A stretch of 34,405 nt of DNA from positions 1 through 34,405 of IMG/VR virus record IMGVR_UViG_3300025387_000046, one strand, 5' to 3'. Origin of the DNA: a virus (lineage: Duplodnaviria; Caudoviricetes). The translations under genes were made by a program, and so were the position numbers. Shown one piece after another: positions 1-34,405 of this stretch (position 1 is the first letter of the stretch; each line of letters starts with the position of its first letter). The notes under the pieces are model-generated. The model was not told the DNA's origin, made no database searches, and worked only from the letters and a program-made list of their open reading frames with translations.

Positions 1-2
1 CG

Positions 3-122
3 ATCCACGGCGCCTTAAAGTGGCTCACCACATTAGGCTTTATTAAAATTAAGCCTAGGGCTGAGGACACGAGGACCAAGATTTGTGTCTGCACGCCTAA
101 GGCGACGCGCTACTTGGAGTAA
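3..122 (+). CDS. C-terminal fragment of a MarR-like winged-helix protein (5' truncated by window)
   Basis: Manual translation of frame 3: IHGALKWLTTLGFIKIKPRAEDTRTKICVCTPKATRYLE*. This fits the MarR wing pattern L..G(F/Y)I.....D.R.K....T.K. Confidence 0.55.
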   Translation: MHGALKWLTTLGFIKIKPRAEDTRTKICVCTPKATRYLE

Positions 123-265
123 TGATGATTGATGTTCAAAAGATTATTTTGCAGCGGATCGACAAACAAAAAGCGTTGTATAAAAAGACCGGCAACGTGG
201 TGTATTTATACAAAACTCGTGAATTGCAAAGCTTGCTAAAGTATATACGGAGCCAGTATGAATGA
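122..265 (+). CDS. small hypothetical protein (47 aa)
   Basis: Manual ORF MMIDVQKIILQRIDKQKALYKK...RSQYE*; TAATG coupling to the upstream stop. Confidence 0.55.
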   Translation: MMIDVQKIILQRIDKQKALYKKTGNVVYLYKTRELQSLLKYIRSQYE

Positions 266-371
266 GGTGCTTGACTTTTTAATTCTTGTGGCGACGCTAG
301 TTATAGGGGCTATATGGTTCACGGCAGTCTTTTGCTTTATTGTTGCTTTATTAGGAGGCTATGATGACTAA
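258..371 (+). CDS. small membrane peptide (37 aa)
   Basis: Manual ORF MNEVLDFLILVATLVIGAIWFTAVFCFIVALLGGYDD*; one long hydrophobic stretch; overlaps both neighbours. Confidence 0.5.
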   Translation: MNEVLDFLILVATLVIGAIWFTAVFCFIVALLGGYDD

Positions 372-876
372 AGAAGTAATGAAACAAGCACTTGATGCGT
401 TGAAAAATACAACGCCTTCTGGCTTTAATATGGATGCTGATAAAAGATTTTATTCAGCTATTGAAGCCCTAGAAGAAGCACTAAAGCAAGAGCAAGACGA
501 GCCTGTGGCATATTTCAATTCGCAAAAAGGCGGTTTCTATTGGGCAAAGCCAACAAAGATTGAAGCACCAATCACAGTTGATGTTGAGCCATTGCCTCTC
601 TACACCAAACCACAACAAGGATGCGCTGAATGTGGAGTTGGTGGTGGGTATGCGCTGTATTGCCTTGCTTGTGCTGAAAAATATGTTAAGCCTGAATGGG
701 TAGGGTTAACTGAGGAAGAGTTAATAGTTATAAAAGGAAAAAATTGTCCTGAAATTGATTGGAGCGCAAGGCATGGAGTTCCGTTAAATAACGGGGAACA
801 AAACGCTTGGTTGTTTACTTGGTTTATGGCTTTTGCTAAAGAAACAGAAGCTAAATTAAAGGCGAAGAACACATGA
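361..876 (+). CDS. hypothetical phage accessory protein (mosaic; EPVA, CxxC..CxxC, EWVGLT...KAKNT modules)
   Basis: 171-aa ORF; AGGAGG RBS immediately upstream; shares the EWVGLT and K-x-KNT end with 1186..1407. Confidence 0.8.
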   Translation: MMTKEVMKQALDALKNTTPSGFNMDADKRFYSAIEALEEALKQEQDEPVAYFNSQKGGFYWAKPTKIEAPITVDVEPLPLYTKPQQGCAECGVGGGYALYCLACAEKYVKPEWVGLTEEELIVIKGKNCPEIDWSARHGVPLNNGEQNAWLFTWFMAFAKETEAKLKAKNT

Positions 877-1013
877 GATTTAGCATCAAATTATTTGAAT
901 ATCGTTACGTTTTAAAAATATTTTTTCCTACAGAGCGCCACATTAAAGGGTTACCTGCGATTATGTGGGGAAAAATTGGTCGTGCCGTAGCCCTAAAGGA
1001 TAAGAACACATGA
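873..1013 (+). CDS. small hypothetical protein (46 aa)
   Basis: Manual ORF MRFSIKLFEYRY...VALKDKNT*; ATGA overlap at both ends; bounded by linker repeats. Confidence 0.7.
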   Translation: MRFSIKLFEYRYVLKIFFPTERHIKGLPAIMWGKIGRAVALKDKNT

Positions 1014-1189
1014 GAGTATTAATGCTTTGTTTGCTTTTATCAGGCTGTGGTCCAAGTTGTGAGGAGCAAGGAGGAGTGGTAGTTCAGAATGGGTTCTACT
1101 ACATCTGGCAAGTAATTGATGCGTCCAAAGGAATTGGTTATATGCAAGCGTATCCAAACTATGTTTGTCAAAAGGAGAAAAACACATGA
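1010..1189 (+). CDS. small putative lipoprotein (59 aa)
   Basis: Manual ORF MRVLMLCLLLSGCGPSCEEQGG...VCQKEKNT*; LSGC lipobox; ATGA overlaps at both ends. Confidence 0.72.
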   Translation: MRVLMLCLLLSGCGPSCEEQGGVVVQNGFYYIWQVIDASKGIGYMQAYPNYVCQKEKNT

Positions 1190-1407
1190 TTGAAAACAAA
1201 CTAGCAGAACATGCCAAGTCTCAAATTGATAAAGGATTAAGTTATTTGGAAGGTTTTAGCAAAGGCTATCACCAAGCTAAATCAGAATGGGTAGGACTAA
1301 CTACTGATCAAATGATGGCAATAGCTCAATGGCAGATAAGTGCTCACAGACCATTGATTGATGTCATAAAAGCGGTAGAGCAAGCATTAAAGGAGAAGAA
1401 CACATGA
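1186..1407 (+). CDS. hypothetical phage accessory protein (73 aa)
   Basis: Start moved to ATG 1186, which follows an AAGGAG RBS; contains the EWVGLT...ALKEKNT module. Confidence 0.8.
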   Translation: MIENKLAEHAKSQIDKGLSYLEGFSKGYHQAKSEWVGLTTDQMMAIAQWQISAHRPLIDVIKAVEQALKEKNT

Positions 1408-1670
1408 ACATACATCCGGACTCGGTTGAGCAATTGCTTATTGCTGCTAGCTCACTCAAAGACAATGAAGGTAGACATTTAGGCTCAACCATGTCGTACC
1501 GCGTATTATCCAATGAGTTTTTAAAAGACTATGTCTACCCGGTTGAGGCGTGGATTCAGCATATATTAAATGGCAAAGACGTGGCAGCTCTCAGCCTATA
1601 TGATGAGAACCACATCCTAAAAGAGGAGCTTAAAGTGGCACGGACTGAGATTGAAAGGCTTAGACGCTAA
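1404..1670 (+). CDS. hypothetical protein with C-terminal coiled coil
   Basis: 88-aa ORF; AAGGAG RBS in the linker; ATGA overlap. Confidence 0.75.
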   Translation: MNIHPDSVEQLLIAASSLKDNEGRHLGSTMSYRVLSNEFLKDYVYPVEAWIQHILNGKDVAALSLYDENHILKEELKVARTEIERLRR

Positions 1671-1715
1671 AACAAAGGTATACATTTGCAAATTATTTCA
1701 ACTTTTTTTAACTAT

Positions 1716-1778
1716 TTTTGCACAAATGTGAAAAAAGTCCCAAAACAGCAGTATAATTGCAATTGTAGGCAACTACAA
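1716..1778 (+). promoter_or_regulatory. putative sigma70-like promoter with operator-like palindrome and 5' hairpin
   Basis: AT-rich intergenic region; TATAAT at 1752-1757; imperfect palindrome TTTTGCACAAATGTGAAAA at 1716-1734; hairpin TTGTAG-GCAA-CTACAA at 1763-1778. The -35 is weak. Confidence 0.45.
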
Positions 1779-1826
1779 ATTGTTAATCATCCACTTGTTT
1801 ATATGTTAATTGAAAGGTATTAAATC

Positions 1827-2771
1827 ATGGCACACGAAATCGCAAAAACAATCACTGGCAAAAACGCAATGGCCTACGTAGGTGCTACACCTTGGCACGG
1901 TCTTGGCCAACAACTTACCAGCAACTCTTCCTTAGATGTATGGGCTACCGAATCAGGCCTTGACTTTAAATTAGCTATGGCTAATGTTCAGTTTCAAGCC
2001 CCTGGTGCTCAATCAGACACCTTGACCTTTCCAGGCAAACGTGTTATGTACCGCACAGATACCTGCCAACCTCTTGGCTTGGTCTCCAACGCTTACAGAG
2101 TAGTTCAACCTATTGAGGTTTTGGAGTTTTTCCGCGATATGGTAGGCACAATCGCTGAGTTGGAAACAGCCGGTGTATTACGTAATGGCGCTCATTACTG
2201 GGCACTTGCTAAAATGTCCGGTGAGTTTAACGTAGCTGGTGATAAAGTCCACCAATACTTGCTTTTGGCATCTAGCTGTGATGGTTCCTTGGCGACACAG
2301 GCCAGACTTACCAGCGTCCGTGTTGTATGTAATAACACTTTGCAGTTGGCTCAAAGATCTGGCGATGTGGTTCAGGTACGTCACAACTCCGTTTTTGACC
2401 CCACTGCTGTTAAATCCAAGCTATCCGATTTCAATGATGCGTTTAAACACTTTGAGCAAACAGCCAAGTTTTTAGCCAACCTTAAAATTAGTTCCTCACA
2501 GGCTCAAAAGGTATTCACCAAGATTCTTGGCGGTGATGAGAAAAAGCCCAGCCGCGCAGCGCAACGAGCCTTGGCACTGTTTGAAGGCGCAGGCATCGGC
2601 GCGGAGCTCGAGTCTACCAAGGGCACAGCCTGGGGCGCCTTAAACGCCGTTACGCAGCTCATGGATTGGGAAACAGCTCGTACAAGCGATGCACGTTTGG
2701 CCAACGCCTGGTTTGGCGGCGGTGTTAATATCAAGGCCAAGACAGCTCAGGCTTTGTTAGAATTAGCGTAA
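1827..2771 (+). CDS. DUF932 / phage-plasmid TIGR03299-family protein
   Basis: MAHEI..., TPWHGLG, Y.VVQP.EVLEFF, ETAG.L, TSVRVVCNNTL and GTAWG.LNAVT motifs; GAAAGG RBS. Confidence 0.9.
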   Translation: MAHEIAKTITGKNAMAYVGATPWHGLGQQLTSNSSLDVWATESGLDFKLAMANVQFQAPGAQSDTLTFPGKRVMYRTDTCQPLGLVSNAYRVVQPIEVLEFFRDMVGTIAELETAGVLRNGAHYWALAKMSGEFNVAGDKVHQYLLLASSCDGSLATQARLTSVRVVCNNTLQLAQRSGDVVQVRHNSVFDPTAVKSKLSDFNDAFKHFEQTAKFLANLKISSSQAQKVFTKILGGDEKKPSRAAQRALALFEGAGIGAELESTKGTAWGALNAVTQLMDWETARTSDARLANAWFGGGVNIKAKTAQALLELA

Positions 2772-2798
2772 AAAAAGTAGGGCTCCGGCCCTCTTTTT
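2771..2798 (+). terminator. intrinsic terminator (possibly bidirectional)
   Basis: A-tract, then stem AGGGC-TCCG-GCCCT (2779-2792), then CTTTTT, directly after the DUF932 stop. Confidence 0.65.
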
Positions 2799-2810
2799 GT
2801 AGTATAATTA
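2799..2810 (+). promoter_or_regulatory. putative -10 element
   Basis: AGTATAATT (TATAAT at 2803-2808), the same context as AGTATAATT at 1750-1758; followed by a GAAAGG RBS and ATG 2839. Confidence 0.45.
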
Positions 2811-2838
2811 CTTATTGATTTTTGAAAGGTAATACAAC

Positions 2839-3375
2839 ATGAATATTTTCTATCTCCACCACGTTCCTAAAATTGCAGCAGGTATGCATTGCGACAAACA
2901 TGTCGGCAAAATGCTTATCGAGTCATGCCAAATGCTAGCCACTGCGCATCACCACTATGGCAATGGCCATATGGTTTCCTATAAGCCTACACACATCAAT
3001 CATCCAAGCAATGTCTGGGTGCGTCAGTACAGGCTCCATTATGATTGGCTTGGCGACCTTGTGTCCGCGTTAGGCAAAGAATTCTTTCGCCGTTACAACC
3101 ATCATCACAAATCTTATACTGTGTATATCAACGAGTTGCGCTTTGCCCCGCCTGCCATGCAAAAGCTCCCCCTATTATGGCAAGACCCCCCTTTGGCTAT
3201 GCCTGACGAGTACAAGTCCGATGACACCGTAATGGCCTACCGCCGCTTTTACGCCAGTAAAATCGACCGTATGCCCATGGTGTATTACAAAGGCCAACAA
3301 AAACCACCCATCTGGCTAACCGATATCTGGTCTGGCCGTATTGAACATTCCGAGCATTATATGGAGGCAGCATGA
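2839..3375 (+). CDS. pyrimidine-dimer DNA glycosylase / endonuclease V-like protein
   Basis: MNIFYL..P..AA..HCDKHV.KM.IE..QML.TAH, YKPTH.NHPS..W, P.AMPDEYK and AYR.FY motifs typical of this phage family. Confidence 0.7.
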   Translation: MNIFYLHHVPKIAAGMHCDKHVGKMLIESCQMLATAHHHYGNGHMVSYKPTHINHPSNVWVRQYRLHYDWLGDLVSALGKEFFRRYNHHHKSYTVYINELRFAPPAMQKLPLLWQDPPLAMPDEYKSDDTVMAYRRFYASKIDRMPMVYYKGQQKPPIWLTDIWSGRIEHSEHYMEAA

Positions 3376-3776
3376 CAAATTACGAATTAGTTAGAGTATT
3401 TAGAAAGCAAATGAAGCTGGAGGTGTCTGACACACCAGTATTGCTTAGCGCTGAGATGGTAAGTTACTTTTCACGCTTTATTCTTGAGGAGCTCAGTGAG
3501 TTCATGATGGCCAATGAATGTGAAAACATTGTGGACGCGGCCGACGCACTGGCTGACTTAGTCTACGTGACCATGGGCTGTGCTCAGGCTATGGGTTTGC
3601 CTTTTGACCAGATTTTTAAAGTGGTTCATGAAGCCAATATGCGAAAAGTAATTGCTCCCCCTGACAAACGGTCTGCATTTGGATCACAGCATGACTGTGT
3701 TAAGCCTGCCGATTGGCAACCCCCAGAGCCTTTAATCAAAACTATTATCCAAAAAGCCAAGGAGAATGCAGTATGA
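3372..3776 (+). CDS. MazG/PRA-PH-like all-alpha NTP pyrophosphatase
   Basis: EELSE...DALADLVYV.MG...VHEANM.K...KP.DW.PP motifs. Confidence 0.88.
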   Translation: MTNYELVRVFRKQMKLEVSDTPVLLSAEMVSYFSRFILEELSEFMMANECENIVDAADALADLVYVTMGCAQAMGLPFDQIFKVVHEANMRKVIAPPDKRSAFGSQHDCVKPADWQPPEPLIKTIIQKAKENAV

Positions 3777-4138
3777 ATATTAATGACTTAATCAATCAGT
3801 TTGTTTTAATCAAAGGTCAAAAAGAAGACTTGGCTGCCAGCATTAAAACATGCAATGAAGAGTTGGCTAGGATTGAAGCAGATATTATGGCCAAGATGGC
3901 AGAGGCTGGTATTAACCAAGCCGCGTCTGACAAAGCCACATGTAGCATGAAGCAGGTTACACACCCCGCCATTACCGATTGGGACGCTTTTTACAACCAT
4001 GTCACAACGACGGGTCAGTTTGAGCTCCTACAAAAAAGATTATCTTCTACAGCCTTTAAAGAACGGTGGGCTGCAGGGGATACAGTACCTGGAACGTCGA
4101 CCACGACACTCTGGGAATTATCCGTTCGTCGCAAGTAA
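3773..4138 (+). CDS. conserved phage replication-module protein (N-terminal coiled coil; DWDAFY motif)
   Basis: Start moved to ATG 3773 (ATGA overlap, AAGGAG RBS); 121 aa. Confidence 0.75.
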   Translation: MNINDLINQFVLIKGQKEDLAASIKTCNEELARIEADIMAKMAEAGINQAASDKATCSMKQVTHPAITDWDAFYNHVTTTGQFELLQKRLSSTAFKERWAAGDTVPGTSTTTLWELSVRRK

Positions 4139-4165
4139 CTCGTTAATTTTTAAAAGGAAAACATC

Positions 4166-4927
4166 ATGGCAAAAACGCCTACAGTCAAACAACCTCAACA
4201 GCTTGCTTTATTTGAAGATCAACTAGCCGCGATGGCTATGGAATCGGTCAAGGCCGAGCAAAGCAGCTTGCAAACCACTTTCCTCTCTACTAAGTCAGGC
4301 ACGTTGACTTACCGAGGCGACCCCGTGGCCAATAACAAACTGCCTTGTATCATACTGGCCGCCCCGGTTGAAAGGCTCTACTACTCAACTAGGTATGACC
4401 CAACCAAGGTCGTTGGGCCCGACTGTTTTGCCATAAGTCAAACACTTACGGGTATGAAACCATCCGAGGCCGCGCCACAACCTCAACACTCCTCCTGTGA
4501 AGGCTGCCCTAAGAATGAGTGGGGCTCATCACCAACTGGAGGTAAAGGCAAGGCTTGCCGTGAAACACGTAGGCTTTTACTTATTCCCTCCGACGCCATC
4601 ACGGACGCTGACTCAGTCAAAGCTGCCGAGATCGCTGCTATCAGGCCCCCAGTAACCAGCCTTAAGAACTACGCCAACTATGTGCAGACCATAGCGGCAA
4701 CGCTCCGCCGGCCACCCCTAGGCGTAATAAGTGAAATTGCGGTTGTCCCGGACGCCAAGACCCAGTTCAAGGTTAATTTTTCCATGCTCAAAACTATTGA
4801 TGATCAGGCAGTCATTGCCGCGTTAATCGAGCGTAGTAAAGAGGAATTGGAAAAAGCAATGGAATCGGCTGGGGCTATCAATGAAGAGACTGAGCCTGAT
4901 GTTACAACCCAGTCCGATCGTTTTTAA
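4166..4927 (+). CDS. putative ssDNA-binding/annealing protein
   Basis: Lies just upstream of the polymerase; Cys cluster PDC..CEGCP.NEWGS..GKGKAC; acidic tail ending in Phe. Function is inferred. Confidence 0.5.
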   Translation: MAKTPTVKQPQQLALFEDQLAAMAMESVKAEQSSLQTTFLSTKSGTLTYRGDPVANNKLPCIILAAPVERLYYSTRYDPTKVVGPDCFAISQTLTGMKPSEAAPQPQHSSCEGCPKNEWGSSPTGGKGKACRETRRLLLIPSDAITDADSVKAAEIAAIRPPVTSLKNYANYVQTIAATLRRPPLGVISEIAVVPDAKTQFKVNFSMLKTIDDQAVIAALIERSKEELEKAMESAGAINEETEPDVTTQSDRF

Positions 4928-4936
4928 GTAAGTTTA

Positions 4937-5006
4937 TGAGGGGGTAACGTGGGTTAGCTCCACGTGGAGAATGGGAATGAACCGCGGCTTTTGTGGTTCC
5001 CCCTCA
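4937..5006 (+). ncRNA. candidate structured RNA (three-way junction) in intergenic region
   Basis: P1 TGAGGGGG/CCCCCTCA; P2 ACGTGG/CCACGT; P3 GAACCGCG/TGTGGTTC with G-U pairs; ends just before an AAGGAG RBS. Confidence 0.45.
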
Positions 5007-5020
5007 CCTAAGGAGACTTT

Positions 5021-5278
5021 ATGAAATATATTGTCGGCGTTTTGATTTTAGCAGGCTGCTCACAGCCACAACAACAACAAGTTGGTCCTCCCGTTGTGCA
5101 ATTGACCGTGGACCCTAAGGCTCAGCAAATGAGCAGGAATGAAGTCATACAAGCCACCATGGAATGCGAAGGCAATAATATGCGAGCGGTGCCTGTTATG
5201 ACTAAAAGAGTAATTAGTGGTATGACGAGTGACATTATCGTTGATGTGCAATGCATGCCCAAGTATAGGTTGTTTTAA
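5021..5278 (+). CDS. putative lipoprotein
   Basis: MKYIVGVLILAGC signal with lipobox; AAGGAG RBS. Confidence 0.75.
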   Translation: MKYIVGVLILAGCSQPQQQQVGPPVVQLTVDPKAQQMSRNEVIQATMECEGNNMRAVPVMTKRVISGMTSDIIVDVQCMPKYRLF

Positions 5279-7096
5279 ATGAAGCCTATTTTTTTAGATT
5301 TTGAAACCGAGGGCATCGAAGCTCGACCAAAGTACCCACCCTCACCGGTTGGGTTGGCCGTGTATGATCCGGAGGGGCAATTCCCCAACGCGTATTATTC
5401 TTTTGACCATTTACATGGGAACACATCTACGTTCTCAGAAGTCTATGACTTACTAACCGCTGTGTATTGTGGCCTTAGGCCTATATGTTTTCATAACGCT
5501 ATGTTTGACCTGGATGTGGTAGAAACACATTTTGGGCTGGCCATACCTGATACATCAAGGCTTCATGATACTTTAATCCTAGCCTTCCTTAATGACCCTC
5601 ATGTACAATCTTTGTCCCTCAAAGACTTGGTGGTTACATATGAATTGGCTCAGCCTGATGAAAGAGATGAGCTAAAAGAGTGGATTATTGAGAATGTACC
5701 CGAGGCCAAGAAAAAGAAATCTACCTGGGGAGCCTATATTTGTCGAGGCCCCACCGAGTTGGTAGGCCGGTACGCCATGGCCGATGTAAGGCTTACCTCT
5801 TTGTTGTATGACTTTTTATCGGAGAAGGTTTTACCCGCTCAGGCCGAGCCTTATCAACGTGAGATGGCCCTGATTCCCATGTTACTTGAAAATTCAAGGT
5901 TAGGTGTTCGAGTGGATGTGCCTGGTTTAGAAAAAGCAAAACTGCAAGCAGAAACGGATATTGCTTTAAGTACCGATTGGGTTCGTGCATTGTTAAATTC
6001 TCCTGATTTGAATGTAGACAGCGATCAACAGCTAGTTGAAGTTATTTATCAATCTGAGCACTGGGATAAAAATAAATCGTGGCCTAAAACGGATAAAGGC
6101 CAATTACAAGCAACCAAAGAAGCATTTGAGGAGATGTTAACCAATGAACACCTTAGAGACGTCCTTAGATACAGGGCCAACTTATCCACCTGCTTATCAA
6201 CATTTATTGAACCTTGGCTACACTCAGGGAGAGATACAGGCCGTATCTACACGAACTGGAATAGTGTACGTGGTGAAAGAGGCGGTACGCGGACGGGCAG
6301 GCTTAGCTCTACCCCCAACTTCCAAAACGCGCCTATTAGATACCCAAAAGTAAATTTGCCTGATGATTTAAAGGTTGCGCCTTTACCGCTTATTCGTAGC
6401 TTTATTCTTCCTGATGAAGGCCATAAGTTGGTGGCGTGTGACTTTAACGCTCAAGAGCTTCGTATCTTTGCCCACTTTGAAGGTGGCAATTTAATGAAGC
6501 AGTATCAAGCCGATGCGCGAGCGGACCTACATACTTACGCAGCCAAAATGATGACCGAGGCCAGCGGCCGCGAAGTAACTCGTACCTACTCCAAAGGTGT
6601 ATCATTTGCTATACTTTATGGGGCTGGGCCTAAGAAAATCAGTGAAATGTTGGAGGTGGACTATGAAATGGCAAAGACGCTTATGGATTCTTACACGACG
6701 GCGGTTGCGCCGGGTCTTAAAAGCATGCAAGCTACGATGAAGACTCGGTACAAGCTAGGGCAGCCTATTAAAACCATTGGCGGTCGGTTGGTTAAGATGG
6801 AGCCTGCCAAGGTAATTTACGGCAGACTTAGAGAGTTTGATTATAAAGGTGTTAATCTTTTGATTCAAGGCTCGGCGGCCGATCAGGCCAAAGCAGCCAT
6901 GCTGTTGTTTCAAAAGACTAGACAAGGGAGTAGATTGCTTTTAAGCGTGCATGATGAATTGGTAATCAGCGCGCCGATAGAAGCTATTGAAAGAGAGGCG
7001 GAATGTTTGATGCACGCTATGTGCAACGCCGTTCCAATGGATGTGCCTATGGTCAGTGACTATAAGGTGGGTTTAACTTATCAGGATACAAAATGA
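5279..7096 (+). CDS. polA: family A DNA polymerase with 3'-5' exonuclease
   Basis: Exonuclease motifs DFET, HNAMFD, YAMAD; TRTGRLSS.PNFQN; motif A DFNAQELR; motif B R..SK..SFAILYG; IQGSAAD; motif C VHDE. Confidence 0.97.
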   Translation: MKPIFLDFETEGIEARPKYPPSPVGLAVYDPEGQFPNAYYSFDHLHGNTSTFSEVYDLLTAVYCGLRPICFHNAMFDLDVVETHFGLAIPDTSRLHDTLILAFLNDPHVQSLSLKDLVVTYELAQPDERDELKEWIIENVPEAKKKKSTWGAYICRGPTELVGRYAMADVRLTSLLYDFLSEKVLPAQAEPYQREMALIPMLLENSRLGVRVDVPGLEKAKLQAETDIALSTDWVRALLNSPDLNVDSDQQLVEVIYQSEHWDKNKSWPKTDKGQLQATKEAFEEMLTNEHLRDVLRYRANLSTCLSTFIEPWLHSGRDTGRIYTNWNSVRGERGGTRTGRLSSTPNFQNAPIRYPKVNLPDDLKVAPLPLIRSFILPDEGHKLVACDFNAQELRIFAHFEGGNLMKQYQADARADLHTYAAKMMTEASGREVTRTYSKGVSFAILYGAGPKKISEMLEVDYEMAKTLMDSYTTAVAPGLKSMQATMKTRYKLGQPIKTIGGRLVKMEPAKVIYGRLREFDYKGVNLLIQGSAADQAKAAMLLFQKTRQGSRLLLSVHDELVISAPIEAIEREAECLMHAMCNAVPMDVPMVSDYKVGLTYQDTK

Positions 7097-7224
7097 TTAA
7101 TTTTATTATTGGGTTTGCAATTGGTTTGTACATAGCAACCACGGGCATTGTAGGTATTGCAAAAGATGTTGAGTACGTTGTTAACACCGCGAAGAACATG
7201 CAAGTTAAAGTTGAGCCTAAATGA
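7093..7224 (+). CDS. small membrane protein (43 aa)
   Basis: Manual ORF MINFIIGFAIGLYIATTGIVGIAKD...VEPK*; ATGA overlaps at both ends and fills the gap exactly. Confidence 0.65.
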   Translation: MINFIIGFAIGLYIATTGIVGIAKDVEYVVNTAKNMQVKVEPK

Positions 7225-7856
7225 AATACTCTTACTCATCAATTAAGTCTTATGAAACATGCCCGTTTAAATACAAGCTTACGCGGATTGACCATTTAAA
7301 AGAACCTTCAGGCCCCGCGGCCGAACGAGGTGTTGAAATACACTCCGAGTTTGAAAACGCTATTTTAGCTTTGCCTTTGCTTGATAGTTCTCGATCTTGG
7401 TGGCTTGACTACATTGATGAGCTTAAGGCTAAAAAGGCTATGCCTGAGTATAAGTTTGCTATTAATAAAAACGGATCGGCTTGTGATTACGCCTCGGATG
7501 ACGCGGTCTTTAGAGGCATCATCGATGTTCTATGTGTTAATGATAAAACCGCTATTGTATCGGATTGGAAAACTGGCAAGGAGCGTGATTACTCGGATCA
7601 GCTTAGAGTATACGCGACCGTTGTATTTTTAATCTTTCCTTATGTGGACACGGTAGTTACACAGATTGATTACATTGACCATAATAAGCACGCCCCAGGT
7701 GTTGTGTTTACTCGAGATCAACTGCCAGATTTATGCGCTGACTTAGATCATAGAATTGAAGCAATCGCCAAAGATGATATTTACGCGCCCAATCCTAATA
7801 GCAACTGTAGGTATTGCCATTTTAGAAAAGATAATGGAGGCCCGTGCAGATGGTAA
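7221..7856 (+). CDS. PD-(D/E)XK exonuclease, Cas4/RecB-like with putative Fe-S cysteines
   Basis: SYS....YETCP, G..IH, GIID, DWKTG, QL.VY and C-terminal CRYC..C motifs. Confidence 0.9.
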   Translation: MKYSYSSIKSYETCPFKYKLTRIDHLKEPSGPAAERGVEIHSEFENAILALPLLDSSRSWWLDYIDELKAKKAMPEYKFAINKNGSACDYASDDAVFRGIIDVLCVNDKTAIVSDWKTGKERDYSDQLRVYATVVFLIFPYVDTVVTQIDYIDHNKHAPGVVFTRDQLPDLCADLDHRIEAIAKDDIYAPNPNSNCRYCHFRKDNGGPCRW

Positions 7857-8140
7857 AGCCCAAGCCAATTTTGGAACGAGACCTTGAGGGGTACTTTGCC
7901 AAGCAGTGTAAGAAAAAAGGTTTAATGACTTTAAAGCTTAATGTGCGTTTCAGTCGTGGTTGGCCCGATCGTATTGTTGTTTTGGAAAATGGCCAAGTGA
8001 TGTGGGTTGAGCTTAAAAGACCAGATGGTAAGTTATCACCACTTCAAATTAAGGTGCATCTTGAGCTTCATAAGTGGAAGCAAGAAGTGTATGTGGTAGA
8101 TTCTAAAGAGGGGATAGATAATGTTTTGGGAACCGCATGA
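7844..8140 (+). CDS. VRR-NUC domain endonuclease
   Basis: E..LE, GWPDR, VELKRPDGKLSPLQ motifs. Confidence 0.9.
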   Translation: MQMVKPKPILERDLEGYFAKQCKKKGLMTLKLNVRFSRGWPDRIVVLENGQVMWVELKRPDGKLSPLQIKVHLELHKWKQEVYVVDSKEGIDNVLGTA

Positions 8141-9506
8141 ATATCAAAAGGAAGCGGTTAAGTTTTTAATTGAGCGAGGCTCGGCCGCGCTTTGGCTTGA
8201 CCCCGGGCTTGGCAAAACTGCCATTGTCCTTTCAGCCTTTAAGGTCTTAAAAGCTAAAGGGCTTATTAATAAAATGCTGGTCCTGGCTCCCCTTAGGCCT
8301 ACATACGCCGTGTGGCCTACCGAGGTTAAAAAGTGGGAACAGTTTGAAAATCTATCCGTCGGTGTTTTGCATGGCGGTAAAAAAGATAAAGTGCTAAGAC
8401 AAAACCATGACATTTATGTTATGAACTTTGAAGGCCTACGCTGGCTATCAAGCAAATTAAATGGCAAACAATGGATCTTTGACATGCTAGTCGTGGATGA
8501 GATTAGCTATTTAAAGAACACGCAAACACAAAGATTTAAAACACTAAAGCCAGTACTAAATAAGTTTAAACGCCGCTGGGGCCTCACTGGATCCCCCGCT
8601 CCCAATAGCCTGTTGGATATATTTGGACCACAGCTTATAATTGACCAGGGGGCCACCTTTGGACCCTACATATCACATTTTAGGTCTGAGTTCTTTTATC
8701 CCTCGGGGTTCAATGGCTATGAATGGAAGTTAAAGCAAGATGGAGAAAAACGAATTCAAGAAAAGTTGGACGGTAAAGTTCTTCGGATGGCAGCTCTTGA
8801 TCATCTTGACTTACCTGAGTTGGCCTACAACAACATCTATGTCGAGCTCCCGGCTTCGGCACGTAAAGTTTACGACGCATTTGAAAAAGCTTTGACCATA
8901 GATATAGAGCAAGGCACGATCACTGCGGCCAACGCCGCCATCGCAGTCATGAAGGGCCAACAAATTGCCAATGGTGGTTCATACCTAGATGGAGAGGAGC
9001 GTGAAATACTTAAAATTCATGATACAAAGACTGAGGCTGTATTGGATCTTGTTGAGGAATTATCAGGAGATCCTTGCATTATCGGATACCACTTTGCCCA
9101 TGACCTTGATAGGCTTCAAAAGGCGTTTCCTGCTGCACCTGTTATTGGTTCGGGCGTGGTTGGCAATAAACTTGATGCTATTGTTAATGCTTGGAACGCC
9201 GGGGAAATACCGGTTTTATTGGCGCACCCAATGTCAGCAGGTCATGGTCTTAACCTTCAAGGCTCAGGCCATGCTGTTATATGGTACTCCTTGACTTGGT
9301 CACTCGAGGTATATGAACAATTTATTCGTAGGCTTTGGCGACAGGGTCAGAAAAACAGAATTATGGTCCATCATATTATTGCAAAAGATACGGTGGATGA
9401 AGCCATAATACAAGCGGTCAAACGCAAAGACAAGACTCAACAAAACTTGTTAAACGCTGTGCGTGACTACATCAATCGTGATACAATAGCTTCTATTGAT
9501 ATTTGA
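8121..9506 (+). CDS. SNF2-family helicase
   Basis: YQ, GLGKT, DEIS, LTGSP, GHGLNLQ and Q..RRL.RQGQ motifs. Confidence 0.95.
   Translation: MFWEPHEYQKEAVKFLIERGSAALWLDPGLGKTAIVLSAFKVLKAKGLINKMLVLAPLRPTYAVWPTEVKKWEQFENLSVGVLHGGKKDKVLRQNHDIYVMNFEGLRWLSSKLNGKQWIFDMLVVDEISYLKNTQTQRFKTLKPVLNKFKRRWGLTGSPAPNSLLDIFGPQLIIDQGATFGPYISHFRSEFFYPSGFNGYEWKLKQDGEKRIQEKLDGKVLRMAALDHLDLPELAYNNIYVELPASARKVYDAFEKALTIDIEQGTITAANAAIAVMKGQQIANGGSYLDGEEREILKIHDTKTEAVLDLVEELSGDPCIIGYHFAHDLDRLQKAFPAAPVIGSGVVGNKLDAIVNAWNAGEIPVLLAHPMSAGHGLNLQGSGHAVIWYSLTWSLEVYEQFIRRLWRQGQKNRIMVHHIIAKDTVDEAIIQAVKRKDKTQQNLLNAVRDYINRDTIASIDI
9479..9487 (+). promoter_or_regulatory. putative extended -10 promoter for the modification operon
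   Basis: TG-A-TACAAT inside the helicase 3' end, about 30 nt before ATG 9517 with a GAAAGGA RBS. Confidence 0.35.
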
Positions 9507-9516
9507 AAGGAAACAT

Positions 9517-9720
9517 ATGAAGCCTGATTTTTTTAAATCCATCATCGCTGTCTTAGTTAAAGACAACCCCAAACGTAAAAACACAAACGCATTTACAAGG
9601 TTTGCGCTGTACAAAAGCGGTATGACCGTGGATGAGTATATTGCTGCCGGGGGCAAATTAGCCGACATTAAACATGACGTAGCTAATGAGTTTATCAGCG
9701 TAACCACAAAAGGCGTGTAA
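9517..9720 (+). CDS. small basic hypothetical protein (67 aa), possibly DNA-binding
   Basis: Start moved to ATG 9517 after GAAAGGA; NPKRK...RF..Y..GMTV.EY...GG...DI..D pattern. Confidence 0.7.
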   Translation: MKPDFFKSIIAVLVKDNPKRKNTNAFTRFALYKSGMTVDEYIAAGGKLADIKHDVANEFISVTTKGV

Positions 9721-10622
9721 TGAATATACTTATTACCGGCGTAACCGAGACGCACACTAACCATCCACAACGCGCCAAGTCAACTAAGTTTGTCTCTATT
9801 CCCGAGCTCATGGCAGATGGGTATGGAAGATTGGGGCATTACGTTGAGCATAGACCCGTTACAATAGGCGAGGATTTATCCAGGTATGATAAAGTCTTTG
9901 TGTATCTTTATCCTTTGGATGGCAACGCCATTTTACCAGATAGTGCCCTTTACGCATTAGAAAAAAGACCTGACGCGTATATATGCTTGGATGACTGGGC
10001 TTTTCAAAAGATCTTACCTTCATGGAAAGATAAAATTGACCCTGAAGAGCTTACAGCTCGCACCTGGATTGCGCCCTTATTCCCTTGGGGTGATGTTAAA
10101 AAGATGAACCTACCTGTAGAAAAGATTCTACCCTGGGACCCGTCATCACTTTACACCATGCCCCCTGTATATAAATTAAGCTGGAGGCAACGCAAACAAT
10201 CGTGGTATAACGCATCATTATCAAAGGAATCACATGAATGGGCCAGCGCTCAAGGCCTTAAGTGGCCTGTATATTCAGTTGGAGGTAAATCTCTCGGACA
10301 AACAAGGGTATTGGAAAGTGATGTTGTATGGGAGTATGGGTCTTACCGTGGAGTTTTATGTCCAACCTACGCTCATGCAGGGTGTGGATGGTGGAGAGTT
10401 CGGTATTTGCACGCTGCAGCTGCCGGATCTCTCCTCGGCGGCAACCCAGTTGAACTAGGCATGATTGGTGAGTCTTATAGCTTTACACTACATACGTTGG
10501 AAGATATGTATGACACAGACTTGGAGTACTTGGCCAATCAACAAGCGTTGGAGCTTAAAACCGATACTCTAAAAACCACAATTACTAAATTAGAAAGCTT
10601 TATAAATGATCATAATTCTTGA
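9720..10622 (+). CDS. putative GT-B-fold (beta-glucosyltransferase-like) DNA glycosyltransferase
   Basis: Rossmann-type start MNILITG, L...Y..LGH.V, DLSRYDKVFV, and a C-terminal Y..Y.GVL.P.Y.....WW..RY..AA..G segment resembling GT-B donor-binding domains. Operon context supports the call. Confidence 0.5.
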   Translation: MNILITGVTETHTNHPQRAKSTKFVSIPELMADGYGRLGHYVEHRPVTIGEDLSRYDKVFVYLYPLDGNAILPDSALYALEKRPDAYICLDDWAFQKILPSWKDKIDPEELTARTWIAPLFPWGDVKKMNLPVEKILPWDPSSLYTMPPVYKLSWRQRKQSWYNASLSKESHEWASAQGLKWPVYSVGGKSLGQTRVLESDVVWEYGSYRGVLCPTYAHAGCGWWRVRYLHAAAAGSLLGGNPVELGMIGESYSFTLHTLEDMYDTDLEYLANQQALELKTDTLKTTITKLESFINDHNS

Positions 10623-11538
10623 GGGTCCAGATGGCGCGGGTAAAACCACGTTGGCTGAGACATTACGACAAAAGTTGCAAGGCAACAAGCTGGTGCATAT
10701 TGTCAAGCATGGCCCATACAAAGATTTAGAGCCCGAGCATTTATGCAAGATCTATTTTCGAGGTATGACCCCGGCTTTAACCCATGATGATATTGTCATT
10801 ATGGATAGGTCTTGGCTGTCTGAGCCTATTTATGGCAGTGTGTACAGAGATGGGGCTAATCGTATGGATAAGCCAAGACAGCGCATGTTGGAAAGAGCTG
10901 CCCTATCAAGGGGTGTTGTAGTCATTAATTGTTTGCCTGAGTATGAGGTATGCTTAAAAACATTTACCGGTAGAATGGAGGATGAGTACCTTGATAATGC
11001 TAAGCAACTACAACAGGTTTATCAAGAGTATGAAATGTTAGACATTAATACTTGTATGCCTGTTTTGCAATATGATTACATGCATGACACCGTGGATGAT
11101 CTTATTTATAACATACGCAACACGTCCATAGATAATAAGGCCAGTGGTGGTGGATGCTTTAATGAGGGGAATATCCTTATGCTTTGTGATAAGGGCCCCA
11201 GAACCAACGTACGTGACACCGCGGTGGTTATTCCCTTCATTAACTTCCTTGACAATGATGGGCCTAGTAGAATGTTGGCCACCGCTTTGGAGCAGGAAGG
11301 CATCAACGAGTCCGATATTTACTGGATTAATACTCAGACTTATCAAGGCGCGCCTTTAGACCCTGGGTTTTTAAAAGATCTTAACCCTGGCAAAATCTAT
11401 GCTCTTGGCAACAACGCCTATACCTGGGCTTTAAACAATCACATTAAAGTGATTAAACTTCCTCCTCCATTGCATCACATGCAGTATTACCCCGATGAAC
11501 CTTACCGCATTACAGGATTAAACCATGGAAATTTCTAG
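10606..11538 (+). CDS. dNMP (thymidylate-like) kinase fused to a degenerate UDG-like domain
   Basis: N-terminal IIILEGPDGAGKTT and DRSWLSE.IYG. C-terminal ILML.D..P..PF.....L..AL...GI..IYWIN...LNP.KIYALGN.A resembles the uracil-DNA glycosylase fold. Confidence 0.8.
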   Translation: MIIILEGPDGAGKTTLAETLRQKLQGNKLVHIVKHGPYKDLEPEHLCKIYFRGMTPALTHDDIVIMDRSWLSEPIYGSVYRDGANRMDKPRQRMLERAALSRGVVVINCLPEYEVCLKTFTGRMEDEYLDNAKQLQQVYQEYEMLDINTCMPVLQYDYMHDTVDDLIYNIRNTSIDNKASGGGCFNEGNILMLCDKGPRTNVRDTAVVIPFINFLDNDGPSRMLATALEQEGINESDIYWINTQTYQGAPLDPGFLKDLNPGKIYALGNNAYTWALNNHIKVIKLPPPLHHMQYYPDEPYRITGLNHGNF

Positions 11539-12310
11539 AATCAATCGTGAAGAAGACCTTATCTACTTATACCGCGCGCTTGAAAAAGACGGTGTGTGGA
11601 CAAGCCCCAGAGGTGAAAAGACACTTGAAATTGAAAACTTTACTTATTCCGTTGCCCCATTTGTGCGCTTTAATTCTTTTGCTGGAAGAAATTTCAACCT
11701 AACGTATCTTAAGCGTGAAATGGCTTGGTATCTCCGAGCCGATCCTACTGATTTATCTATTGCGGAGCATGCAGCTCAGTGGGGAAAAATCGTCGCCAAT
11801 GGAAAGCTTAATAGCAACTATGGGTCTTACTGGTTTGGTAAATACGGTGTCAAATATATTATAGCTATACTTCAAAAAGATGCTATGTCCCGGCGCGCAG
11901 TGATTCCTATGTACGGCACCGACATAGATCATATGGACCTTGACGCTAAGGATGTGCCTTGTACATTGGCCATAGAGTTCAGGCTTAGAGATGGATATTT
12001 ACATGCACGAGCCATTATGCGGTCACAGGATATTCTTTGGGGCATGGGGAATGACTTGCCTACTTTTAGCTTTTTACAAGAAATTGTGGCCGTACTTTTA
12101 AACGCCAATGTAGGCACACTCACAATCTCGGTTGGATCTTTCCACGTGTATGAATCACGCATTCATATGTTTCACTCAATACTAAGCCAAAGCAAGCATG
12201 AGGCTATTAAAGACAAGCCGCCACGCATCAGCCGGTATGAAGCTCATAATCTTATTGAGCACTCCATTAACCCAACATTTGAGTTCTCAAGATGGCTACA
12301 GAACATTTAG
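11525..12310 (+). CDS. thymidylate-synthase homologue, dCMP hydroxymethylase-like
   Basis: SPRG.KT.E, EMAWY, NSNYG, SRRA, catalytic PC (Cys146), MRSQD, HVYE; Asp177 (GND) at the dUMP/dCMP specificity position. Confidence 0.85.
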   Translation: MEISRINREEDLIYLYRALEKDGVWTSPRGEKTLEIENFTYSVAPFVRFNSFAGRNFNLTYLKREMAWYLRADPTDLSIAEHAAQWGKIVANGKLNSNYGSYWFGKYGVKYIIAILQKDAMSRRAVIPMYGTDIDHMDLDAKDVPCTLAIEFRLRDGYLHARAIMRSQDILWGMGNDLPTFSFLQEIVAVLLNANVGTLTISVGSFHVYESRIHMFHSILSQSKHEAIKDKPPRISRYEAHNLIEHSINPTFEFSRWLQNI

Positions 12311-12471
12311 ATAGGGGCTCAGAGGCCCTGCTTCGTGATTTTGTGATGGGTCTATTAAGACAAAACACTCCAATGACTGAGATCATTACAGCCTTGCAGG
12401 TTATTAAGGTAGAAATGCTGGCTGTAACGAGGTACCAAGACGCAATCAACGACGCCAATCAACGGCCCTAA
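12292..12471 (+). CDS. hypothetical protein (59 aa)
   Basis: Manual ORF MATEHLDRGSEALLRDFVMGLL...ANQRP*; fills the gap on the coding strand. Confidence 0.55.
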   Translation: MATEHLDRGSEALLRDFVMGLLRQNTPMTEIITALQVIKVEMLAVTRYQDAINDANQRP

Positions 12472-12479
12472 GGAACACC

Positions 12480-12698
12480 ATGGAAGAAATTAAATTAGAT
12501 GTAGTTAAGCGGACCTACTTGGATTGGCTTAAACTATTAAAGTACACCAATAATGAGCATATGCTTAAGGACCCATACAACATATGGGTTGAGGCTTTTC
12601 ATGTAGGCGCTATTCTGGGGGATTCTGCTTCCCCATCAGAGAAGTATAACCTAGATAAGCTGATCCAGGAAGCGCGGTCAAAGCCCCAGCAGCCTTAA
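12480..12698 (+). CDS. hypothetical protein
   Basis: 72-aa ORF with AAGGA RBS; last gene of the + arm; overlaps the convergent gene. Confidence 0.65.
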   Translation: MEEIKLDVVKRTYLDWLKLLKYTNNEHMLKDPYNIWVEAFHVGAILGDSASPSEKYNLDKLIQEARSKPQQP

Positions 12699-13923
12699 CT
12701 CTAACATTAGGCACAGACATTAAAGCACCGCCTAGCCCAACCGATCCATGGGCTAGCATGTTTTTATAGTGCTGCATTCTTGCTTCGGCGTCTTCTTTTT
12801 CAGCTTGTGCAGCGTGATACTCTTTAGCAGCGTTAGCAAATTCTTCACCTGCAATGCCGCCAGTAAGTACATTTAAGCCCGGGATGCTGCTAAGTGTTCT
12901 ACCAAAAGAAGTTAATGGGCCACGGCTTTGTTGCTCAAGCGCTAGCTTATCCGCAGCTTTATTTGCGTTTTCTGCTGCAGTGCTGGCAAGATTTTTTGTA
13001 CGAGCTTTAACTTGAGGCGTTTTAAGATGCGCGTCTCTCTCTGCAATAGCGTTATCAAGCAAAGATTGTGAAGTAATATGCGCTGTTTTTGCAGCTTTAA
13101 GTCTATTGACTGCAGTTTGTTGCTGAGGATTATAAAAAGGTCCTGTACTTTCTAAAGATGCAGGAATAGCTAAGCCTGTTCTAGATGCTTTATATTCACT
13201 TGGCAGTGTTTTCTCTAATTGATAATTAGCAGCAGCTTCAGCCGTTGATGTACCACCAGGGCCTTGACCGCCAGTTGCGCCTGATGTATTTTTACCTTTG
13301 GCAATGTCTTCTATGTTTTTAGACCCAAAAGCCCATTTGTCACCTGTGGCTTGTACGCCTTCTGGAAGTATACTATTAGGGTCAATACCTGTTTTTCTTG
13401 CAAGACTTTCAGCAAATTTTAGTTCATTCTCAGTTGCTTTATGCGTAGTGGTTGCTTTTACTAAAGAATCAAAAATGCGGTCTGAGATCTTTCTATGCTC
13501 GGCAGCTTCAAGAAGCGCGTTATCAGCAAGTCTAGATGCTGACTTTTGCATAAGAAGATTTTCAGTTTTAGCTTTATTAAAGCCAATATCATTAAATACT
13601 TGTTTAGGAACTGCCCTATTTAAAACGTATGAAGCCGCGGCCCCGGCAATTGCAGGATTGTTTTCTGGGCTTAAAAAGTCAAAATTAAGACCTTCATCAG
13701 TAGGCGTATAGGCTTTTTTTGTTTTTGCTCCAGGCGCGTTAGGCGGAGGCGCCGCAGCAGGCGCTGCCAATCTAGGGTCAATATCTTCTAATCTAAGTTG
13801 CGTGCCGGTTTCATTAGCAACAGCAGGTTTGCCGCCCATAATAGAAGTTGCGGGCGCTTGTGGAGGATTGGCAGGTGTACCGCCAAGTCTAGGGTCAATG
13901 TCTGAGAGTGATAATGTAGTCAT
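12610..13923 (-). CDS. putative internal virion / DNA ejection protein
   Basis: 437 aa, Ala-rich helical; L.L.DIDPRL repeated twice at the N-terminus; last gene of the virion operon. Confidence 0.55.
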   Translation of the reverse strand: MTTLSLSDIDPRLGGTPANPPQAPATSIMGGKPAVANETGTQLRLEDIDPRLAAPAAAPPPNAPGAKTKKAYTPTDEGLNFDFLSPENNPAIAGAAASYVLNRAVPKQVFNDIGFNKAKTENLLMQKSASRLADNALLEAAEHRKISDRIFDSLVKATTTHKATENELKFAESLARKTGIDPNSILPEGVQATGDKWAFGSKNIEDIAKGKNTSGATGGQGPGGTSTAEAAANYQLEKTLPSEYKASRTGLAIPASLESTGPFYNPQQQTAVNRLKAAKTAHITSQSLLDNAIAERDAHLKTPQVKARTKNLASTAAENANKAADKLALEQQSRGPLTSFGRTLSSIPGLNVLTGGIAGEEFANAAKEYHAAQAEKEDAEARMQHYKNMLAHGSVGLGGALMSVPNVRVKAAGALTALPGSAYLGYTSLMGKQNPPE

Positions 13924-15371
13924 TAAGGTCTCGTGTAAAGAGGTGAACGCTGCAACATTTGGTCATACAAAGGCTTGTAGGTATTCATTGTTTCAGTGTA
14001 ATATGGGTGATCAAAGAATCGTTGTGGGCTTACGTCATTTCCAAACTCTTTGCTAAATTTTTGATTAGCATTAAATAAAGCTGCACGATGATGATTGACC
14101 AATAACCCATGTTGAGCCCAATATTTAATTGCATCTGCAGAGTCTTGCGGTGTTGCACCAAACGCAGCTTGACCTGCCTGTACATCAGCATTGGAAATTG
14201 CAGGTCCTAGTGTTGATTTATAAGATTTAAATCTATCCAAGAATTCTGCTTTCATAAGAGATGCAACTCTTGCAGCGTCTCTTTGATCTGCATCTTTAAG
14301 ATTTAATGACTTAACAAACGTTTCCACAGGAAGACTGATATTGCCAAACTGCCCCATGGTTGCGCCTTCTTGCGCCGCGTTTGCAAAAGCCGAAAACAAA
14401 CCTTGCTTTTTAAGAAGGCCTACAACATGTGGCTTTTTATCTAAAATGTCATATATTTCTTTTAAGCGATTATTTGACTCATTAATAACTTGATCATCCC
14501 ACTGCGCAATGCCTGCACGCTTTTCATGGAAAGGCTTATCCTCGGTTTCAATTCTTTGCTTAGCAATCTCGCCTCTTGTAGCCCAAGGCAAATTCTCTTC
14601 AATATTATTTTGCGCAACGGGCTTAGGTGCTGCAACTGGCATAGGGGCAGTAGCTGGAGTAGGTGCAGCCCCAGGAGTAGGCATAGCAGCTGGTGTAGGA
14701 GTAGCAGTTGGCGCTGGTGCAGCCACAGGAGCAGGTGCAGTCCCTTGCCCTTCAAATTGCATAGACGCAGGCAATGCTTTAGGGTTAATCACCGATAGCA
14801 CTTTGTCTTTACCATACTTACCTATTAAATCTGCAATGCTTGTGCCTGCTTTAAGATCTTCAGTCACTGCTTGTTTGGTCTTTAACTCCATATCAAAGAC
14901 GTTTTTAACAATTGACCCTATTTTAGGTGACAAATACTCTGTAGCAGCTAAAAGTTCAGGCGTAACTCTAGAAATTGCATTGGATGGCAAAGTCCCATTT
15001 GTTAAATGAGTTGCTAAAGTTTGAGTATTTGTACCCATGGCGTCGGCCAATAAACCTAAAGCCTTGCTTTCATTCTTAACTTGATATTGTTGCCCCGCCA
15101 CCTGAGCTCGCATCATAGCAATAGTAGGTTCTTGCTCTTCTTGCTTTTCTTGTTGACGGCCTAACTCCTCGGCAGCTCCACCAAAGCCTTCATACGCATT
15201 CCCCGTCCGCCCTGGTTGAAGTAACTTTCCTGCTATTGAAAACCAATTTGTTTTATTTCTACCTTCCAAAGAAGATAGCACTTTTTGTAAAGCTTGCGTG
15301 TATTCTTGTGACGCATCAGGGTCCCCTGCAAGGCCAGTAGGGAGTGCTGGAAGTGCTGTTGGAAGTGCCAT
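13923..15371 (-). CDS. putative internal virion / DNA ejection protein
   Basis: 482 aa, helical with a PA/PT-rich linker; G.ISNAD motif; position in the ejection cluster. Confidence 0.55.
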   Translation of the reverse strand: MALPTALPALPTGLAGDPDASQEYTQALQKVLSSLEGRNKTNWFSIAGKLLQPGRTGNAYEGFGGAAEELGRQQEKQEEQEPTIAMMRAQVAGQQYQVKNESKALGLLADAMGTNTQTLATHLTNGTLPSNAISRVTPELLAATEYLSPKIGSIVKNVFDMELKTKQAVTEDLKAGTSIADLIGKYGKDKVLSVINPKALPASMQFEGQGTAPAPVAAPAPTATPTPAAMPTPGAAPTPATAPMPVAAPKPVAQNNIEENLPWATRGEIAKQRIETEDKPFHEKRAGIAQWDDQVINESNNRLKEIYDILDKKPHVVGLLKKQGLFSAFANAAQEGATMGQFGNISLPVETFVKSLNLKDADQRDAARVASLMKAEFLDRFKSYKSTLGPAISNADVQAGQAAFGATPQDSADAIKYWAQHGLLVNHHRAALFNANQKFSKEFGNDVSPQRFFDHPYYTETMNTYKPLYDQMLQRSPLYTRP

Positions 15372-15372
15372 A

Positions 15373-16647
15373 TTAATCTACCTTTTTAGTTTTGCTGCTT
15401 CTCTTCGTCTTTTTAGGCGTACTTGTTATCTCTTCAGGCATTACAATTTGACCCCCCTCAGAGTGAGATGTATTCATGTTTGTAAGAGAGGTACCGCCAG
15501 TTAACCATTTACTAATTCCACTTATACCTTGGCCAAACAAGCCTTGTGTTGATGGGACGTAGTTAGCACTGTTTGGCGCGCCTGATGCAGGAGTTCCAAA
15601 TAACATTGAGCCCAAGTTTGTATTACTAACACCAGCAGCCAACGCGCCAAGACCTGCAATTTGTTGCAAGGGCGACGCTTGATAGGCGCCGGGAATAGGC
15701 CCGGTGTATGTGCTTGAAGTGCCCGTTGGGATTGAGTACCCTCTAAGCAAAGCGGACTCATTGGTTAGCTGTTGCATTGGGAATAGCTGCTGGTTTTGCG
15801 CAATAGTTTGTTGTTGTCCACCTAAGGTTGCCAAAGCATTCACATCATTTAAACCAAGATTTTGCGTTTGACCTGCAAGTGAGGCTGATGCGTTGCCTGC
15901 GTTTAATTGATTAGCAGCTTGCTGTGAGGCAAGAGCCCCTAGGTTTTGACCTGCTGTCAATTGATTTTGAGCTTGTGCGTTTGTAAATTGCCCCGCTGTT
16001 TGCCCTAATTGCCCATACAGATTTGCTTGATTTTGCGCGGCTTGTAATGCAGTGTTATACCCTGATTCCAAAGCTTGTGATTGTTGGCCTGTAATACCTA
16101 AAGCGGCATTGGAAAGTACATCACCTAAAGCCCCAACACCTCTTTGTGATCCAAATTGGCCACTGCCTACAATGCCCGCCGTTGCCTGTGGGGCCAAGAC
16201 ATTAGCAATGTTGTTTTGCCCTAACGCGCCAATGGAGTTCACCACGCTTTGCGTATAAGGAGACATAAAGTTGCCAACAGTGTTGTATGTTGGGTTTGCT
16301 GCGGCATTCAAATAAGGGTTTGCTGCAGCTAAAGGCGATGCACTAGCACCAGCATTAATCAACCCACTACCCGCCCCGTATATATTTGTGTTACCTGCTT
16401 GATTGACCAAGTTTTGAGCTTGATTGAGCGCGGGTTGGTAATTTCCAACATTTTGTCCAACTTGGTTAAAAGCTTGTTGCTGTAGGGGTTGTGCGCCAAC
16501 ATACTGCGAGTTGGTAGCAGCGTTTTGCCCCTGCGTTGCAAGATTGTTTAAATAGTCAGTATAAAAACCGGGAGCAGTTGTTTGCTGGTTTTGTGTGGTT
16601 GTTATATTAGGTAAAGGAGCGCCTTGCGTGAAGGATGAAGTGGTCAT
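15373..16647 (-). CDS. putative DNA pilot / ejection protein
   Basis: 424 aa, Q/A/G/N-rich; FMSPYTQSVV and GQFGSQR motifs; C-terminal SPLQQIAGLGALAAG. Confidence 0.65.
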   Translation of the reverse strand: MTTSSFTQGAPLPNITTTQNQQTTAPGFYTDYLNNLATQGQNAATNSQYVGAQPLQQQAFNQVGQNVGNYQPALNQAQNLVNQAGNTNIYGAGSGLINAGASASPLAAANPYLNAAANPTYNTVGNFMSPYTQSVVNSIGALGQNNIANVLAPQATAGIVGSGQFGSQRGVGALGDVLSNAALGITGQQSQALESGYNTALQAAQNQANLYGQLGQTAGQFTNAQAQNQLTAGQNLGALASQQAANQLNAGNASASLAGQTQNLGLNDVNALATLGGQQQTIAQNQQLFPMQQLTNESALLRGYSIPTGTSSTYTGPIPGAYQASPLQQIAGLGALAAGVSNTNLGSMLFGTPASGAPNSANYVPSTQGLFGQGISGISKWLTGGTSLTNMNTSHSEGGQIVMPEEITSTPKKTKRSSKTKKVD

Positions 16648-18191
16648 TTATGTTCCTTGTGTTTTCTAAGCGCTTCTTTCATATACAAAAGAGGTGACGC
16701 AGGTGGTGGTATTTTATCAACTGGCGCTGATCTTTTATGCTCTCTTAATGCTTCTCTAAAGTGATCTAGTAACTTTGCACCAGCATCTGAACTACCATTC
16801 CCGAGGCTAGCCACAGTATCAGCGTCAAAAACATACTCACCATCAGCCAGCATAGCGGGGATGTCGTCCGACTGTCCGTCGCCTTTTCCTTTGACGTAGT
16901 GGCCTGTTGCGCCTGTAATGAACTCTGGGACATGGGGTGCGCCTCCATCTTTATAGCCATAACTTGGGGCCCCTAGCATTTTAAGGCCTGAGTTAATCAT
17001 TTGTGAGCCTTCTTGCTGGTTTTGCTTTTGTGCCCACTTATGCAAAATGTCTTGTGTACCACCCCCCTCGGCCGCTATTGGCAACTCTGGTGTGGGGTTT
17101 TTACCTCCACTTTCACCTAGTATGGTTTGCACCATATTTGAGTAAGGGTTTTGTGTTGAGCCGCCTAACGCGCCTAGCCCACTTTGCATCATTTGACTAG
17201 TCTGCTTAGGCTGACTACCTGTAATAGCGTTTAATATTCTTGGGTCCACGTTATTAAGCTGTGGATACATTTGTTTTAATTGCTGTAAAATTTGTGAGTT
17301 GCCACCTGATACTGACGCGCCTGCTAAACTAGTACCTGAAAGAGTGCCGGGCAAAGCGCCGCCTGAAGAAGTGCCTGACCCCATTGTACCACTAGAGCCT
17401 AGTATACCTGAGCCTGCACCTGAGCTTGAGCCCCCTAATAAATTTGAAAGACCTGTTTGAAGAAGCTTGCTTGCTAAAGAGCTTGCAACCCCAGTTGCTG
17501 CAGCGGAACTTAAAGGGGGCGCTGTGTTGTATTCAGATGTTTGAGCTGCTTCATCCGCAGCAGCTTGTGCAGTAGCTTGAATGTCTGGATCAACAGGAGG
17601 AGTAGGGGGTGCAGGCTCCTGAAGATCTGTATTAGACAAATCAGGTGAAGGCATGTCAGGAGAGGTATTATACTCAGCTGTTTGCGCTGCCTCATCTGCT
17701 GCAGCTTGTGCTGTAGCGTCAATAGGCGTAGGAGGACTTAATGGAGGCGTAGGTGTAACATCGGGAGTTGGTGGTACATCAGGCGTAGGTGGACTTAATG
17801 GCGGAGTGGGTTCTGGAGGTGTAGGTGTAACATCAGGTGGTGGTACATCAGGTGGTGGTACATCAGGGGTCGGAGGTGCTTCAGGAGGTATATATGGATC
17901 TCCAACAGGGGCTTGAAGATCTGGATTTGCAGATAAATCAGGTGATGGTATATCGGTTGGAGGCGTATCAAGCAATCCACCGGACGCAACAGCGCCAGCA
18001 ACAGCAGCAACGGTGCCCCATCCACCAGGTACATCATGCCTTACTGCTTGATCTACTGATGTGCCGGTGTCTTCAATAACACGGTTTGCTTCACCGCCAA
18101 AATTACTAATAGCTTGACCTGGGTCACTAATAACGTTAGATAGTGTGCCAATAGGGTCACTAATAAAGCTGCCTATAAATCCGCCACTCAT
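16644..18191 (-). CDS. putative internal virion protein with Pro/acidic linker
   Basis: 515 aa; Pro-rich repeats; C-terminal VKG.GDGQSDDIPAMLADGEYVFDAD.V..LG.G conserved domain. Confidence 0.65.
   Translation of the reverse strand: MSGGFIGSFISDPIGTLSNVISDPGQAISNFGGEANRVIEDTGTSVDQAVRHDVPGGWGTVAAVAGAVASGGLLDTPPTDIPSPDLSANPDLQAPVGDPYIPPEAPPTPDVPPPDVPPPDVTPTPPEPTPPLSPPTPDVPPTPDVTPTPPLSPPTPIDATAQAAADEAAQTAEYNTSPDMPSPDLSNTDLQEPAPPTPPVDPDIQATAQAAADEAAQTSEYNTAPPLSSAAATGVASSLASKLLQTGLSNLLGGSSSGAGSGILGSSGTMGSGTSSGGALPGTLSGTSLAGASVSGGNSQILQQLKQMYPQLNNVDPRILNAITGSQPKQTSQMMQSGLGALGGSTQNPYSNMVQTILGESGGKNPTPELPIAAEGGGTQDILHKWAQKQNQQEGSQMINSGLKMLGAPSYGYKDGGAPHVPEFITGATGHYVKGKGDGQSDDIPAMLADGEYVFDADTVASLGNGSSDAGAKLLDHFREALREHKRSAPVDKIPPPASPLLYMKEALRKHKEHK
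17520..17965 (-). repeat. intragenic low-complexity and duplicated segments
   Basis: ATAQAAADEAAQT.EYNT twice, 141 nt apart; PSPDLS twice; tandem ACATCAGGTGGTGGT units (PPPDV) near 17830-17870. Confidence 0.8.
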
Positions 18192-18577
18192 AAAGTACCT
18201 CTCATTAAATACGGGTCTACTTCTTTAATATGTGTTTCATGATGAATACGTGTTATTCCACAACGGGTCATCACACGTTTTGCGTAGTCAGGCTTATCCG
18301 TATAAAGGCTAACGGTTTTAAAGCCATGTATTCTTAGTTGATTGATAAACTTTTCAGAAGCAGAAAGAAAATCCTTGGCGCTACCCCCATCTACAATGCC
18401 GAAATAAACATTAGACCCTTGCGGTAAATATGTAAATATAGTGTCATGGGTACGATAAAGTTTAAAACCTTTTTGCATAGCGTTATGCATCATAGCAATT
18501 AAGCTTGAATGATGAGCATTGACTTTATTCTTTGCAACATGATTTTTAGCAATTTGTACAAGTTCTTCTGGTTTCAT
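18188..18577 (-). CDS. hypothetical protein (129 aa), possibly GNAT-like virion-associated
   Basis: Start moved to ATG 18577 (ATGA overlap). The fold guess is weak and rests on position before the ejection genes. Confidence 0.55.
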   Translation of the reverse strand: MKPEELVQIAKNHVAKNKVNAHHSSLIAMMHNAMQKGFKLYRTHDTIFTYLPQGSNVYFGIVDGGSAKDFLSASEKFINQLRIHGFKTVSLYTDKPDYAKRVMTRCGITRIHHETHIKEVDPYLMRGTL

Positions 18578-18801
18578 ATGCTCATTATTCCTACTAATGC
18601 TTTTGCCCACGTTTGCCAATCTTTATATGCGCGTTGATCAGGCACTGCTGAATTTACAAAATACCCAATGCCTTGCATACCATCGGCCCATTGTCGCCAT
18701 TTAACCTCATTGACATACCCTAGCTGATTGGCAGCAAACAAGTCACACATTCTTTTACACCATTGGTCCCATGTCATACCCCTTGGGTCATATGTAACCA
18801 T
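18574..18801 (-). CDS. small Trp-rich virion-module protein
   Basis: 75-aa ORF DPRGMTWDQW...WRQWA...WQTWA; coupled to both neighbours. Confidence 0.7.
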   Translation of the reverse strand: MVTYDPRGMTWDQWCKRMCDLFAANQLGYVNEVKWRQWADGMQGIGYFVNSAVPDQRAYKDWQTWAKALVGIMSI

Positions 18802-20564
18802 TATGGGTTGCCTGTAGATCTTACATCGCCAAGATCTGCATGTAAAAGGATATTACCGCATTGATAATTGCCATTATAGTCATTGCTGGTGAATCTTAAC
18901 CGCATCTCACGGCGTTGTTCTTTCATGTCAATTTTAAGCGTGCTTGAGGTAAAGTAATACGGGCTGGACGCAACGTCCACATCATCCGCGTATCCCTTAC
19001 CCGTTACAATCAATGACATTTGTCCAGACTGCACAAAATCAGGCTCCACTCTTTCAAGCCTAATCCAGTTATTGGCTCCAGTAATAGATTTTTGACCTGG
19101 CCCGCCGCCAACCCAGCCAATAGAATTGGTCTCAAAATATGAGTTAATAGCGTCAACTTGCGTTAAATACACTTGGTCGGTGCCAATCTCATGCTGCCAA
19201 ATAGTATAAGTGCCTTGTGAATTGGTGGTGTTATCGGCCCATATAGGATACCGGAAGACCTCGGAGAATACGCCGGCTGATCTATTAGCCCCAATAGCTT
19301 GACCTGCATCATACCAAGTATTTTCACGCACGTTATAAATAATGGCGTCATTGCACTCGGTGGCAGACCCTTTTGGATAAAACCACCATATCTCGCCAAA
19401 CCGTGGAATCTTGGCAGCCCAAACTTTTTGACGCTGCGTAAAATTCAAATTATCAAAGAAATAGTTAATATTAGTATTATTAGGAATTTCTTGCACTACA
19501 CCGTTATACATCATAAACCTGTCAACGGCCACCCAATAAATAATACCATCGTATTCAATTGGTGAGTTAGATGAAACAATAGATGTACTTGTTGAGATAA
19601 TATCATACTTCCAATAGATGGTAGAAGTGCCTATGCTAGTCGGGGCGTAAGATACTCGAGTTACCTGATCTAAGGAAAAGAATAAGCCGGCTGGAGTAGT
19701 GGTACCCCCTCGTAAAGGCAAACCTCTTACCACTTTGGTAGAAGATACGTTATTGGCGTTGGCATCAGCGCCTACCCAGTTGGTAAAGTCCCCCGCCGAG
19801 CAATTTTGTATTAATCCATTATTGCCGTACACAAACAAATAGGGGTAGAGCATACAAGCCCCACCACTTACTGAAATAACATTATCAAATGTAAGCGTTT
19901 GTGAGCCTGAACTGCCTGAATTTGATAATACTACTGTCGTAACTGACCCGGTGACAATGGCGGATACCACAAGTGTACCTGCAGCCAAGCCACCACCACT
20001 TACTACTTGATTGGTCGCAATTTTATAATTAGCTGATGCTATGGTAAATAGGGTGCCTGAAATAACACCTGTGGCTGTAAATACCCCCACCGCTGTTAAT
20101 GTGCCTCCTGGAAAAGTACCAGATAATACATATGTATTAACTGTGCTATCTATATTGGTAAGATTTTGACCTGGGTGAGCAACAACTTGTAAAGCCCCAG
20201 TGCCGCTTGAGTTATACCCAATGTCAAATTGCCAAAGATTATTATTGTTTGAGATAAAGTAGTTGGTGTCTAGCGTTACAGATTGTGGGCCAAAACCTAC
20301 GCCATCCGTGTTGGCTGTTTGCCAATATTGCATAGAGTTGCTATAGCCTGAGTAGACATAGTTAATACCTTGCTGTGACTGCATGGTCATGCCACGTGAT
20401 ATGCCTGTAGCGTTTAAAAAGATACCTTTATAGCCGCCAATTTTTCTTGGATAGCCACGCTGAAATCTTACCCATTGCCCATCTACATATAAAGGCGCAG
20501 CAAAGACAGTACCATCTCTTTGGATACCGGGTTGAATGGCAAGTGAAACAACTTGTGCTGTCAA
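18801..20564 (-). CDS. putative tail nozzle / DNA stabilization protein (P22 gp10-like)
   Basis: 587 aa, beta-rich; PGIQRDGT...WVRF..G.P.KIGG, F.EIWWFYP, IYN..E..WY motifs; position. Confidence 0.65.
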   Translation of the reverse strand: MTAQVVSLAIQPGIQRDGTVFAAPLYVDGQWVRFQRGYPRKIGGYKGIFLNATGISRGMTMQSQQGINYVYSGYSNSMQYWQTANTDGVGFGPQSVTLDTNYFISNNNNLWQFDIGYNSSGTGALQVVAHPGQNLTNIDSTVNTYVLSGTFPGGTLTAVGVFTATGVISGTLFTIASANYKIATNQVVSGGGLAAGTLVVSAIVTGSVTTVVLSNSGSSGSQTLTFDNVISVSGGACMLYPYLFVYGNNGLIQNCSAGDFTNWVGADANANNVSSTKVVRGLPLRGGTTTPAGLFFSLDQVTRVSYAPTSIGTSTIYWKYDIISTSTSIVSSNSPIEYDGIIYWVAVDRFMMYNGVVQEIPNNTNINYFFDNLNFTQRQKVWAAKIPRFGEIWWFYPKGSATECNDAIIYNVRENTWYDAGQAIGANRSAGVFSEVFRYPIWADNTTNSQGTYTIWQHEIGTDQVYLTQVDAINSYFETNSIGWVGGGPGQKSITGANNWIRLERVEPDFVQSGQMSLIVTGKGYADDVDVASSPYYFTSSTLKIDMKEQRREMRLRFTSNDYNGNYQCGNILLHADLGDVRSTGNP

Positions 20565-21799
20565 AACCCGCCTCCTACTACACCGGCTGTTAACTGCCAG
20601 CCCGAAGCGGTTGCAATACCTATACTAGCACCATTGGCGGTGAAGCCAATTTGATTGCTGGCGGGCTGATAAATACCTGTAGTCAAATTGCCGGTAAAGT
20701 TAATGGAAGGCGAGGCCGCGGAGCCTGCGTTAACCGTTACACTGGCTTGACCGCTTGGTATATACGTATTGGATGAGAATACATTGGTACCATCACAAGT
20801 AATGGTAATCGTATTGCTTTGTGGAACAACGATGGTTGACCCGCCTACTGCCGAGGTTTTGAAAGTAAGTGTATACGCCCCCGTTGTGTTATTGGTAACT
20901 ATATATACCTGCACAGTAGAGGGAACTATGACAATTTGATTGCTAGTTAATGTGCCTGAGTAAGCTTGAATGGTGCTTGCGCCTTGGGCTGACGTCAGTG
21001 TTAACGTGCCGCCAGTAACGGACAAGGAAAGCTGTGTATAAGCAAAAGAATTAGACCTGCCATAGGCGTAAGTGTTATACCCGGTTGAGCCATTGGACAC
21101 AATAACAAGGGACTCAGTCAGCTGCAACTGCTGCGTAGAGTTGCCATCAATGGTATCGGTTCCAGATGGCGTAAGTGTTAAAATGCCTGTACCATTATTC
21201 TTAATAATCGCGAACCAGTTATTACCAACAGTTGTGGACGAGGGCAGTGTAATAGCCCCTACACCGCCGGACCATACAAAAAAGCTAGCTCTATTTTGCG
21301 CTGCCAATGTAATACTAGAGTAAACAGCAGTAATTGGATAAGCTTGATTTAACGTGCTGGATAGGGCAACTAAGCCATACCCTGCCAACGCGGAGGCGCT
21401 AGCCGTAGATGTACCCGCTCCCATTGCAATGTTTGACCATGTACCATTGGTTGTGGTGTTATTGGTCAGGTAAATATAATAAGTATTAATACTGCTGGAG
21501 CCTGAGCCCGGGGGTATAGCAATAATGGTGTTGGCTAGATTGTCGGTGACGGTGAAAGTGTTTGTACCAACATTTCGAATAATAAGGGCTTGCCCAACAG
21601 AGACTTGAAGCGCCGTGGGCAAATAAAGCAACAAACCCGTTGTGGTAGCTGTTACCTCAATAATATTGGCAGCAATTAAACCTGTATTGCCATTAACAGG
21701 CCAGGTCAAAAAGGTGCTTGTGGAGATGGTCAGCGATTCATACGCAACCTGTGAAGGTGATATAGTTTGCGCGGTAAAGGGATCGGTGTAGGTAGTCAT
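20561..21799 (-). CDS. tail structural / fibre-like protein
   Basis: 412 aa, T/S/G-rich beta repeats; GSA.SPS..F.G...TG.Y motif; ends GGGF. Confidence 0.65.
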   Translation of the reverse strand: MTTYTDPFTAQTISPSQVAYESLTISTSTFLTWPVNGNTGLIAANIIEVTATTTGLLLYLPTALQVSVGQALIIRNVGTNTFTVTDNLANTIIAIPPGSGSSSINTYYIYLTNNTTTNGTWSNIAMGAGTSTASASALAGYGLVALSSTLNQAYPITAVYSSITLAAQNRASFFVWSGGVGAITLPSSTTVGNNWFAIIKNNGTGILTLTPSGTDTIDGNSTQQLQLTESLVIVSNGSTGYNTYAYGRSNSFAYTQLSLSVTGGTLTLTSAQGASTIQAYSGTLTSNQIVIVPSTVQVYIVTNNTTGAYTLTFKTSAVGGSTIVVPQSNTITITCDGTNVFSSNTYIPSGQASVTVNAGSAASPSINFTGNLTTGIYQPASNQIGFTANGASIGIATASGWQLTAGVVGGGF

Positions 21800-22434
21800 T
21801 ATGAATCCTGTGCAATAGCTTGACGATCTGCAATACGAAGTTTATCTTCATTAATCAATACATCCATTGCTTCTTTATATTTTTCTTGGAAAACAGTGCG
21901 TTGATCATTCTTTAAAAATGGCATAAACTGCAACAATGTGCCATAAATGTAAGCGTTAGGGGCGTTTTGAGTAATCCAATTAGTTTGATTATTAGAGTCC
22001 AAAGGCTGAATCCGCTCGTAATAAAGCACTTCAAAAGGGTACGCCTGATCTGGTGGAGGAGACACAATCCAATGCCCGTAATCATAATCAGCGTAATACA
22101 AAGGAATGCCCGTAGAGGCCCCGGTATTATAGTTAAGGAGATACTCATACTTTCTTAGAAATACCGGCTGAGGCCCATTGGGACCTGTTACGTTAAACGA
22201 TACGGTTTTGCGCCATCTAGCAGGCTTTTGAATAATAGCCCCTGCACTGCCCGTAGTCATTGTGCTCTCAACTACTCTTTGCTGGCCCAAAGACTTCATT
22301 TGCTGAGCAATTTCAAACTCGCATAGCGTGATAGCAACGGGAATTTGATTGACCACCGCGGAGTCGGACCGCTCCAAATACTGCTCAATAGTAGTAATTA
22401 GATTGGAGTAGGTGAGAGCAAATGAGTCGGTCAT
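21799..22434 (-). CDS. putative head-tail adaptor / tail tubular protein
   Basis: TY..L...I..YLER, IP..I.L.E, P.PD.AY..E..YY, TNW....AP....YG.L motifs. Confidence 0.7.
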   Translation of the reverse strand: MTDSFALTYSNLITTIEQYLERSDSAVVNQIPVAITLCEFEIAQQMKSLGQQRVVESTMTTGSAGAIIQKPARWRKTVSFNVTGPNGPQPVFLRKYEYLLNYNTGASTGIPLYYADYDYGHWIVSPPPDQAYPFEVLYYERIQPLDSNNQTNWITQNAPNAYIYGTLLQFMPFLKNDQRTVFQEKYKEAMDVLINEDKLRIADRQAIAQDS

Positions 22435-22443
22435 CTAATATCC

Positions 22444-22911
22444 TTAAGCGTAAGCCCTTGTGCCTGCTTTATCAATGATAAGCTTGGATTTTTTGGGCGT
22501 GTCACCCTCATGTGTGGTAATGGCCACATGAGTCCAACGATCAAACTCACGAATCACTTGCTGGTAAGGTAAATCACTAGCAATAATTGCTTTAGTCACT
22601 TCATCCGGTGTCATGCCTGGGACTCGCAAATCAGCCGCGCACCCATGACGATGATCGCTAGTGTTCTTAGACCCTACCGCTGTGTTTACGGCCTCAGACC
22701 TAAAAGCGCTATTCACCATAATTGGCTTGCCGCCCAGTACAACTTTAACTTGCTCAAGAAAAGCAGCTAGGCGAGGCAGGTTAGCTATGGCGTCAATGGT
22801 TTCTTCTTTACCATCTATGATGCACTTCTCATGATCTGTAGGTGTGTTATCCAGCTCACGGTGATCGGTGTGAGTTAGTTCTTCAAATGTGAAATTAGGA
22901 CTGAGATTCAT
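22444..22911 (-). CDS. endolysin, peptidase M15A family
   Basis: MNLSPNFT.EE, NS.FRS..VN.AVG, S.H..G.AAD, E..WTHV Zn-ligand motifs; start placed at MNLS (22911). Confidence 0.9.
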   Translation of the reverse strand: MNLSPNFTFEELTHTDHRELDNTPTDHEKCIIDGKEETIDAIANLPRLAAFLEQVKVVLGGKPIMVNSAFRSEAVNTAVGSKNTSDHRHGCAADLRVPGMTPDEVTKAIIASDLPYQQVIREFDRWTHVAITTHEGDTPKKSKLIIDKAGTRAYA

Positions 22912-23125
22912 TTTGCGCCTTTCCAATATGGATACCTGTAATTAAGCCTAAGAAACCACCACAGATGGATTGAAACGCGGGCCCAACAATGTCAAACACA
23001 ATCTTATCATCCACGGTTGGATCAAGCACCGCTTGAACAAACATCCAAATCATTGATGCAATAACCCCCATTAAGGAGAGAGTTGCAATCATAGTTACAC
23101 ATCCTTTTAAAGTCCAGTCTTTCAT
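22895..23125 (-). CDS. putative holin (2 TM)
   Basis: 76 aa, two hydrophobic helices; sits between spanin and endolysin. Confidence 0.6.
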   Translation of the reverse strand: MKDWTLKGCVTMIATLSLMGVIASMIWMFVQAVLDPTVDDKIVFDIVGPAFQSICGGFLGLITGIHIGKAQNESQS

Positions 23126-23568
23126 TGTTTACTCCTTACTTCATTGTAGATGTCAACGCAGGCGTTGAGTTGCCTGATGGCTTTATCTCCGTCGGCGGCA
23201 ATGGAGATAAGAGTGTTAGCAGCCTCTGGGTCAAGTTCGGATCTTGCTTCTGTATTTCCAGAGGTAGGGGTGGAATCTGAGCTGGTTTGAACGGCGCGGG
23301 TGGCGATTGACAACCGAATAGCGCCACTAGCAACATCAGACTGTAGTTTCGCAATTTGTACTTTAGCATTTTCATTTGCCTTTCTTAATTCCGTAGCGTG
23401 ATTATCAGCTATTTTAACCATTTCTGCTTCTTTTTGCCGCTCAAGTAGATTAAGTCTAGCCACTTCAGCCTCTTGCTCAACATAAGCTTGATGGTGCCCA
23501 TAGAAAAAACTGCTTATGACTATGGACAGAATGCCTAATAAGATCCACGGGTTGGTTAAACTAAACAT
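23122..23568 (-). CDS. Rz: i-spanin
   Basis: N-terminal TM helix, coiled coil, G..RLSI and GD.AIRQLNAC motifs; contains an embedded lipoprotein gene. Confidence 0.88.
   Translation of the reverse strand: MFSLTNPWILLGILSIVISSFFYGHHQAYVEQEAEVARLNLLERQKEAEMVKIADNHATELRKANENAKVQIAKLQSDVASGAIRLSIATRAVQTSSDSTPTSGNTEARSELDPEAANTLISIAADGDKAIRQLNACVDIYNEVRSKQ
23136..23375 (-). CDS. Rz1: o-spanin embedded in Rz
   Basis: Alternative frame inside Rz; basic N-terminus, LLVALFGC lipobox, Pro-rich mature region. Confidence 0.82.
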   Translation of the reverse strand: MKMLKYKLRNYSLMLLVALFGCQSPPAPFKPAQIPPLPLEIQKQDPNLTQRLLTLLSPLPPTEIKPSGNSTPALTSTMK

Positions 23569-23756
23569 TATTTCTCTCTTTGTGCTTCAATTTCTTTTTT
23601 AAGCTTCTCAATCCGTTTCACATCCGCTTGCAGTAAGATCCTCTCCTGCCTAATATCCATATACAAAAACCCAAGTACTGGCAAAATCAAAACAAACAAC
23701 AACGCCAATACAATAATAAAAACTACATAGGCCCAGTCATTTGATTTATTGCCCAC
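23568..23756 (-). CDS. small single-TM membrane protein
   Basis: 62 aa; hydrophobic segment followed by a charged coiled coil. Confidence 0.7.
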   Translation of the reverse strand: MGNKSNDWAYVVFIIVLALLFVLILPVLGFLYMDIRQERILLQADVKRIEKLKKEIEAQREK

Positions 23757-24424
23757 ATCAGACCCGCAAAGTATATAGCCACGATTATTACCACCACTGT
23801 TGATGCAGTTCTAAACCAAAGTCGATCTGCCGCTTCCCTTTTTTCTGCCTCAATTTGCCGTCTTCTTCTAAATTGCGCCTGCTTCGCAAGTGCTTGCTCA
23901 TTTGCTATGGTGCCAATCATTTTGTTGACACGAGTGTATAAGTCTTTAAGCTCCGGAGGTACATGATACACCATGTACTCTCTAAGTTCTATTTGCATTT
24001 CCTCCATTTGAGATAGTGCCAGAACTCGTTGTACCGCTCTCTCCGTCTGATCCCCCGTCGGATCATACACGGTTTTAGACTTTTCTTCTTCTTCTGCAAT
24101 ATGTTCTTTCAAAGCGTTGTAGGCTTTAAAGAATGCTGTGATTTGTTTCCCAATCTCAGCGTACAAAGCTGGCGCGTTAAACTCCTCGGCCTGCTTTTTC
24201 TTCTTTTTTGGCTGGACTTCTTGCTTAACCTCTACCGGTGAAGGTGAGAATAAACCAGCAATCCACCCAAAAATCCCCTTTACCTCATTCCCGATTGCTT
24301 TGACCTCATTGGCGGTCTTAACAACGTCTTTAACTACAGCCTGCCCCTCTCGGAACATTTCACAGCCCTGTTTGACTAGCTTAAGGGCTGTGCTGGCTGC
24401 GGCTATAAGAGTAAAAGGATCAAT
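23723..24424 (-). CDS. coiled-coil protein with C-terminal TM; probable non-canonical ATT start
   Basis: The frame stays open 22 codons upstream of Met 24358 (IDPFTLIAAASTALKLVKQGCE) up to the TAG at 24427-24425; GGTGGGG lies 6 nt before the ATT. Confidence 0.65.
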   Translation of the reverse strand: MDPFTLIAAASTALKLVKQGCEMFREGQAVVKDVVKTANEVKAIGNEVKGIFGWIAGLFSPSPVEVKQEVQPKKKKKQAEEFNAPALYAEIGKQITAFFKAYNALKEHIAEEEEKSKTVYDPTGDQTERAVQRVLALSQMEEMQIELREYMVYHVPPELKDLYTRVNKMIGTIANEQALAKQAQFRRRRQIEAEKREAADRLWFRTASTVVVIIVAIYFAGLMWAINQMTGPM

Positions 24425-24598
24425 CTATAACCCCACCAACTTTTTGACAAACTCCCCAGCTGCCCCAGGCCCTAACAACACCGCGAATATAACACCATAT
24501 AACAAATACTCAATCTTGGTCATACGAGCAGTTATATTGGAGTATCTCTCGGCGCAGACGGCTTCATGGACAGCAAGGCGTTTGTCAACATCTTCCAT
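24425..24598 (-). CDS. small membrane protein (57 aa), XhlA/holin-like
   Basis: Manual ORF MEDVDKRLAVHEAVCAERYSNITARMTKIEYLLYGVIFAVLLGPGAAGEFVKKLVGL*; TAATG coupling. Confidence 0.75.
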   Translation of the reverse strand: MEDVDKRLAVHEAVCAERYSNITARMTKIEYLLYGVIFAVLLGPGAAGEFVKKLVGL

Positions 24599-24897
24599 TA
24601 CTCGGCCTTTTTAGCTTTCTTGGTTACTACTTCTTCAACTGGTGTTTCTTCAACAACCGGCGCAGGCTCTTCTTCAACCACAGGCGCTGGTGCAGCCACA
24701 ACTACAGGTGTAGGATCAACTACAGGAGCGGTGAAGGTTGAAGCGTCTGGCTGACCAAGAGGGGCAGGCGGGTTGACAATGGCGGGACCGGGCTCAGAGT
24801 ACCTGGTGTGCAAGAAGTCAATAAACTTATGAATCTCACTAGAAGCCTCGGTCTCAAAATCTTTAAGATGGCCTCTAATCTCTTTTAAAAATTGCAT
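24598..24897 (-). CDS. hypothetical protein with Pro/Glu-rich tail (99 aa)
   Basis: Start moved to MQFLKE (24897), which follows an AAGGA RBS. Confidence 0.7.
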   Translation of the reverse strand: MQFLKEIRGHLKDFETEASSEIHKFIDFLHTRYSEPGPAIVNPPAPLGQPDASTFTAPVVDPTPVVVAAPAPVVEEEPAPVVEETPVEEVVTKKAKKAE

Positions 24898-24907
24898 GTT
24901 AAATCCT

Positions 24908-25102
24908 TTATTGCGCTTGAGCTGGGGCCTCTGCAACAGGGGCAGATGCATCGGCAGCAGGTTGTTGTGGAACTTGCGCTTGAAGTTGGCCAATGACTTT
25001 TTGCATGAGTGGCCAAGCGTTCGATTGCGTAGGCATTTGCCCAAGCACATTCACTATATCCTTGATTTCACCTTCAAAAAGAGTTAGTGTGAGTTCATTC
25101 AT
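24908..25102 (-). CDS. hypothetical protein (64 aa)
   Basis: ORF with AGGA RBS; L.L...EI..I...LGQMP......L..K pattern. Confidence 0.7.
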   Translation of the reverse strand: MNELTLTLFEGEIKDIVNVLGQMPTQSNAWPLMQKVIGQLQAQVPQQPAADASAPVAEAPAQAQ

Positions 25103-25135
25103 TTTTTAACATCCTAAAAAATTGCCGTCATTAAA

Positions 25136-25330
25136 TCAGGCTGACGGGTTGCCTGGTGTTTCAATTATCCTGAGCAAAACCACGACCACGGAAATTATAA
25201 TGCCCACTAACATCTGATGAACAGGAGTCAGCGGGAAAACAAACAGAAAACCCTGCAATACGGACAGCACCGCAATAAACAACGCCCAAAGAACGTGCTT
25301 GTCTTTTAATAGCGTGGTAAGTTGGTTCAT
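25136..25330 (-). CDS. holin-like 2-TM protein (64 aa)
   Basis: Start moved to MNQLTT (25330, ATGA overlap); two TM helices ending LRII.T.P. Confidence 0.65.
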   Translation of the reverse strand: MNQLTTLLKDKHVLWALFIAVLSVLQGFLFVFPLTPVHQMLVGIIISVVVVLLRIIETPGNPSA

Positions 25331-26469
25331 ATTCCTACCTTGGCTTTGAGTGCTTGGATTTCTGTAGCTTGTTCTGTAACAAGTGCATTTAATTGTTGAA
25401 CCGCATTCCATAAAATTGCAACCATGTTTGTTGGAGCAAGTTTTAAATAATTAGGGTCAGACGCATCAACTAAAGGTTCTGTTCCCTCATTAGACTGAAC
25501 ATCTTGTGCAGACCAACCAAAATAAACTGGACCAGTTGCTTCTTCACTATCTCTTGAAACTTTAAATTGGTATGCAATAGTGTTTACTTTATTTACAAAA
25601 TCTAACCCAAGTGTAATTGGACGTATATTTGTTTTTTCTCTAATATCTGAAGTGTTAATTGTTCCTGTTTTGCAATATAAAGTTGTTGTGGAATTGTTTC
25701 CAAGAACCACTAAATTGCTATTAGTAGTCAATGATAAGAAAGCATCAGCACCAGAATTTACACCAAGAAGTACATTGTTTGATCCAGTAGTTAAAGATGA
25801 ACCAGCACCTTGTCCAATAAGCGTATTGCTACTTGCCGTACCTGCCAAAGCATAACCTGATGCATCTCCTACACAAGTATTACTTGTTCCAGTTATGGCG
25901 GTTGCCCCTTGTGATCCACTTCTTGAACCCACAAATACATTAACATTGCCAGTTGATAAATTTAAACCTGATTGATAACCAATAGCTGTATTTAATGCAT
26001 TTACATCTGCTGTATGATTTGAGTTATAAAGAGATTGATAACCTACTGCTGTGTTGTAAGATGCTGTGGTGTTGTTGTAAAGAGATTGAGTTCCAACACC
26101 AGTATTATTTGATCCAGTAGTTGTATATTGCAATGCGCTTGCGCCTATTGCTGAATTTGCTCCTCCAGATGTAACGCTATACAAAGACCCAAAACCAAAT
26201 CCAGAATTGTATGTTCCCGTAACAACTCCAGTAGCCATACTATTTGCGCCAACAGCAGTATTAACAGAGCCTGTACTATTTAACGCCAAAGCACTAGCAC
26301 CCACCGCAGTATTTGTAGATACAGACCCTGCACCTTGACCTACTGTTAGTCCGTGTACAGTTATATCGGCAGATACTGATCCGCCCGTCAAAGGCAAAGC
26401 CGCAGTAGACTGTGTTGTTGAGTCACTAAACGTAATTGATGGGGCTGATCCCCCAATGACTGTTGTCAT
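25327..26469 (-). CDS. tail fibre with YadA-head-like repeats and C-terminal intramolecular chaperone (peptidase S74-like)
   Basis: Many 14-aa NTAVG..(A/S)L..(N/T)T.G repeats; SDIREKTNI motif; terminal coiled coil. Confidence 0.85.
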   Translation of the reverse strand: MTTVIGGSAPSITFSDSTTQSTAALPLTGGSVSADITVHGLTVGQGAGSVSTNTAVGASALALNSTGSVNTAVGANSMATGVVTGTYNSGFGFGSLYSVTSGGANSAIGASALQYTTTGSNNTGVGTQSLYNNTTASYNTAVGYQSLYNSNHTADVNALNTAIGYQSGLNLSTGNVNVFVGSRSGSQGATAITGTSNTCVGDASGYALAGTASSNTLIGQGAGSSLTTGSNNVLLGVNSGADAFLSLTTNSNLVVLGNNSTTTLYCKTGTINTSDIREKTNIRPITLGLDFVNKVNTIAYQFKVSRDSEEATGPVYFGWSAQDVQSNEGTEPLVDASDPNYLKLAPTNMVAILWNAVQQLNALVTEQATEIQALKAKVGI

Positions 26470-26681
26470 GGTAATGTCTCCAAGAATGTTGTGATTTGCT
26501 CAGGTGTCATTTGATTGCCCTCTGCATCTTTTAATTCCACACCATTTGCCAAGTCTTTTTTGAAGCGTTGGTAGTCTGTGTTGTCTGGGTGAAAACCAAA
26601 ACTAGTACTTGTAGTATTTCCATTATCACGAATAACACCATTAGGCGTGTTTGATATTTGGCTTAAAAGTAATGTGTACAT
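26466..26681 (-). CDS. putative tail-fibre assembly chaperone
   Basis: 71 aa; F.PDNTDYQ.F motif; lies between fibre genes. Confidence 0.55.
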   Translation of the reverse strand: MYTLLLSQISNTPNGVIRDNGNTTSTSFGFHPDNTDYQRFKKDLANGVELKDAEGNQMTPEQITTFLETLP

Positions 26682-27806
26682 TTATAGCTCCGCAGTAAAT
26701 AAAAGATAGCTTGTATTATTGCCGTTTGACATTATTGCTCCCGCATTTCCTAGAACAACTGTGTTACCAGTTGTTACGTTTACACAAGCCGCATTTATAT
26801 TAGTTCCATCCGCTCCAATTGCAATTGCAGAACCCGCATTAATTGTTGCTTTTGTGTATATACAAAATTGAGACGCCGCAGGGGTTGTTAACGCAGGGTA
26901 AGTTCTCATTTGAACTGGAAAGAAAACATCCGCAGTTATTTGCGTAGTTGAATTACATTCACCATAAGCGTATCTATTGTAAGAACCATTACAGTTAGCT
27001 GAATTTACATTTAAACAATACCTCTGACACAAAGCCAACTCAGTACCATAAGGACGATAATCAAAAGATGTTGCTTGGGTTCCTACTTCTAGTTGAACGC
27101 CTGTAATATAGAAGGTTGCATTGTTTGTGCTAACAACACTCACTGCCCCTGTTGAAGACGCATAGTTTGCTGATGCCCATGCACCCGCTGTGCCACTATA
27201 AGTTGTGCCAACACCTAATCCTAATGCAAAAATAATTCCAATACCATTAGTTGTAAGCCATGTTCCAGAAGTATCTCCAGGTATTGTTATTGACACATAC
27301 GTCCATGTATTAGCGGAAGGGATAGAATAATTGAACGGGTATGATCTACCACCTCCGTTATTTCTTAAAGACCCTCCAAAAGTTCCTGTTAATGAACTGT
27401 ATGCCCAAAAAGACAACGTCACTGTTTTAGCAGATGATGTTCCCCATCCTAAATCTGTAATATTCAACCCTTCAATATTTTGACCTAAAGTAAAAATATC
27501 TGTTGCGGCTAAAGTATATGCAGATGAAGATTGAGCACCTGCATAATTAGTAAATCCAGTAGGAGGAGAAACGCCATTTAAATTTGGCAACATTGTAAAT
27601 TTACCTGCTTGATTGCCAAATCCGATAAATCTATCTATAAAGTATAGTACCCCATTTATATTAGCTGTCGCACTTGCAAAACCATATTGGTTTACATTCA
27701 TCGCACCATTAATAATCCTATTACGCAATGATGTAATGTTTGGGCTTATTACCCCACCCGTTGAACTGGTTATGTTCTCAGCGTTGACTGTTCCGTATGT
27801 TGCCAT
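26682..27806 (-). CDS. tail fibre / receptor-binding protein (carbohydrate-binding-like domain)
   Basis: RNRIING.M, VTLSFW, GVQLEVGT.AT.FDYRPYGTELALCQRY motifs; ends AEL. Confidence 0.75.
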   Translation of the reverse strand: MATYGTVNAENITSSTGGVISPNITSLRNRIINGAMNVNQYGFASATANINGVLYFIDRFIGFGNQAGKFTMLPNLNGVSPPTGFTNYAGAQSSSAYTLAATDIFTLGQNIEGLNITDLGWGTSSAKTVTLSFWAYSSLTGTFGGSLRNNGGGRSYPFNYSIPSANTWTYVSITIPGDTSGTWLTTNGIGIIFALGLGVGTTYSGTAGAWASANYASSTGAVSVVSTNNATFYITGVQLEVGTQATSFDYRPYGTELALCQRYCLNVNSANCNGSYNRYAYGECNSTTQITADVFFPVQMRTYPALTTPAASQFCIYTKATINAGSAIAIGADGTNINAACVNVTTGNTVVLGNAGAIMSNGNNTSYLLFTAEL

Positions 27807-27807
27807 G

Positions 27808-29055
27808 TTATGCTCCTACCTTTGCTTCTAGAGCTTTTAGTCTTGCTCTTAGGGATTTCAACTCTGCAATAATGTTAGCCATTATTTCTGGAGAATCATA
27901 AGCCATTGATTGGTATACAGGAACAGTTCTTGTACCCATTACAGCAGGAATTGTAATATTTCCTTGTTCATCTCTTACCGCAGGAGTTACTTCATATTGC
28001 TCTTCTCTTGTTGCATCTTTTGTGCCTTGAACTGATGACGGAGAAACCAATTGCACTTCGTCAGCTATAAACCCAACAAAAGGACTTCCGTCAGATTTAA
28101 AAGTTCCAACTTTAGGTTGCAAAGCATCTATAAAAGAACCTGATGTAGTAAGTTCTCCAATTATATTTTTTAACCTGTAATCGGATGGTTGATTTAATGT
28201 AGTAGTAGTTCCGTTCGTTGTTATACTTCCTGCGGAAGTAACTGAAGAACCATAAAAAAATGAAGCTAAATATATTGTTCCACTTGCTGCATTGTTCCAT
28301 AATAATAATGGATTATTAGCAGCACTTCCTGTTGCTTTAAAAGTTACTGTATTTCCAGAACTTACTGCTGATAATGTAGATTCGTTTATTAAAGCTGATG
28401 TTGTTCCAATGAATAAATGACCACTATTATCTAGTGTCATGTTAGTGGCAAAAGTAATAGTGCTACCAGCAGTTTGAGTTGCATCGGTGCTTTGAGCAAA
28501 ACTAACACTACCATTATTAAAATCTATTCTTGATGCTTTGTATCCGCTATTTTTATAAACCCAATTTGAAGAATTATTTAAATAAGCATTTTCAAAAATG
28601 TGAAAATCTGGAATATTGCTACCGCCTGAATATGCCATTACTCCAGTTCCGTTAGGAAACTCAAGTGCTTTATAAGATGTATTCCAAGCACTAGGAGTAA
28701 CTCCTAATCCTAAGTTACCAGAGGTGTCAAGGGTCATCTGCACAGCAGAATTTGTAGAAAAAGTTAATGGGACAAAAGAACCAGTACTTCCATAAGTTGA
28801 TGAAATATTTGTAGCTGTCGTTGATGTAGACAAAAGAAGTTGAATATCGTTTGCTACAGAATAAGTTGGAGCTACTGTACCAATAACCTGAAGAGTTCTG
28901 CTAGGACTACTTGTACCAATACCAACCCTTTGAGATGTATCTATTGTTACCGCAGTAGTACCACCATTGGTTTGCAACTGCAATATGCCCGATGTGTCAC
29001 CAGTAATCTGTATTGGTGTTAGGGTTGTGGTTCCTGCATTAATAATTGATGCCAT
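27808..29055 (-). CDS. tail fibre with C-terminal intramolecular chaperone (peptidase S74-like)
   Basis: VGIGTSSP and MTLD.SG.L..G.T repeats; SDYRLK, GFIADEVQ motifs; terminal coiled coil. Confidence 0.85.
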   Translation of the reverse strand: MASIINAGTTTLTPIQITGDTSGILQLQTNGGTTAVTIDTSQRVGIGTSSPSRTLQVIGTVAPTYSVANDIQLLLSTSTTATNISSTYGSTGSFVPLTFSTNSAVQMTLDTSGNLGLGVTPSAWNTSYKALEFPNGTGVMAYSGGSNIPDFHIFENAYLNNSSNWVYKNSGYKASRIDFNNGSVSFAQSTDATQTAGSTITFATNMTLDNSGHLFIGTTSALINESTLSAVSSGNTVTFKATGSAANNPLLLWNNAASGTIYLASFFYGSSVTSAGSITTNGTTTTLNQPSDYRLKNIIGELTTSGSFIDALQPKVGTFKSDGSPFVGFIADEVQLVSPSSVQGTKDATREEQYEVTPAVRDEQGNITIPAVMGTRTVPVYQSMAYDSPEIMANIIAELKSLRARLKALEAKVGA

Positions 29056-29064
29056 TTTTATTCC

Positions 29065-29589
29065 TTAGAGAATCAACCAACGCTGACCATTAGCTACAGT
29101 CACCGTGATACCGTTGTTTATAGTAACGGGTCCAACGGACAATCCGTTTGTTCCACTTGAAATAGTTGCGTTTGTGGTAACCGTGGTCGTGTTGGTCAAT
29201 ATAGATCCACCACCTAAACCACCTCCAATACCGCCCCACGCTGTGCCGTTATAGCCCTCAAACTGAGCCAGTGTTGTGTTGTACCTCAGCATTGCGGTTG
29301 CTGGGGTGCCTGGGCGTTGTGCCGTCGTACCAGTCGGTAACTGTGCAGATCCAGTACTGTTAAATAAGAAAGTCGTATTTGTGGATGAATAAGTTAAGTT
29401 ATTACCTATTCCACTTGTTGCCATTGTTTGAACAGTACCGCTATTATCCTTGTAAAACAACTTACCATCATAATAATTAATAGCAAGTTCTGCGCCAGTA
29501 GATCCGCTTGTTAAATTGGATGCAGATGGTGTGTTGCCAGTAGAACCACTGGCGTATATTAATATCGGTGTATAACCTGTCTGTGCCAT
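29065..29589 (-). CDS. tail fibre adaptor/platform-like structural protein
   Basis: ELAIN..DGKLFYKD, LP.GTTAQRP...LRYNTT..FEGY.G..W and SVGPVTI..G.TVTV..G.RW motifs. Confidence 0.7.
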   Translation of the reverse strand: MAQTGYTPILIYASGSTGNTPSASNLTSGSTGAELAINYYDGKLFYKDNSGTVQTMATSGIGNNLTYSSTNTTFLFNSTGSAQLPTGTTAQRPGTPATAMLRYNTTLAQFEGYNGTAWGGIGGGLGGGSILTNTTTVTTNATISSGTNGLSVGPVTINNGITVTVANGQRWLIL

Positions 29590-29622
29590 GTTAAATCCTT
29601 TGCCACATTATATATCTAAACA

Positions 29623-30654
29623 TTAAAATCCTCCACCAGAAATACCACTTGTTATTGCGCTATTGGTGGCGTTGAAGGTCAAACCTGTACTTGTGTACTG
29701 AGGCTGGTTGCCAGTTGTAGCAGCAGCATAAATAATGTAGTTTGTAGCTCCGGAGCCAGCTGTTAAGGCCAAGTTGGTGGCGTTGGTGGCGTTGGTTGCA
29801 GCTCCGACTGACAAAGCGGACTGCGCTACGTAAGTTGGAGCAGACGCTCCAGCAGTTAGCACATAATTAGTGGTTCCCAAAGCCAGAGTGGTAGTTGTTC
29901 CAGCTCCAGACTGATAAACTATAGATCCAGCAGCGCCTCCAGTTACGTTGGTCGCCGTAGTTGCGGTGGTGGCCGATCCGACGGACAAAGAAGATTGGGA
30001 TACATAAGCCGGGGCAGAGGCTCCAGCCGTTAGCACATAGCCAGAAGTGCCTAAAGAAAGCATTGTAGTAGTGGCAGCGGCTGTTTGATACACAATAGAG
30101 CCCGCAGCTCCACCGGCTACATTGGTCGCCGTAGTCGCCGTGCTAACAGCCCCACTTACTTGACTGCCAGGCAAACTAAGCGCGCTTAATGTCACTAACG
30201 TAGAATTAGAGGTTGCGGTCACATTGCCGGCGTTGGTTGCAGTCACGGCGTTGGTGGCGTTGGTCACAGCAGTTGTGCCAATAGCTGTCACAATTTGCGC
30301 GGGCGACGCCGTGGTTAAAGCCGTAGTTCCACTGCCGTATAACAAACCGGCTGTAAAAGTAGTGGCTCCAGTGCCCCCACTAGATACAGGAACCGTACCA
30401 CTAAGGGCTGTTACCGGAATAGTTGTAGATGAAGTAACATTGCTTGCGCCATTGGCGTATAAGTACCCATTTAAGCTTGAAACTGCTAAATTAACTGTGG
30501 TTAAGTTTGTATACCCCGAAGTCGAGGCAATTACACCCGCAATGGCAGACGTGGTAGTCTGCACCGTTTGCCCGTTCTGAACTACAGGTACAAGCTCTAA
30601 ACCAGTTAGGGCTGTAGGTGGTGTGGGTAGCTGTGATATTCTTATGTTTGCCAT
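29623..30654 (-). CDS. tail fibre-like structural protein
   Basis: I.ISQLP...LTG.E.VPVVQ.G.T N-terminus; GGTG repeat; internal duplication; ends GGGF. Confidence 0.75.
   Translation of the reverse strand: MANIRISQLPTPPTALTGLELVPVVQNGQTVQTTTSAIAGVIASTSGYTNLTTVNLAVSSLNGYLYANGASNVTSSTTIPVTALSGTVPVSSGGTGATTFTAGLLYGSGTTALTTASPAQIVTAIGTTAVTNATNAVTATNAGNVTATSNSTLVTLSALSLPGSQVSGAVSTATTATNVAGGAAGSIVYQTAAATTTMLSLGTSGYVLTAGASAPAYVSQSSLSVGSATTATTATNVTGGAAGSIVYQSGAGTTTTLALGTTNYVLTAGASAPTYVAQSALSVGAATNATNATNLALTAGSGATNYIIYAAATTGNQPQYTSTGLTFNATNSAITSGISGGGF
29775..30140 (-). repeat. tandem 174-nt (58-aa) duplication inside the fibre gene
   Basis: TATNV.GGAAGSIVYQ...YVLTAGASAP.YV.QS.LSVG occurs twice; TTGGTCGCCGTAGT at 29948 and 30122. 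Confidence 0.85.
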
Positions 30655-30656
30655 GT

Positions 30657-31418
30657 TTATGGTGTTCCTGTCGCAATGAGTATTCCTTCCACGGCTATAC
30701 CAACCGCAGCCGTACTACTTGGAGTGTTAGCTTGCCATTGAATATCTGTCTTTGCCGCATAAGCACGAGGTGCTACCCTATAAGAAGTATAGCTATTTCC
30801 AAATGGAGCTTGTAGCAAAATAGTTATTAATCCAGAACTGTTTTGTGTAAATACACGGTATGTACAGTATGAGCTAGATAAGTTACCAACCTGATTTGTA
30901 TAAGCATTTACCCTAGTTAGATAAAAAGTATATCCATTGGGAACGGTATATATCATGGCTTGGCTTTTACCATTTCCAGCCGCAATTTCGGCGTATTGAA
31001 CGGTCTTCCCCGCATTTCCTAGATTAATAATACCTACAGCGTTAACCGTTCCTGCAACTTGTATCCCATTGATTCTTAAGTATGAATTTGCCGTAGTTAC
31101 GCCTGTTGTGCCATTGGTTAAAGTCAAAGTTTCTGACAATAAGTTGTAGCTTGAATCAAGCCCGCTAATTAATACTGATACATTTGTGTCCGATCCAGAT
31201 GAGCTCCAAAGTAACATTGTTGACGCTGAGCCTGGGTATGTATAAGTAGTAGTATTTTCCCAAATAGGAATAAAAGTTGTACCAACTGACGCTTGATAGC
31301 CATAAATATTAACTACAGATGCGCCAGTAACAAGCCCCCTAGCAACTTGCAAATAAGACGGCAAAGCAAGAGATGACTCAGTGTTAGTAATTGCACTATT
31401 AGGATAGGAGGTAATCAT
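30657..31418 (-). CDS. virion structural protein (hypothetical)
   Basis: 253 aa, beta-rich; LQVARG.V.G, L.GTT.VTT...YLRIN, YTVP.GYT.Y motifs. Confidence 0.7.
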   Translation of the reverse strand: MITSYPNSAITNTESSLALPSYLQVARGLVTGASVVNIYGYQASVGTTFIPIWENTTTYTYPGSASTMLLWSSSGSDTNVSVLISGLDSSYNLLSETLTLTNGTTGVTTANSYLRINGIQVAGTVNAVGIINLGNAGKTVQYAEIAAGNGKSQAMIYTVPNGYTFYLTRVNAYTNQVGNLSSSYCTYRVFTQNSSGLITILLQAPFGNSYTSYRVAPRAYAAKTDIQWQANTPSSTAAVGIAVEGILIATGTP

Positions 31419-31753
31419 ACGTATTGCACTCCGCCAATGTTAATGGTTACACCTGTAGTCGATGCTTGAGCTTGAATAGTCCAACCCGCCGATAAAGTTT
31501 GATTGCCTGTCCATTGCACGGTTTGATTTCCAGAAATAGCTGCTTGGTAAAACAAAGCGTTTCCTGTGCCTGGAGATTTAGTAACCTGCACAAGATAGAT
31601 TGTAAAAGTAGCCGCCGTAGAGTTGGTGTTGCAAACAGTAATGTCTTGAACACTTGTTAATGTCAAATTAGGCGCGGTGTATAAAGTAGCAATAGACGTA
31701 GTTAGGGCTGCTTGCCCCAAGTTCATCTGCGTTGCTGTTTGATACTGCGCCAT
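31415..31753 (-). CDS. small virion structural protein (beta sandwich)
   Basis: 112 aa; TLYTAP.....V..I.VCN pattern. Confidence 0.7.
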   Translation of the reverse strand: MAQYQTATQMNLGQAALTTSIATLYTAPNLTLTSVQDITVCNTNSTAATFTIYLVQVTKSPGTGNALFYQAAISGNQTVQWTGNQTLSAGWTIQAQASTTGVTINIGGVQYV

Positions 31754-31754
31754 A

Positions 31755-32111
31755 TTAAGGACTCAAGTTATCCAAGTTACCATCAATTTTATCCTGAGAA
31801 GTCTCAGGTGCTATGCCCCACTCACCAGCTCCAGGATTATTTGTGTTAACCTGATTCGGGTCGGTGGTTAACGCGCTATCCTGCTCCGCCACATCTGCAT
31901 CAGGTCTAGGAAACCTAATTGAAATTTTTTCAGGCTGCCTTGCAGGCAATCTATACGGGTCTCTTTCATCATTGCAACCTTCATTGCAAACTCTTAACCC
32001 AGGTATGTTTCTATCTTCACTTATATCACTATAAGCACGTTTCATCTTACAACGATCACAAATCGCGATCGACAATACCGCGTTGCCCCTAGTATTTAGC
32101 CACTTACTCAT
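31755..32111 (-). CDS. conserved phage protein with CxxC...CxxxC
   Basis: AICDRC...GLRVC...C.D..DP...PRPD; coupled to the adaptor gene. Confidence 0.75.
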   Translation of the reverse strand: MSKWLNTRGNAVLSIAICDRCKMKRAYSDISEDRNIPGLRVCNEGCNDERDPYRLPARQPEKISIRFPRPDADVAEQDSALTTDPNQVNTNNPGAGEWGIAPETSQDKIDGNLDNLSP

Positions 32112-33166
32112 CTTGTGTAAGGTGCAATATTAGGCGCAAAATAAATCGGTGACTTATCTCTTTCTTCCTGCTCCGCTTGAAGCCACGTTTCATTAGCCTC
32201 CGCTTTCACAATTGCGTATCTATTTGGGTCAACGCTTGGCAATTCAAGAGCCATTTGCTGCGCCAACATATTCTGAATGGCCAAATACCATCGCTGTGGA
32301 ATTTCAAGCGAGCCTGATAAAGAACCTACATCCTGTACGTACCTGGCGCACCAAGCCACAATCTGAGGCGCGTAATTATTAGGTGCTGGCCACAAATACA
32401 TAGAAGGCTGAGGTATAGTTCTATCAAACCAGTATTGTAAAGGCCTATAGCTTGCAAAATTCTTATTAGGCAAGTTAGTGTAATCATCACGGTTTAAACG
32501 AGCCAGAGGAATCTCAGTTGCGTTTGAGCCAAAAACTACCTGGTAAACACCCATGTTTACACCCGCAGTCTGCAAAATTCTCCAATATGGTGCCGTTGCA
32601 GATGGGTCTAAATCATAATAAATCCAAGTCCCTGATACCCAACTTGTTGCTCCTGGCGCGTAAATTGTGGTCCAAGTACTTCCATCTTGTGAGTATTGCA
32701 ACAAAACGGTGACCGAGCCCGTAACGGCAGGCAAAATACCAATAGTTCCCATGTAAATAGGGGAACCTGTACCATTATTAATTCCAATTGAGCTGGTATT
32801 ATTTGTACATTGACAAATATTGGTGTATTGCCCATCAAAGGCGTAGGAACTATTTCCTGTAGTGCTGTACCCGCCGGTTGTGTTTTGTGTAACCGTTCGA
32901 TAATTGGCGTTCAATACATCATTCATACCTACAGGCAAGTAATTGATATACTGATCAGGCACTAAGCCATACACTACTTTTTGAATGCACCAGTACTGTA
33001 TGCCTCTATTAACTAGGTTGGAAAGTAAAAAGTAAAGCGCTTGCTTTGAAGCCTGCACTTGTTCAACCGTCAGCTCCTCGGCTAACTTACCACAGCGACG
33101 AGCACCGCTATCAATTAGATTTTGAACAGTAATGACTGTTGTTCCAACTGTTCCACTAGTGCTCAT
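32108..33166 (-). CDS. putative head-tail adaptor with inserted discoidin-like beta domain
   Basis: MSTSGT, N.G...W, R..R.DY..LPNK....RP.Q.W.DR, LWP.P, P.RW..A motifs; central YAFDG...YS.DG.TW.T...YWR insert. Confidence 0.65.
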   Translation of the reverse strand: MSTSGTVGTTVITVQNLIDSGARRCGKLAEELTVEQVQASKQALYFLLSNLVNRGIQYWCIQKVVYGLVPDQYINYLPVGMNDVLNANYRTVTQNTTGGYSTTGNSSYAFDGQYTNICQCTNNTSSIGINNGTGSPIYMGTIGILPAVTGSVTVLLQYSQDGSTWTTIYAPGATSWVSGTWIYYDLDPSATAPYWRILQTAGVNMGVYQVVFGSNATEIPLARLNRDDYTNLPNKNFASYRPLQYWFDRTIPQPSMYLWPAPNNYAPQIVAWCARYVQDVGSLSGSLEIPQRWYLAIQNMLAQQMALELPSVDPNRYAIVKAEANETWLQAEQEERDKSPIYFAPNIAPYTR

Positions 33167-33169
33167 GTA

Positions 33170-33730
33170 TTACCACCCTTTTATATCATACTTTTTAGCT
33201 GCGCCGCCTGTCTTACAATGCCATCTATGTAATGAAGCTGCTTTTCTTGTTGGGCGCCCTTTATCATCTTTCATTGGGCCTGGCATACCGCTCATACGAG
33301 CACAAAAAGAATTATGTCTGGCGCCTTTTGCTTGAGGAGCCTTAAGGTGACTACCTGTTGCGCGATTAAACTTATCTCGACCTTTTTGAGTCAATCCTGC
33401 GCCTTGGCTTGTAGGCAACTTATCACCTTTACTCACTGTTAGCTTAGGGTCACCGCCACTTTTCATCTTTTTAGATTGTGAGTTTCTAAAATCCGCAGCA
33501 GTTGGCGCGCCTTTACTTCCGGGTTTACGCATGTGCTCACCAGAGCCATGCTTAATTCTTTCTTGCTTGGCGTGTATATTATCCCAAAGCCCACCACCAT
33601 CTTTTTTCTTTGCAGCGCGCTTTACACTGTACGCAATTGCAACGGCTTGCTTTTGAGGCTTACCTGCGTGAATCTCAGCAGCCACATTTTTACCAAATGC
33701 AGCTTTAGATTTAGACTTGATAAGTGGCAT
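33170..33730 (-). CDS. basic multi-module protein (C-terminal DUF6321-like SFCARM module)
   Basis: Start moved to MPLIKS (33730) after an AAGGGG RBS; Lys-rich; three modules each followed by K-x-GG. Confidence 0.75.
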   Translation of the reverse strand: MPLIKSKSKAAFGKNVAAEIHAGKPQKQAVAIAYSVKRAAKKKDGGGLWDNIHAKQERIKHGSGEHMRKPGSKGAPTAADFRNSQSKKMKSGGDPKLTVSKGDKLPTSQGAGLTQKGRDKFNRATGSHLKAPQAKGARHNSFCARMSGMPGPMKDDKGRPTRKAASLHRWHCKTGGAAKKYDIKGW

Positions 33731-33740
33731 GTTAACCCCT

Positions 33741-34403
33741 TTAAGCTTGTGATTCTTGCCAAGATAAACGTGCAAATGCGGTTCCATTGGAACCAACTTG
33801 ACTAACTGTTACGTACAAAATATCAGGCCCATCAGGATATGTACCTGTCTGACTTGTTGGCACTGTATTAGATAATCCACCACCTAAAGCTGCGTTACCA
33901 AATGGAGCAACTGATGTTAAGTCCAAAGTTGTCTGCCCCGCAGTGTTTGTAAAGAACGCAGCGATTGACTCACCACCACTAATCGTAGTTGCAGTATTGG
34001 TGTTGGTTGCAACTTGAACAATAGACGTTGTATTAGTACCGTTTTGTGTTGGTGATGCAAATGCACTGAATCCACTTGTTCCACCAATCACACCGTTCAA
34101 AATGAACTGAACCAGGTAACTTGTGGTGGTCAACATAGCAATCTCACGCATCTGCAACTGCAAACGGTTGATAATTTCCTTAACACCCAATGTACCTACA
34201 GTTCCGTTATCCACAGAAGGAGCAACACGAATAGCCATGATAGGTACAGCAGTCGAACCAGATGTAGATACCGCTGAGGTCATACCATAGTTGTAAATAG
34301 CAGATACGTCTTGCGTAAATCCACCATCCATCACAACAGATGAACCCCAATGAGATAACTGAGCTGCTGAATCAGGAGAAGCATACTCAACCGCAACTGG
34401 TGC
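33741..34403 (-). CDS. virion structural protein, 5' truncated by window
   Basis: The frame is open to the window end (...QLSHWGSSVVMDGGF...); ends W.E.QA. Confidence 0.75.
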   Translation of the reverse strand, partial: APVAVEYASPDSAAQLSHWGSSVVMDGGFTQDVSAIYNYGMTSAVSTSGSTAVPIMAIRVAPSVDNGTVGTLGVKEIINRLQLQMREIAMLTTTSYLVQFILNGVIGGTSGFSAFASPTQNGTNTTSIVQVATNTNTATTISGGESIAAFFTNTAGQTTLDLTSVAPFGNAALGGGLSNTVPTSQTGTYPDGPDILYVTVSQVGSNGTAFARLSWQESQA

Positions 34404-34405
34404 AG

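Follow-up and report, generated by a model that had tools for sequence, protein, structure and literature searches.

Phage T4 carries glucosyl-5-hydroxymethylcytosine (glucosyl-5hmC), produced with gp42, gp1, gp56 and the transferases AGT and BGT. A hydroxymethylation signature has been published for its dCMP hydroxymethylase, consisting of an Asp three residues before the catalytic Cys together with Ser-x-Tyr (T4 Asp145, Ser94 and Tyr96), and the available part of PMC6400193 also gives the roles of Asp145 and Cys148, the counterparts of Asp143 and Cys146 below. Deoxyribose preference goes with Ser and Arg in place of MilA Ala176 and Lys133, according to the accessible sections of PMC5175136, and D169N is the mark of 5-hydroxy-dCMP (5hodCMP) hydroxylases, all tested ones having Asn in the accessible sections of PMC13326640. 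Among phages with related genes, the DNA of Stenotrophomonas phage AXL3 withstood 35 of 37 restriction enzymes, including enzymes with G/C sites (AXL3 paper). Here we analysed a 34,405-nucleotide stretch of DNA from an uncultured lake phage, IMG/VR record IMGVR_UViG_3300025387_000046 (the window), in which four genes probably specify a T4-type cytosine hypermodification pathway that places a single host-derived sugar on 5hmC in DNA (probability about 0.75).

The four genes (9517–12310) are consecutive plus-strand ORFs overlapping by 1, 17 and 14 bases (Table 1), and are coupled as an earlier note on this DNA had claimed. That note also proposed a compact operon, of which the coupling stands but not the free-standing unit: the first ORF begins 10 bases past the stop of the SNF2 helicase gene and promoter-like sites are not enriched (9, versus 11.3 in shuffles), so the four genes are better described as the 3' end of a replication gene run. 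The label "podovirus-like" is plausible. The MazG-like gene falls outside the four-gene span and was found in 31/31 loci reaching that region; gene context suggests, with moderate confidence, that it encodes a dCTPase.

Table 1 Coordinates of features in the window.
Feature	Positions	Strand	Remarks
MazG-like/PRA-PH NTP pyrophosphatase, candidate dCTPase	3372–3776	+	PF01503, E 9e-16
Family A DNA polymerase, predicted to incorporate 5hm-dCTP	5279–7096	+	PF00476, E 1.2e-57
SNF2-type helicase	8121–9506	+	PF00176, E 6.3e-21; immediately upstream of the four genes
Small basic protein	9517–9720	+	67 aa; ATG start, AAGGAA ribosome-binding-like site upstream
GT-B glycosyltransferase, uncharacterised family, predicted 5hmC-DNA sugar transferase	9720–10622	+	300 aa
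Asp92 codon, candidate catalytic base	9993–9995	+	DDW motif, after fourth N-domain strand
Kinase and UDG-like fusion	10606–11538	+	310 aa ORF
P-loop nucleotide-kinase domain, predicted 5hm-dCMP kinase	10606–11130	+	YorR/thymidylate-kinase-like
C-terminal UDG-like domain of the kinase	11131–11538	+	Likely catalytically dead
Thymidylate-synthase (TS) homologue, dCMP-hydroxymethylase signature	11525–12310	+	261 aa
Asp143 and catalytic Cys146 of the TS homologue	11951–11962	+	Asp143 predicted water-activating; Leu in ThyA
Asp169 to Asp177 of the TS homologue	12029–12055	+	No D169N hydroxylase mark; Asp177, cytosine specificity

The TS homologue carries Glu65, Ser97, Tyr99, Asp143, Cys146, Asp169 and Asp177, the full published set of the T4 dCMP hydroxymethylase. 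Asp143, Ser97 and Tyr99 match T4 Asp145, Ser94 and Tyr96, Glu65 is the Glu60 equivalent alongside the catalytic Cys146, and the deoxyribose-preference residues are present as Ser167 and Arg123. Cys146 (TGT at 11960), the motif RSQDILWGMGND, Asp177 (GAC at 12053–12055) and NSNYG all occur as the earlier note described them. The sequence RSQD replaces the RSQN of RB69, so that the mark of a 5hodCMP synthase is absent, and Asp occupies both sites at which canonical ThyA has Asn177 and Leu143. The best PDB matches are MilA (3.8e-16) and T4 gp42 (4.2e-13), followed by ThyA (1e-8), and the phylogeny suggested earlier placed the protein in a branch with T4 gp42 (support 100/100), separate from the canonical td of FBB1. 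The signature motifs, including Asp143 and Asp177, are retained in 56/56 clade copies. Given the full T4 signature, the lack of D169N and the grouping with gp42, the modified base is likely 5hmC rather than 5mC or 5hoC, and analogy with known enzymes strongly suggests that the TS homologue makes 5-hydroxymethyl-dCMP. From the original wording, "hydroxymethyl or another group" at C5, the published signatures thus retain the hydroxymethyl and disfavour the other group.

The kinase domain matches PF02223 (E 3.4e-8) and phrog_761 (E 2.4e-22), and VIA comparison of its model with YorR (2axp) gave Z 17.6; by analogy with known enzymes, its substrate may with moderate confidence be taken as 5hm-dCMP. 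A dNMP kinase fusion had been claimed, and the fusion is borne out with its partner now read as a UDG-like domain. Atlas relates this C-terminal domain (0.89) to clusters in which 18–36% of members carry PF03167, which is a lead only. Alignment of the full-length kinase with Bacillus phage G gp315 by hhalign (89%, E 2.3e-6) links it to a protein whose C-terminal half is PF03167 (E 1.5e-12); the domain itself has no direct Pfam UDG match, and fold searches of the kinase model spanned residues 1–184. The motif-B histidine (HP motif) is a catalytic feature of the UDG superfamily. KHPA of gp315 aligns with the invariant PPPL of the lake-phage domain, the His being replaced by Pro in 28/28 aligned copies, and the domain probably serves in binding or as a scaffold rather than in catalysis. 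No published description of a kinase-UDG fusion was found, in a search that did not reach Iyer et al. 2013.

The AlphaFold model of the 300-residue protein (pLDDT 91) adopts a GT-B fold, confirming with the fold searches that the protein is GT-B-like. T4 BGT provided the top Foldseek matches (E 1.1e-5), and VIA comparison with BGT (1c3j) gave Z 17.1 and an rmsd of 3.9 over 276 aligned positions. BGT was ranked first by two structure aligners with other GT-B enzymes close behind, its margin over PimA and AGT being only 1.3 Z (next score 15.8); the proposed comparison with T4 BGT and AGT thus yielded a transferase fold, BGT being the best match. Pfam search of the protein gave no match, hence neither PF09198 nor PF11440, and PF09198 had no match in two complete relatives with a positive T4 control. 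The single PHROG match is phrog_14998, of unknown function. The family comprises 599 clusters at 50% identity and no Pfam model exists for it; its profile retrieved nothing relevant from PDB sequences, and sequence profiles give no link to BGT (33%, 46 columns; none in a global hhalign alignment). Asp92 follows strand E87-89 in the model, and this position is Asp in 130/131 family members. From topology rather than residue-level superposition, it is a candidate equivalent of BGT Asp100, which we take to be the catalytic Asp after strand 4. Three long family members carry a fused C5-cytosine methylase, and context points, with moderate to strong confidence, to DNA 5hmC as the acceptor.

The SNF2 helicase gene served as an unbiased anchor for collecting loci (80 fetched). 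GT, kinase and TS follow it in all 52 that extend 2.9 kb or more downstream, marking the module as a core feature of a freshwater clade. At distant GT-family loci, kinase and TS lie inside 8 kb in 12/12, and the TS motifs read Asp143/Asp169/Asp177 in 28/29; since the loci counted are related and overlap between sets, these counts are not independent. The same three Asp residues occur in the TS of the cultured carriers Aeromonas phage 25, FBB1, DSL-LC01, Manatee MW202657, Mareelih and GodonK, and in C48C1 a TET/JBP gene adjoins the GT in place of TS. Wherever context sufficed, family members accompany a hydroxymethyl-pyrimidine source. Aeromonas phage 25 and FBB1 have gp42 and no match to PF09198 or PF11440, with a positive T4 control. 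A scan of genome contigs found two distant contigs in MAGs, with no host clue, and scans for the locus with P0087 and P0084 were negative.

The small basic protein (NPKR...RFALY..GMT..EY..AGG..D...D) has no match in Pfam or PHROG and no PDB relative was found; its Atlas matches are unnamed viral clusters, and phiJL001 gp18 is a weak match (E 7e-3). It occurs in 59/63 GT-anchored loci (absent from L036, L037, L051 and L059) and as the C-terminal domain of 35 longer relatives, of which one alone has a Pfam partner, a GT-A fragment; the contig of that relative is short and possibly chimeric. The protein is an accessory that the module can do without.

Among pentamers, CCWGG ranks first for depletion in four of six clade sequences and eighth in the remaining two; it does not rank first in stretches of T4, RB69 or Aeromonas 25. 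Under a maximal-order model, the two lowest pooled hexamers are GGCGCC and GGTACC; by palindrome avoidance, sites made of A/T only could not be told apart from those containing C. The scarcity of the three sites fits incomplete protection, and in view of the CCWGG depletion substitution of C may be partial.

In the proposed pathway, the TS homologue would convert dCMP to 5-hydroxymethyl-dCMP, the kinase would phosphorylate it and host NDP kinase would complete the triphosphate, with the MazG-like enzyme acting alongside as a dCTPase. The family A polymerase would then build 5hm-dCTP into DNA, after which the GT-B enzyme would use a host nucleotide-sugar to attach a single sugar at the hydroxymethyl group. 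Signatures and fold support the logic outlined in the earlier note (C5-modified dCMP, kinase, PolA and a transferase with a host donor). No sugar-synthesis gene was found in the scanned ORFs of two complete relatives, so the donor likely comes from the host, consistent with what had been presumed. From context, we infer with moderate confidence that the module shields phage DNA from bacterial nucleases.

Given glycosylation, we favour a hexose common in the host, because the GT is core to a clade carrying no sugar-synthesis gene; glucose is the likeliest, at close to even odds, other sugars make up much of the remainder, and galactofuranose has a small but appreciable chance. Galactofuranose would require the same pathway to draw on host UDP-Galf, a sub-case that is unlikely overall and whose base would be unreported, the literature search having found no report of galactofuranosyl- or galactosyl-5hmC. 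UDP-galactopyranose mutase adjoins GT-family members in DSL-LC01, FBB1, Aeromonas 25, C48C1 and L303, and the available part of PMC13326640 proposes a phage mutase for DNA galactosylation in RL38JI. However, these five cases form two separate, distant branches in a quick tree, neither containing the clade of IMGVR_UViG_3300025387_000046; the mutase is missing from 5/5 clade genomes (two complete; control positive in 4/14 genomes) and present in 0/92 distant IMG/VR loci; and it was not found in Manatee MW202657, Mareelih or GodonK. UDP-Galf as donor for the whole family was also considered, and is weakened by the 0/92 count and the confinement of mutase cases to two branches. A wider proposal, in which the BGT-fold family is a non-glucose DNA transferase (e.g. 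Galf), the clade base is chemically unreported and the dead UDG-like domain reads bases or scaffolds the kinase, is tentative and on balance doubtful. The final DNA base is possibly undescribed.

It is improbable that 5hmC DNA is made while the GT-B enzyme glycosylates protein, host surface or free nucleotide, or idles without a donor. GT-B enzymes with non-DNA acceptors score nearly as high as BGT, phage GT clusters elsewhere are interpreted as cell-surface modifiers in the accessible part of PMC7824862, and in the available portion of Pyle et al. (bioRxiv 10.1101/2023.12.21.572611) no product was obtained in E. coli with several phage GT-B enzymes; yet the GT is translationally coupled to kinase and TS in the clade, unrelated phages likewise pair its family with a source of hydroxymethyl-pyrimidine, and members are fused to C5 methylases. 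A different C5 product, 5mdCMP or 5-hydroxy-dCMP, is quite improbable: Asp169 is retained where the tested hydroxylases have Asn (PMC13326640, available part), Asp143, Ser97 and Tyr99 form the hydroxymethylation signature in the available part of PMC6400193, and the GT would have no acceptor if the base were 5mC. Against this, RB69/DLP3 hydroxylases are also acidic at residue 143 and YorR, the best fold match of the kinase, is common to RB69/DLP3 clusters (both from the accessible sections of PMC13326640), and the rules linking residues to product rest on few tested enzymes. Plain thymidylate supply by ThyA and a dTMP kinase beside an unrelated GT would agree with the Pfam labels (thymidylate synthase, thymidylate kinase) and with the AXL3 paper's interpretation of the AXL3 pair, but is scarcely credible with Asp177 and Asp143 in 56/56 copies and a TS homologue that clusters with gp42 away from FBB1 td.

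If the T4-type pathway is correct, glycosyl-5hmC is a core trait of a widespread clade of small PolA lake phages, built from different parts. The GT product is directly determinable because the family has cultured carriers (Aeromonas phage 25, FBB1, Gordonia phages and DSL-LC01), and the three-enzyme cassette is small and easily reconstituted, offering a possible new 5hmC-labelling enzyme. The pathway type is already known from T4 and is unsurprising to specialists.

Several known systems share parts of this arrangement. Xp15 and Acinetobacter MD-2021a, both cultured, have close TS relatives (37–40%) in the same branch, paired with a carbamoyltransferase rather than a glycosyltransferase (cf. 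5cmdC, PMC8670742). AXL3 (gp28–gp30) and Bacillus phage G (gp313–gp319) likewise have a kinase-UDG-like fusion near an Asp177-type TS; the AXL3 fusion matches the lake-phage kinase (33% over 95%) and adjoins its TS, and in phage G the fusion lies near an AGT-like gene. Their TS genes, however, lie in other branches; the motif-B His is retained in both, and AXL3 gave no match to the GT family. In the available part of PMC13326640, RB69/DLP3 (arabinosyl-5hoC) and RL38JI (galactosyl-5hoC) similarly cluster an N177D TS, a YorR-like kinase and a GT-B, but with D169N and a phage-encoded sugar pathway, whereas the lake phage has Asp169 and no sugar genes were found. The C5-MT/TET/GT clusters in the accessible part of Pyle et al., compared by description and not by GT53/66/94 sequences, use BGT-like GT-Bs to put varied host-pool sugars on 5hmC, and some present family members are likewise fused to C5-MT or beside TET/JBP; that route is post-replicative, whereas the lake phage is predicted to form 5hmC at the nucleotide level. 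The lake phage resembles T4 in its hydroxymethylase of the gp42 branch, complete in signature residues, and in its kinase, NTP pyrophosphatase, likely host donor and a GT-B with BGT as best fold match. Unlike T4, the lake clade shows CCWGG depletion, and 71 scanned ORFs, out of 82 unshared ones in the complete relatives G002/G005, included no recognisable dCMP deaminase (the other 11 were short or judged opposite-frame). The lake phage also differs in its size of about 55–60 kb (taken from relatives), its PolA and a GT outside PF09198 and PF11440, and a YorR/Tmk-like kinase with a UDG-like domain replaces gp1 as the MazG-like enzyme replaces gp56.

The small protein, glycosyltransferase (GT), kinase-UDG fusion and thymidylate-synthase (TS) homologue were each found where the earlier note had placed them, as four ORFs overlapping successively by 1, 17 and 14 bases. 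They end a plus-strand replication run (DUF932, MazG-like, PolA, PD-(D/E)XK, VRR-NUC and SNF2 genes), beyond which structural genes lie on the minus strand. The IMG/VR record consists of the 34.4-kb window alone; five relatives from its freshwater clade (G001-G005) span 55.7-59.7 kb, two of them complete with terminal repeats, and add terminase, portal, capsid and primase genes. All 24 listed sequencing runs were freshwater or lake metagenomes, with at least half of the sampled words present in 15 and a possible source flagged for 4. An Rz-like spanin gene in the window points to a Gram-negative host.

Coordinates of the module and of related features in the window and other phages
Sequence	Coordinates	Feature
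Window	2839-3375	phrog_624 'DNA binding protein', kept upstream of the MazG-like gene; presumably similar to DenV-like glycosylases
Window	3372-3776	MazG-like gene
Window	9517-9720	Small protein (+)
Window	9720-10622	Predicted GT (+)
Window	10606-11538	Kinase-UDG fusion (+)
Window	11525-12310	TS homologue (+)
Window	25327-29055	Three tail-fibre-like genes, two bearing Peptidase_S74 chaperone domains; unlike the relatives' counterpart (laminin-G or glycine-rich fibres)
Two complete relatives	L081:1696-2415, L083:10940-11623	Gene of 228-240 aa, family unassigned, 3' of TS; not in window
Relative G005	L082:3928-4347, L084:4915-5520	Cpn10 gene and 2OG-Fe(II) oxygenase among structural genes
High-GC contig	L076:1529-4359	Same four genes, other order
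phiJL001	L075:7743-9048	Small-protein domain as C-terminal end of gp18, immediately upstream of gp19
Xp15	L070:3336-6759	Nearest cultured TS relative; carbamoyltransferase near TS
Acinetobacter MD-2021a	L071:2874-6774	Nearest cultured TS relative; carbamoyltransferase near TS
RsoM2USA (jumbo phage)	L069:5962-6798	Nearest cultured TS relative, 39%; annotation shows no nearby transferase
Pelagibacter phage HTVC119P	L166:5001-6285	Kinase and D/D/D TS; no glycosyltransferase annotated in that stretch
Bacillus phage G	L164:2248-7984	AGT-like gene, kinase-UDG fusion (HP motif intact), deaminase and D/D/D TS together
Aeromonas phage 25	L068:4896-7077	Mutase and GT-family gene 3' of motA
Erwinia phage FBB1	L067:4937-7062	Mutase and GT-family gene 3' of motA
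C48C1	L064:4586-8033	TET/JBP dioxygenase, GT-family gene and mutase, consecutive
Contig assigned to a Bacteroidetes MAG	L303:3718-8015	TET/JBP dioxygenase, GT-family gene and mutase, consecutive

The four-gene module is real and conserved. Using the SNF2 helicase as an anchor, 80 loci were collected, many from close kin; the GT was present in all 69 with at least 600 bases downstream, and GT, kinase and TS together in all 52 with at least 2.9 kb, 49 of which also carried the small gene. A high-GC contig with long-tail-type genes bears the order GT, small gene, kinase-UDG, TS 3' of an SNF2 helicase, indicating that the cassette has moved between backbones. In phiJL001, the small protein's domain adjoins gp19, an aGPT-Pplase-type thymidine-modifying transferase; with the window, this makes two unrelated phages in which the domain lies just ahead of a known or predicted DNA-modifying transferase.

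The best PDB matches of the TS homologue were MilA and T4 gp42, with ThyA behind. According to the available text of PMC13326640, Asp177 selects dCMP, an acidic residue 143 accompanies non-methyl products, and hydroxylases are marked by D169N; the accessible parts of two other papers describe Asp145, Ser94 and Tyr96 as a hydroxymethylation signature required for activity (PMC6400193) and Ser plus Arg as favouring the deoxy substrate (PMC5175136). The window's enzyme has Glu65, Ser97, Tyr99, Arg123, Asp143, Cys146, Ser167, Asp169, Asp177, His207 and Tyr209, and the motifs KDVPC, RSQD, ND and NSNYG are conserved in 56/56 copies, obtained from 63 loci of which the other 7 stop short of the gene. 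The resemblance to T4 gp42 proposed earlier was upheld by a 23-row tree, in which a 100/100 branch unites the window's TS with gp42 of T4, FBB1 and Aeromonas phage 25 and with RsoM2USA, Xp15 and Acinetobacter MD-2021a, RB69 gp48 and FBB1 td being long branches of unsure placement. Judging from its sequence, the TS homologue is very probably a dCMP hydroxymethylase (probability about 0.9).

A Pfam search with the GT gave no match. Its predicted model (pLDDT 91) has a GT-B fold, as the earlier note had supposed, and T4 BGT ranked first in both Foldseek (E 1.1e-5) and VIA (Z 17.1; PimA and AGT each 15.8). The fold of the model is sure; by itself it is no proof of a DNA acceptor, the argument for which rests on gene context. 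The family comprises 599 clusters at 50% identity, and its alignment keeps Asp92 in 130/131 members and Arg226 and Arg228 in 131/131. Among 24 proteins scanned (long ones and top hits), fusions to a C5 methylase (n=3), a SAM methyltransferase (n=2) and dUTPase_2 (n=1) were detected; these and a tandem double GT are found in P0195, P0208, P0210, P0109, P0131, P0110 and P0083. In the literature as far as accessible, a search found no description of this family or of the kinase-UDG fusion.

A TS with Asp143/Asp169/Asp177 (D/D/D) is present in six cultured or GenBank carriers of the GT family; in a seventh, C48C1, a TET/JBP gene adjoins the GT, and a TS search gave no match. In a first set of 80 GT-family loci (68 from the window's clade), kinase and TS lay nearby in all 12 distant loci; a TS was reached in 21 of a second set of 80, and 28 of the 29 TS motifs readable across both distant-locus sets were D/D/D. 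Aeromonas phage 25 and FBB1 carry gp42, and BGT and AGT were not matched in either, with T4 as positive control.

As to the sugar, a UDP-galactopyranose mutase gene adjoins the GT-family gene in DSL-LC01, FBB1, Aeromonas phage 25, C48C1 and L303, five cases that form only two branches of a quick tree, with the window's clade outside both. Searches for the mutase found it in 0/5 clade genomes, in 0/92 distant GT-family loci (65 of them flanked on each side by 1.5 kb or more) and in none of three other carriers; Gordonia hosts produce UDP-Galf, which would account for mutase-free carriers there. The two complete relatives have 82 unshared ORFs; 71 of these were scanned, and no sugar-pathway family turned up among them. 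A core GT gene with no donor pathway is most simply explained by use of a common host nucleotide-sugar. Glucose is only the likeliest guess, since phage GTs acting on the E. coli pool yielded hexose, HexNAc, heptose, Kdo and uronic acids, according to the accessible part of the Pyle preprint (bioRxiv 10.1101/2023.12.21.572611). Aeromonas phage 25 and FBB1 offer cultured test cases for galactofuranosyl-5hmC.

The kinase resembles YorR and thymidylate kinases over residues 1-175; residues 172-310, which are strongly conserved, are UDG-like by Atlas and via phage G gp315. The HP motif of UDG has a catalytic role in base excision, and its position aligns with PPP in the window's protein, making excision by this domain unlikely on sequence grounds. 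The same fusion lies beside an Asp177 TS in AXL3. Of 37 restriction enzymes tried on AXL3 DNA, 2 cleaved it, and the recognition sites of both consist solely of A and T (PMC7504290, in the part available). Co-occurrence of PRA-PH domains with TS on modified contigs, described in the available portion of the MetaGPA paper (PMC8670742), fits the MazG-like gene as a candidate dCTPase.

Over their whole length, the window and G001-G005 are each strongly short of CCWGG, with observed/expected counts of 44/64, 72/108, 16/81, 77/104, 89/154 and 21/99 among the six, and in four of them it was the most depleted of ~512 pentamers; it was not depleted in T4, RB69 and Aeromonas phage 25 stretches, the clade genomes being mutually related and the control stretches short. 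GGCGCC and GGTACC were moderately under-represented in the same six. CCWGG is the Dcm/EcoRII site, and its depletion suggests either partial substitution of C or an inherited bias; the scarcity stands alongside the predicted modification of C.

Taken as a whole, the module most probably follows the scheme of the T4 pathway: the TS would make 5hm-dCMP, which the kinase would phosphorylate, PolA incorporate and the GT decorate with a host-supplied sugar. The likeness to T4 is one of pathway, whereas the T4 families of GT, kinase and dCTPase are absent from the window's module.
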